Part shown: piece by piece, positions 1-64,000 of the stretch
Position numbering within the stretch: position 1 is the stretch's first letter
How the letters are laid out: each line of letters opens with the position of its first letter
Origin: Octopus vulgaris
Taxonomy: Eukaryota
Reading direction: 5' to 3'
NCBI GenBank assembly: GCA_951406725.2
Contig: OX597815.1
Coordinates: 181,660,001-181,724,000 of the forward strand
Length of the DNA: 64,000 nt
The notes under the pieces: generated by a model
The model's database searches: none
What the model was told of the DNA's origin: nothing
What the model saw: only the letters and a program-made list of their open reading frames with translations
Position numbers and translations under genes: made by a program

Positions 1-247
1 TTTGGCTAAATTATATATGAAATTTTATGCATTAAATTTGTGTCTTAAAAATGTATTGGAAATCATTTTACTTTTCAGCTGTAACAAGTGATATTTATAG
101 TTTTTTTGTCTGGGTAGGCTCTTTTATGTTTGTTTACCAGGCAAACATGCCTCACACACACACATGCAAACATATCCATACACACACAAATATATATACA
201 TATATAGATATGGATATATATGCAAATATACATATGGACGTAAACGA

Positions 248-370
248 TGGTTGGCGTTAGGAAGGGCATCCAGCTGTAGAAACACTGCCAGATCAGACTG
301 GAGCCTGGGGCAGCACCTGGTTCCCCAGACTCCGGTCGAACCGTCCAACCCATGCTAGCACGGAAAACAG
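248..370 (+). mobile_element. RTE LINE 3' end fragment
   Basis: GTTGGCGTTAGGAAGGGCATCCAGCTGTAGAAAC...CCGTCCAACCCATGCTAGC; the same sequence is the 3' UTR of the RT-bearing copy at 57765-58836. Confidence 0.75.
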
Positions 371-632
371 TATGAGAAATGCTCATGCAAAAGTTCTAAG
401 TAGAGTGTGTGGCTTGCATGTTAGCACAATGTCTCTTACTTGCAATACCAAGAAGCCAAGAGACATGCAAAGTGCAAGACATCCAGCTCAGTAGAACATC
501 AGGTTTCATATATATGAGTTAGCCTTCCCCTGGAGGAGGAGATGTCACCATCAACTGTTGGTAGCTGTTCCTTGGGGTCACTTTCAAAGCCCTCAGTGAC
601 ACAAGGTCTGCCTATATTTTATCAGTCTTGTT

Positions 633-1046
633 AGCCAGCTGGCAGAACCGTTAGCACGCCGGGTGAAATGCTTAGCGGTATTTCATCTGCCACTACGTTC
701 TGAGTTCAAATTCCGCTGAGGTTGGCTTTGCTTTTCATCCTTTCGGGGTTGATTAAATAAGTACCAGTTATGCACTGGAGTCGATGTAATCGACTTAATC
801 CGTTTGTCTATCCTTGTTTGTCCACTCTATATTTAGCTCCTTGTAGGTAGTAAAGAAATGGGTATTTCGTCTGCCGTTACATTCTGAGTTCAAATTCCGC
901 CGAGCTCGGCTTTGCTTTTCATCCTTTCGGGGTTGATTAAATAAGTACCAGTTATACACTGGGGTTGATGTAATCGACTGAATCCGTTTATCTGTCCTTG
1001 TTTGTTCACTCTGTGTTTAGCCCCTTGTGGGTAGTAAAGAAATAGG
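633..1046 (+). mobile_element. Meta-domain-type tRNA SINE, internally duplicated (about 1.5 units)
   Basis: Head GAGCTGGCAGAA..GTTCAAATTCC, then CTTTTCATCCTTTCGGGGTTGATTAAATAAGTACCAG twice. Confidence 0.75.
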
Positions 1047-1709
1047 TTAGTGTGAGACCTGAGGAAGGACATTATAACTGATGAGAGCAGAGTAGACAAC
1101 TATATAGAGTGGCAATGGATGGTGGTCATATGGAATTAACTAGATTTGTGTGATAGAACCCTTGTTGTTCGTATAGGATAGGAAAAAGCAGGAGACATCA
1201 CATATACAGACTGACTCTTCCATCACCTTAAGGCTTTCAAGACATGGAACAGTAAATTAGATCACCATAAAGAAACATCTGTATGTCATTGGATTATAGT
1301 GATGAACACTTGTATGACACGAGTACCATTCTCTGAGTTTCTGTGAGTAATTCCTAGTGACAGGCCAAAACAAGATGACCCTTAAAACCACAGTTTTTAC
1401 ATCAGAGTGTCCCTCTCCAAGAACGATGCTTTGACAACAGTTTGGGGTCCATCACTCCCAGTGGTTTTTTCCAAGTAACTTGATACCAGCCAAGGGTATT
1501 TCTCTGTCCCTGCTCAGGTGAAATGTCCTCTCACATGCTATTAACCAGTGGCTGAGACCCTGACAGGTGATACTACACCAGATCAGTGTTGACCCAGGAA
1601 CAAAAGTGGTTAAAATGTGGTTCCAAATGCCACAAAACACTGGAACTCTTGAACTATAACTCCACTAATATATGCAATTTAAAGTCACACCCAGGACAGA
1701 AAGACACAC

Positions 1710-1740
<31 letters not shown>

Positions 1741-1747
1741 CATACAA

Positions 1748-1910
1748 GGTACAGGAGTGGCTGTGTCGTAAGTAGCTCGCTTACCAACTACATGGTTCTG
1801 GGTTCAGTCTCACTGTATGGCACCTTAGACAAGTGTCTTCTCCTATAGCCTCAGGCTGACCAAAGTCTTGTGAATGGATTTGGTAGATGGAAATTGAAAG
1901 AAGCCCGTCG

Positions 1911-1941
<31 letters not shown>

Positions 1942-2291
1942 TCATCATCATCATCATCATTTAACGTCCGCTTTCCATGCTAGCATGGGTTGGACGGTTC
2001 AACTGGGGTCTGGCAAGCCCGAAGGCTGCACCAGGCCAGTCAGATCTGGCAGTGTTTCTACAGCTGGATGCCCTTCCTAACGCCAATATATATATATGTA
2101 TGTATGTGCGTGTATGTTTGTGTACCCCCTAACATCGATTGACAACCTAATGCTGGTGTGTTTATGTACCCGTAACCTAGCAGTTCAACAAAAGAGACCG
2201 ATAGAATAATTACTAGGCCTTGGGGTTGAATTGTTTGACTAAAAGCAGTGCTTTAGCATGACCACTGTCAAATGACTGAAACAAATAAAAG
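1748..2291 (+). mobile_element. CORE-type tRNA SINE (octopus OR-like) interrupted by an RTE tail at about 1939-2086
   Basis: GGAGTGGCTGTG..GGTTCAGTC..GGCACCTT.G.CAAGTGTCTTC head and core, internal (TA)n, tail ..AATGACTGAAACAA. Confidence 0.8.
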
Positions 2292-2346
2292 AATATATAC
2301 ATACGTACACACACACACATACATACATACATACTTACATACATAC

Positions 2347-2383
<37 letters not shown>

Positions 2384-4080
2384 TACATACATACCGTCCA
2401 ACCCGTGCTAGCGCGGAAAACAGATGTTAAACGATGATGATGATGATGATGATGATATACATACACTCACACACACAGATATAGAATTTATGTGATTATA
2501 TATGTATTTAAGTAAAGTGGGTGTATTTATGTATATGAGTATAAAATTTTTCCTAGTCTTCTACCACATTGACTAGTGCTGTATGTATCTTCATAAATAT
2601 TATAATTCCATTTTCATCTCGCACAACCAAGTCATAAAACCAGTTACACAACGTCAGCCAAGTTTTATATTCAGCAAACATGGCTACTGGCAGAGAGAGA
2701 GAGAGAGAAAAAAAAATCCGAGTTTTGTACTCGTATATTCCTGCAACTGTGCATTAAGCATTGGCATTATGTTTATTAACAAGCAAGTTTTGTAGATCTG
2801 CTCAATGACTTAATTCACAAAGAATCCAAGTAATGCACATAAAAAGGAAAATGATGAAGCTTACGATGCCTAACAGGTCTCTAAATTGCTTTGCCACCAA
2901 ATCATTATTTCTCCATTACTTTGGACCGATTCTTCTCTTTGAAACTGTTAGTTTTCAGTAAATGATATTTTCAATATGTGGCATCATGATTTTCTCAGTT
3001 CCAACCAGTTAGAACAAATCTCTCTCCCTCTCTCTCTCTCTCATCTCTCTCCCAACTTTCTCTTTCCCTCTAAATGTTTAGGGTTAATTCAGTCGATCTT
3101 ACTATATTTTGAAAATCATACTATTTTGAAAATCTTACTATATTTTGAGAAAAGGGCAGTGCCCCAGCATGGCCACAGCTCGTGAGCTGAAACTAGATAA
3201 AATAAAATAAAATAAAATAAAATAGCATCCAGCCTTGCACACAAGGAATCGGTGTTTGATATCTTTCTTGATGAGGATTATTGTGTAGAAACTAGGTCAC
3301 TCACTAGGTTTCAATACTACACTGTATTTAGTTTGCTTTACATGGAACAGGCATGCATACCAAGATTCATTCACACATTCGCATTCTCAATACCAACAGC
3401 GATAATTAACTATTGACAATTCTGTTCAAGAAACCTCATGAAATTGCCTCTATTTATCAAACATGCAGAAAATTAACAAGATGTCTATTTCTGATGACTA
3501 AGATATACGTGGACAGGTGATTTATAGTCATTTAAACCAACACCAACAAAGCACTAAAGCTATTCCAATGACTCCCAGACATACAAAAGTCAAAGCTGAT
3601 TTTAGTTGAATTTACTCTCGTTATTGAGTGAAATAAATTGAAATAGTGTAAGACAGACACTTTCCTACCTTGTCTAAATTACATACCTCTTACACAGGTT
3701 AGATAAATTAAATAATTTTAAACTTTATATAAAGAGTTTACAATAAGAAATTAATTTGAAATTTTATACAGATTTGAATGTTGAAAATAAAATATGTTTT
3801 TCATTATTGTACCATGTAAAAATCTCGCATGCTGGTGACACATAGAAAGCACTTAGTGTATTCTATAACGCGGTTGACATTAGGAAGCGCATCCAACCAT
3901 GGAAACCACGCCAAACAGAAAACGGGAGCCTGCTACAGTTCTCTGGCTTGTCAGCTCTTGTGAACCCTTGCCAGTTTGGAAAATGGACATTAAACAATGA
4001 TGATGATGACAATGATGTTGATGATGATGATGATGTAAAATCATACTGATGTATACAAAGAATATGTAGGAAATTGAAAG

Positions 4081-4130
<50 letters not shown>

Positions 4131-4134
<4 letters not shown>

Positions 4135-4696
4135 ATATAATGATAAGAGTAAATAATTTCTATAAAGGCTTTTAAAAAAAACCCCAATTATTTACTGGTA
4201 GAATTCGGTATGTAAATATAGCCAATTACCGGCAGGAACTTCTGTAAAGTTCAGTATATATATTGTATATAAGAAAAAGGGACAGGCAAAACAGGTTGCT
4301 TGACCGCATACCGAAAAAATAGAAATAGCAATCAAGAATGCTTATTTCTATCAAAGTTGGACTCCGGGCATGACAGACCCTGTAATTCACATATGCAAAA
4401 CAGAAGGAATAGATAACGAATACGAAGTCTGGCGGTTATCTGTGAACATCATGTTTCTGGATTATAAACATATTGAATATATATTCCATATATTTTTGAT
4501 ATATATTTCATATATATTGCATATATAACATGATGTTCACAGATAACCGCCAGACTTCGTATTCGTTATCTATTCCTTCTGTTTTGCATATGTGAATTAC
4601 AGGGTCTGTCATGCCCGGAGTCCAACTTTGATAGAAATAAGCATTCTTGACTGCTATTTCTATTTTCGGTATGCGGTCAAGCAACCTGTTTTCTTA
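4131..4696. mobile_element. PLE-like fragment with about 165-bp inverted arms (4288-4455 / 4527-4692)
   Basis: Near-perfect reverse complement of the two arms; both flanks are (TA)n. Confidence 0.6.
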
Positions 4697-4721
4697 TATA
4701 TATATATATATATATATATAT

Positions 4722-5250
4722 CATCATCATCATCATCATCATCGTTTAACATCTGCTTTCCATGCTAGCATGGGTTGGACGATTTGACTGAGGACTGGTG
4801 AACCAGATGGCTGCACCAGGCTCCAGCCTGATTTGGCAGAGTTTCTACAGCTGGATGCCCTTCCTAATACCAACCACTTCGAGAGTGTAGTGGGTGCTTT
4901 TACATGCCACCGACATGTAAAAGCACCCTCGCCTTACTGACAGCATCCCTGTACATGGCTTACACAGCTCTCACTAACCATTCATCTATCCCTAGTTTCC
5001 TCATTGACCACCAGCTAAGGGGTCAGGAGACCCTGTCAAAGGCTTTTTCCATGTCAATGAAAGCCAGGTATAGAGGTTTATCTTTGGCTAGGTATTTCTC
5101 CTGCAGCTGTCTTACCAGAAATATAGCATCAGTGGTGCTTTTCCCTGGCATGAAACCAAGCTGCATCTCATCCAAACTGACTCTCTCCCTAATTAGTTGG
5201 GCTATGACCCTCTCCGTGACCTTCATTACCTGATCCAGCAACTTGATAAC
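4722..5250 (-). pseudogene. RTE LINE: RT fragment joined to 3' tail
   Basis: ORF 5023-5241 QLGFMPGKSTTDAIFLVRQLQEKY..LAFIDMEKAFDRV (RT motifs); (CAT)n tail at 4722. Confidence 0.9.
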
Positions 5251-5251
5251 T

Positions 5252-5290
<39 letters not shown>

Positions 5291-5762
5291 TTAATTACTT
5301 TTCATAAATAATTATAATAATATTTTCTGGAATCATTTACATTGATTTCATTGTGATTGCTATTTAAATTGCCATAACGATAATTTCAAGTTAATTTCCT
5401 GAAGTAATTAAAAGATAAATATTGCTTTTATTCCAGTACTGAAGCTTATCACAACATGTGTGGTAAATCCCTGTTTCGAGATTTAAACAATGAATAGATC
5501 ATTAAATGGCTAAAGGTAAATCTAAGTTCTGTACCTGAAACAGAATAAAAAGGGTAAACAGAAATAAAAATTTGCAATTCTTGGGGATTGATGCAAACCA
5601 AACCCATCTCTGTGAATCTATGTACTCTTTCTTATGAAGCACTTGTTTTTTTTTTGTTTTTTTCATGACATAATTAATATCTTATTTTTCCTTCATTCTT
5701 TCTTTTCATTTTCCATTTAATAATGCACTGGATAATAAAGAATAAAAACAATAACTATTTTG

Positions 5763-6373
5763 AAATTTCAACATGAAAGAGATAAGTTAGCCATTCAGAA
5801 ACACACAAAGTCCATCATTTTCATTTAAACATTTATTTATAATATGGTGTCGAAATTTTCTTTGCTTGAATATTGCTGCAGGAAAAATATTTTCATCAAT
5901 GAAGCCAGTTGCAGCTTTGAGCAATGAAAATTTTGACACCGTATTAACATTATCAATGGAAATTCTAGTTGTGATTCCTGTGCCGGTGGCACGTAAAAGG
6001 CACCATCCAAATGTGGCCGATGCCAGCACCGCCTTGACTGGCTTCCATGCTGGTGGCATGTAAAAAGCACCAACCGATCGTGGGTGTTGCCAGCCTCGCC
6101 TAGCACCTGTGCCGGTGGCACGTAAAAAGCACCCACTACACTCACAGAGTGGCTGGCATTAGGAAGGGCATCCAGCTGTAGAAACACTGCCAGATTAGAC
6201 TGGAGCCTGGTGCAGCCTTCTGGCTTCCCAGACCTTGGTTGAACTGTCCACCCCATGGTAGCATGGAAAACAGACGTTAAGCGATGATGATGATTACAGC
6301 TAAATAGTTTAAGTGAAGCTAATGGTCTTTGCATGTTTTTGAATGGCTAACTTGGGTCTTTCATGCTGGAATC
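5763..6373. mobile_element. Old palindromic MITE with an RTE tail inserted at about 5960-6295
   Basis: CATGAAAGA..AAGTTAGCCATTCA (left) pairs with TGAATGGCTAACTT..TCTTTCATG (right); inner IR GGTGTCGAAATTT / AAATTTTGACACC. Confidence 0.55.
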
Positions 6374-6699
6374 ACTTTAGTTTTAGCTGAAGATCTCAGA
6401 TCAAAACACTTGCTATACAAGTACATCTCCATAAAAACTTTTTTTTTAATATCTGTTTTATCAAAAGCTTAAGCAAATGGGTACAACATACGACCTGACT
6501 TCAGCTTATAGATTTTAATTTATTTTCTCTCAAATACTGTTGTATACAAAATTAGTAACAAAAATTAGAAATGCTTTTTGTGGCAAATTGTAAAGTAATA
6601 TTATCAACAGCCTCCCTATCTATATATCAACCTATCAACTTATGATTTTTAACTTTGGTACAAGCCACACAATTTAGGGGACATGTACAGTAAACTGGT

Positions 6700-6998
6700 G
6701 GAGGCGAATTGGCCCAGTGGTTAGGGCAGCGGGCTCACGGTTTCAATTTCCAGACCGAGCATTGTGTGTGTTTATTGAGTGAAAACATCTAAAGCTCTAC
6801 GAGGCTCCAGCAAGGGGTGGTGGTGACCCCTGTTGTACTCTTTCACCACAAATTTCTCTCACTCTTTCTTCCTGTTTCCTGAGTAACGCTGCAATGGACT
6901 GGCATCCCGTCCAGCTGGGGGGAACACATACACCACAAAAACCGGGAAACCGGGCCCATGAACCTGGCTAAGCTTGAAAAGGGCGACGTTTTTTTTTT
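6700..6998 (+). mobile_element. tRNA SINE with V-domain-like 3' part
   Basis: A-box TGGCCCAGTGG, body shared with 9737/10107, 3' ATGGACTGGCATCCCGTCCAG, T-run end. Confidence 0.7.
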
Positions 6999-7785
6999 GT
7001 ACAGTAATCTAGTCATTCCTAGAACATAACTCATTATAATTTTGACTCTTGAATGTGAGGTAAAGTTGTGCACCAGCAGGATTTGAACTCAAAATGTAAA
7101 AGGTGTAGTTAAATGTTTTAAGTCACTTAGTCCTTTGCTCAGCTGATTCTATTGTTCACTGAACTCTGCCAACAACCAGACAGAAATTACAGAAAGTTGG
7201 ATGTTACAGATTAAAGTAAAAAATATCACTGCAATGCTGAACTTTTATCAAGGTAATTCTGCTAATTAAAAACCATGCAATATAATTCCTAAACAAGTGT
7301 CCGAGTGGTATTAATTAGAAACAAGGATAATGGTCTCTCACAATAGCACTAGAGATGTTTTGTTTGTGAATTCTAAATTTGTGAAATAACTTGTTTAAAA
7401 AGCCAGTTGGAGATTGAAGTCTCGTTTTTTTTCAGACAAGTCAATGTGATTTCAATGAATTTCATGCTAAAGGCTCTTCTTTCACAGTCAACAATTTGAA
7501 AATTTTATCTTAATGATGTTTTACAATTATAAAACTAAATGTAAAATCACCATTTATCTTCCAGTAGACTCTTGTTATTACAAATGTATTCAATGCTCAT
7601 ATAAATAAGAGCGATATGCAATGACAGTTTTATTAATGATTCCATTGTTATAGATAATGGTATCATTGACATTGGTGACTGGGTTGTTGGTTGGCACCAT
7701 GCAAAAATGGAAAAAGAAGGAAGCAAGAAAAAGGGAACGAGGACCTTTTGGCTACTTTGCCAGCAATAGGTTTAGCCACATCTAA

Positions 7786-8235
7786 TCATCATCATCGTTT
7801 AACGTCCATTTTCCATGCTAGCATGGGTTGGACAGTTTGACTGAGGGCTGGTGAACCAGATGGCTGCACCAGGCTTCAATCTTGATCTGGCAGAGTTTCT
7901 ACAGCTGGATGCCCTTCCTAATGCCAACCACTCCAAGAGCGTAGTGGGTGCTTTTACGTGTCACCAGCACAGGGCCAGTCAGGCGGTACTGGCAACGACC
8001 TCGCTCGAATCTTTTATACATGCCACCAGCACAGGTACCAGCAAGGTGATGCTGGTAACAAACACGCTCGAATGGTATCTTTTACGTGCCACTGGCATGG
8101 AGGCCAGATAGCCGTTCTGGCAACGATCATGCTCGGATGGTGCTCTTAATACCCTACTAGCACAGGGCTTGAGTGCCAGTAAGCGACACTGGTAATGACC
8201 GCGCTCGAATGGTGCCTTTTAGGTGCCACCGGCAT
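7786..8235 (-). mobile_element. RTE LINE 3' UTR fragment
   Basis: (CAT)n GTTTAACGTCC..TTCCATGCTAGCATGGGTTGGAC plus internal GGTGCTTTTACGTGCCAC modules. Confidence 0.8.
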
Positions 8236-8239
8236 TGAC

Positions 8240-8440
8240 AAATTTCGGCACAAGGCCAGTGGCTTCAGAGGAGGGGATAAATCAATTACAGTGATTCCAA
8301 TGTTCAGCTGGTACTGACCCTGAAAGCCTGAAAGGCAAAAATCGACCCCAGTGGTATTTGAATCTAGATCATAAGGACAAACAAAATGCCATGAAGTTAT
8401 TTGTCCAGCATGCTAAAGATTCTGTCGGTTTGCTGCCTTT
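8240..8440 (-). mobile_element. Degenerate Meta-domain-type SINE
   Basis: Reverse complement of the family consensus (CTGAAAG..TGAAAGGCAAA..GACC..ATTTGAA). Confidence 0.55.
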
Positions 8441-8684
8441 AGCTTCATCTAATATTTCAATCCACAATTTAAAGGATCTTCTCAGTTAATTTTAATTTTG
8501 TTTGTTTTTGAAATTAAACTAATTGACAAAATAAATTCCCTTCTCTTGAGTTTAAAGCTTGTAACAATTATTCTTGACTCATTTGAACACTGAAAGATTC
8601 CGTCACCTCAGAAAAGCAAAACAAACCCATTAATGTCTTTTATTCCATCAAGTTCATTTTATGTTGGACACTGTAGGGCTACTA

Positions 8685-8975
8685 ATCATCATCATCATCA
8701 TCATTATCATCATTTAATATCCGTTGTCCATACTGGCATGGGTTGAACGGTTTGACCAGAGCTGGTAAACTGGTAGGCTGCACAAGACTCCAGTCTGATT
8801 TGGCATGGTTTTCTATGGCTGGATGCCTTTCTTAATGCCAACCACTCTGAGAGTGTCATGAGTGCTTTTATGTGCCACCAGCATGGGTGCCATTTGCATG
8901 ACACCAGTATTTGTCACGACTGCAGTTTTACTTGGCTTGATGGGTCTTCTTCTCAAGCACAACATAATGCCAAAT
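8685..8975 (-). mobile_element. RTE LINE 3' UTR fragment
   Basis: (CAT)n tail followed by the family consensus. Confidence 0.75.
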
Positions 8976-9196
8976 GGACTCAAACATTACCTCCAGGAGG
9001 CCCAATGCTTGAAATAATGTTTGTCATATTTGCAATATGGCTCTTATTTATGATAATGTGGAAAACAAAATATAAAATGGAGACAGAGAAAAACAAGTAA
9101 AGTTACTTTGGATATATTAGCAACAAAACATTTAACCTTGGTTAACTTGATGTATTATTCTCTTCTCTGACATTTAGGAATGATAAACGCTATACT

Positions 9197-9605
9197 TACT
9201 CTTTTACTTGCTTCAGTCATTTGACTGCGGCCATGCTGGAGCATCACCTTTAGTTGAGAAAATCGACCCCAGGAATTATTCTTTGTAAGCCTAGTACTTA
9301 TTCTATCGGTCTCTTTTGCTGAACTGCTAAGTTACGGGGACGTAAACACACCAACATCGGTTGTCAAGCAATGCTGGGAGGACAAGCACAGACACACAAA
9401 CATATACACACACATACATATATATATATATACATATATACGATGGGCTTCTTTCAGTTTCCATCTACCAAATCCATTCACAAGGCTTTGGTTAGCCTGA
9501 GGCTATAGTAGAAAACACTTGCCCTAGGTGTCACGCAGTGGGACTGAACCCCGGAACCATGTGGTTCGTAAGCAAGCTACTTACCACACAGCCACTCTTG
9601 TGCCT
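9197..9605 (-). mobile_element. CORE-type tRNA SINE, full length
   Basis: Reverse complement of the family head (..CTACTTACCACACAGCCACTC) and tail. Confidence 0.85.
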
Positions 9606-9736
9606 ATATGGGATCTTATGTTTATCATGTCAAAAACAATGAAATTGATGATCAAAGTAAATCTTCAAATGCTTACTAGAACTAACTTTGAACCTTTTCC
9701 ATCCTCTTTGGTGAAGAAGCAGAGCCAACGAACAGC

Positions 9737-10476
9737 GGAGGCGCAATGGCCCAATGGTTAGGGCAGCGGTCTCGTGGTCAGAGGATTGCGGTTTTGATTC
9801 CCAGATAGGCATTGTGTGTGTTTATTGAGCAAAAACACCTAAAGCTCCATGAGGCTCTAGCAGGGGGGTGTGTGGCGACCCCTACTGTACTCTTTCACTC
9901 CAACTTTCTCTCACTCTTTCTTCCTGTTTCTTGTCACTGACTTCCTACGCAACCGCTGAGCCTGGATGCACATTCATCCATCCGTCGATGCTCTCGGTGT
10001 CAGGAGGCTGATCTGCTTTCTTTTCTGCGGGTCTTACAAATAGCAAAGGACCATGTTTCGGACTTCTCCCACTGGACGAAGACCGCTACGCTTAACAACA
10101 ACAGCAGGAGGCACAATGGCCCAATGGTTAGGGCAGTGGACTCGTGGTCGGAGGATCGCGGTTTTGATTCCCAGACCGGGTACTGTGTGTGTTTATTGAG
10201 CGAAACCACCTAAAGCTCCACGAGGATCCGACAGGGGGTGGTGGCGACCCCTGTTGTACTCTTTCGCTCCAACTTTTTCTCACTCTTTCTTCCTGTTTCT
10301 TGTCCCAGACTTCCTATGCAACCGCTGAGTCTGGATGCGCATTCATCCATCTATCGATGCTCTCGGTGTCAGGGGTTGATCTGCTTTCTCTTCTGCGGGG
10401 TCTTACGAATAGAAAAGGTCCACGTTTTGGACTTCTCCCACTGGACGAAGACCGCTATGCTCAACAACAACAACAA
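9737..10476 (+). mobile_element. Head-to-tail dimer of a tRNA SINE with (CAA)n tail
   Basis: Two units of about 370 bp starting GGAGGC.CAATGGCCCAATGGTTAGG; CAACGAACAGC on both flanks (9726-9736, 10477-10487). Confidence 0.8.
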
Positions 10477-11409
10477 CAACGAACAGCAATATACCCTTAA
10501 ATTTAATTACTCCTTCAAATGATTCACATTGACATTTCTTTGATGCTGAGACAATTACGAGAAACACAGAGGAAGTCAATCACTATTTACATTAATTTAA
10601 ATTGCTTCGTTATCAAATGTGCTCAATATTCATTAGACAGAAATTCCATCTTAAAATTTCTAAACAGAAATTCTGCATAACAAGTTACATCTTTAATGCT
10701 GCTAAAAATAGAATTTGATTTTATGGAATTTTTCTTTAATGTTTCTAAAAATAGAATAAAATGTGATTTTATGAAATTATTCTGTCCTTTTCTATATATT
10801 TGAAGCATTCTTGGAAATTACTCAGCATTCAGCCTGCTTCAAATGATCCATGCAGTTTAGGTGCTTGACATTTTGGTTTATATTATCCAAAGTATTGAAG
10901 AAAGTAAATAATAAAAAATTTTTCCTGCTTATTTATATTTCAGATTCTATCTAGCATTTTAAAAATAAATACTTCTTTTGTGTAATAAACTCTTGAAATA
11001 AAAGATATCAATTTTAAAAAAATTTGTACATTTAGGATAATTTTGTTGAAAGAAATCTTATAACAAGCTCTGAAGAAACATTTTATTTCAGGATTTTATT
11101 ATTATTATTACTATTACTTTTTTTTTGTATAAAATAATTTCTAGTAGTTAAGAAAACTTATTCATAAATATTCAGAGAAAACTACAACTTAAACTTTTAA
11201 AATGTTTCACGAAGAAATCTACTCGTAGCGCCTACAAATAGTTTGCCATTACATTGTTTATTTCTGATAGCAATGAATTACTTCATTTGTTATTTTCAAT
11301 TATAATTAATGGTTGGCCTGCTGCTAAAGTGTACATGATTAAGTTTTGTTAGAGAATTTTGGATAGGGCTTAGCACATCAAGATGAAGATAGGATCAATT
11401 TATTTGAAA

Positions 11410-11615
11410 ATTACTATTTGTAATTCTCACGAGAGATATTCAGCAACAGTACTTTAGAGTAAAGATTGTTTGCCAACATAACATGGCAGTCCTGGTTTAG
11501 GACGAATGTTGCTGTAATTTAGTCAGCTGGAAACGGTGTCTCCTGGGGCTAAATTACAGCAACATTCATCCTAAACCAGGACGGCCATGTTATGTTGGCA
11601 AATAATCTTTACTCC
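11410..11615. mobile_element. Short inverted-repeat insertion (PLE-like)
   Basis: Arms 11457-11522 / 11549-11614; flanked by duplicated AGGATCAATTTA(TA)TTTGAAA. Confidence 0.6.
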
Positions 11616-11745
11616 AGGATCAATTTATATTTGAAACGTTTATACAAAGACTATGAAACATTTTAATTTAAAACATAAAATATATTCAGAAAGAACAAAT
11701 GTAAACTTTTAAAGTTATTTTTGTCTATGTATTCTCTACAAGCAA

Positions 11746-11747
<2 letters not shown>

Positions 11748-11797
<50 letters not shown>

Positions 11798-12093
11798 ACA
11801 CTGCCTGGAATCGAACTCAGAATCTTGGGGTTAGTAGCCTGCGCTCTTAACCACTACACCATATGCATAGTAAAAAGCCACTAACCCCAAGATTCCGAAT
11901 TCGATTCCAGGCAGTGACATGAATAATAATGATAATAATAATAAAATCGAAAAATACCTTAGGAATGAGAACCCAGGTTCGAAATTTCCCCAAGACATCT
12001 GATGAAGGTTAGAAGGTATATCAGCTGAAACCTTGTGTTAATAACAAACAAGAAGGGGACAAATATCCGTCAAATGTAAATAATGTAAATAAT
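11748..12093. mobile_element. tRNA-(AAT)n-hammerhead PLE family, head-to-head inverted pair
   Basis: Minus-strand tRNA head at about 11794-11867, then plus copy with CTGATGA..GAAAC. Confidence 0.8.
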
Positions 12094-13721
12094 GAACTCG
12101 GTGAAATTCCAAGCAGTTTAAATGCATATGTCTTCCATATCCAAGTAGCTAAAAATTGTTAGCAGAAGGACACCCAGGGGTCATGGCTTAGATGTGGCCC
12201 AGACCCTTTAGAGTGTAAGAAGTTATGGGCCAAAATTCTTGCCAGAGTGGGGTTTCATTTCTGAATACCTTCTGCTGTTCTTGAGAGTTTCTCAAGAGAG
12301 AGTTTCACTCATATATTTCGAGTTCCCCTTTACTTCTCCCGACCCCAACATTACATGCAGAAGTACTTAATAATAATTTGAATCCATCAAATATATCAAC
12401 TTCTTTACAGTTCTCAGTCATGTCTACAAAGAGCGGGGGAAAAAAATCAATATTACAAATAGCTCGATCCATTATAAATAATTTAAATCATAAATTGTTA
12501 TAAGCAGTTTAATTATAAATGGTTTATTCTTCATTTGTGTAACATTACTCTGCTTTTATGATGATACATAAACTTCATCCCTCAAGAGAAACAGGATTTG
12601 GAATCATTTCAAACTTGAAGGAATATTGTTTTTTTATTATTATTTATTTAACTCTTCATATTTCAAGTTTGTTTTCACTCTTGAGACAGTTCTCGTAATT
12701 GATAGCTCAAAACTATAAATAAAAAAGAATTTTTAATTTTCATTTCGCTCTTGTTAGCATGAAGTTTATGGAATTAAGATGAGAAAGAAAGAAAAATAAC
12801 GATCAAATATTATGTTATATGACTGCAAACTTGATGTATATAATAAAGGTAGAGGAAATTCTGGATGAGTTGCCAAAGGTTATTGCCTGGGCTAATGTTG
12901 TTTGTTAACTGAGTGGAAACAGATTTTTCAACATTATATATTATTTATTTTGTTACTTAATCTGATTAAAGATTGTTACTATTTTCCTAATGTTTCCATT
13001 GAAGCAAGTGCTATACAAGAGTTTTAGGAGAATATAAAGTGTAATAGATGAAATATTAATAGAACGGATTTCATAAGATTAGTTTGAAATCAAGATGTAG
13101 TATTACTGTAAAGAAAGTTGTCTTAGGTATTAAAACAAACGTTATGATGCTTGATTCAACAGATATTAAAAAAAAAAACTTTTTATAAATATACCATACC
13201 TATAATCATTTTTTGGTTTTTCACTGTTTTACTTTTCTATTCAAAGCAGAACATAATTTAAGTCTGAACACCAAGAGACCTGGCATTTTAAGAATATGCA
13301 TTTGCATCTCCACTCCAGAATCAACAGGTGTCAACAAGAAATATTCCAAATGTGAGTGTAGTCTTTCCATCTTTTATGTATTTGCTTTATATTGCTTTGT
13401 ATTAAAAGATACACATACAAATATATACATACATATGTATCGAAACATTTGTAGTGATTAAAAAGCTGCCTAACCATACTTACTCTTCCTTTTGACTCTT
13501 TTACTTTTTATTTTATATACATACACATATGCATATATGTATATATATATGTGTGTGTATATATACACACACACATATTTATATATAGATATATATATAT
13601 ATATACATGTAAATAAATATGTATAAATATATGTAATGCATACATACATACATATATCTTTATACATCTATCTATCTATCTCACTCTCCCCCCCTCTCTC
13701 TCTCTATCTATCTCTATATAT

Positions 13722-14700
13722 GTACTCAGCTTGTGTTCTATGCACATGATGCTAAGTGCAAGCAGTTCTTGAAGCAGGTTTGCTCCGAGTTCCTTTCCAT
13801 TTTCTTTAGATGTAAAAATAGCCCATCTTCTGGGCAGTTTGTTAAAATAGGACATAACAAATAGTTGAATGCTACATCTGGGAAAACTTCCACATCAGGA
13901 AAATCATAATGGGCATTCTCTTGTTCATAATTTCATATTTATCTTTGAGGCAAATTTGTTCCTTTTATGAATAGTTTTTTTTACTTGACATAATTATCCA
14001 GGAAATGAAATTCTGAATGAAATTGCCTGATTTCACTCGTAAGGTTAATTTCAATAGTTTTTGAATATTCTTTGATCAAAGTATTGATTTTTCCAGGTAG
14101 CAATATCTCTAAAGTTTTAAATCAACCAAAAACGCAAAGAATTCCTGGCAGCCAAGTTGTTTTAAGTGGATGGAAAGAAATGGATTAAACTCAGCAATTA
14201 AGGTCAAGGCAGTTGTTATTATTTTCTGATCTAAAAGTTTCATAGCTTCCCTTAAAAGCTAAGTGACATTCTGCTAATGCGCATGTCACTGCAGCAATAG
14301 ACTCAAATACTGGCCTCCATTATAAATATTTTTTTAATTTGCTCTGATACAATTGAATTTATGATTGAAGTATAATTTCATGTCAAGTATATCAGCAAAA
14401 TTTCTTTTATGCTCTGCAGAGTTTCCAAGATCTTAAATTGTAAAAGTGGTTTGGTAGCTAAATAGAAACCCAGCAAAAGCCAGTGCTACAGGTAATGTTG
14501 CAAACAATATGCAAAGAAATCAGTCGACATGGTCAATTGCTGAACAGCCTACCTCAAGTCATTCCTCATTGCATCTTTCACTATTAAATTTCCACCATTA
14601 AAATAAATATTTCTCAAAGACCCTTTGAACAACATCTGTCTTGATTTTTGAATGACCACTTAGAGATTTCAAATGTGTTGTTTCTGTTTTCATATTCTGT
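13722..14700 (-). pseudogene. Highly degenerate hAT-like transposase remnant
   Basis: Minus strand gives FPDV..ILTNCPE..LQE..LSIMCIEHKL across frameshifts, resembling the hAT C-terminal dimerisation motif; right boundary uncertain. Confidence 0.45.
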
Positions 14701-15654
14701 AAGATCGTTATGAAGCCAGTGGGTGAAGACATGTGGTTAAGTGGTCAAGGTATTTGGCTTACGATCATCAGGTCACGAGTTCAATTCTCGGACGGGCATT
14801 GATATATACACACACACACACACATACAAAGATAAATTGATAGATACAACTGAGTGGGCAAACAAAAATATGAGACACAGCCTAGTGCTTTTCTTTATGT
14901 TGATAAGCCTGGTACTTATTCTATTAGTTTCTTCTTGTGAAACCATTAAGTTATGGGGATGTAAATAAATGAACAGCAAGACAGTTTATTATACAATGTG
15001 TAAGTCCACTCAACTGGCAAAAATGAGTGGTATCTGAAATACAAAGGGGCCAGCCTTGTCGCATTTTGAGTCACACTGAATCTCCTTGAGAACTATGTTA
15101 AGATTACGCATATCAGTAGAGTGGTCAGCGATTTGGACATTAATTCCATGAACAGGCTGTTCGGTAGAGTGAATCGACTGGAACACTCAATGCTGTAACC
15201 GACAGAATTCCAATGTCAGTCACAAAGGTGTGCAAGGAGTGTAAGATATTTGGTTTCTGCAATGAATCATTGAGCCGTGTGGAAAGTAAAAATTTATCTA
15301 TGAGCAGCCACCATCTTTCAGAGTAAAGACTGAAGCTTGGATTGCAGAGAAATTACAAATCATATAAGATCACAAGAGCTTGTATATTCACTTATTAATT
15401 TATGGTGTTATGCACTTCTCAAGATTTTCTTTAATTCTGATTGATGAAGCACTTCTGATGCAACCAATTACGGACTTGGATTGCATTGAGAATTATTAAA
15501 AAACAAAACACTGAAGTGTTTCGTTCAATACTTTTTGCACAGAAGAGAAAGAAAACTGCTTTTTCATTCAGATAGGAAGAATGAGAGTGCGAGAAGGAGA
15601 AAAAAAGTGGGATGGAGCAGATCTCCTCATGGACAAGCATTTCCAAAGTGGTCT

Positions 15655-16170
15655 TGAGATATCAGTTCTCTGTGATGGATGGGTCTTCTTGTGAACAACA
15701 AGGAGCCACATATCTCAGTTCTTCATAAGGCTCAGTGTCGTGAAATACACTTTCAATACTTTGTTTCATGTCTTCCTGGGTTTCCCTCTTCAACAGGTCC
15801 CATCCATTCTAAGTGATTTGCCCTTATTTATGCAACTGCCTTCATCCCTCTGCATCACATGACTAAATCAGTACAGTCTTCTTCTCTCTTGCATGTTGAA
15901 GCTAATTCCTCACGTTCTTAACTTCTCTCTCAATACATTAGAACTGTCACACTTGTACACTGGCATTGCACATCTAGCAAAACATACCAGCTTAATTCCT
16001 CTCCAGTCTTTGCATGACCTCTGTTTTCTGGGCCCATACCTCACTACCATCTAGCATTGCTGCTTGTGAACATGCATCACACAATCTTCCCTTTACTCAG
16101 AATGAGAAACCTTTGGTTGCCAACAGAGGTTAAAGATCTTAAAAAAGCTCTGAATTTTCTCCGTATTTCT
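15655..16170 (-). pseudogene. Old RTE RT C-terminal remnant
   Basis: Similar to 58377-58836 (GTCTTCCTGGGTTTCCCTCTT = RG.PRKT motif). Confidence 0.55.
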
Positions 16171-16208
16171 GCATTTGTGCATATTTATGTGACATTTAAT
16201 TTAAAATA

Positions 16209-16736
16209 CCGTAAATCCTCGAGTATAATCCACCCTTGAGTATAATACACAAGGGATTTTTACGGGGCTGTACCTCTGTAAAAACCTAAACCTTGTATAT
16301 AATATGCACCCCCTTCTCTAACTTGAGTTGTGCGTAATTAAGCCAGCAGCACCTAGTCAGACAAACACTTCCGCACTTGCATAATACAATAATGGTGATG
16401 TTCTTAACTGTTATATGGGAATGTAAATATGTTTGCAAATTGTTTTTGTTACATGTTATTCTGTGTTCTGAATACTTTTATATTTTAATAAATGTTGCTT
16501 ACTGCAAGTTATGGATGATTCTTTTATGACTTCATTGCTTTCAGGCTTAGCTTAAGGAAATTTCACACCCAACATCACAAAATGCATCTGAATAAACATT
16601 GCCAGACAGCAAATAGAGACTCAGACATTGCTTAGAAAATATTTTTCATTTTTAACCACGTATATAGTACGCACTTGGGATTTTGACCGTTAAATTTTGG
16701 TAAAAAAAAATGTGGATTATACTCGAGGATTCACGG
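16209..16736. mobile_element. Tc1/mariner (pogo/Tc2-like) MITE
   Basis: TIRs CCGTAAATCCTCGAGTATAATCC / GGATTATACTCGAGGATTCACGG, TA on both flanks. Confidence 0.85.
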
Positions 16737-17374
16737 TATATATTTATACAGTGTAGCTGCTGATCAGTTTAAGATTGCATTATCAATCTGCTAGACTTAG
16801 TTTCTCTGTCAACTCAATTAAACAACTTTGTACTCCATCATTCTCATGCCATTAACATATTTACACTTCTAGCTATCACTGTCTCTTACCTAGGACCCTG
16901 CCGTCTCTCTCTCTTTCTCATTGCACTAATGATAGTACATCACAAATGTATCCAATCATCATTCCTCTAGCACTGTCTCTTCATCATTAACACCATCAAC
17001 CCAGTGACTCTTTTGCCTCTGTCATATCCTCAACAAAAACAAGACTAAAGGCTCCTCTCTATAACTTGTGAGAATTATTTCAGCTATGTATGAGATCTCT
17101 TTCAACAACATTAAGACTAGCAATAAGGCATTTAGTGTGCAGCTAGATATCATAAAGCTACTAATCATTACAGTTACTGAAGCCCATATGTGGGTACTTT
17201 CTAAATACCAAAGACATGCTTTTTATTGCAAAATATGTCAAGGAATTCTAAAACATTAAAACTTAGAAAATAGCCGAGAGTTCAAATCACTGTAGGTCAG
17301 TTTCTCAGATGCTATATTGCTAAGTTAGAGAGAGAGAGAGAGAGAGAGAGCAGAAAACTATCATGCTTTTCTCG

Positions 17375-17920
17375 TCATCATCATCATCGTTTAACATCCG
17401 TTTTCCATGTTGGCATGGGTTGGATGGTTCATCTGGGAAGCCAGGAGGCTGCACCAGGTCCCAATCTGATCTGGCAGTGTTTCTACAGCTGGATACCCTT
17501 CCTAATGCCAACCACTCCGAGAGTGCAGTGGGTGCTTTTTACGTGCCACCAGCACAGGTGCCAGAGGAGCTGGCATTGACTATGGTCGGATGGTGCTTTT
17601 TACGTGCCACTGGCATGGAAGCCAGTCACAGCAGCACTGGCATCAACCACGATTGGATGGTGCTTTTTACCTGCTACTGGCACAGGGCTCACAACTATAA
17701 TTTCCATTTGATTTGATTTTGAGATTGATGTTGATATTGATGTACTTGAGTCAATAGGTCTCCTCAAGCATGGCATGTCACCCTACGATCCAAGGTACTT
17801 CTGAGTTGGCTGATTATGCGACACTGGTGTAGGTTACAGCTGTGGACTCACTTTATTTGCCGGGTCTTCTCAGTCACACCATATCTCGAGAGGTCTCGGC
17901 CTTTTGTCATTGCCTCTATG
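17375..17920 (-). mobile_element. RTE LINE 3' UTR
   Basis: (CAT)n tail and consensus extending to the end of the RT ORF. Confidence 0.8.
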
Positions 17921-18505
17921 TAAGAAAGTGCTAGGTTTAAAACACAATATTGTAAATAAGTACAAATATTGACAAAAATTTCTATACTTTAATCTGATTA
18001 TATATATCACTATATATATAAAAGAAGCACAAGAGCAATTAGCAGCAGACTAACCAATTTAAAGGGTTGTAGTTTTCTTATGCAAGTTGCTTAGAATCAG
18101 TATAGTCCTTCTGCTTGAGCTAGAGGTGGCTTTAGCCAAAGTGTAGTAACTACTGAAAGAATTCTGTAATAGATTTTCAGTTGAGTTGGTGAAAATTTTA
18201 ATGAAATGCAGTAAGAGTCTGATAAATCATAGACTGGACATAGATAAATGAAGATTGGGACACAGAATGTACAACATCGTGAACTTGCATAAATGACAAA
18301 ACATAATTACTTGCTCTCAGAGAGAGCAACTTGACCTGTAATGAAAGATACGAAAAAGATATTCATGCTTTAATGATACAGGGCAAAACAAAACCAATTA
18401 ATTTTGTGGAGAAAAACAGCAAAAAAAGAGATACTTTGTGTGCCAGATAAGGAAAAACAGAAGGTAAGCTCTTTTATGAATTAGCTAAATCTAATATATA
18501 AAATA

Positions 18506-18558
<53 letters not shown>

Positions 18559-18671
18559 TACATATATACATCATCATCATCATCCTGTAGAAGCTCCTTC
18601 TATATAATAAATTAATTTACTCTGCATGTATTGAGTACCTTACTTACTGTGGTTAACCCGAATCAACGGAT

Positions 18672-19250
18672 CATCATTGTTTAACGTCCACTCTCCATGC
18701 TGGTATGGGTTGGATAGTTTGACTGAGGACTGGCAAGTCAGGAGGCTGCAACAGGCTCCAGTCTGATCTGGTAAGGTTTCTACAGCTGGATGCCCTTCTT
18801 AACACCAACCTCTCTGAGAGTGTAGTGGGTGCTTTTTATGCGCCACTGGCATGGGGGCCAGTCAAGTGGTACTGGTGCTGACCATTCTCAAATGGTGCTT
18901 TTTACATGCCACCAGTATGGGAGCCAGTGAGGCAGCACTGGCATCGACCATGCTTGTGGCTCGTGCAGTTCTTTTTACATGCTACCAGCTTAGGAGCAAT
19001 TCCAGTGGGACTGGCTTCGACCACACTTGAATGGTGGTTTTTACGTGTCACCAGCACAGGTGCCAGTCTGACGATACTGGCATCAGTGACAACAATGTTT
19101 TCACTTGACTCAACAGATCTTCTCAAGCACATTATATTGCCTAATAATTGAAGGGTACTCCTAAATGGGCTGTTTATGTGATACTGGCATAGGCCACTGT
19201 TACAGTCTCACTTGACTTGCCTGGTCTTCTCATGTACAGCATATCTCCAT
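18672..19250 (-). mobile_element. RTE LINE 3' UTR
   Basis: Family consensus. Confidence 0.75.
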
Positions 19251-19287
19251 ATATATATATATATTATTTTATATATATACATTATTG

Positions 19288-19325
<38 letters not shown>

Positions 19326-19337
19326 AATATTTAACTT

Positions 19338-19491
19338 GCATTATTTACATTTGACGGATATTTGTCCTTATCTTGTTTGTTGTTAACACAGCGTTTCACC
19401 TGATATACCCTCTAGCCTTCATCAGGTGTCTTGGGGAAATTTTGAACTTGGGTTCTCATTCCTAAGGTATTTTTCGATGTTATTATTATTA

Positions 19492-19551
<60 letters not shown>

Positions 19552-19744
19552 TCACTGCCTGGAATCGAACTCTAATTCTTCGGGTTAGTCGCCCGTGCTC
19601 TTAACTACTACACCATATGCCGTGGGCTGGAGGGTATATCAGCCAAAATGTTGTGTTAACAACAAACAAAATCAGGACAAATATCCGTCAAATGTAAATA
19701 ATGTAAATAATGTACATAATTCCTCATCTCTGAAATATAGAACT
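19338..19744. mobile_element. tRNA-(AAT)n-hammerhead PLE family: full minus copy plus inverted plus fragment
   Basis: 14-bp direct repeat GGAATATTTAACTT on both flanks (19324-19337, 19745-19758). Confidence 0.85.
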
Positions 19745-19937
19745 GGAATATTTAACTTAGAAGTTTAAATACCTGACAATATCAAACCTATATTGAAATT
19801 TACTCTGGTGGAATTACAAGCACTAATTACGTCACCTGTAAAACATTGTGATAGACTTTATGGTATACTAAGAGAAGCTGTAATGCCATAACCAGTCTGA
19901 ACTGCTCAGATCTGAACTGAAATGATACCATCGAAAT

Positions 19938-20177
19938 TAAAAAGCACCATCCGAGTGTGGCCGTTCGCCAGCCTCGTCTGGCACCTGTGTCGGTGGCACG
20001 TAAAAAGCACCCACTACACTCATGGAGTGGTTGGTGTTAGGGAGGGCAGCCAGCTGTAGAAACACTGCCAGATCTGACTGGCCTGGTGCAGCCTTCAGGC
20101 TTCCCAGACCCCAGTTGAACCGTCCAACCCATGCTAGCATGGAAAGCGGACGTTAAACGATGATGATGATGATGATG
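19938..20177 (+). mobile_element. RTE LINE 3' end
   Basis: Ends GGAAAGCGGACGTTAAAC(GAT)n. Confidence 0.8.
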
Positions 20178-20919
20178 GTGAACGTTCTATGACACTGAAC
20201 CTTGTTAATTCATGTTTCTTGATGAACACGCGTAGTAAAAAGTGAACAAAATAAGGTACTTTAGCAAAGTTGCAGAATTGATAGAATTTTCAGACTTGAT
20301 TATATCAATATCATTTGTTTATTTAATCAAGGAGACAATTATTTAATATCTGACTTGTAAGTGAGCTGGCATGCTTTCTTCATTAAGAGCAATGGTGCTG
20401 GCATAAAGTGAACAGGCAAAGCAAAAAAAAAAACCTCAAATTTGATAATCCAAGTGGTTTTGAACGTAGCTACAAAAATATTATGTAGAACAAAGTTATG
20501 ATTCATGACAAAACGTTTTGGTTTGTGTCAGATCACTAATCAACATTTACTGCATATCTGAAGAAAAAAAGCAAACGAACAACTTTCAACAAGGAAAGAA
20601 CTGCATAATTTGACAGGTTGTTATCAATCATCTATTGTGATTCAAAGAATGGAAACAATTCAGAGAAATATTTGAAAATAAGCTTAGTTATTGACCATCT
20701 CTCTCTTGGACACATGCAACACACATACATATTTACATATGCTCATATATATATGGCATTTGTATAAGCTTAAAGCTTATAGAGATCACTGTGCAATGAC
20801 TAAGGAAAATAGTCTAATAATGGGACATATAAGCCCTCGACAGTAAAAAGTATGAATACATATACGAAAGGTATAACATTCACACACATACTTATATACT
20901 CATACACACACATTCACAT

Positions 20920-20992
20920 GTGTATGTGTATGTATATATATATGTATGTATGTATGTATGTATATATATATTTATATATATGCATTCATGTG

Positions 20993-21072
<80 letters not shown>

Positions 21073-21075
21073 TTC
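20920..21075. repeat. (TA)n/(TATG)n microsatellite
   Basis: Directly visible. Confidence 0.95.
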
Positions 21076-21150
21076 AAAATGTGACCATGTGTGTACCGTT
21101 GGCGATTTTTTTCCTCCATCTTCCTTTCTCTGGATCTTTCCTTTTCCTAT

Positions 21151-21185
21151 GTTTCTGACGAAGAGCTCCGCTCGAAACGTAAAAC
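21151..21185 (+). ncRNA. Minimal type I hammerhead ribozyme (PLE-type)
   Basis: GTTT-CTGACGA-A-GAGC(TCC)GCTC-GAAAC-GTA-AAAC: intact core, stems I and II pair, palindromic ACGT stem III. Confidence 0.85.
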
Positions 21186-21304
21186 CCTCCTTCTTCCCTT
21201 CCTTCCTAAGTGTCCAATAATACTATATTTGTTCCACGTCCTCGCGTTGTTGTGTTTTCTCTTTGTGTTTTCATGTTTGGATTAACTATATATATATATA
21301 TAAC

Positions 21305-21393
21305 TAGATAGATAGAGTGATAGGTAGGTAGGTAGGTAGGTAAGGTAGGTAGGTAGATAGATAGATAGGTAGGTAGGTAGGTAGGTAGGTAGG

Positions 21394-21465
<72 letters not shown>
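21305..21465. repeat. (GGTA)n/(GATA)n/(CATA)n compound microsatellite
   Basis: Directly visible. Confidence 0.95.
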
Positions 21466-21817
21466 CCTACCCAAACACATAAATATATTTTTTTATTAAT
21501 ATTTAGCAAGAAGCAACAGTGACTCAAGGGCCAAAAGTTTCATGTGTTGGCACTTATCAACCTAAATATATGTATATAGGACAACAAACATTAATGCAAG
21601 GCAAACATATCAAGTTGTATACAATATTATTATTACTGAAAAAATTCAGTCTTGCAGCTGTTTCTGGGATATCCCCAAGTATGGGATATTCCATCATCAG
21701 AGACAAGCAGGGGAAAATAGGAAAAATTAGAATGGTATATATTAATGAGATGATGATATAAAGGAAGGGAGTAAAAAATAAGATGGAAAGAAAGAAGAAA
21801 AAAGAAGCATAAAATTG

Positions 21818-22330
21818 TCAAGGCGATGCTGGCATCAGCCATGTTCGGATGGTGCTTTTTACGTGCCACCAGCACGGGTATCACAACTACAATTTCCATA
21901 TTTTGATGTTGATGTACTTGACTCTATAGGTATCCTCAAGCACAGCAGGTCGCCCTATGATCCAAGGTAAGCAGAGCAAGCCGTCCTGTGATCAAAGGTA
22001 CTTTGAATGGGTTGGGGCTGGTTATGTGAAGCTAGTGCAGGAAACAGCCATGAACTCACTTTATTTGTTAGGTCTTCGCAGTCACAGCATATCTCCAGAG
22101 ATCTTGGTCTTTTGTCATTGCCTCTGTGAGGCCCAACGTATAATGGTCATGCTTCACCACCTCACCACGTCTTCTTGGGTCTACCTCTACCCCGGATACT
22201 TTCAACTGTTTGAGAGTGGCACTTCTTCACATATCTCTCCTCATCCATCCATAGTATATGACTATACCAATGCAAACGTCTCTCCTCCATGCCACATCTG
22301 ATGCTTCTTATGTCCAGCATTTCTCTCAGG
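21818..22330 (-). pseudogene. RTE RT C-terminus plus partial 3' UTR
   Basis: ORF 22162-22362 ..EERRLHWYSHILWMDEERYVKK..RGRGRPKKTW. Confidence 0.85.
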
Positions 22331-23394
22331 GCACTCACTAGTCTTGCATATTGTTGAAACAAGTTGATTTGCTAAGTTGGCAAATTTAGAGGAACAAATG
22401 TTCCAGAAATGATAGAAGAGACTGAGAGGTGATACTTATTGAAAAACATGTCATTGATGAATAGCAGACTATATATTACCATTCTCGGTGGATGACTTTT
22501 TTTCTGAACACATTCTATATTGCATCTGTAAATAAAAGATGCAAAATGAATGTCTTGATTGAGGGAATTCACTTAAGAAATGTACAATAGGTTCAGATAT
22601 GTTCCAGAGTTGGTGTGTTTTCTGGGTCTGATAAGGAAAAACCATGCTTTGTTACACAATTAATAAAGCTTGAAAAATGAGATATGTTTCTATACTGTGG
22701 GGAATAGTAGGTGCTGACATTTTGGGCAGGGCCTTTCTTGAAAGAAATATAACTATTATTTGTTTCCTCAGATTTGGAATTTTGTTTTCTTTGTCTTTGT
22801 AAACCAATGTTTGTTACATGGAATTGTTATGTAATCTTATCTGTGATCATTCCAAAATATCAAGAGAAATTTCCATTTTCTTCGCAAGTGAGTAAATTTA
22901 GGTTTTTTATGCACACAGACAAAATTGGAGAGCTAGGGGTTAAAACAAAGAAAGTGAAAAAATAAAATATTAAGATCTCATTCTGTTATTAATGTTTGCA
23001 AACATTCTAAGATATCATCATAGTAAGGCTGATGAAGCCAGCAGTGGTGGTGGTGGTGATGGTGAGGAATGCATGTATGTTGATAAACATCTAGATAAAG
23101 TAGCAAAGAAAATTTATGTATGAACCGAAAACATGTATTAATTTATCAACAGATAAATGTAACAGATATTTATTTTCAGTTGAAATCAATGAGTTTTTTT
23201 CACTCTACTCAAGATTCTAGACACCACCTTGCCAATATCAATAAACAAAGTTAATAAAAAATTAAACAAACCAAGTAATTTGATATCCAAATATGTCAGA
23301 AAATTAATATGATATATTCATGAAACGGTTGTATTGTTTATATAAAAATAATATATAACGCAATATTGTATATAGTATACTCACACGCACACCT

Positions 23395-23395
23395 A

Positions 23396-23450
<55 letters not shown>

Positions 23451-23557
23451 GTATATATATGTATGTATATATATATATGTATATATATGTATATATATGT
23501 ATGTATATATGTATATATATATATGTATGTATGTATATATATATATGTATGTATATG

Positions 23558-23646
<89 letters not shown>

Positions 23647-23652
23647 GTATAT
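23395..23652. repeat. Long (TA)n/(TATG)n microsatellite
   Basis: Directly visible. Confidence 0.95.
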
Positions 23653-24151
23653 TCATACACACACATGCGCGCGCATTCCAAGTTTCTTCAGCCTATAAAA
23701 AAAAGCATTTGCTTGGAAGTGTTGCCAACTTCTTATCATAGATTTTTGTCAGACCAGAGCTCTTCTTTACACCTATAAAAATAGTCTTCTGTAAAGTAAA
23801 TTCTATCAAAGTTTAGTTTTGGTTCTTTCATAAATTTTTATTTAAGTTCCCTTTTAGACGTGATAAACATACATCAAACTTAAAAAAAGAAATAATAAAT
23901 AAAAACAGGAAAGGAAAGGAAAAAGCAAAATACAGCTGACATTCTAAATATAAATCTGCTTCATTTGGGGAAAAATATAGACATATATTTGAGCTCTGTT
24001 ACCACCATAAATATTTATCTATTAATATTCATTCTATAATAGTCTTCATGTGTATTTTGCTATTGAGACTTTAGTTAATGTACTATCTATACTTTGGACA
24101 GCTTATATGTTTTAAGTACGACATAAAGGTTTCAATACTTAGGTGACAGGA

Positions 24152-24365
24152 AGGTGGCAAGCTAGCAGAAATGTCAGCACGCCAGGCAAAATGCTTAGTG
24201 GTAGTTTGTCTGCTGCTAAGTTCTGAGTTCAAATTCCACTGAGGTTGACTTTGCCTTTCATCCTTTCGGGGTCAATAAATTAAGTACCAGTTATGCACTG
24301 GGGTCAATCTAATCGACCAGTCCCCTCCCCCAAAATTTCAGGCCTTGTGCCTAGAGTAGAAAAGA
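24152..24365 (+). mobile_element. Meta-domain-type SINE
   Basis: GTTCAAATTCC..GACTTTGCCTTTCATCCTTTCGGGGTCAATAAATTAAGTACCAG. Confidence 0.8.
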
Positions 24366-24375
24366 TTATTATTAT

Positions 24376-24787
24376 TCTTTTACTCTTTTTTTTTTTTTAC
24401 TTGTTTCAGTCATTTGACTGCGGCCATGCTGGAGCACCGCCTTTAGTCGAGCAAATCGACCCCGGGACTTATTCTTTGTAAGCCCAGTATTTATTCTATC
24501 GGTCTCTTTTGCCGAACCACTAAGTGACGGGGACGCAAACACACTAGCATCGGTTGTCAAGCAATGCTAGGTGGACAAACACAGACACACAAACATATAT
24601 ACACACATACATATATATATACATATATACGACAGGCTTCTTTCAGTTTCTGTCTACCGAATCCACTCTCAAGGCATTGGTCAGCCCGGGGCTATAGCGG
24701 AAGACACTTGTTCAAGATGCCATGCAGTGGTACTGAACTCGGAACCATGTGGTTGGTAAGCAAGCTACTTACCACACAGCCACTCCT
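24376..24787 (-). mobile_element. CORE-type tRNA SINE
   Basis: Full reverse-complement family consensus. Confidence 0.85.
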
Positions 24788-24812
24788 ATTATTATTATTA
24801 TCATCATATCCT

Positions 24813-25780
24813 AAGGCGGCGAGCTAGCAGAAACATTAGTATGCCGGGCGAAATGCTTAGCGATATTTCGTCTGTCTTTACGTTCTGAGTTCAAATTTCA
24901 CCAAGGTCGACTTTGCCTTTCATCCTTTCAGGGGTTGATAAATTAAGTACCAGTTACGTACTGGGATCGATCTAGTCAACTGGCCCCTTCCCCAAAAATT
25001 TCAGGCCTCGTGCCTAGAATAGAAAAGATTATATCTTTTCTATCTGTTGCTCCAGTCCAGTCAGCTGGCAAAAATGAGTAATCCTGTGACAGAACAGCGT
25101 CCCATCCAGTGGGGGAAATATATTTGCCATGAAAACCAGGAAACTGGCCCTTAAGGGTCTGTATGATGCTAGAAGTAAACATTGAGGCAGCGAGCTGGCA
25201 GAAATGTTAGCATGCCAGGCGAAATGCTTAGCGATATTTTGTCTGTCTTTACGTTCTGAGTTCAAATTTCACCAAGGTCGACTTTGCTTTTCATCCTTTC
25301 AGGGGTCGATAAATTAAGTACCAGTTGCATACTGGGGTCGATCTAATCAACTGGCCCCTTCCCCCAAAATTTCGCACTTTGTGCCTAGAATAGGAAAGAT
25401 TATATCCTTTCTATCCGTTGCTCCAGTTCAGTCAGCTGGCAAAAACAAGCAATCCAGCAATGGACCGACCGGCATCCCGTCCCGATGGGGAATATATATG
25501 CCATGGAAACAAAGAAACCGGCCCTTAAGGGTCTGTATGATGCAAGAAGTAAACTTTACGGCAGTGAGCTAGCAGAAATGTTGGCACGCAGGGCAAAATG
25601 CTTAGCAGTATTTCATCTGTCTTTTCATTCTGAGTTCAAATTCCGCCAAGGCCGACTTTGCCTTTCATCCTTTCGGGGGTGGGGGGGCATAGATTGAGTA
25701 CATCCTGCGTAGTGGAGTCAATCTAATCTACTGGCCCCTTCCCTCAAAATTTCGTGCCTTGAGCCTCGTGTAGAAAAGAA
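24813..25780 (+). repeat. Tandem array (about 372-bp unit, 2.6 copies) of Meta-type SINE plus the 3' half of another SINE
   Basis: Units start at about 24813, 25185 and 25560; each complete unit ends GTCTGTATGATGC.AGAAGTAAAC. Confidence 0.8.
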
Positions 25781-25964
25781 TATTTAGTTGACTGGAATCA
25801 TCATCAGTTTTAGAGATTTTTCTGATAAACTACATTCCAGATACATTTTAATTTATGTTTACACTTTCTTTAAGTCTCACTCTCTCTTATTTACTATCTC
25901 TCTCTCTCTCCCTCCACATATACTCATGACACACACATGTATATATCTTATATCTTTTTTATCC

Positions 25965-26168
25965 TTTATCGTTTGATTGTCTCAGTCATTAGACTGCAGC
26001 CTCACTTGAGCACCACCTCGAAGGGTTTTTAACTGAATGAATCGATCCCTAGGTCTTATTTTTTTCTTTTAAGCTGAGTACTTTTTCCATTGGTCTTGTG
26101 CTGCTAACTTACAGGGACATAAACATTCCAACACTGGTTGTCAAACAGTGGTAAAGGATAGACAGAGG

Positions 26169-26233
<65 letters not shown>

Positions 26234-26388
26234 ACACACATATATCAGGCTTCTTTTCAGTTTCTTTTCTTTTCAGGCTTTGGTCGGCCTGAGGTTATAG
26301 CAGAAGACACTTGCCGAAGGGCAACTTGCTGAAGGGCCACGCAGTGGGATTGAAGCTAGTACCATGTGGAAAGGAAGCAAACTTTTTA
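25965..26388 (-). mobile_element. Older CORE-type SINE with (CA)n
   Basis: Family consensus, diverged. Confidence 0.65.
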
Positions 26389-26404
26389 CTATACTATTAT
26401 CATT

Positions 26405-26640
26405 ATTATCATCATCATCATCATTTAAAATCCATTTTCCATGCTGGCATGGGTTGGATGGTTTAACCAGAGCTGGCAAGCCAGAGACCTGTCCTAGATT
26501 CCAGTCTGATTTGGCAAGGTTTCTATGGCTGGATGCCCTTCCTAATGCCTTTAATGTGGCACTGTACAAGTACTTGTACGTGGCACCAGCATGAGTGCTT
26601 TTCACATAGCACCAGCATAAGCATCTTGGGGTTAGTAGCA
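26405..26640 (-). mobile_element. RTE LINE 3' end
   Basis: (CAT)n plus consensus. Confidence 0.7.
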
Positions 26641-27005
26641 TAAGCATAAGCGTCGTGCAGACTAAACGTTGTGTTAACTACAAACAAGATGAGGGCAAAT
26701 ATCCGCCAAATGTAAATAATGAACTGGTACTTATTTTATCCACCCTGGAAGGATTAAAGACAAAGTCAACCATGACAGCATTTGAACTCAGAACATAAAG
26801 ACAAAAAAATGCCGCTAAGCATTTCGCCTGGCATTGTAATGATTCTGCCAGCTTTGCACCTTACGTTTCACAAATATTGATTCGCAGAATCATGATGCTC
26901 ACTTAGGCAAATGTATTTTGCACATTATAAAATTTTGTGTTTTGAATTGATATCAAAAACCATGCTAATAAATCTAGTGTTTTCTGTTTGAATCTTCATA
27001 ATTAT

Positions 27006-27348
27006 AATAAATCTCTGAGCGAGACGTAAACAGTAACCGCTCGACAATGTAAAGTATAATAGCCATCTCAATAAGGAAGTTACTAGAAAAACACTTAAAT
27101 ATTTGCATACAAGGTCTTCCTTTTCATCATAAACCGGTGATTACCGCCTGTTGGCAAGAGGCAACAACCTCGAAACTGTGGTCCGTGCATATCACTTAGG
27201 CTTACGAGAAAGGGATGACCTCCCTTTGCAAATACCATAAGGGCACAGATAGTGTGCCTAAAGCCAGCTGGAGACGATGATCTCCTGGGGCTAAAAGCTG
27301 CAGTAACACCCACCCTTTGTGGTTAGCCATATTGAGATGGCAAGTATA
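27006..27348. mobile_element. Inverted-arm element (PLE-like), same family as 54976-55249
   Basis: Arms AAGTATA.TAGCCATCTCAATA / TATTGAGATGGC.AGTATACT; 12-bp flanking direct repeat CTTCATAATTAT. Confidence 0.65.
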
Positions 27349-27371
27349 CTTCATAATTATGTTATTGGAGA

Positions 27372-28068
27372 AAGGCAGTGAGCTGGCTGAAATGTTAGCA
27401 CGCCGGGCGAAATGCTTAGCGGTATTTCATCTGCTGTTACGTTCTGAGTTCAAATTCCGCCGAGGTCGACTTTTCCTTTCATCCTTTCGGGGTCGATAAA
27501 TTAAGTACCAGTTACGCACTGGGGTCGATGTAATCGACTTAATACCTATGTCTGTCCTTGTTTGTCCCCTCTATGTTTAGCCCCTTGTGGGTAATAAAGA
27601 AATAGGTATTTCATCTGTCTTTATGTTCTAAGTTCAAATTCTGTTGAGGTCAACTTTGCCTTTCAACCTTTCAGGGTCGATAAATTAAGTACCAGTTGTG
27701 TACTGAGGTTGATCTAATCAACAGGCCCTCCCTCCCCCAAAATTTCAGGCCTTGTGCTTAGAGTAGAAAAGATTATAGTAAGGCGGTAAGCTGGCAAAAA
27801 CGTTAACATGCCGGGCAAAATGCTTAGTGGTATTTCATCTGTACTCTTTACTCTCTCTCTTTTACTTGTTTCAGTCATTTGACTGCGGCCATGCTGGAAC
27901 ACTACCTTTAATCGAGCAACTCGACCACGGGACTTATTCTTTTGTAACCCCAGTACTTATTCTATCGGTCTCTTTTGCCGAACCGCTAAGTAACGGGGGA
28001 CATAAACACACCAGCATCAGTTGTCAAGCAATGCTAGGGGGACGAACACAGACACACAAACACACACA

Positions 28069-28113
<45 letters not shown>

Positions 28114-28430
28114 GACAGGCTTCTTTCAGTTTCCGTCTACCAAATCCACTCACAAGGCTTTGGTTGGCCCGAGGCTATAAGAGAAGACACTTGCCCAAGG
28201 TGCCACGTAGTGGGACTGAACCTGGAACCATGTGGTTGGTAAGCAAGCTACTTACCACACAGTCACTCCTGCGCCTGTGTTTATGTTCTGAGTTCAAATT
28301 CTGCTGAGGTCAACTTTGCCTTTCATCCTTTCAGTGTTGACTAAGTACCAGTTGCATACTGGGGTTGATCTAATCGACTGCCCCTACTCCCTCCGCCAAA
28401 ATTTCAGGCCTTGTTCCTAAAGTAGAAAAG
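27372..28430. mobile_element. Cluster of Meta-type SINEs (+) with a CORE-type SINE (-, about 27858-28275) nested inside
   Basis: The Meta head at about 27780-27840 resumes at about 28278 after the inserted SINE. Confidence 0.8.
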
Positions 28431-28494
28431 AATTATGTTATTGGAGAGAGAGCTTTTAACTGCTTTCAGATAGCATTCAAAATAAACTAATTAT

Positions 28495-28900
28495 AGGTGT
28501 TCCTGTGTGGTAAGAAGCTTGCTTCCCTACCACTTGGTTCTGGGTTCAGTCCCATTGCATGGCAACTTCGGTAAGTGTCTTCCACTATAGTCTCAGGCCA
28601 ATCAAAGTTTTATGAGTTGATTTGGTAGACGAAAACTGAAAGAAGCCCATTGTTTTATATATGTGTATGTTGTCCGCATGTCTTTGTGTTTGTGTTTGTT
28701 CCCCATCACCGCATGGTACCCGGTGTTGGTGTGTTTATGTCCCTGTAACTTAGTAATTCTGCAAATGAGATTGATAGAATAAATATCAGATTTTAAAAAA
28801 AATAGAAAAATAATAGGTAACTAGTGTCAATTCAATAGATTAAAAAATTCTTCAAGGTGGTGCCCCAGCATGGCCGCAGTCTAGTGACTGAAACAAGCAA
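28495..28900 (+). mobile_element. CORE-type tRNA SINE
   Basis: Family consensus. Confidence 0.75.
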
Positions 28901-29638
28901 CCGGTAAATGATAAATCAAAGTATTTTATGAACAACCATGATTTTTAATGTTGCCTGCATTGAAAGCGTCAACAGATTTTTCCACTGTCACTGGCAGGTA
29001 TTTTCTGACAATAGAAGTGTTTATAAAATTGCATTAAAAAAAAAAACACATCGGCATAGAAACAATAAAAAATTCTTTACTTCTATAGAAAATTAAGAAG
29101 CCTAATTCAGGAAGATCATTTAAGTATAAGCATTTTTGTATGGTCATACAAGAACATTGATAAATTTAACAAACAAGCAAAACTCAATCTAAATTATGCT
29201 AATTATAACTGAATTTAATCCAATAAACAGTCTGAACAATATAAATAGCAACTCAAAGAAGTTTTTTTTTGTTTTTTTTATATTCAGCTCGGACCAGTCT
29301 GGGAATGAAATGAGCTGACTTTCACCAATAAATACTATTCTAATTGTTACAGTGATTTTAATTATTAAGCATATAGTCAATTATCTTTAATTACCCGTCT
29401 TTCAGTTGAAACTTTGCGGAATTATAAAAACATCTCAGAAGTTGGTTTAATATGTTTTAAAATAGAATTAATAATTATTTCAAGCCTGGGAGCAATCAAA
29501 ACACAAAACCTCATTTATGGTAATTATAACTACAACTAAATTCTTTTGCAATAGGTTACAAAGGGACATTGTCATTTTTTTTTCCTCTTTTTCTTTTAGA
29601 TTATACAGTGACATGTGAGCTTTATGATTTAATACAGG

Positions 29639-30425
29639 CACAGGCATAGCTGTGCGGTAAGAAGCTTGCTTCCAAACCACATAGTTCTGGGTTCGGTGCC
29701 GCAATATGGCACCTTGGACAAATGCTTTCTACTATAGTGTCAGGCTGATCAAAGCTTGTGAGTGGATTTGGTAGACAGAAACTAAAAGCAACTAAAGGTG
29801 GCGAGCTGGCAGAAACGTTAGCAGGTCGGACGGAATGCTTAGCAGTATTTCGTCTGTCGTTACGTTCTGAGTTCAAATTCCGCCGAGGTCGACTTTCCTT
29901 GTCATCCTTTCAGGGTCAATAAATTAAGTACCAGTTAGGCACTGGGGTCGATGTAATCGATTTAATCCATTTGTCTGTCCTTGTTTGTCCCCTCTGTGTT
30001 TAGCCCCTTGTGGGTAGTAAAGAAATAGGTATTTCGTCTGCTGTTATGTTCTGAGTTCAAATTCCGCCGAGGTTGACTTTGCCTGTCATACTTTCAGGGT
30101 CAATAAATTAAGAACCAGTTAGGCACTGGGGTTGATGTAATCGATTTAATCCATTTGTCTGTCCTTGTTTGTCCACTCTGTGTTTAGCCCCTCGTGGGCT
30201 AAATAAGAAAAAAGAAACTAAAAGCAACCTATCATGTGCATGCGTGTGTGTGTATGTCTATGTTTGCTTCCACCACCACCACCACTACCAGTGCTTGACA
30301 ACTGGTGTTGGTGTGTTAACAGCCCTTTAACTTAGCAGTTCAGCAAAATGGATTGATAGAATAAGTACCAGGCTTAAAAAAAAATTCTGGGGTTGATTCA
30401 TTTTGTAACAGCTTTTTCAAGGCGA
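29639..30425 (+). mobile_element. CORE-type SINE interrupted by a duplicated Meta-type SINE (about 29796-30200)
   Basis: GAAACTAAAAGCAAC repeated on both sides of the insert. Confidence 0.8.
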
Positions 30426-30449
30426 GTGTAAGCTTGCACCAAGTGTAAG

Positions 30450-30766
30450 CTTGCACCAAGTGTAAGCTATGGACACATAAGAGGTGCAGCAATGTCAAAG
30501 GAAGGCTAACTCGGAAGATAGTTTTTGTATGTGGCAGATGCTCAGGAGCAATAAACACTGAAAATACGCAGAGACCATCTTCCGCCACATTCCAGGGAGA
30601 AAAACTAGAAATAGTTGATAGCTTCCGTTACCTAGGTGACCAAGTCAGTAGTGGGGGCGGGTGTGCTGAAAGTGTAACTGCTAGAGTAAGAATAGCTTGG
30701 GCAAAGTTCGGAGAGCTCTTACCTCTGCTGGTGACAAAAGGCCTCTCGTTCAGAGTAAAAGGCAGA
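30450..30766 (+). pseudogene. RTE RT fragment with an embedded PHD-like zinc finger
   Basis: Translates CTKCKLWTHKRC..FVCGRC..LEIVDSFRYLGD..ARVRIAWAKF.ELLPLLVTKGLS; overlaps the 58377 ORF at TKGLS.RVKGR. Confidence 0.85.
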
Positions 30767-31298
30767 CACAGCTAGAAAAAAATCCCATTTTCCGTAGCGG
30801 TGTCGTATGAAATTATCACCCATAATTATAACCCTAGTATTGATCTATTGCATTTCAATCTATTTTAGATTTAGGGTTAGAGTTAGGGTTAGTTAGGGTT
30901 AGGGTTAGGGGTGGGGGAAGGGTATCTTTTTTTCTTCGCAAATGTGAATAAACCCAATCTGTTTCTTAAACGAGGGACATATTCATACAGCACTGAATGC
31001 TGTTTACCTAAATGGCGGTCAGCGATTGGTTAGAATTGCCGAAATGCTTGAAATTAAAGTGGAAATATGTTACAACATATAGAATTTTCTCAATAAAACC
31101 AAGAAAAAATGATAGAGGCAATTGATTGGTTAAAATTCGAAAAATTAAACTACGTTAAATTTACAAATTATAATTTTCTCAAGAAAGCCAAGAGAAAAAA
31201 ATGTTTTATTTTGACACATTCTACCAGTATACGAAGTTTAAAAGTGTTTAGTTAACTAGAAATTGTGTTGACATGTGCCGTTCAAAAGAAAAAGATCT
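30765..31298. mobile_element. Half copy of the TTAGGG-containing foldback element
   Basis: Matches one arm plus the centre of 43055-43848; ends TTCAAAAG.AAAAGATC. Confidence 0.75.
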
Positions 31299-31299
31299 G

Positions 31300-32300
31300 A
31301 AAAGAGTTAGCGTTGAGAATTACTTTGCCAACTCTTCATTCTGAAAAACCACCTGTACGTGGGCGAACTTGTTCGACCAAGTCACATACTCCTTGTATCC
31401 CCAGATGGGGCATAGGCACTTTTCTATTTTGTCCGTGCTTGATTTTTCTGGACTTTTAGTTGTGTTGTTTGTTATTTTATAAATAATCGTTTTCTTTTTT
31501 CCTCATTCAGTATGTGTTGTGGTATGTGTAATTGTATTTTGCCGTTTTCTTTGGTGATTAGGGCTCTGGAGTCTTTTATCTACTGTGCAGTAAACGATAC
31601 TCTTGTTATTTTTTCTTTTATCGCCTCGGCGAAGTTTGTTGTTATTTTGTTATTGTTGTTACTGCCGGTGGTGTTGGTGTTGATGGCAGGGGTGTGGGTT
31701 GTGGGTATATTAGGTTTGTGGTTGCTGATTATGCAACTAGCAAGGGGTGGAAAATTGTCTGCGTAATTTGGTCCTGCATTAGCACAAAATTCGGTACCTT
31801 GTTTGATTGTCGCTGTTATTTTTTTCTCACCTTCACTTGTTGGTGATGGAGTGAACAGTGGCTAAAGGGAATTGTTGTTGTTGTTGTTGTTGTTGTTATT
31901 GTCGTTCTTGGTGGACGGCGGTGGTATTAGTAGCAAGGGAGGCATTGACAGCACGGTCTTTGGTGGCGGTGATGTTGGTATTGTTATTGTTGTTGATAGT
32001 GGTGTCGTTAGCAGAGATAGCAGTTGTAGTAGCAGATGCTGCCATGGTGGTGGTGTCGGTGTTGATGGTGGAATCATTGATGGCGGTGACGGTGCTTGGC
32101 CTTGCGACCTTTGTTTTGTATTTGTTGCTGTTGTCGATGCTGATGGTGGTGGTGTAAGTAGTGTTCACACAGTCAAGTTCAGTGCATGGTGACAGGGGAA
32201 CCTGTTTTTTTGTTTTGGCGTCACGCTTCAGTTGCGCCTCAGCCTCGTGGTGACCAGTAGCCATTTTTGAAAATAAAATGGCTAAAATACAACACGAGAT
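31300..32300 (-). pseudogene. LINE ORF1-like remnant (L1/Tx1-like, tentative)
   Basis: ATG at 32264, Thr/Asn-rich N-terminus, then FAEAIK.. and KFAHVQVVFQNEELAK (RRM-like) with stops and frameshifts. Confidence 0.5.
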
Positions 32301-32496
32301 CTATGAGAATTTTTAAAATTTTGCCCACAAAGGGCAAAATTTTGTGTAGATATTAGTCAAGGTTTGCAGTGGATATTGTTGCACAACTTTTAAACACAAA
32401 ATATTTGACAATAAACACTTATGAACGTACAAAATGACCAACTTACTTGGAGCCCATTTGACTTGCGTCTGTCTGTCCAGATAGATAGATAGATAC

Positions 32497-32692
32497 AAGG
32501 CCTGAAATTTTTGGGTAGTAAGCCAGTTGATGAGTTCGAGCCCAGTACACTACTGGTACTAAATTTATCAACCCCGAAAGGACAAAAGGCAAAGTCGACT
32601 TGGGTGGAATTTGAACTCAGAACGTAAAGACAGATAAAATACCACTAAGCATTTTGCCCAGCATGCTAACGTTTCCGCTATCTCGCTGCCTT
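32497..32692 (-). mobile_element. Meta-domain-type SINE
   Basis: Reverse-complement consensus. Confidence 0.75.
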
Positions 32693-32844
32693 AGTAAACT
32701 GTAATATTGTCTGAAAAATCCAGAATGAACCCAGAGACTAAGGAAATTTGGTGAAGATTTGATAGAATAATATCGGCAAAATGGTTTCGAATTCAATATG
32801 AGATCAAGTATATTTAGCTCATTTATTTCTTTTGCCTTTGTGTA

Positions 32845-33418
32845 TGGGGGGGGGGGGGGAGTTCCTGGCTTTAAGAGTATTGTGAAAGGGCTGACTGGAG
32901 GCCTAACCTTCTGAGTTCTTTTACAGAGTTAAGAAAAACTGAAAGACCACTGCAGCAAGTGTGTGAATCTGAGAGAAGAATACATCATCATCAACATCAT
33001 AATTGTTTAACGTCTGTTTTTCCATGCTGGCATGGGTTGGATGGTTTTACTGAGGACTGGCAAGCCAGAAGGTTGCACCAGGCTCCAATCTGATCTGGCA
33101 ATGTTTCTACAGGTAGATGTCCTTCCTAACGCCAACCACTCTGAGAGTGTAGTTGGTGCTTTCTACATGCCACCACAGTCAGGCGGCACTGGTATAAGCC
33201 ACGTTCAGATGGTGCATTTTATGTGCTACCAGCTCAGAGAGCCAGTCAGATGGCACTGGTAACGACCTACTCATGAATGGTGCTTATTGCATGCCAGCAG
33301 CATGGGAACCAGTCAGGTGGCACTGGCATCGGCCACAACTACGTTGAATCCAACCACAATTAACCGATCCTCCTGTATTTTCTCTTACCCAAAGCCAGGA
33401 ACTTTCAGCACCCTTCAG
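32845..33418. mobile_element. Mariner-derived MITE with an RTE tail inserted at about 32985-33342
   Basis: AGTTCCTGGCTTT / AAAGCCAGGAACT inverted ends, TA flanks; mariner C-terminal KCV..RGEY-like sequence split by the insert. Confidence 0.65.
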
Positions 33419-33496
33419 TATGTTTTCCAAATTAAGCATTTTTATATACTTCTTTATTTAGTTTAAGAAGTCCCTTACTTTGAAAAGCTTATTATT

Positions 33497-33900
33497 ACTC
33501 TTTATTCTTTTACTTGTTTCAGTCATTTGACTGCAGCCATGCTGGAGCACTGCCTTTAGTCGAGCAAATCGACCCCAGGACTTATTCTTTGTAAGCCTGG
33601 TACTTATTATATCGGTTTCTTTTTACCAAACTGCTAAGTTACAGGGAGGTAAACACACCAGCATCGGTTGTCAAGCGATGTTGGGGGGGGGGGGGGACAA
33701 ACACAGACACACAAACATATACATGTATATACATATACGACGAGCTTCTTCCAATTTCCGTCTACCAAATCCACTCACAAGGCTTTGGTCGGCCCGAGGC
33801 TGTAGTAGAAAATACTTGCCGAAGGTGCCACGCAGTGGGACTGAACCCGGAACCATGTGGTTGGTAAGCAAGCTACTTACCACACAGCCACTCCTGTGCC
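33497..33900 (-). mobile_element. CORE-type tRNA SINE
   Basis: Full consensus. Confidence 0.85.
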
Positions 33901-34496
33901 TATTACTTTGAAAGAATTTAAAAAAACATTACTATTTTCTACTTGTCATTGCATATACTTTTCTAAATTGTTAATTTACTTTAAATGAAGACATATACAT
34001 CAGAATGAAATGTAATGTAGTTTTCAGATCTCATTTTCTAAGTTCTTCCAAAAGATATTCACTTCAACTAGCAGAAATCTATTTATCTCTCAGAAATCAT
34101 CCTGTTTATCAAATTCAATTTTAATAAGCTATGTACTGTTAATTTCAAATTACATATTGAGAACGAGATAGGGTGTTTGCAGATTTTCTGTTGCTGCTGA
34201 CTGATTTTATGTCACGAGTTTCTCTTTGAAGTCGATGTTTAAGATAACCTTTAACATTTTATGACAATTCCAATACTATACAATATTTCAAATATTTTGG
34301 ATATTTGATAGTTGTCTCAAATTGATTTTATGCTTAGATGTTGGATTTCAAGCCATAAGTTCCATATGTAGCTGAATATTGATTACTATATTTATCAACT
34401 AGATGGATATTAGATATTTCATTTTATTCCTTGTGTATTATTATAGCCAAAGTAATACCAGAATTTATATCAGTGATTGTAATTCATAAAATTATG

Positions 34497-34531
<35 letters not shown>

Positions 34532-34644
34532 CACATTTTTAATGTTGGTAACTAATCACTTACATAGACATTAAAACTGATGAGCTGTAGTTATAACCGT
34601 TACTTTCTTGTACTTTATTTTCTTTGAGGAGTGCCAATACAGAT

Positions 34645-35325
34645 GCTGGCATGGTTGTGTGGTAAGAAGTTCGCTTCCCAATCACCTAGTTCTTGGTTCA
34701 GTCCCACTGCATGGCACTCAGTGTCTTCCACTCAGGTTGACCAAAGTCTTGTGAGTGGATTTGTTAGAGAGAAACTGAAAGCTCATTTTATATATATATA
34801 TATATATATCATCATCATCATCATTGTTTAACATCCGTTTTCCATGCTAGCATGGGTTCGACGATTTGACTGAGGTCTGGCAAACCAGACTCCAATCTGA
34901 TCTGGCAGTTTCTACAGCTGGATGCCCTTCCTAATGCCAACTACTCCGAGAGTGTAGTGGATGCTTTTACGTGCCACCGGCACAAGGGCCAGTTAGGTGG
35001 TACTGGTAATGGTCATGCTCAAATGGTGCTTTTTATGTGCCAGTCCAGCGACACTGGCAATGATATATATATATATATATATATATGCATGTGTGTGTAT
35101 TTATTTACATTATGAAGTGTGTATGTGTTTGTTGGTGCCCATGATTGCCTCCTACCATTGTTTGACAATTGGTGTTTGTTTGTTTATGTCCTTGTAACAT
35201 AGTGGCTTAGCAAAAAGAGACAGAGATAAGTACCAGGCTTTAAAGAGTAAGTCCTGAGGCTGATTTGTTTGACTAAAATTCTTCCGGGTTGTGCCCCAGC
35301 ATAACCTTGTCTAATGACTGAAAAA
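34645..35325 (+). mobile_element. CORE-type SINE with an RTE tail (-, about 34809-35060) inside its (TA)n
   Basis: Head and tail of the SINE flank the RTE consensus. Confidence 0.7.
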
Positions 35326-36319
35326 ACATTTAGAAGATGATCAATTGATGCATATTACTTTCCTATATTTAATGTTTGTAAAACTCATAAAGAGCGTATA
35401 CTCTTACTTATTTCCTAAATCATTAGATTACATCACTACACCTGTATTTGATAGGTTCACCAGCTTTTGACAAAATTTGCTTTAATTTACTTTAATTATA
35501 TAACTTGGAGCTTCAGCCTGCACAGCTTCTACAACAGACACTGATTTGAAAAGGAAAAAAAAGTTATGAAGCCCATTGTTTACTCCTACATGGTGCATTT
35601 AAAACAACAAGCTTCTATTAGAAATAACAACTGCTAAACAGAAAACATCTTCTAATGAAAGCACTTCAAGAACCATTGAAATAAAATTAAATCAATAATG
35701 AAGCTTGGTTAGATGCTCACACGAGATACAGGCAGAGCCTCACATATCACACACACACACACTCCTAGTTTGATTTACTTGCACCCATACACACAGAATT
35801 AGCTAGATTGAATTGGATTTCTAAGGCAATTAAATGGTGTGTGAAGTCAAAAAGCTGTGGAACTAAAAAGACGTAAAAATCAGAAAGAATATGAACAAAG
35901 TCCTTTATTTTAATCAACTGGTGCATCTTTTAATAGGAAGAATTTCCAGGAAATATAAAGGAGAGAATAAAGGCAGTGTAGTAAACTAGCTTCAGACAAT
36001 TAATAGAAAACAAAATTTCCAATATAATTTTATTTTTTCCTCTGCAGAAAGTTGCAGTGTTTACCGAATATTTATTTATTTATTTATTTTTGTTGTATTG
36101 TTCTGATTGAAAGAAACCTGATTTTATTTACTAATTTTGTTTTGGTTCTGTTTAATTATCTTGCTATGGTTATGATATATTTATAAGATTGTGAATATTC
36201 CAATTTTTTTTTTTCGCTCTGCTATTTTCATATCAACTTACTTCTGAAATATTTTCAATAAAATGCTTCATTAGCTTTTACTCAATTCTTTAAAATGTTT
36301 TTTCTTTTCTTTTTCTCCT

Positions 36320-37483
36320 CACTGGAAAAATGTTTTGATTGTTCAGAAAATGATATTCTTATTTCTAAGTTAATGCAAAGAAGACAAAATATGTTTCCAG
36401 TTCTCAGTAAACGAAAGAGTTTTGTCTATTCAAGACACACATTGTATAATACACAATAGATTTATAGGTTTAGTATACGTTACACATACTGACAAAATTC
36501 AATTGGATAATTTGACTACCATAAAATTCTGCTGAGCCATGTTTGTAACAGCTTGAGTTCAAGTCCTTGTAAAACCATCTCAGTATATGTAATATGTTTC
36601 ATTATAGTTAATCTATATATATAAAGCTTTATATAACCTTGGAGCAGTGTCTGATAAACATGGTGAATGATTTCACCAGGACATTAGCGCTATGGAGAAA
36701 TGGTGCCAAGGCTTCTGGAATGACGGTATGCTGGTTGACTACTGCTGGACACTTTACCATGATCAACCAGATCAGGAACACAGCAGGAAATCCAAATCAC
36801 AATGTTTGTAACGCTGTTGTTCTAACCTTGTCTGTTTTGTCTGAACCATTTTTTGTGTATTCACTCAATATGGAATAATAATGATGATTTTCCAACTCAA
36901 TAAACACATTTACTTTCTAAAAAATAATGTCCTTATTTATTACATAAATGATTTCATAAATAAGAATTTTTTGCGTAATAAGATAAAAAAAACCAAGGCT
37001 GTATAGATATTAGAGCATTTATAGATTGAAGGTCTTACAGCTGTTTCTAGGATATTTGTTAATAATATCCCTTCATCGGAGATGGTATGAGAGGAAAGCT
37101 AAGTCATAGATAGTTTAGATGTGATACAAAATAGAGAGTGAGGTGGAGGAAAGAAAATAGATGCAAGATATGTATGGGTATTGAAGTTGTAAATCCATTT
37201 TATAGGCATAATGGCATATATGCAATATTCCAATATCCTTTGAGTAAAATCCAAAAGTCCAAGAGAGTTTAATATGAGTCCTTCCAAATATAGAGTTTAT
37301 AAGCAATGTAAGATTCCCTTATGAGTGAGATCCAGCAGATTTTTAAACTTGGTCATTCCCACAAATATGTAAATATTTGCATTTATCTACTGAAAATCTG
37401 ATATGTGCTGCATACAAATGGAGTGAAAAATTAGTCTGCTTGCATAATGAGGATAATAATACATTGAATTTTGTTGACCAGTG
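36320..37483 (+). mobile_element. Chapaev3-like DNA transposon relic; transposase remnant 36635-36763
   Basis: NLGAVSDKHGE*FHQDISAMEKWCQGFWNDGMLVDYCWTL; ends CACTGG / CCAGTG; superfamily assignment is from memory. Confidence 0.55.
37032..37084 (-). ncRNA. Hammerhead-like motif (variant core CCGATGA) in a PLE fragment at about 36990-37330
   Basis: TCT-CCGATGA-AG-GGATATT..AATATCC-TA-GAAA-CAGCTG-TA-AGA. Confidence 0.6.
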
Positions 37484-37803
37484 GTATTCATTGTTCAGAT
37501 AAAGAGTTTATACTTATTCAGGCAATGACAGTGATTCAGATAATCAAACTGGTGAAAATTATGTGAAAAGCAGCAATTCAAATGAACAAATGTTGTAGTT
37601 GAGAGATAGGCCTATTACTGTTATTCTCTTGAATTTTTTCTTTGTATGATTTTGTCCATTACTTTACCTGCAATGAATAAATACAGAAAGGCCTATTATT
37701 GTTATACTCCTGAATTTTTTTTTTTTTTTTGTGATTCTGTCCATTAGTCTACCTACAATCATTACTCTTGAACTGTATATGCAACTATTTATTTTTTATA
37801 CTG

Positions 37804-37926
37804 TTTACATTATTTACATTTGATGGATATTTGTCCTCAACGTTTCGGCTAATATACCCTCCAGCCTTCATCGGGTGTCTTGGGGAAATTTCGAACCTGG
37901 GTTCTCGTTCCTAAGGTATATTTTGA

Positions 37927-37966
<40 letters not shown>

Positions 37967-38566
37967 TTATGTTTGACTTTAGCTTTACATTTGTACAAGT
38001 TGGCTCCAAGTCTCACCCAGAGACCTCAAGAGACAACAAGTTGGAATTCATGTTGGTGTTATGCCTAGGGTGTCATATATTTGGTTTTGTACTTAGTGTT
38101 GTTCTAGAGAATGTTTAAGAAAACATAAGAAAATTATGTTGCTTTTAAAACTTGAGATTACTTAGAAAGTATTTTGTGTAGGATATGAGCAGTTCCCATG
38201 AACACTATCTTTTGAATTTCTGCCATTTTGAGGTTTCCTGGTATCTGAGCTAGGTAGTAATCAGCTGCTTTTGCTATCATTCCCAGGGCACCTATGAAAA
38301 CAGCCATTGTTTTAGTCTTCAGGTTCCACATTTTGTTAATTTCTATTTCAAGATCTTTATGCTTGCTCAGTTTTTGGTAGGTTTGACAGATACGTTTATA
38401 TTGATTGGGACAGTCATATCAATGAGGAGGCACGATTTTGTTGTTGTCTCCAAAAAATTGTTATTATTATTATTATTATTATTAAGGTCACTGCCTGGAA
38501 TCGAACTCAGAATCTTGGGGTTAGTATCCCGTACTCTTAGCTACTACACCATAAGCCCGTGGGAAT
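37804..38566 (-). mobile_element. tRNA-(AAT)n-hammerhead copy split in its AAT tract by an R4/Dong-type LINE
   Basis: Hammerhead half at 37804-37960, tRNA half at 38461-38566. Confidence 0.8.
38158..38450 (-). pseudogene. R4/Dong-type RLE endonuclease C-terminus (3' UTR to about 37965)
   Basis: CLLIDMTVP..KLSKHKDLEIEINKMWNLKTKT..GALGMI..IQK..GTAHILHKILSK*, one frameshift. Confidence 0.85.
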
Positions 38567-38889
38567 TTTTTGTTTAGGATCTTCAGGTGAAGAGTAAAGT
38601 TAGGGGTCTAGATTAGAGAGGGTTAAAGAGCACATGATGCATTAGGAATTACTCAACTGCTTCTACTTATTTCCACATCTAAGAAGAGTTCAGTTGGTTA
38701 AACAGCCAAACGTTTTTCATTGTTACTCCTGGAGAATCCACCACCAGACAAACAGTAATAATAGTAATTGAACATGTATGATATCATAATTTATTGAAAT
38801 CTTATAAAATAAGGGAAGATTCATCATGAGGAAGTTTCAACAAATACATGTAAATATGACAGAACAATATTTGTTGAAAACAGATCGTT

Positions 38890-39329
38890 AGCAACGTCGC
38901 CTTACTGGCACCTGTGCCGGTGGCATGTGTAAAAAGATTCTGGCCCCGTTCCGGTGGCACATAAACAGCACCCACTACACTCTCCTGTGCCAGTGACATG
39001 TGTAAAAAGATTTGAGCGAGGTCATTGCCAGTACTGCCTGACTGGCCCCGTGCCGGTGGCACATAAAAAGCACCCACTACACTCTCCTGTGCCGGTGGCA
39101 TGTGTAAAAAGATTCGAGCGAGGTCATTGCCAGTACTGCCTGACTGGCCCCGTGCCGGTTGCACATAAAAAGCACCCACTACACTCTTGTAGTGGTTGGT
39201 GTTAGGAAGGGCACCCAGCTGTAGAAACTCTGCCAGATCAAGATTGGAGTCTGGTGCAGCCATCTGGTTCGCCAGCCCTCAGTCAAAATTGCCCAACCCA
39301 TGCTAGCATGGAAAGCGGACGTTAAACGC

Positions 39330-39358
<29 letters not shown>
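38890..39358 (+). mobile_element. RTE LINE 3' UTR with internal tandem duplications
   Basis: Repeated CCTGTGCCGGTGGCATGTGTAAAAAGATT blocks; (GAT)n tail. Confidence 0.8.
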
Positions 39359-39360
<2 letters not shown>

Positions 39361-39824
39361 ATAAAATATGGAAACATACTGTGTGTGTTTTCATATTTTA
39401 TTGTCTTTATGCATTACAGCAATAATATGTTTCATTGTTAGCATCAAATCCAAGAGGATGCACATTTACACTTTACAATATCTTTAGGAAATGAGAAAAT
39501 TAGTTTCTCACAATTCGGTTATTCTTTTGTGTGGTATCTGCAATAAGATGACCTCAAATTTGGTTGTAGGGTAGAAAGAGAGACTTTCTCGTTATTGCAT
39601 TCAAATATTATTTTTAGGCTTTAGATAATTTGATTTAACTATCTAGTGAATGGAACCTTAACCTCTTAGGTTGGCAAATATTCATAACTGTGCAATATAA
39701 GTGCTTTATTCTCATTTTCCTCCTACTTATCTCCACATCATTCGACAGCAGATGGCACATTTTAATGAAAACAAATCATTCAAAATACATGCCATCTTTT
39801 ATTATCTCAGTATTAACCAACACA

Positions 39825-40055
39825 AAGGCAATGAGCTGGCAGAAGCGCTAGCACGCCAGGCGAAATGCGTAGCCATATTTCATCTGTCTTTATGTTCTGA
39901 GTTCAAATTCCGCCGAGGTTGACTTGCCTTTCATCCTTTCTGGGTCAATTAAATAAGTACCAGTTGCTCACTGGGGTCGATGTCTGTCCTTGTTTGTCTC
40001 CTCTGTGTTTAGCCACTTGTGCGTAGTAAAGAAATAGGTATTTCGTTTGTCTTTA
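39825..40055 (+). mobile_element. Meta-domain-type SINE
   Basis: Family consensus. Confidence 0.75.
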
Positions 40056-40899
40056 TGTCACAGTCTCAAAGCAACAAAAATATTTTGACAAATTAATTTA
40101 AATGTTGAAATGAATCTAATGGTTATTGTGTTTTTAAATGGTTTATAAACACCTTCCATGCTGAAATAGTTTTTGCATATATATATGTGCAGTACAGAAT
40201 TTGTTTTTGCACATTATATATATATATATATATATAAAAAGCAATAAAGATTCAAGTTAATTTAAATGAATTTACTTGAGTCCCCCTTTCCCCCCCTTTT
40301 TGCTCCCTCCTCTTTTATTTTCTCTCTTTTATTTTCTCTCTTTTCTTCTATGCCCCTCCCTTTTCTATTCTATACAGCTCTAGTAAGCCCTTCAGCCTTT
40401 AAAAGTTAAATAGCTACAGCCTCTTGTAAATAGCAGTAATGTGATTAATGTGGCAAATACCTAATCATATAGCAAGAATTGATACCTACCTCATTGTGTT
40501 CAACCATTGATAAATTTATCGCCTGTGAATATGAAATTCCTTGGAAATTTACACCTACACCATTAGAAATTGTGCATCTATACAAAGGATTAATTCACCC
40601 TCTCTGTAATGCTAATAAGCAGGAATTGAAACCCACCTCGTTGTAATTAACAATGGATAAATTTGCCTTCTGTGAGTATGTAATCCCTCATCATATCTCT
40701 GGAAATTCATATGTGCACTATGGATTGGGTCACCTTCTCTGTGATGCTATTAAGACTTTTTTAAAATTCTGTGATAAGACTGTACATCATCTTTAAAGAA
40801 CTTTAATGAACTTTTGAAATCTGTTTATGTTACTTAATTATCTACATTACTTCATGAGTATAGCCTCAACCACTAGGATGTCTAGAGAACTCACATGTA

Positions 40900-40990
40900 T
40901 TTTAGCTGATGAGTACGGGACACGTTTATATGCTGTAATTTTTGCAACTTTTAATAAAACCTGTCCTTGTATGAAACGATTGTACTAAAA
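40900..40990 (+). ncRNA. Type I hammerhead ribozyme with long stem II, at the end of a PLE-like insert (about 40236-41021)
   Basis: TTTTAG-CTGATGA-GTACGGGACA..TGTCCTTGTAT-GAAAC-GATT-GTA-CTAAAA; 6-bp stem I. Confidence 0.85.
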
Positions 40991-41039
40991 ACCTATCCAT
41001 TCTTGTTGCTTCATTCTCGCGTATATATATATATATATA

Positions 41040-41165
41040 TGGCGTTAGGAAGGGCATCCAGCCGTAGAAACACTGCCAGATCAGACTGGGCCTGATGCAG
41101 CCTTGTGGCTTCACAGACCCCAGCTGAACCATCCAACCCATGCTAGCATGGAAAACGGACGCTAA

Positions 41166-41221
<56 letters not shown>
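41040..41221 (+). mobile_element. RTE LINE 3' end
   Basis: Consensus plus long (GAT)n. Confidence 0.8.
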
Positions 41222-42547
41222 ATATATGCGTCACAAAATTTTGTCAGTGAACAGGTCTTGGTCTCAAAGCAGCGAAAATATTTTGACAAATTAAATTTAA
41301 ATGTTGAAGTAAATCTAACGGTTTTTGTGTGTTTCTTAAATGGTTTATAAACACCTTCCACACTTCAAGTATTCATTATTTAATGTGTTCTTGCTTAGAA
41401 ACATAAAGAGCAAAGAAAACTTTATTTGAACATTCATATTTTTTCAATTATGCTTCATCACATGATCAATCAGCCTTTTGGATGATGTTATACATCGCTG
41501 GTCACAATGCACTTTCCATTGTTTTAGCTTTCCTATGATGACACCTCACTAGTCCATTGCAGGGGTACCTATTTACAGCTGAGTAGACTGGAACAACATG
41601 AAATGGCTTATTTCATTTCATTTAAGAATCCAACATACTACTTGGTTTGACAATCAAAATCATGAGTGTAACACCCTAACCACTAAGCCATGCACCTTCA
41701 CAGTTATACTTTTATAATTTATTTAAATTTGGCTTATTAGAAATAGTTCCCAAGAGATTGGTGTCCATAAGAAATTTAAAGACACAGTCATACATGAATA
41801 ATGAATCTGTCAGGCTTGAAAAATTACTATGACTAATTAAGCAAAACTATTTGAGAGTCTAATAAAATTAGATCACTTGTTGGATATCTGTGGAGTTTAT
41901 ATTGCTTATACACAGAAAAAACAGATAATTTATGCTTCCGTTTTTTCATCAAAACAAAATAGATTTTAGTGAATTCTATCTATTTTTTAAAAGAAACGTG
42001 ATCTTGATATATTTAACATTTCTGACATTTTTTTTTCCTATTGCCAGCAAGTTCTATGAATTCAAACATATGTTCAGTGTTTATCTTAGGAAATTTAGCA
42101 AATAATTCTAAGAGCGAAATCTACTTATTCTAAAAACATAATGTGATCAAAATTGATTAGGAATAAAAAAAACTAATATTTTTTTTCTTTTCGGAATTCA
42201 AAATCACAGTTTTTTAAAAATCTCTCATTTAAAAAGCACACAGTCTGTCTCTTTCTCTCTATGTCTCTCTGCCCTCTGCTTTCTCCATCTATCAACCCCT
42301 ATATTAAATACATATTATCATATCTTGTTTCTGGTACTCAGTGACAATGTTTTTGAATACATAAGTGGCTGAATACATATGTAATGTATTGAATATATAT
42401 ATTATCAACTTCATCATCATTTTGCATCAGCTTTCTGTACTGGCATGGGGGTATGGTTTGACAGGCAAAGATTTTACAGGTTAGAGGATCATGTCTTACC
42501 CCCATGGCATATATTGTATATATACATATATATATACACATATATAC

Positions 42548-42594
<47 letters not shown>

Positions 42595-43054
42595 AATATA
42601 AGAGGGAACCACTATGTGGAAGCCCTTACACTAAAAAGAGATCTGCATAGGTCTCAACCACTAAGAATTGTTCTCTAGAAAATTTAGCACACCATGAACG
42701 TAAGCGAGCAGGACAAATGAAAAATAACAAAAATATAGATTAACCCCATACAATTGTTTCACTGTTAATAAATTATGCAATTTTACTTACACTATTCATC
42801 TGCAGCTCATCATATGTGTATATATAATAATTAATAATTATTTGAGGGAATATTATTCCTAACTTACAGGGAAAAATTCAATTTAGAAATACTAAATCAA
42901 ATTTCACAAAATATAATATATATATATATATCAATTAGAAAAAACCCCCACCTTTTATCAATTCAAAATGAACAATTAAATTTCACCATCTAGAAAATTA
43001 CATATGATAGAAATATTAAAAATAAAATAACAATAATATACCAATGATTAAGTA

Positions 43055-43848
43055 GTCAACACAATTTCTAGTTAACTAAACACTTTTAAACTTCATATAC
43101 TGGTAGAATGTGTTTATAAAAAACCTTTTTTTCTTGGCTTTATTGAGAAAATTCTATATGTTGTAACATATTTCCACTTTAATTTCAAGCATTTTGGCAA
43201 TCTTAACTAATTGCTGACCTCCATTGACGTAAACAACATTCCGTGCTGTATGAATATGTCCCTCGTTTAAGAAACAGATTGGGTTTATTTACATTTGCGA
43301 AAAAAAAAGATGCCCTTCTCCCACCCATAACCCTAACCCTAACCCTAACTAACCCTAACTCACCCTAACTCACCCTAACTCTAACCCTAAATCTAAAATA
43401 GATTGAAATGCAATAGATCGATGCAAGGGTTATAATTACGGGTGACAATTTCATACGACACCGCTACGGAAAATGGATTTTTTTCTAGCGGTGTCAAATG
43501 AAAATGTCACCCATAATTATAACCCTAGTATCGATCTATTGCATTTCAATCTATTTTAGATTTAGGGTTAGAGTTAGGGTTAGGGGTGGGGGAAGGGTAT
43601 CTTTTTTTCTTTGCGGACATATTCATACAGCATGGAATGTTGTTTACCTAAATGGAGGTCAGCGATTGGTTAAAATTGCCGAAATGCTTGAAATTAAAGT
43701 GGAAATATGTTACAACATATAGAATTTTCTCAATAAAGCCAAGAAAAAAATGATGTTTTATAAACACATTCTACCAGTATACGAAGTTTAAAAGTGTTTA
43801 GTTAACTAGAAATTGTGTTGACATGTGCCGTTCAAAAGGAAAAGATCC
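43055..43848. mobile_element. Foldback/palindromic element with telomere-like repeats in both arms
   Basis: Left arm has (CCCTAA)n, right arm (TTAGGG)n; arms are reverse complements around a centre at about 43467-43485. Confidence 0.8.
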
Positions 43849-43889
43849 GTAAATTGTAAAGTAATAATAAAAACGTATATATTTGGTGC

Positions 43890-43924
<35 letters not shown>

Positions 43925-43956
43925 ATTTTATAGTTTGCTTGAAGCATTGTATATGG

Positions 43957-44354
43957 AATATAAAGTTTAAAGATTTAAAAGGCCAAACAATGCAAATAGA
44001 TTTTAAGATGAGGTAACGTAAAAAGTAAGTTACCTGGTAATCTTTGGTTGTATATGTATCCAATATTTCGGGACATACAAGTCCCTTCTTCAGGGTTAAA
44101 AAGGAACTGTCCTAGGAAAGAAGTTTTTTGTCGGGGATAAAATAATTCTATTATTATTATTAGTATTATTTTATCTCTGACAAAAAACATCTTTCCTAGG
44201 ACAGTTCCTTTTTAACCCTGAAGAAGGGACTTGTATGTCCTGAAATATTGGATACATATACAGCCAAAGATTACCAGGTAACTTACTTTTTACGTTACCT
44301 CATCTTAAAATCTATTTGCATTGTTTGGCCTTTAAAATCTTTAAACTTTATATT
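43957..44354. mobile_element. PLE-like inverted duplication with a hammerhead-like motif in each arm (44058-44097 -, 44214-44253 +)
   Basis: Arms 43957-44121 / 44190-44354; CTGAAGA-A-GGGAC(TTGTAT)GTCCC-GAAA-TATT. Confidence 0.7.
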
Positions 44355-44659
44355 GCATGCACAGAGACCTTTCAAACTTTATATTGTAACATTGACTGAT
44401 AAATACTCATTAATCAATATACTAAACGATGGCTCACAAAAGACTTGCTTTCACTCCCTGTCTCTTCTATAATAACAATAGTTTATGGCCTTCTTCTCTT
44501 CCACCTAAGATCAGCCTCCTCCTCCTACTCCTCTACTGAACCCGAGTATTCTGTGCTTCACATACCCTTTTCACCCATTATCCTCAAAACTTCCACTTTT
44601 GAAGATAATTCCATTCAAGCTTAGGATTTTCTGAATACAAATATGTAGTATTATGTATA

Positions 44660-45058
44660 GGCATAGGAGTGGCTGTGTGGTAAGTAGCTTGTTTACCAAC
44701 CTCATGGTTCTGGGTTCAGTCCCACTGCCTACCACCTTGGGCAAGTGTCTTCTACTATAGCCTCGGGTCGACCAAAGCCTTGTGAGTGGATTTGGTAGAT
44801 GGAAACTGAAAGAAGCCCATTGTATATATGTATATATATATATGTGTGTGTGTATATTTGTGTGTCTGTGTTTGTCCCCCCAACATCGCTTGGCAACCAA
44901 TGCTGATGTGTTTACATTGCCATAACTTAGCTGTTTGGCAAAAGAGACTGATAGAGTAAGTACTAGGCTTACAAAGAATAAGTCCTGGGGTCGATTTGCT
45001 CGACTAAAGGCGGTGCTCCAGCATGGCCACAGACAAATGACTGAAACAAGTAAAAGAA
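44660..45058 (+). mobile_element. CORE-type tRNA SINE, full length
   Basis: Full consensus. Confidence 0.9.
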
Positions 45059-46069
45059 TAGAGATAGATACCAACTTCCTCTTCTGACTAATACAAAACT
45101 GTGGACAACCAATCAAGGACATACAACTTAGTTCAGCATAAGTGTTTATTGTTCTAGAGGTACGTACAATCTATCTGCAATACATACAGACTTGCACAGA
45201 CGAAATGGGTGAGTGGATATGATATTGGACTATCGGTTAAAATATCATGAGTTCAAGTTCATTGCATTTATGGCTGAGACTCTTCATTTGTTTTTTTTTT
45301 TCTATCTTAATATGTCAATCGTCAGTCCATGTTGAAAGATTTTCTAAAAATATCATGAAAGGTCAAGCAAATTATTGTTAACAGTGAATTCAAAAAGAAG
45401 AAGAAAATGGATGCATAATTTTAATTTTAAGGTCCTTCCTTAGGTAGAGAAATGTGCAAACTGTCTTTGATATCCTCTTATGGATAAATTCATAATAAAA
45501 AAGGAATAACCTATAAATTTGGTTTGCAGAAGACTAACGTAAATACAATAACCAGACTTAATTACCTTGACAGACAATGCTGTTTTTCTGTTCATTAAGT
45601 ACATTTAAAAAAGCAAACGAAAAAATAAAATAGTTCCATAATTTTTTTTTTATTTCAAGTCATTTTCTCATTCTTAGCTACTTTTCCATTAATGTTGTTT
45701 TGAATTATTGGAACGTAAATAATAATTTTTAGCTTTTCTTTCTTTTTAACATTTTTTATTTTTTTGTTGATCTATTGACATTTATCATAATCTATATTTT
45801 CTAGACATTTTTCTCAATTGCAGTTCTCTGAGAGAAACTAAGAGTTGTTGTGTAAAAAAAATTGTTTTGTATTTTACTATGACCTTTCGTTATCAAGCGA
45901 TGTTTTCTCAAGTATAAACTTTTCTTTATCACTGCTTATTCCCAGTTCTAACGTTAAATATCAATTTTCTGAACCTTAGTGAATCATGTAAAACAAAACT
46001 TCTATTATCAATAGTTTTGTAAGCATGATTATATGCTAACGTTTATAATATAGTCTAATGATTTTAGTT

Positions 46070-46490
46070 GAATACCTATTTCTTTACTGCCCACAAGGGG
46101 CTAAACACAGAGGGGACAAACAAGGACAGACAAACGGATTGTCGAATACATCGACCCCAGTGCGTAACTGGTACTTATTTAATCAACCCCGAAAGGATAA
46201 AAGGCAAAGTTCAACCTCAGCGGGATTTGAACTCAGAACGTAACAGCAGACGAAATACCTATTTCTTTACTACCCACAAGGTGCTAAACAGAGGGGACAA
46301 ACAAGGACAGACAAACGGATTAAGTTGATTACATCGACCCCAGTGCATAACTGGTACTTAATTTATCGACCTTGAAAGGATGAAAGGCAAAGTCGACCTC
46401 GGCGGAATTTGAATTCAGAACATAACGGCAGACAAAATATGACTACGTATTTCGCCCGGTGTGCTAACGTTTCTGCCAGGTCTCAGCCTT
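46070..46490 (-). mobile_element. Meta-type SINE, internally duplicated
   Basis: Flanked by TTTTAGTTGAATA on both sides. Confidence 0.85.
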
Positions 46491-47216
46491 TTTTAGTTGA
46501 ATAACTTATATGAACTTCAAATGTTTGATCCATGTTAACCCTTGAACTTCCCGTTACATATATTTCAAAGATCCAGCATGTGTCAACATCTTGTAATAAT
46601 CCATTCTTCAAATCCTTTTTCTTTTAATTCATAATGCCATTCTTACTATCCATAAAAATTCAAATGTAATACAAATTTTTATATTTATAAGCTGAAAATC
46701 AATATAACGATTAAATATTCAGTTTGAAAGTAACTAAAATATATATTTTAAACATTAAATTACAAGCACATTCAATTGTACAAAAAATCTGATTGGAGAT
46801 TTGAAGCATTGATTTACTTAATTCTGTTGCTATTTTATTCAGATTATAAGCATTGTGGGAATATAAATGAAATATGTCATATTTACATTTTACTCATGCC
46901 TTGGCATCATTCTGTGAAATACAAAATAAATTAAATAAAGGCTTGTTGACATAAAGTATTAAGTTGATGCGTACAGCAATCTTTCAGGAATGTAGACTCT
47001 AAGTTCTGAATTGGTTGCTTGACATGATGGATATAGCAGTCAAATTTTATTCAAAATCCCTCTTAGTCTCTTATAAAAGGAGCAACACAGTACACAGAGT
47101 GGTCCTAGATACACTGTATCTGAATATCAGGTGGGATGGTCACAGCTAGAATGTCTTTGAGCGTAACCCTACTTCATCAGGGCTGATGGGGAGCTAAACA
47201 GAAACAGCTTTAGTTT

Positions 47217-47470
47217 CATCATCGTCATCATCGTTTAACGTCCGCTTTCTATGCTGGCATGGGTTGGACGATTTGATTGAGGACTGGCAAACCAGGGGGC
47301 TGCACCAGGCTCCAATCTGATCTTGCAAGGTTTCTACAGCTGGATACCCTTCCTAATGCCAACCACTCTGAGAGTGTAGTGGGTGATTTTTATGTTCCAT
47401 CAGCATGGGAGCTAGTCAGGTGGCACTGGCATCAACTATGCTCAAATGATACTTTTTACATGCCACCCAG
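47217..47470 (-). mobile_element. RTE LINE 3' end
   Basis: Family consensus. Confidence 0.75.
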
Positions 47471-47547
47471 ATTATAAAAGAAAATTATACAATAAATTAT
47501 GCAGATCATTTTAGATATAATAAACTCGTATAAGTAATCCATTGTGA

Positions 47548-47840
47548 AGGCATGTGGCTTTAGTAATTAAGGTGTTGCATTCATGATGGCTAGATAATTG
47601 GTTCAGTACCCAGACAAGGTGGTACTTTGTGTTCTTGAGCAAAAATCTTCATTTCATGTGACTCCAGTCCACTGAGCTGTAAACGGGTCACCCCTGCGAT
47701 GGAATTGTCTTCTTCTCTGAGAGAATGTTGGCCTGTTTGCCTAGCCAGCGGTGTAGCATCATTTAGAGGTTAAGACAATGTAAAGCACATTGTGACCAGC
47801 GATGTATAACAACATCCAACAGTTTGGTCAATATTGTGAT
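47548..47840 (+). mobile_element. Old tRNA SINE
   Basis: GGCATGTGGCTTTAGT head, GTGTTCTTGAGCAA core-like segment, CCTGCGATGGA. Confidence 0.55.
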
Positions 47841-47900
47841 TACCACGATAAATAATCTATTAGTACAGTCACTGAAAAAGTATTGACAATTACAAAAGAT

Positions 47901-48646
47901 ACAGTTCTATATTTAAGAGATGAGGAATTATTTTCATTATTTACATTATTTACATTTGACAGATATTTCTCCTCATCTTGTTTGTTTTTTAACACAATGT
48001 TTTGGCTGATATACCCTCCAACATTCATCAGGTGTCTTGGGGAAATTTCTAACCTGGGTTCTCATAGATTTTGATGGAGTTTCTCTATATGTCCCCCATT
48101 GAAGTCTAATATCGGCTCCGTACTGATTAGATAATAAAGTTCTATATTTAAGAGATGAGGAATTATGTACAATATTTACATTTGACAGATATTTGAGAAC
48201 GCAGGTTCGAAATTTCGTCAAGGCACCTGATGAAGGCTGGAAGGTGTATCAGCCGAAACGTGTTAACAACAAACAAGATGAGGACAAATATCTGTCAAAT
48301 GTAAATAACAACAAAAGATGTTGAACAATTCTTTATATTTACTTGATTAAAAAGATAGTTTTGTGTACAAATTATATTTGCCATAATATATTGCTTATTG
48401 TATAGAAGTTAAAATCCTAGAGGTCAACATGGCAATGACCAAAATGTTAATAATACAATTTCATCTACATTATTTACTTTTGACGGATATTTGTCCTCAT
48501 CTTGTTTGTTGCTAACACAACGTTTCAGTTGATATACCCCCCAGCTTTAATTAGGTGTCTTGGGGAAATTTTGAACCTGGGTTCTCATTCCTAAGGTATT
48601 TTTCAATGTTGTTGTTGTTGTTGTTGTTGCTGCTTTTGCTGCTGCT

Positions 48647-48678
<32 letters not shown>

Positions 48679-48733
48679 TGTTCTTCTTCCTTTTACTATT
48701 ATTATTATCACTATTATTATTATTATTATTATT
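47901..48733. mobile_element. Several rearranged fragments of the hammerhead PLE family (-, -, +, -)
   Basis: CCTGATGAAGGCTGG..CAGCCGAAACG at about 48226-48260; ACAAAAGAT flanks 47901-48310. Confidence 0.75.
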
Positions 48734-48734
48734 C

Positions 48735-48925
48735 AAACATACACACACACAAACACATATATATACGATGGGCTTCTTTCAGTTTCCATCTACCAAATCC
48801 ACTCATAAGGCTTTGGTCGACCCGAGGCTATAGCAGAAGACACTTGCCCAAGGTACCATGCAGTAGGACTGAACCCAGAACCATGTGGTTTTTAGCAAGC
48901 TACTTACCACACAGTCACTCCTGCC
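48735..48925 (-). mobile_element. CORE-type SINE 5' half
   Basis: Family consensus. Confidence 0.8.
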
Positions 48926-49071
48926 CCTGATTTAAAATTTACCGACTAAAAACTTCAAGCACCTGACACAGAATTTAAACAACACTATCTATTATAAGTC
49001 TTGAAAACTTACCTGTTTATTTTAACTTAAAACTCTTTACAAAAAAAGGACTTGAATCTTTTCCTAAGAGA

Positions 49072-49300
49072 TCATCATCATCATCGTTTAATGTTCGTTT
49101 TCCATGCTAGCATGGGTTGGATGGTTCGACTGGGGTTTGGGAAGCCAGGAGGCTGCACCAGGCTCCAGTCTGATCTGGCCGTATTTCTACAGCTGGATGC
49201 CCTTCCTAATACCAACAACTCCGTGGGTGTAGTGGGTGCTTTTTACGTGCCACCAGCACAGGTGCCAGGGGAGGCTGGCAACAGCCATGATCAGTTGGTG
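49072..49300 (-). mobile_element. RTE LINE 3' end
   Basis: Family consensus. Confidence 0.75.
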
Positions 49301-50224
49301 GCAACGGCCAAGCCCATACACCAAATCATGCTTGTTATGTATGATATGCACGTGATGAAAGTATGTTATGTACTTTCTGAGAAGGTTACTCATAGAAAGG
49401 AGAAGAAATGATGAAATGACCAATGGCTGGCCCTACATAATAAATGATAAATGACTAATGCAATTGGCAAGATAGTGTATAGCCATTCAAATTATGCCAC
49501 AATGGATATTAGAATGTTACAATGGTGATGATGCACCATCAATGGCTGCTGGTTGATTAATCCTATAACAAGAACTAATATTGTAGCTAACAAGATTTTC
49601 AGTTGAAAGATATTTCAAAGAATTCAGATCTTAAGAAGAATTTGTCACCTGATTGACTGTGTTGCTACTATTTTATAGAAAATGTCATCTGAAATCAAAA
49701 ACAGACTTTTGCCTTTATATATTTACTTCTAGTTTCAGTAAACAACATCACAAACAGTTTTTGCTTATTTATATAAACAGAAATATTAACGGAGACAAAT
49801 ATATTTAATTCCCGAGATATTGTGTTTGCTTTTGAATGTGCATTTTATGCAATCATTATTAAACCTATTTAACATTGATTAATTAGACATTAAATATTAA
49901 GTGAAAGACATCGTTTTGATTCCTCAAAATAAACTACATACATTTTTAATTGCTTCTTTTTACTAGATTATATAACTTTCACTTCATATTTTGTTTGCTT
50001 GTTAAATGAATATTTCATAAATTCTAAATTGGATAACTAATTTCAAACAGTTATGCAGATTGAAATAAATACTAAATCCATTATTATCAACTTACAACTT
50101 GATTAATTTCGTGGTGATCAATCAAAGAGCATCACAGACCTGTTAGTGAACTCAGTAAAACCATACAAAGATCTGGTATTGAGCCTGTATAATCTTAGGC
50201 AAGCACTCAAATATATATCTATAT

Positions 50225-50384
50225 GGGCGCAGGAGTGGCTCTGTGGTAAGTAGCTTGCTTAACATCCACATAGTTCCAGGTTCAGTCCCACTGCATAGCA
50301 CCTTGGGTAAGTGTCTTCTACTATAGCCTCAGACCAACCAAAGCCTTGTGAGTGGATTTGGTAGATGGAAACTGAAAGAAGCCC
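50225..50384 (+). mobile_element. CORE-type SINE 5' half
   Basis: Family consensus. Confidence 0.8.
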
Positions 50385-51468
50385 TGCAACTGCAGAACCA
50401 ATGCCCCACTGCCTGATACACTTTCAAGTCTTACCCAGGACACCTCCAAGAATGATTTTCCAAGGCTCCCTTTTCCCAAGAATACATGGAAGGGAAGGTT
50501 TTATTAATGCATATATACCTATTTGAATTATGAAAATCTGGAAGTGAATGTGTTCTTTTCTTTATTGAATTCTTCCAATAATGGACTGGTTTAACAACAA
50601 CTGTGAAGAAGAGTTGCATGTTGAATTCTAGAACGTTCTTACAGGTTTATATTGTTGTGCTTACAAACTGAATTTGCTGAAGGCTATTAGCCGGTCACTT
50701 AACTTGAACAAACTCCATCTCTTTTAGACTGTTATTAAGATAAATAGTATCATAAGCAGGAACATAAATAATGGTCGATACACATGTAATTTTGTAAGTT
50801 TAAGTAGAGACACTAAAAGCTTTAAAATCATCTATTCTGAAATGTTCTCTTTTCTGAAATAAATGTTCACTTCTTTTGAACAACACATCTCAATAAAAAC
50901 ATCTATTTCTCTTTTATGTTTCTATCATATTTGATTTGGTGCTTTTACATTTGTCTGAAGCTTTGGTGGGAAGGTTCCACCAATATTTCTAATGTAGGAA
51001 AGCATTAAAATCAAACAGCAGAATTATTTTTTTATACTTGGCTGAGTGCAATTTTTCATACAGATGTCATAATATTTTGTTACTGCATCAAAATTATGCT
51101 ACCCCTGATAGGTGAGAAGACATTACTTCACCTGCAAACTGACAAGGGTTGGTGACAGCAAAAGCATCTGGCTGTAGGAAGCTGCTTCAATATACTCCAA
51201 GCAAACAGAAAAGTGGATGCTAGAGCAATGATGATGATGCTGTTGTTGTTGTTGTTGTTAAGCAACAAAACGGGTAAAGGTGATTAGGTGATGGTCTAGG
51301 GCTTAGGGGCGGGAGACACCAGACCTTGGAAAAAAAAAACTTTGGTTGTCTTGTTGTAGTCGAGGGCTCTTCGTTGACACCCAACACCACTGGGAAGTGG
51401 TCCTCGAAGTCGCTGGAAATGGAGATCTCCAGGTCCAAATTCTTGAACCGCTGATGATGATGTTGTAT

Positions 51469-51645
51469 GCATATGGCTCAGTGGTCAGAGCAATAGGTTC
51501 ATGATGATGCGGTAGTGAGTTCAATTCTCGGACTGGGCTGTGTGTTGTGTTCTTGAACAAGGCACTTTATTTCATGCCCACGGCCATAGTGGTTAAGAGC
51601 GCAGGCTACTAAGCCCAAGATTCTGAGTTCGATTCCAGGCAGTGA

Positions 51646-51687
<42 letters not shown>

Positions 51688-52085
51688 CAACATCAAAAAA
51701 TACCTTAGGAATGTGAAGACAGGTTCGAAATTTCTGCAAGACATCTGATGAAGGCTGGAGGGTATATCAACCAAAACATTGTGTTAACAACAAACAAGAT
51801 GAGGACAAATATCCATCAAATGTAAATAATGTAAATAATTCCTCATCTCTTAAATATAAAACTACTTTATTTCATGTTGCTCCAGTTTACTCAGCTGTAG
51901 AAATGAGTTGAGACGTCACTGGTGCCAAGCTGTATCAACTTTTGCTTTACTCTTGGATAACATCTGTAGCATGGAGAACGGAGGCTTGTCTATCATAAGC
52001 AACCTTGCCTGATCTTGTGCCTTGGAGGATAACTTTTTAGGTACAATTTCATGGTCATTCATGACTGAAAGTGGTCTTTACCCTT
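51469..52085 (+). mobile_element. tRNA SINE (same family as 56645-56970) hosting a nested insert
   Basis: Removing 51577-51876 restores colinearity with 56645-56970. Confidence 0.8.
51577..51863 (+). mobile_element. Stand-alone tRNA-(AAT)n-hammerhead unit
   Basis: 13-bp TSD ACTTTATTTCATG (51564-51576, 51864-51876); starts at the tRNA-like head. Confidence 0.9.
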
Positions 52086-52339
52086 TTATACACACACACA
52101 CACACACAAATACATACATAGCATGACCCCTCCTCTTTGCATTTGTAGATTTGGAAGCAACAAGGTGACTTCAATAGTACTGTTGTCATAAAAAAATGCA
52201 CCCAGTACACATTGTAAAGTGGCTGGCTTTAGGAAGAGCATCCAGCTGAAAACATCATGCCAAAGTAGGCACTGGAGCATGAAGCGGTCCTTGGATTCAC
52301 TGGATCCTTATCAAATCACCCAAGCCAAACATAGATGTT

Positions 52340-53100
52340 AAATAATGACAATGATGATGATGATGGTGATGATGATGATGACAACAATGATGACGACCAC
52401 GATGATGACGACGATGATGGTGGTGATATTCTTGTTCATAACCAACTCTTAGCTTACAATTCTCAGTTTAATTCTTTTCATTGTCAATAGGCCAATGTTA
52501 CTAAGAAAGTATGGGACTCACCAAAGCGAACCCCTCACAATGTCGTGAGGGCAAGGTCATATATTTTCAGAAATGTTTTATAATGTTAGATACTATACTG
52601 AAGCCAAACTCATTTCCCAATAATCCATGCTTTATGGCAAAATTCTTGGCTTAAAATTCACTTTGTCTTCTTCACCATTTCTTTGTCTTGGACAAAGCAA
52701 AATCAATGTAACTTCAGTTTTTATCTTAACTCTTAGAGAATGAGGCGCATAATGAATGGGTTGCTTCAGTTTTCTTTTATACAATGATGATGATGGTGGA
52801 GACGTGATGACGATCATAGTGATAATAACATTGATATTCGTTGTGATGATGATGATGATGATGATGATGATAATAATAACAATAGCGTTGATGATTATTG
52901 TGATGATGATGGTAGTGACAATAACATTGATGGCCAGTGCACCTGTGGTGGCAGTGATGGTGGTGGTACTCCTTGTTGATAATTATAATGTTGGTGACCC
53001 TAATTATCTTCATGACTTGTATCTTAACCACCATCCCTCTTATCATCATCACCATCATCACTACAATTATCTTCCTCTTTCCTCTCTTCTTTCTCATCAT
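52340..53100. repeat. Degenerate (GAT)n/(CAT)n low-complexity tracts
   Basis: Visible at about 52340-52430, 52780-52970 and 53030-53100. Confidence 0.8.
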
Positions 53101-54179
53101 TCTTGTAAACTTTATTGAATATCCACAGAAATGCATTCTGGAACTATTAATGAAATAAGAAGACGTGAATTCCTGAAATAATTACGAGGTGGTGGGGGGC
53201 CATTAAGTTTGCCACATCTGAAATGCCGCTTGATAAAACCTATTCAAGGATAAGGATTTAGTCATTTAATTTTAGAGAAGAAAAATTCTTCTCAGATATT
53301 TACATAAACGAGTCCCAAAAGTATGACTAAGAAAAGAAAAAAAGTACTTTATTACGTTCCAAGCCAAGGCAGCTGATTATAGTGTAGAGATCAATAAAAT
53401 ATCAAGACAAACATTGGCCATTAACTTCTCAGCTAATAGATGTGAGGTGTATTTGTTACTTTACACCTAACGATTATCTGAAATAGTAAATATATAGATA
53501 ACACATTTCGTTACTGTCCGACTACAATTTTAAAGTGTTTATGACACTGAATATATCCCAAATTAATTTCCATAAAATTGTGGTGGAAACTTGTTTCACA
53601 CACGGGAAAAAGTAATGGAAACCACAAAGGAAAAATACTGATTTTCTTCTTCTCTTTTTCTTTTTTTTAAAATAGTTTCATGCAAAGAGTTGTTAATGAA
53701 GGTCATGCAACTGATTGGCAAATAATTCAGTGATTAACATATTAAAACCTCTGACCCACAAGTATTTTTTCTATCTACTTATTCCACAACTATAATTATC
53801 TTCACTTGTCTAACAGCATGTCTTGCTTTGAGCCCTCAAATTCTACAGAAGAGGAAATGGTACTTTTTGCTTGCTTTTGAGTGTTGCAGGGACATTCATG
53901 TGAACTGACGTGCATGGTGTAGTGAATATATTTTGAAAAATAGCTTTATACAGTGAGCTTGGCTGATGATCCTAAGTGCTTTAGCACAGAAGGTGAAATC
54001 AATTGATACCAAGATAACTCTTCTTTACTTTGTAGTTTTTGCAAAGGTAAGGCCTAGTTTACTTATATTTGCTACATTAACTGTGCACGTTCATTTATAG
54101 TGAGAAATTTGTGGCTTTGGGGTGCTGACTCCTATTTCTGGCAAACTGGTATTTCGGTACCCTAATTTATTTGCATATA

Positions 54180-54228
<49 letters not shown>

Positions 54229-54271
54229 TATTTACATTTGACGGATATTTGTCCTCATCTTGTTTGTTGTT

Positions 54272-54317
54272 AACACAATGTTTCGGCTGATATACCCTCC
54301 AGCCTTCATCAGGTGTC
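54272..54317 (-). ncRNA. Minimal type I hammerhead ribozyme of the PLE terminal repeat
   Basis: GACAC-CTGATGA-A-GGCTG(GAGGGTATAT)CAGCC-GAAAC-ATT-GTGTT; other copies have GAAACGTT (palindromic stem III). Confidence 0.8.
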
Positions 54318-54403
54318 TTGGGGAAATTTCGAAACTGGGTTCTCATTCCTAAGGTATTTTTCGATGTTAATCGTATTATTATTACTATTATTATTACCAT
54401 TCA

Positions 54404-54476
54404 GGTCACTGCTTGGAATCAAACTTGGAATCTTGGGGTTAGTAGCCCATGCTCTTAACCACTATAACATATGCCC
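54404..54476 (-). promoter_or_regulatory. 73-nt tRNA-derived cassette (Pol III A and B boxes) inside the PLE
   Basis: Family consensus GGGCATATGG.GTAGTGGTTAAGAGC..GGCTACTAACC..GAGTTCGATTCCAGGCAGTGACC; imperfect acceptor stem, so not a functional tRNA. Confidence 0.8.
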
Positions 54477-54505
54477 GGGGGCAATTATATAGTGAATTTT
54501 AGGGT

Positions 54506-54788
54506 TTATAAATCTAATATTTTCCTATCCTTCCTTAATACTGATTCCCATATGCTACTCATATCTGCACGAGGTCTGCTTAGAAAGTTGTCCTAGCATA
54601 TGTGCCGCTTCTGTTAGTTTTCATATTTCCCAGTAGTGTTCACTGTCTATTATTTTAACTTCATCCCACAGCGGAAAGTGGTCTCCATTTTCCCATACAT
54701 TATCAGCTAGACCTGATTTATCAATATCTCCAAGTGTCACAGCTTTGCGATGTTCGTCTACCCTTATTTTGAATGGGCGGCATGTTTC
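54506..54788 (-). pseudogene. Penelope-like GIY-YIG endonuclease C-terminal remnant
   Basis: ETCRPFKIRVDEHRKAV..DKSGLADNVW..WDEVKIIDSEHYWEI*KLTEAAHM / LSRPRADMSSIWESVL..DL*. Confidence 0.9.
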
Positions 54789-54975
54789 ATTCCACAATTT
54801 CCCACCTTAGGAATGAGAACCCAGGATCAAAATTTCCCCAAGACACGTGATGAAGGCTGGAGGGTATATCAGCTGAAACATTGTGTTAACAACAAACAAG
54901 ATGAGGACAAATATCCGTCAAACATAATTAATGTACATAATTCGTCATCTCTTAAATATAAAACTGTATTATATA

Positions 54976-55249
54976 TAACGTAAAGTATACTAGCCATCTC
55001 AATATGGCTAACCACTAAGGGTGGGTCATCCCTCTCCCGTAAACCTTAGGTTTACGAGAGAGGGATGACCTCCCTTTGCAAATATCATAAGGGCACAGAA
55101 AGTGTGCCTAAAGCCAGCTGGAGACGATGATCTCCTGGGACTAAAAGCTACAGTAACACCCACCCTTAGTGGTTAGCCATATTGAGATGGCTAGTATACT
55201 TTACGTTGTCGAGCGGTTACTGTTTACATCTCATTCAGAGATTTATTAT
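54976..55249. mobile_element. Inverted-arm element, same family as 27006-27348
   Basis: Arm AACGTAAAGTATACTAGCCATCTCAATATGGCTAACCACTAAGGGTGGGT perfectly inverted at about 55158-55207. Confidence 0.7.
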
Positions 55250-55511
55250 TGTATTATACATATATATATATATATCATCATCATAGTCATCATTATTATC
55301 ACTGTCTTAACATCTACTTTTCCATGCTGGTATAAGTGAAAAAGAATTTATTGGACCAAATTTTTTACAGTCTAGCGCCCTTTCTGTCACTCAGCTGTTT
55401 TCAAGTAAGGTATTATTTTCGCCTGGCAGGTCATTTATTCATCGCTTCATGGCCTCTTGGAAATGAAGAACACTCTTGGATGACAAATGCACCTGTCTAC
55501 AGTATATATAT

Positions 55512-55845
55512 CATCATCATCGCTTAACGTCCGTTTTCCATGCTAGCATGGGTTGGACGGTTCAACCGGGTGTCTGAGAAACCAGGAGGCTGCACCAGGC
55601 TCCAGTCTGACATGGCAGAGTTTCTACAGCTTGATGCCCTTCCTAACACCAACCACTCCGTGAGTGTAGTGGGTGCTTTTTACGTGCCACCGGCACAGGG
55701 GCCACAGGAGGCTGGCAAACGCCCACGATCGGTTGGTGTTATTATGTGTCACCAACATGGATGCCAATCAGGTGGCGCTGGCATCAGTCACATCCGGACG
55801 GTGCTTTTTACGTGTCACCAGCACAGGTATCTTAACTACAATTGT
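55512..55845 (-). mobile_element. RTE LINE 3' UTR
   Basis: Family consensus. Confidence 0.8.
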
Positions 55846-55992
55846 AGTTAAGATTTGACTTATATATATATATATATATATATATATACCGGAGTAAACA
55901 CATAAATGTGAAACAAGGTGGAAAAAAGAGTACTCAAATACCAGTGGTAGAGTAATATGCTTTATTTTAAGCAGCAGAAAATTCAACAAAAT

Positions 55993-56030
55993 CTGTTACT
56001 CTGAGTTTCTCGTTGCCATTCATCAGACAG
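55993..56030 (-). ncRNA. Type I hammerhead-like motif in a (TA)n-embedded fragment
   Basis: CTGT-CTGATGA-ATGGCAACGA-GAAA-CTCAGAG-TA-ACAG; stem II imperfect. Confidence 0.7.
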
Positions 56031-56046
56031 TTTTTGCTAGATTCTA

Positions 56047-56090
<44 letters not shown>

Positions 56091-56339
56091 AAGTTATAAT
56101 AAAGGTGAACAAAGATTTATATCCAGTTTTATTCAGCAGTTAATTACTTCGTTTCATTTCAGCAGGAATTAATGCATATTGCAAAATTTGCATGTTTGTG
56201 TGCATTTATTGTTAATTGCCATATATTCAGGTTGAAGTCAACTGAATTGTTCAGATAGAATCTAAATTAAATACAAGTCCAGCCAAAATCTATCATACAC
56301 ATGACCTTGTCACCATATTATATGTATATATATATATAT

Positions 56340-56599
56340 AAATATAAGGGTTTAGCAACAAGTTGCTTGACCACATACCGAAAATTTTAGAAATAGCAGC
56401 CAAAAGACTACTATTTCCTTTTTCTACAAAAATATGTTTCCACAGCAACTTGTTGCTAAACCCTTATTGTTATATTTATATATAAAAAACTTTTTGCATA
56501 AGTTTTTACTGAATATGGTCCTCTTCCATGCCGAAAAAAGACTAAATGAAATTTGTTGATTTTATCAAATTAACAATTTTTCAACCTATATCTGTAATG

Positions 56600-56600
<1 letters not shown>
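56340..56600. mobile_element. PLE-like fragment with short inverted arms
   Basis: ATAAGGGTTTAGCAACAAGTTGCT / AGCAACTTGTTGCTAAACCCTTAT; flanked by (TA)n. Confidence 0.5.
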
Positions 56601-56638
<38 letters not shown>

Positions 56639-56644
56639 TCTATA

Positions 56645-56970
56645 CACATGGCTCAGTGGTTAGAGCATCAAGCTTACGATCGTGAGGTTATGAGTTTGAT
56701 TCCCCGACCGGGCTGTGTGTTGTGTTCTTGAACAAGACACTTTATTTCCTATTGTTCCATTTCACTCATCTGTAGAACTGAATTACAACATTACTGCTGC
56801 CAAACTGTATCGGCCGTTGCCTTTCCCTTGGATAACATCAGTGGTTTGGAGAGGGAAGGCTGGTATGCATGGGCAACTGGTGGCCTTCTAGGAACAACCT
56901 TGTCCAGACTTGTGTCTCGGAGGATAACTAATGTGCAATCCCTTGGTCATTCATGACCGAAGGGGGTCTC
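56645..56970 (+). mobile_element. tRNA SINE
   Basis: A-box TGGCTCAGTGG, B-box-like GTTTGATTCC, GTGTTCTTGAACAAGACACTTT core-like segment. Confidence 0.8.
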
Positions 56971-57764
56971 CTCCACATTTATATATTTTAAAACTTGGGT
57001 ATACACCTGGTATTATGCCAACTCAAGCACTTTCATTGTCTACCTGATGTCATCTCTGACTACATTTCTATCCATACAGAGCAACGGCATGGATATAAAT
57101 GCCACTGGATCTATCTCAGGAATATCTCAGTGTCTGTCAGGTACATAGCAAACAAGAGAAAGAGAAAATGGAATTCACAAGATACTTTATTAATTACAAT
57201 GATCGTTTTGACCCATCTTCCAGATGTGACACATCAGGTGGCTTTCAAAAGTCACCTCATGAGACACATCTGCACAGATGGATTTACCACAACCAGTCGT
57301 ACAGTATCTCACCTGCAAGGGACCAATGCAAGATAAGTCAAAATGATCATTGTGATTAGTACAGAATCTCAATCTCGTGAATTGAATTTTGTCTTTCTTT
57401 CATTTGTTATATATATATATTTAATGTAGGATAAAAATTTTTTTGGAAAAAAAATTTTATCAATGGCCAGCATATTAAAAAATACCTTTAACGGTTAAAA
57501 TTATAAACAACTTATAAATAAGGGCAAACGAAAAAATTTCTGATGCCAAATATGCTGAAAATTGGACATAATTGTCCATAACAATATAATTTTACACAAT
57601 ACGCATGCTACTCGAAAAAAAAGCTGACAGAAATTTCTAAAAAATTCCATTATTACCATATCGTAAAAAGAGTATATCGGACTGATGTCAGGGTCAGTTC
57701 GTAAGAACCCTCCCTTCGTCAGTGATAAATGTGGCAAAAGAAATAAATGAAATACAATAGTTAT

Positions 57765-58836
57765 ATCATCATCATCATCATCGTTTAACGTCTGCTTTCC
57801 ATGCTAGCATGGGTTGGACAGTTCAACTGGGGTCTGGCAAGCCCGAAGGCTGCACCAGGCCAGTCAGATCTGGCAGTGTTTCTACAGCTGGATGCCCTTC
57901 CTAACGCCAACCACTCCGAGAGTGTAGTGGGTGATTTTATGTGCCACCGACACAGGTGCCAGACGAGGCTGGCAGACGGCCACGCTCGGATGGTGTTTTT
58001 TATGTGCCACCGACACAGGTGCTAGATGAGGCTGGCAGACGGCCACGCTCGGATGGTGTTTTCTTATGTGCCACCGACGCAGGTGCCAGACGAGGCTGGC
58101 GAACGGCCGCGATCGGATGGTGTTTGTTACGTGCCCACAGCATGGAGGCCGATCGATGCGGTACTGGCTACGGTCACGTTCGGATGGTTTTTCTTATGTG
58201 CCACCGGCACTGGTACCACAAGGATACAAATTCCATTGATGTTCATCTATTTTGATTTGGTTTGATTTGATTTGATTTTCACCTGCCTCAACAGGTCTTC
58301 ACAAGTGTCACAAGAAGGAAGGTATGCACAGGTGGACTGACTACATCCCAGGTAGGGGCCACGGGTTATGGCTTCACTAGTCTTGCCGGGTCTTCTCACG
58401 CACAGCATACTTCCATAGGTCTCGGTCTCTAGTCATTTCCATGGTGAGACCTAACGTTCGAAGGTCGTGCTTCATCACCTCGTCCCAGGTTTTCCTGGGT
58501 CTACCTCTTCCACGGGTTCCCTCAACTGCTAGGGATTGGCACTTTCTCACACACCTATCTTCATCCATTCTTGCCACATGACCATACCAGCGCAATCGTC
58601 TCTCTTGCACACCACAACTGATGCTTCTTAGGTACAACATTTCTCTCAAGGAACTAACGCTCTGTCGAGTAAGTACACTAACATTACACATCCATCGGAG
58701 CATACTGGCTTCATTCCTCATGAGCTTACGCATGTCCTCAGCAGTCACGGCCCATGTTTCACTGCCATGTAGCATGGCAGTTCGTACACATGCATCATAC
58801 AGTCTGCCTTTTACTCTGAGCGAGAGGCCTTTAGTC
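57765..58836 (-). mobile_element. 5'-truncated RTE LINE: RT C-terminus (stop at 58377) plus modular 3' UTR and (GAT)n tail
   Basis: RLYDACVRTAMLHGSETWAV..RRLRWYGHVARMDEDR..RGRGRPRKTW. Confidence 0.92.
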
Positions 58837-58869
58837 AATATATATATGTAAAAATTATTCGGTTGCCAT

Positions 58870-58929
58870 AATAAAACTCTGAGTTTCGGATGTGGGGGAG
58901 GAATCTGCTCCAGCATCTCATCAGTTATT
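58870..58929 (-). ncRNA. Type I hammerhead ribozyme in a PLE-like fragment (about 58848-59185)
   Basis: AATAA-CTGATGA-GATG..CATC-C-GAAA-CTCAGAG-TT-TTATT. Confidence 0.8.
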
Positions 58930-59183
58930 AAGACAAACAAAAATGCTATGAAAATGACCATTAAACAAAGGGAAATTACTATGTAAATGACTGTTATTAA
59001 GACAAACAAAAGCGCTATTAGAATGACCATTAAATAAAGGGAAAAAACCCAAAGCGGAGAAAGTAAAAAAGCTCTCATAGTTTTATTATGGCAACTGAAT
59101 AATTGTCATATATTATATTTATATATAAATTCCTCTATTTACTTAATATCGAGGTCTCATTCATTCTTTTGTTGTCATATTAT

Positions 59184-59250
<67 letters not shown>

Positions 59251-59253
<3 letters not shown>

Positions 59254-59530
59254 TCATCATCGTTTAACGTCCGCTTTCCATGCTAGCATGGGTTGGACGG
59301 TTCAACTGGGGCTTGGCAAGCCCGAAGGCTGCACCAGGCCAGTCAGATCTGGCAGTGTTTCTACAGCTGGATGCCCTTCCTAACGCCAACCACTCCGAGA
59401 GTGTAGTGGGTGATTTTATGTGCCACCGACACAGGTGCCAGACGAGGCTGGCAGACGAGGCTGGCAGACGACACGCTCGGATGGTGTTTTTTATGTGCCA
59501 ATGACACAGGTGCCAGACGAGGCTGGCGAA
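59251..59530 (-). mobile_element. RTE LINE 3' end, near-identical to the 57765 copy
   Basis: Family consensus. Confidence 0.85.
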
Positions 59531-59796
59531 TGGCTTTAGATTGATGCCCAAACACTCTAAAATATTTGTATTGGTACTTCCGCTGCGAATGCCAGGCAGT
59601 ACAACATTTCATCTCCAAATTTCTGGCAGAATGAATTCTGTTATGGTGATGTTTTTCTCACAGATGGTGCCCAACTGACCCTACTATACTGTGTAGTCAA
59701 CAAAAAGCCAAACAATGCTTGAAATTAAAAGTATAAAATGGTGATAATTTATCCATCACATCCTATATACAGACATACACACACACACACACACAT

Positions 59797-59839
<43 letters not shown>

Positions 59840-60739
59840 CACACATATATACATACATATTTGCATATATACACACACATACCCATCACACATATATAAA
59901 TGTGCATGTATATTTATATACATGTACACACACACATGCACACACACACACACATATGCATATATATATAGAGAGAGAGAAATAGATAGATATTTGGGTA
60001 GTTAAGTATCTACTTTGTAACTCCCTCAAAAACATTTCATTAACTGAAAAAGTCTTAACTAATTGGACATTTCTTAGACAATTTTCTAATTTATGACAAT
60101 TTCTTAGCCATAAGTTATTCATTAAAATTTATCAAAAATGAACCATTCGTAATTATCCGTCCAATTTTCTTTATAATCAGGATATCAACACAAAACCTAC
60201 AGAACTCCATAAATATAAACCTCTCTTGGTGCTTTCCTGGTTCTCACTCTGCAAATAGAGTCTCCAATTCTCAACAAAAGATTAATCTGATCTTTTAATT
60301 CAAAGCAATTTTGAATTATTGATAAAGAAGTAAATTTCTGATTGGTTTATAATGAGTTATCAGATCAATGAGAATAAAATGTAGAAGTAATAATATTAAA
60401 TGCTGCTGTTGAAATAGTTTTTGATTATTTTTGTTTGTTTTTTTTCTATTTTTCTTATAATTTAGTGAAGATAAAGTAACGTAAATGAAAATGGGAAATT
60501 TTGCTGTTGTATAAAGATTATTAATGTAGAGATTAGCAGTTAGTTTTGACAAATCATATTAATGATTTTTTTTTTTGCATTGGCATGAAGCCAAAAATTT
60601 GAGAAGCTGTGGTATATTTGACTAAATCAAATTCAACTGCGTAACTGGCAATATTTTTCCAATAATTCAGGGAAGCTAAAAGATGAGGTTGATTTCACCA
60701 CGACTAGATTTCAGAACAAAACTAACAACTAAAAGCACT

Positions 60740-61080
60740 TACTCTTTTTCTCTTTTACTTGTTTCAGTCATTTGACTGAGGCCATGCTAGAGCACCACCT
60801 TTAGTCAAGCAAATTGACCCCAGGACTTATTCTTTGTAAGCCTAGTACTTATTCTATCGGTCTCTTTTGCTGAACCGCTAAGTTACGGGGACGTAAACAC
60901 ACACACACACACATATACAACAAGCTTCTTTCAGTTTCCATCTACCAAATCCACTCACAAGGCTTTGGTTGGCCCGAGGCTATAGTAGAAGACACTTGCC
61001 CAAGGTGCCATGCAGTGGGACTGAACCCAGAACCATGTGGTTGGTAAGCAAGCTACTTACCACACTGTCACTCCTACACC
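60740..61080 (-). mobile_element. CORE-type tRNA SINE
   Basis: Family consensus. Confidence 0.85.
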
Positions 61081-61499
61081 TACTCCTATGCACTTATTCA
61101 TGGTTTGTACTTAACTTGCTCTTGTTTTTCTTGCAGCTATCAACTTGTAGATATTCTAGTTTGACCATAACTGTCTTGATCCCACAAGCCTCAACTGGAT
61201 CTCCAAAATCGAGCCAATAATGAAATCTAAAAGCGTTCAGCTTCTTTTCAAAGTTCGGTATTTGTATTTGGTTTGCAAGATTCTTGATGTGACTTCATGT
61301 GTTGAAAGAAATACTATTGAACATTGGGAGGGTCATTATGCCAGTAATAATGAACACGCACACTGGTTCGGTCCTTTATTGTTATTGTTAGTTGATGGGT
61401 TAGTTACTCCTTTAACCAATTTATCGATTAGTTGTTCCTTTCTAGTTTTTCAAACTCATATGTTAAACACTTTGCTCAAAAAGTTAATTGTTCAAATCT

Positions 61500-61700
61500 C
61501 TTTTACTTGTTTCAGTCATTTGGCTGTGGCCATGCTGGAGCACTGCCTTTAGTCGAGCAAATCAACCCCAGGACTTATTCTTTGTAAACCTAGTAATTAC
61601 TCTATCAGTCACTTTTGCCGAACTGCTAAGTTACTGCGATGTAAACACATGAGCATCGGTTGTCAAGCAATGTTGGGGGACAAACACAGACACACATGTG

Positions 61701-61748
<48 letters not shown>

Positions 61749-61766
61749 CGATGGGCTTCTTTTCAG
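61500..61766 (-). mobile_element. CORE-type SINE 3' half
   Basis: Family consensus. Confidence 0.75.
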
Positions 61767-62278
61767 TATACCCATCATGACTACCATATGTGTACGACAT
61801 GGTGATCTCATATCGCATCACAACCATATGTGTGCGACATGGTGATTTCATATCAAGAGGAACAGCACTTGACCTTGCAGGTGGGGCCCAGTTAGAATTT
61901 TCTTCTTGCTTGAGTAACCCATCCCGCTCAAAAGGTCCCTGAATAAGGGTTGTTTAAAGATGGTGAACGAAACACCCATGTTTCCAGAAGTGAATTATTC
62001 AAACCCCAAAGAATCCCTCTCAACACATGGCTATGATGCTCCCCCACTACTTCTGCTCGTGATCAGAGATGCACATATCGTCAGCCACTAAGGGACATGC
62101 TCAACTGGTTAAGGTCAAACAACTGACAAGTAAATCTGTGGTATTGAGCAGAATATTTGCTGTATCCCATCTTTTATACCAAGACAAAACAATGTACATG
62201 ATAACACTTCCAATCAGTTAAGATCAGAAGTTATTATTATTATCATTATTATCATTATTATTATTATTATCATTATTA

Positions 62279-62355
<77 letters not shown>

Positions 62356-62358
<3 letters not shown>

Positions 62359-62843
62359 TAGTTTTATTTTTATAGCGTGCTTTCACTTCACTACCGAGCA
62401 CAGCTCTGTGTGCCTTGGGTATGTGTTGTGATTTGTTGTGATGCTCTGATGGTTATTGTATGGAAAGTGTTCTGCGTAGGATGTGTGCAGTGCCTAGTAG
62501 TGCAATTTTCTGTATGTTATATGTGTTTGTAAGTCCTGGTGTTTTTGTTATGTATTTGTCTGAATATTTTTTTATCATGCCTAATGCACCTACTATGATA
62601 GGAATTGTTTCTGTTTTCAGATTCCACATTCTGGTTACCTCTATTTCTAGGTCTTTGTATTTTGAGAGTTTCTCCATTTCTTTTAGAGACACGTTGTCAT
62701 CTGCCGGTATTGATACATCAATTAGAAAGCATTTTTTTTCTTCATGATCTCTGACAACTATATCTGGCCTGTTGGCCTTAATTTCTCTATCTGTGTGTAT
62801 CGGCATATCCCAGAGTATGGTTGCTTTCTTGTTTTCTGTGACC
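62356..62843 (-). mobile_element. R4/Dong-type RLE LINE 3' end (ORF remnant 62453-62842) inside (TAA)n
   Basis: ILWDMPIHTDREIKANRPDIVV..LIDVSIP..EKLSKYKDL..GALG..IQKIALLGTAHILRR; (ATT)n on both flanks. Confidence 0.9.
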
Positions 62844-63337
62844 TTATTATTATAATTATTATTATTATTATTATTATCATTATTATTATTATTATTATTT
62901 GTGAATGCTGTTTAGTAAGGAATTGCAGACAAAATTTCTCGGACTATAAGAGACTACCATAATACATATTAATATTTTTGGTTATTGTACTTTTATTCAT
63001 TTATTTTTTTCTTTGAAAAATTACACTCTGAAAAAATATCTTGAAGGTGGACTAAAATTTTCATTTGTGAAATGCTTTTTTTTCTTTCACACTCGTTATC
63101 GATTATAATTAAAGACAAGAATAAAAAAAAAAATTCAGCAACACAAAAGTTACATTCAGTTTTGCACAGTAAAAGAAAAGGGTGCAAGAATGGAAAATAT
63201 TGAAATTTTAACATTTTTTCACAAAATCTTAATATGTTGTGTTTAAAACTGCTTGAAAGATGTCAAAAATTAAAAAGTTCAGAAAGGAGGGGAGAAATAT
63301 TAGAAAATTAAAATTTGGAATTTTTTTTTGTCTTGGA

Positions 63338-63418
63338 AAAATTTCTTTGGATTTTGATGTTTAAAAAGTCCAGAGATTATCTCTGAAGTTTTGAAACATC
63401 AAAATCCAAAGAAATTTT
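63338..63418. repeat. About 40-bp-arm hairpin/palindrome
   Basis: AAAATTTCTTTGGATTTTGATGTTT / AAACATCAAAATCCAAAGAAATTTT. Confidence 0.8.
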
Positions 63419-64000
63419 CAAAACCTAATAAACGAAACTATTATGAGGTTGCATAATATGGAACACTGTTTGTTTTTAAATTTTATAACTATTAGGTGAA
63501 TGCTGCTAAATCAAAAAGGAATAAATCACAACAATCTACAACAAAAAACATCAATTAAAACAAAATATTTGAGTGTTGAATAAATAGTTCACATATCAGA
63601 AATAATAGCAAAATTGAAACTTTGACCAGTGGACACAGAAGTCTGTTTTCTTAATTATATTAGCTTGCCGACATCATTTCATTAAAACTAAATTTTTCCT
63701 GATTGCTTGTTTTTATCAATATGAAAATAATATCATCAAAGAATTAAATTAAAGTTAAGGCAAAATAATGGCAGATTCTCGTCACAAGATGGTTTGTGGC
63801 AAAATATTTATTTGTTCAAAGCAACAAAACCAATTCTCAGAAACCAGTCTTTAACACTTTTGGTACCAGCCTGCCTGAGGCCAGTAGAGGTTCTTTTATA
63901 CAAAAACTTTCCATATATAAATTAGAATTATATAAATTAAAACTTACATCATAGATTTATGTAAGAACCTTTTGTTACGTGCCAAACACAAGTTTAATAA

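Follow-up and report, generated by a model that had tools for sequence, protein, structure and literature searches.

To understand how a short repeat that joins a tRNA-like head to a hammerhead motif comes to lie on its own inside another repeat, we examined the 287-bp unit at positions 51577-51863 (plus strand, as are all its parts) of the 64-kb stretch of octopus DNA referred to here as the window. Identical 13-mers stand on both sides of the unit (target-site duplications at 51564-51576 and 51864-51876, the element's 5′ hairpin already beginning with the last G of the left one), and the insertion splits a host tRNA-SINE (51469-51990, plus strand) of which an uninterrupted relative lies at 56645-56864. 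The initial annotation, which described a 287-bp unit inside another SINE with a 13-bp duplication, was therefore correct on this point. The unit opens with a tRNA-like head carrying a 6-nt leader (51577-51649, identified by motif inspection), in which the B box is intact (51627-51636) and a short deletion has left only a damaged A box remnant (51585-51592). An (AAT)n/(AAC)n tract (51650-51691) leads from the head to a start codon, and the remainder (51711-51863) corresponds to the first ~50 codons of a Penelope ORF, aligned with residues 18-59 of the homolog P0004. Within this coding region lies a putative minimal type I hammerhead (51740-51785), recognised by comparison with the features given in the available part of PMC4209133; its predicted cut falls between 51780 and 51781, and its core is broken in this copy by AAAA instead of GAAA at 51773. 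The last ~30 nt (51834-51863) form a 'tail' bounded by two alternative 3′ ends, which by analogy with PMC11167929 (seen in part) would be the start sites of reverse transcription. A second copy of the family (L273) is inserted beside the same AT-rich motif of the focal host SINE family, which hints at a preferred target.

Genome searches recovered near-full-length copies of ~2.6-2.8 kb in which head, (AAT)n, ATG, hammerhead, tail, the rest of an ORF for reverse transcriptase (RT) and GIY-YIG endonuclease, stop codon, 24 nt and again a head follow in this order. The start ATG lies inside the unit, upstream of the hammerhead, and hammerhead and tail together make up the first ~50 codons, in frame with the ORF. 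At two loci (L182 and L183) a partial repeat passes straight into the ORF, and in the window the unit is joined to the end of the GIY-YIG frame (54220-54788). Since the unit joins the ORF end, supplies the ORF start and places its head 24 nt past the stop codon, it is, as judged from sequence, the pseudo-LTR of a decayed Penelope/Poseidon-type element. The proposal that the unit moves alone as a SINE is not supported here, as the unit is the terminal repeat of an autonomous element, whose first codons make up the 3′ 160 nt of the unit. Consistent with this assignment are a single ORF with RT and C-terminal GIY-YIG, pseudo-LTRs in partial tandem, inverted 5′ partial copies, a 30-40-bp tail at one end and, by inspection, a candidate minimal type I hammerhead within the pseudo-LTR. 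P0004, an intact homolog of 847 residues that comes from another source and to which L181-L183 align over residues 18-844, contains Pfam RVT_1, and GIY-YIG motifs were read by eye; a 299-aa fragment gave no Pfam match. The CX2-5CxxC linker before the endonuclease is absent from the translations, read by eye against the available text of PMC8557442, and the Poseidon-type placement is a judgement by eye on this missing Cys linker.

The family looks inactive now. Among the 132 ORF matches listed only the query and one partial match lack an internal stop, no intact full ORF was seen among copies that carry stops or frame breaks, and copies differ by ~4% from the family majority sequence. It is nevertheless abundant: 21 of 151 random 10-kb stretches contain it, which extrapolates to ~39,000 loci (24,000-60,000), and of those 21 insertions six have an arm starting at −8 to +2 (numbered from +1, where the tRNA-like fold begins) and two have ORF 3′ sequence. 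The window holds about eight family insertions, against 21 in the 1.51 Mb of random stretches, and dense family clusters occur on contig 1 near 109-113 Mb among the matches listed. Other Penelope-like sequences were also encountered. A younger Penelope family without a tRNA head (L315-L318, copies about 97% identical) carries three CCAAT-like boxes together with a TATA-like run in its 3′ region (motifs by eye), a polymerase II-type contrast, and ~30 RT-like matches (G000, e.g. C14:41720446-41721675) in stop-free open frames 600-1,200 residues long represent a young, possibly active family.

The tRNA-like head and the hammerhead were both identified by motif inspection, from the A and B boxes and from the hammerhead features described in the accessible portion of PMC4209133, respectively. 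ARAGORN called no tRNA in the window, with only noise under relaxed settings, and Rfam called neither a tRNA nor a hammerhead in the window or in one unit. By motif, the A and B boxes lie 46 nt apart, an A box is found in 49 of 58 head-started units and a B box in 38 of 58; the tRNA-type head recognised in the initial annotation stands on these boxes, with negative ARAGORN and Rfam results. The best outside matches of the head are the heads of local SINEs, in register but weak (best E 0.005); no near-identical parent SINE was present among the matches listed from 1.57 Mb, a 65-nt head query returned 0 loci, and the acceptor stem pairs poorly. The candidate hammerhead shows, on inspection, a core, an extra base ahead of helix II and a palindromic helix III; each unit has one such minimal motif, and an intact core is seen in 52 of 119. 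The hammerhead-tail part carries deletions or cuts more often in ORF-linked (15 of 28) than in head-started units (11 of 58), in samples that were selected differently (L031-L060, L161-L189). A second, different minimal-hammerhead-like motif lies at 21150-21230 of the window (plus strand) and also at L078, L221 and L235 of the random sample, and is probably a repeat of another Penelope family.

Copying by the Penelope machinery, as the initial annotation had envisaged, is borne out by the structure of the insertions. An inverted arm is present in 45 of 70, the 3′ ends fall into two groups ~30 nt apart, and 27 of 32 arm pairs have a long 3′ end in one arm and a short one in the other (Fisher P 1.3e-4). 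Target duplications of 10-17 bp were found in 23 of 59, and run-on of the 3′ end into ORF sequence was clear in one of 72 tail ends. Inverted 5′ partial copies are typical of Penelope insertions (PMC8557442, in the text available), and for the anole element PAc the available text of PMC11167929 reports two internal priming sites that bound the tail, with extension of both strands in vitro, an ORF that begins in the hammerhead, and insertion independent of cleavage.

Three other copies in the window had been said to stop near the 5′ edge of the tRNA segment, and their arms do end at +3 (11866), −6 (19627) and about −10 (38567). These copies are mostly not free-standing: two form one half each of an inverted, two-armed insertion, and a LINE fragment splits the unit in the third. 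The insertion at 19324-19758, whose annotated 14-bp duplication is exact (19324-19337 and 19745-19758), combines a head-started unit with a short 3′ end on the minus strand (19627-19338) and an inverted partial with a long 3′ end on the plus strand (19625-19744). That at 11746-12093, for which no duplication was found, pairs an inverted arm that has no hammerhead (11746-11866, head and (AAT)n on the minus strand from +3) with a plus-strand partner unit whose start lies within the head (11877-12093). The third is a single head-started unit on the minus strand (37804-38567) interrupted in its (AAT)n, the pieces at 38457-38567 and 37804-37966 being separated by ~490 bp of minus-strand sequence (37967-38456), a 3′ fragment of a putative Dong/R4-type LINE with a restriction-like endonuclease end. 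An ORF-linked, 5′-truncated copy at 54220-54968 has the GIY-YIG end (54788-54510), the 24-nt linker and the unit down to 54220 on the minus strand, together with an inverted partial arm on the plus strand (54804-54968). An internally deleted tandem with an inverted arm occupies 47900-48308, where the tail continues ~70 nt into the ORF start and is followed by a second hammerhead-tail piece. A hammerhead-tail piece without a head (48463-48628, minus strand) and a short 3′ fragment of the unit (26658-26724, plus strand) were also found, and no duplication of at least 10 bp was detected at four other insertions in the window. Long inverted repeats flanking microsatellites are present at 4288-4692 and 11457-11614.

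The clustering of ends at the tRNA edge, beyond what random truncation would give, extends to the whole genome. Exact counts with one 19-nt anchor (+30 to +48) fall from 5,491 for the anchor alone to 3,631 with the 8-mer at +16 and 2,083 with that at +2, drop to 384 at −14 and are then flat (370 at −39). These counts are given as raw values because a correction for mutation through 20 ORF-linked copies proved too noisy (the +2 8-mer occurs in 6 of the 20, and its corrected count would exceed the anchor total). Plotting 5′ ends, as had been suggested, reveals the peak directly. A 33-nt head pattern has 1,141 matches, and of the first 70, which lie on contig 1 throughout and include two arms of a single insertion, 41 arms end within −8 to +4. 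This rises to 48 when seven arms called at −12 to −17, which read into an inverted arm or a fold-back, are re-assigned by eye to −7; of the remainder, nine end at +6 to +13 and 13 extend into the ORF. About four in five of the arms that reach the head end there. Upstream of the head, copies are lost at 0.7% per base, which gives an expectation of ~8% in the −8 to +4 interval, and even against a generous expectation of 20% the raw 41 of 70 has a P of 2e-15. The modal end is at −7/−6, with an edge smeared from −8 to +13 and a second cluster (9/70) at +1. No pile of 5′ ends was seen at the hammerhead cut site.

Because most head-bearing copies begin at the head, the element's RNA likely starts there. 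We accordingly favour, with a probability of about 0.55, a model in which the captured head is where the element's own RNA begins, and in which the short copies result from reverse transcription that is primed in the first repeat. A tandem master (repeat-ORF-repeat) transcribed from its upstream head would hold the priming sites twice, a type of template to which the deleted tandem at 47900-48308 testifies. Priming in the downstream repeat would give ORF-linked, 5′-truncated copies, and priming in the upstream repeat would reach the 5′ end of the RNA after ~260-290 nt and so produce SINE-like short copies. Priming of the two target strands at different sites, one apiece, would account for inverted arms whose 3′ ends are unequal. 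The template would be uncut RNA, since the copies read across the predicted hammerhead cut.

A Pol III start is the best candidate explanation for an RNA that begins at the head, on the strength of the A and B boxes, the position of the ends, the likeness to SINE heads and a deficit of TTTT. The modal 5′ end lies 13-14 nt ahead of the A box, which is the typical distance from a Pol III start to its A box. The initial annotation had held that a peak marking only the terminal-repeat boundary, with no Pol III transcript, would speak against its proposal; the peak does mark that boundary, and a Pol III start would nonetheless account for it best. As a weaker part of the model, the polymerase would read the whole ORF without meeting a TTTT terminator. 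There is no TTTT in the 2,550-nt majority sequence, where 2.55 are expected by synonymous shuffling (P 0.048, marginal), 4.4 by base shuffling (P 0.009) and 1.8 by an order-2 Markov model. In 45 copy segments, which are not independent, 17 runs occur in 38,754 nt (0.44 per kb; 74 expected by shuffling), compared with 29 runs in 8,201 nt (3.5 per kb; 16 expected) in eight copies of two tRNA-less Penelope families, where sites are shared. As the contrast is between a single family and two that belong to another clade type, the deficit is a hint of Pol III read-through.

RNA-seq reads from three runs (~6% of each, possibly from another species) have equal depth on both strands, and 73-83% of them continue into unrelated sequence, as expected for read-through of embedded copies. 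Neither at the head nor at the hammerhead do read starts or ends form a peak, and head depth does not exceed that of the ORF end; the mapping under-maps the short head and the first reference carried a hammerhead deletion, so these depths cannot rank head against ORF. Against translation of a Pol III product stand the difficulty of translating an uncapped RNA and the position of the ATG upstream of the hammerhead cut. Ribozyme-driven, cap-independent translation has been reported in viruses in the available text of PMC13725137, but in the octopus element the predicted cut lies downstream of the ATG. The fullest version of the favoured reading, in which an autonomous, protein-coding Penelope captured a tRNA-SINE head that served the entire 2.7-kb unit as Pol III promoter, purged TTTT from its ORF and shed thousands of ~290-nt SINE-like copies by internal priming, is put forward tentatively, at rather less than even odds.

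The same pile-up could arise without an RNA start at the head. A longer polymerase II read-through RNA could be copied up to the hairpin TGCCC-AC-GGGCA just 5′ of the tRNA-like fold, where the new DNA would fold back or the two arms anneal, leaving the head as a passenger in a 3′ UTR. The modal end (−7/−6) coincides with the base of this 5-bp hairpin and fold-back letters occur in 12 of 20 arms in which it is intact, so a structural stop fits these ends too. Moreover, head-to-head fusions occur exactly at the hairpin with its loop in both orientations, and an inverted partner is present for most head-ending arms, whereas 10-11 of 13 ORF-reaching arms have no visible one, a difference that is partly an effect of flank length. 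However, 25 copies show no visible inverted partner, and 11 of the 22 of them at risk also end at the head. The hammerhead region, moreover, contains an 8-bp perfect palindrome (position 89) that attracts hardly any ends: none of 45 inverted-arm ends falls within 85-93 and only one of 21 random insertions ends there, with the caveat that this palindrome is AT-rich and weaker than the head hairpin. A structural stop also leaves the intact spacing of the A and B boxes and the missing TTTT unexplained, and we consider it unlikely, at around one chance in five in our estimation.

Less probable again is an RNA that ends at the head without Pol III, through an internal polymerase II promoter or through a tRNA-processing nuclease that cuts a longer RNA. 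Penelope promoters do sit in the pseudo-LTR, from which they drive the next copy (PMC2377424 and PMC6765202, in the parts available). A nuclease finds some support in the second end cluster. RNase P would be expected to cut at +1 of a tRNA-like fold, exactly where this cluster lies, but the larger cluster is 6-7 nt further upstream, several of the +1 ends are loop-flipped fusions rather than true ends, and the poor pairing of the acceptor stem is unfavourable for such processing.

We then return to whether the short units form a lineage of their own, as would be the case if solo units were transcribed by Pol III from their own source genes and copied in trans by the Penelope protein, be it as a free SINE or as a retrozyme. 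Solo units with duplications do exist, outnumber ORF-linked copies by ~4:1, and each carries a promoter-like head and a priming region, so that low-level re-copying is possible in principle. We compared 58 head-started with 28 ORF-linked units out of 128, leaving out 42 others, in samples that were selected differently. No site distinguishes the two sets after correction (smallest P 0.004 at ~200 sites), divergence is 4.1% and 3.7%, respectively (P 0.43), and the labels are unclustered on the tree (19 changes against 21.4 when shuffled, P 0.12); neither the separate subfamily phylogeny that a free-moving SINE should leave nor a solo-only clade was seen between them. Three linked variants mark a second source. 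Its hammerhead marker appeared enriched in solo units of the sample (15/56 against 1/24), but the difference vanished in whole-genome counts, where the marker is as frequent in ORF-linked (67/264, 25.4%) as in all head-bearing copies (337/1,303, 25.9%). Given the equal age and equal marker frequency, no separate SINE lineage is seen, within the limit that a sample of 58 would miss many tiny source genes, and short and ORF-linked copies share source elements. The retrozyme label fares no better: in 70 loci we found no tandem hammerheads in the same direction, at least two of which characterise non-LTR retrozymes, direct repeats of unit parts occur in ~4 (L244, L260, L264 and L299, by eye) and never exceed dimers, and the single minimal hammerhead of each unit often has a broken core. 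A free SINE or retrozyme is therefore improbable in our view, slightly ahead of RNA ends made without Pol III and behind a structural stop.

The octopus family lies close to known Penelope/Poseidon elements and particularly to PAc (PMC11167929 and PMC8557442, in the text available), with which it shares RT and C-terminal GIY-YIG without the CX2-5CxxC linker, pseudo-LTRs, inverted 5′ partials, a ~30-nt tail between two ends, a hammerhead over the ORF start and an apparently uncut RNA template. Unlike the elements described in the available portions of these papers, the octopus pseudo-LTR opens with a tRNA-SINE-type A/B head and (AAT)n, at which the 5′ ends are piled. As in Penelope of Drosophila virilis, a pseudo-LTR promoter would drive the downstream copy; however, that promoter, the only one mapped for a Penelope according to the available text, resembles TATA-less LINE promoters (Inr/DPE) and comes with an intron (PMC2377424), whereas the octopus candidate belongs to the Pol III type with A and B boxes. 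Animal non-LTR retrozymes are likewise short hammerhead units akin to Penelope pseudo-LTRs, and monomers have been noted (PMC7229834; bioRxiv 10.64898/2026.07.22.740005; both in part), but they form tandem arrays with at least two hammerheads in the same direction and circular RNA, in contrast to octopus units that are single or head-to-head and have a minimal, coding hammerhead and a tRNA head; in the part of PMC7229834 available, 'tRNA' is mentioned only for ligases and processing. The schistosome Sm-alpha/Sj-alpha repeats also combine a Pol III-type promoter with a hammerhead in a short repeat, yet in the available text of the review PMC6765202 they are non-coding and tandem, with active canonical hammerheads and single copies that cannot propagate, whereas in octopus the unit supplies both the coding start and the terminal repeat of an element that is autonomous. 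With tRNA-derived SINEs (PMC4824008, in part) it shares the A/B-box head found by motif, full-length 5′ ends and target duplications. It differs from them in showing no non-autonomous lineage of its own, in a 3′ part taken from its partner's 5′ coding region, here Penelope ORF codons rather than the tail of a partner LINE, in an internal simple repeat and in two-armed insertions. No description of a tRNA-headed autonomous Penelope was found in the literature searched, including the available parts of PMC13282606, PMC4824008 and 10.1101/596502, although a Repbase or Dfam consensus may exist.

The octopus genome bears on how Penelope elements are transcribed and on why they leave tandem and inverted copies. 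Its thousands of copies act as a natural primer-extension map, which resolves a pair of 3′ ends together with one sharp 5′ boundary at the tRNA-like head; this lends support to internal twin priming in vivo and points to a candidate RNA start site. Terminal repeats of this type may be labelled as SINEs in annotation. If Pol III does read the whole ORF, the element would present the unusual case of a Pol III unit that codes for protein, in which a SINE and its partner are joined in one molecule. This would offer a route by which SINE-like and retrozyme-like repeats arise from the end of a Penelope element, and a direct one to tRNA-bearing non-autonomous Penelope derivatives.
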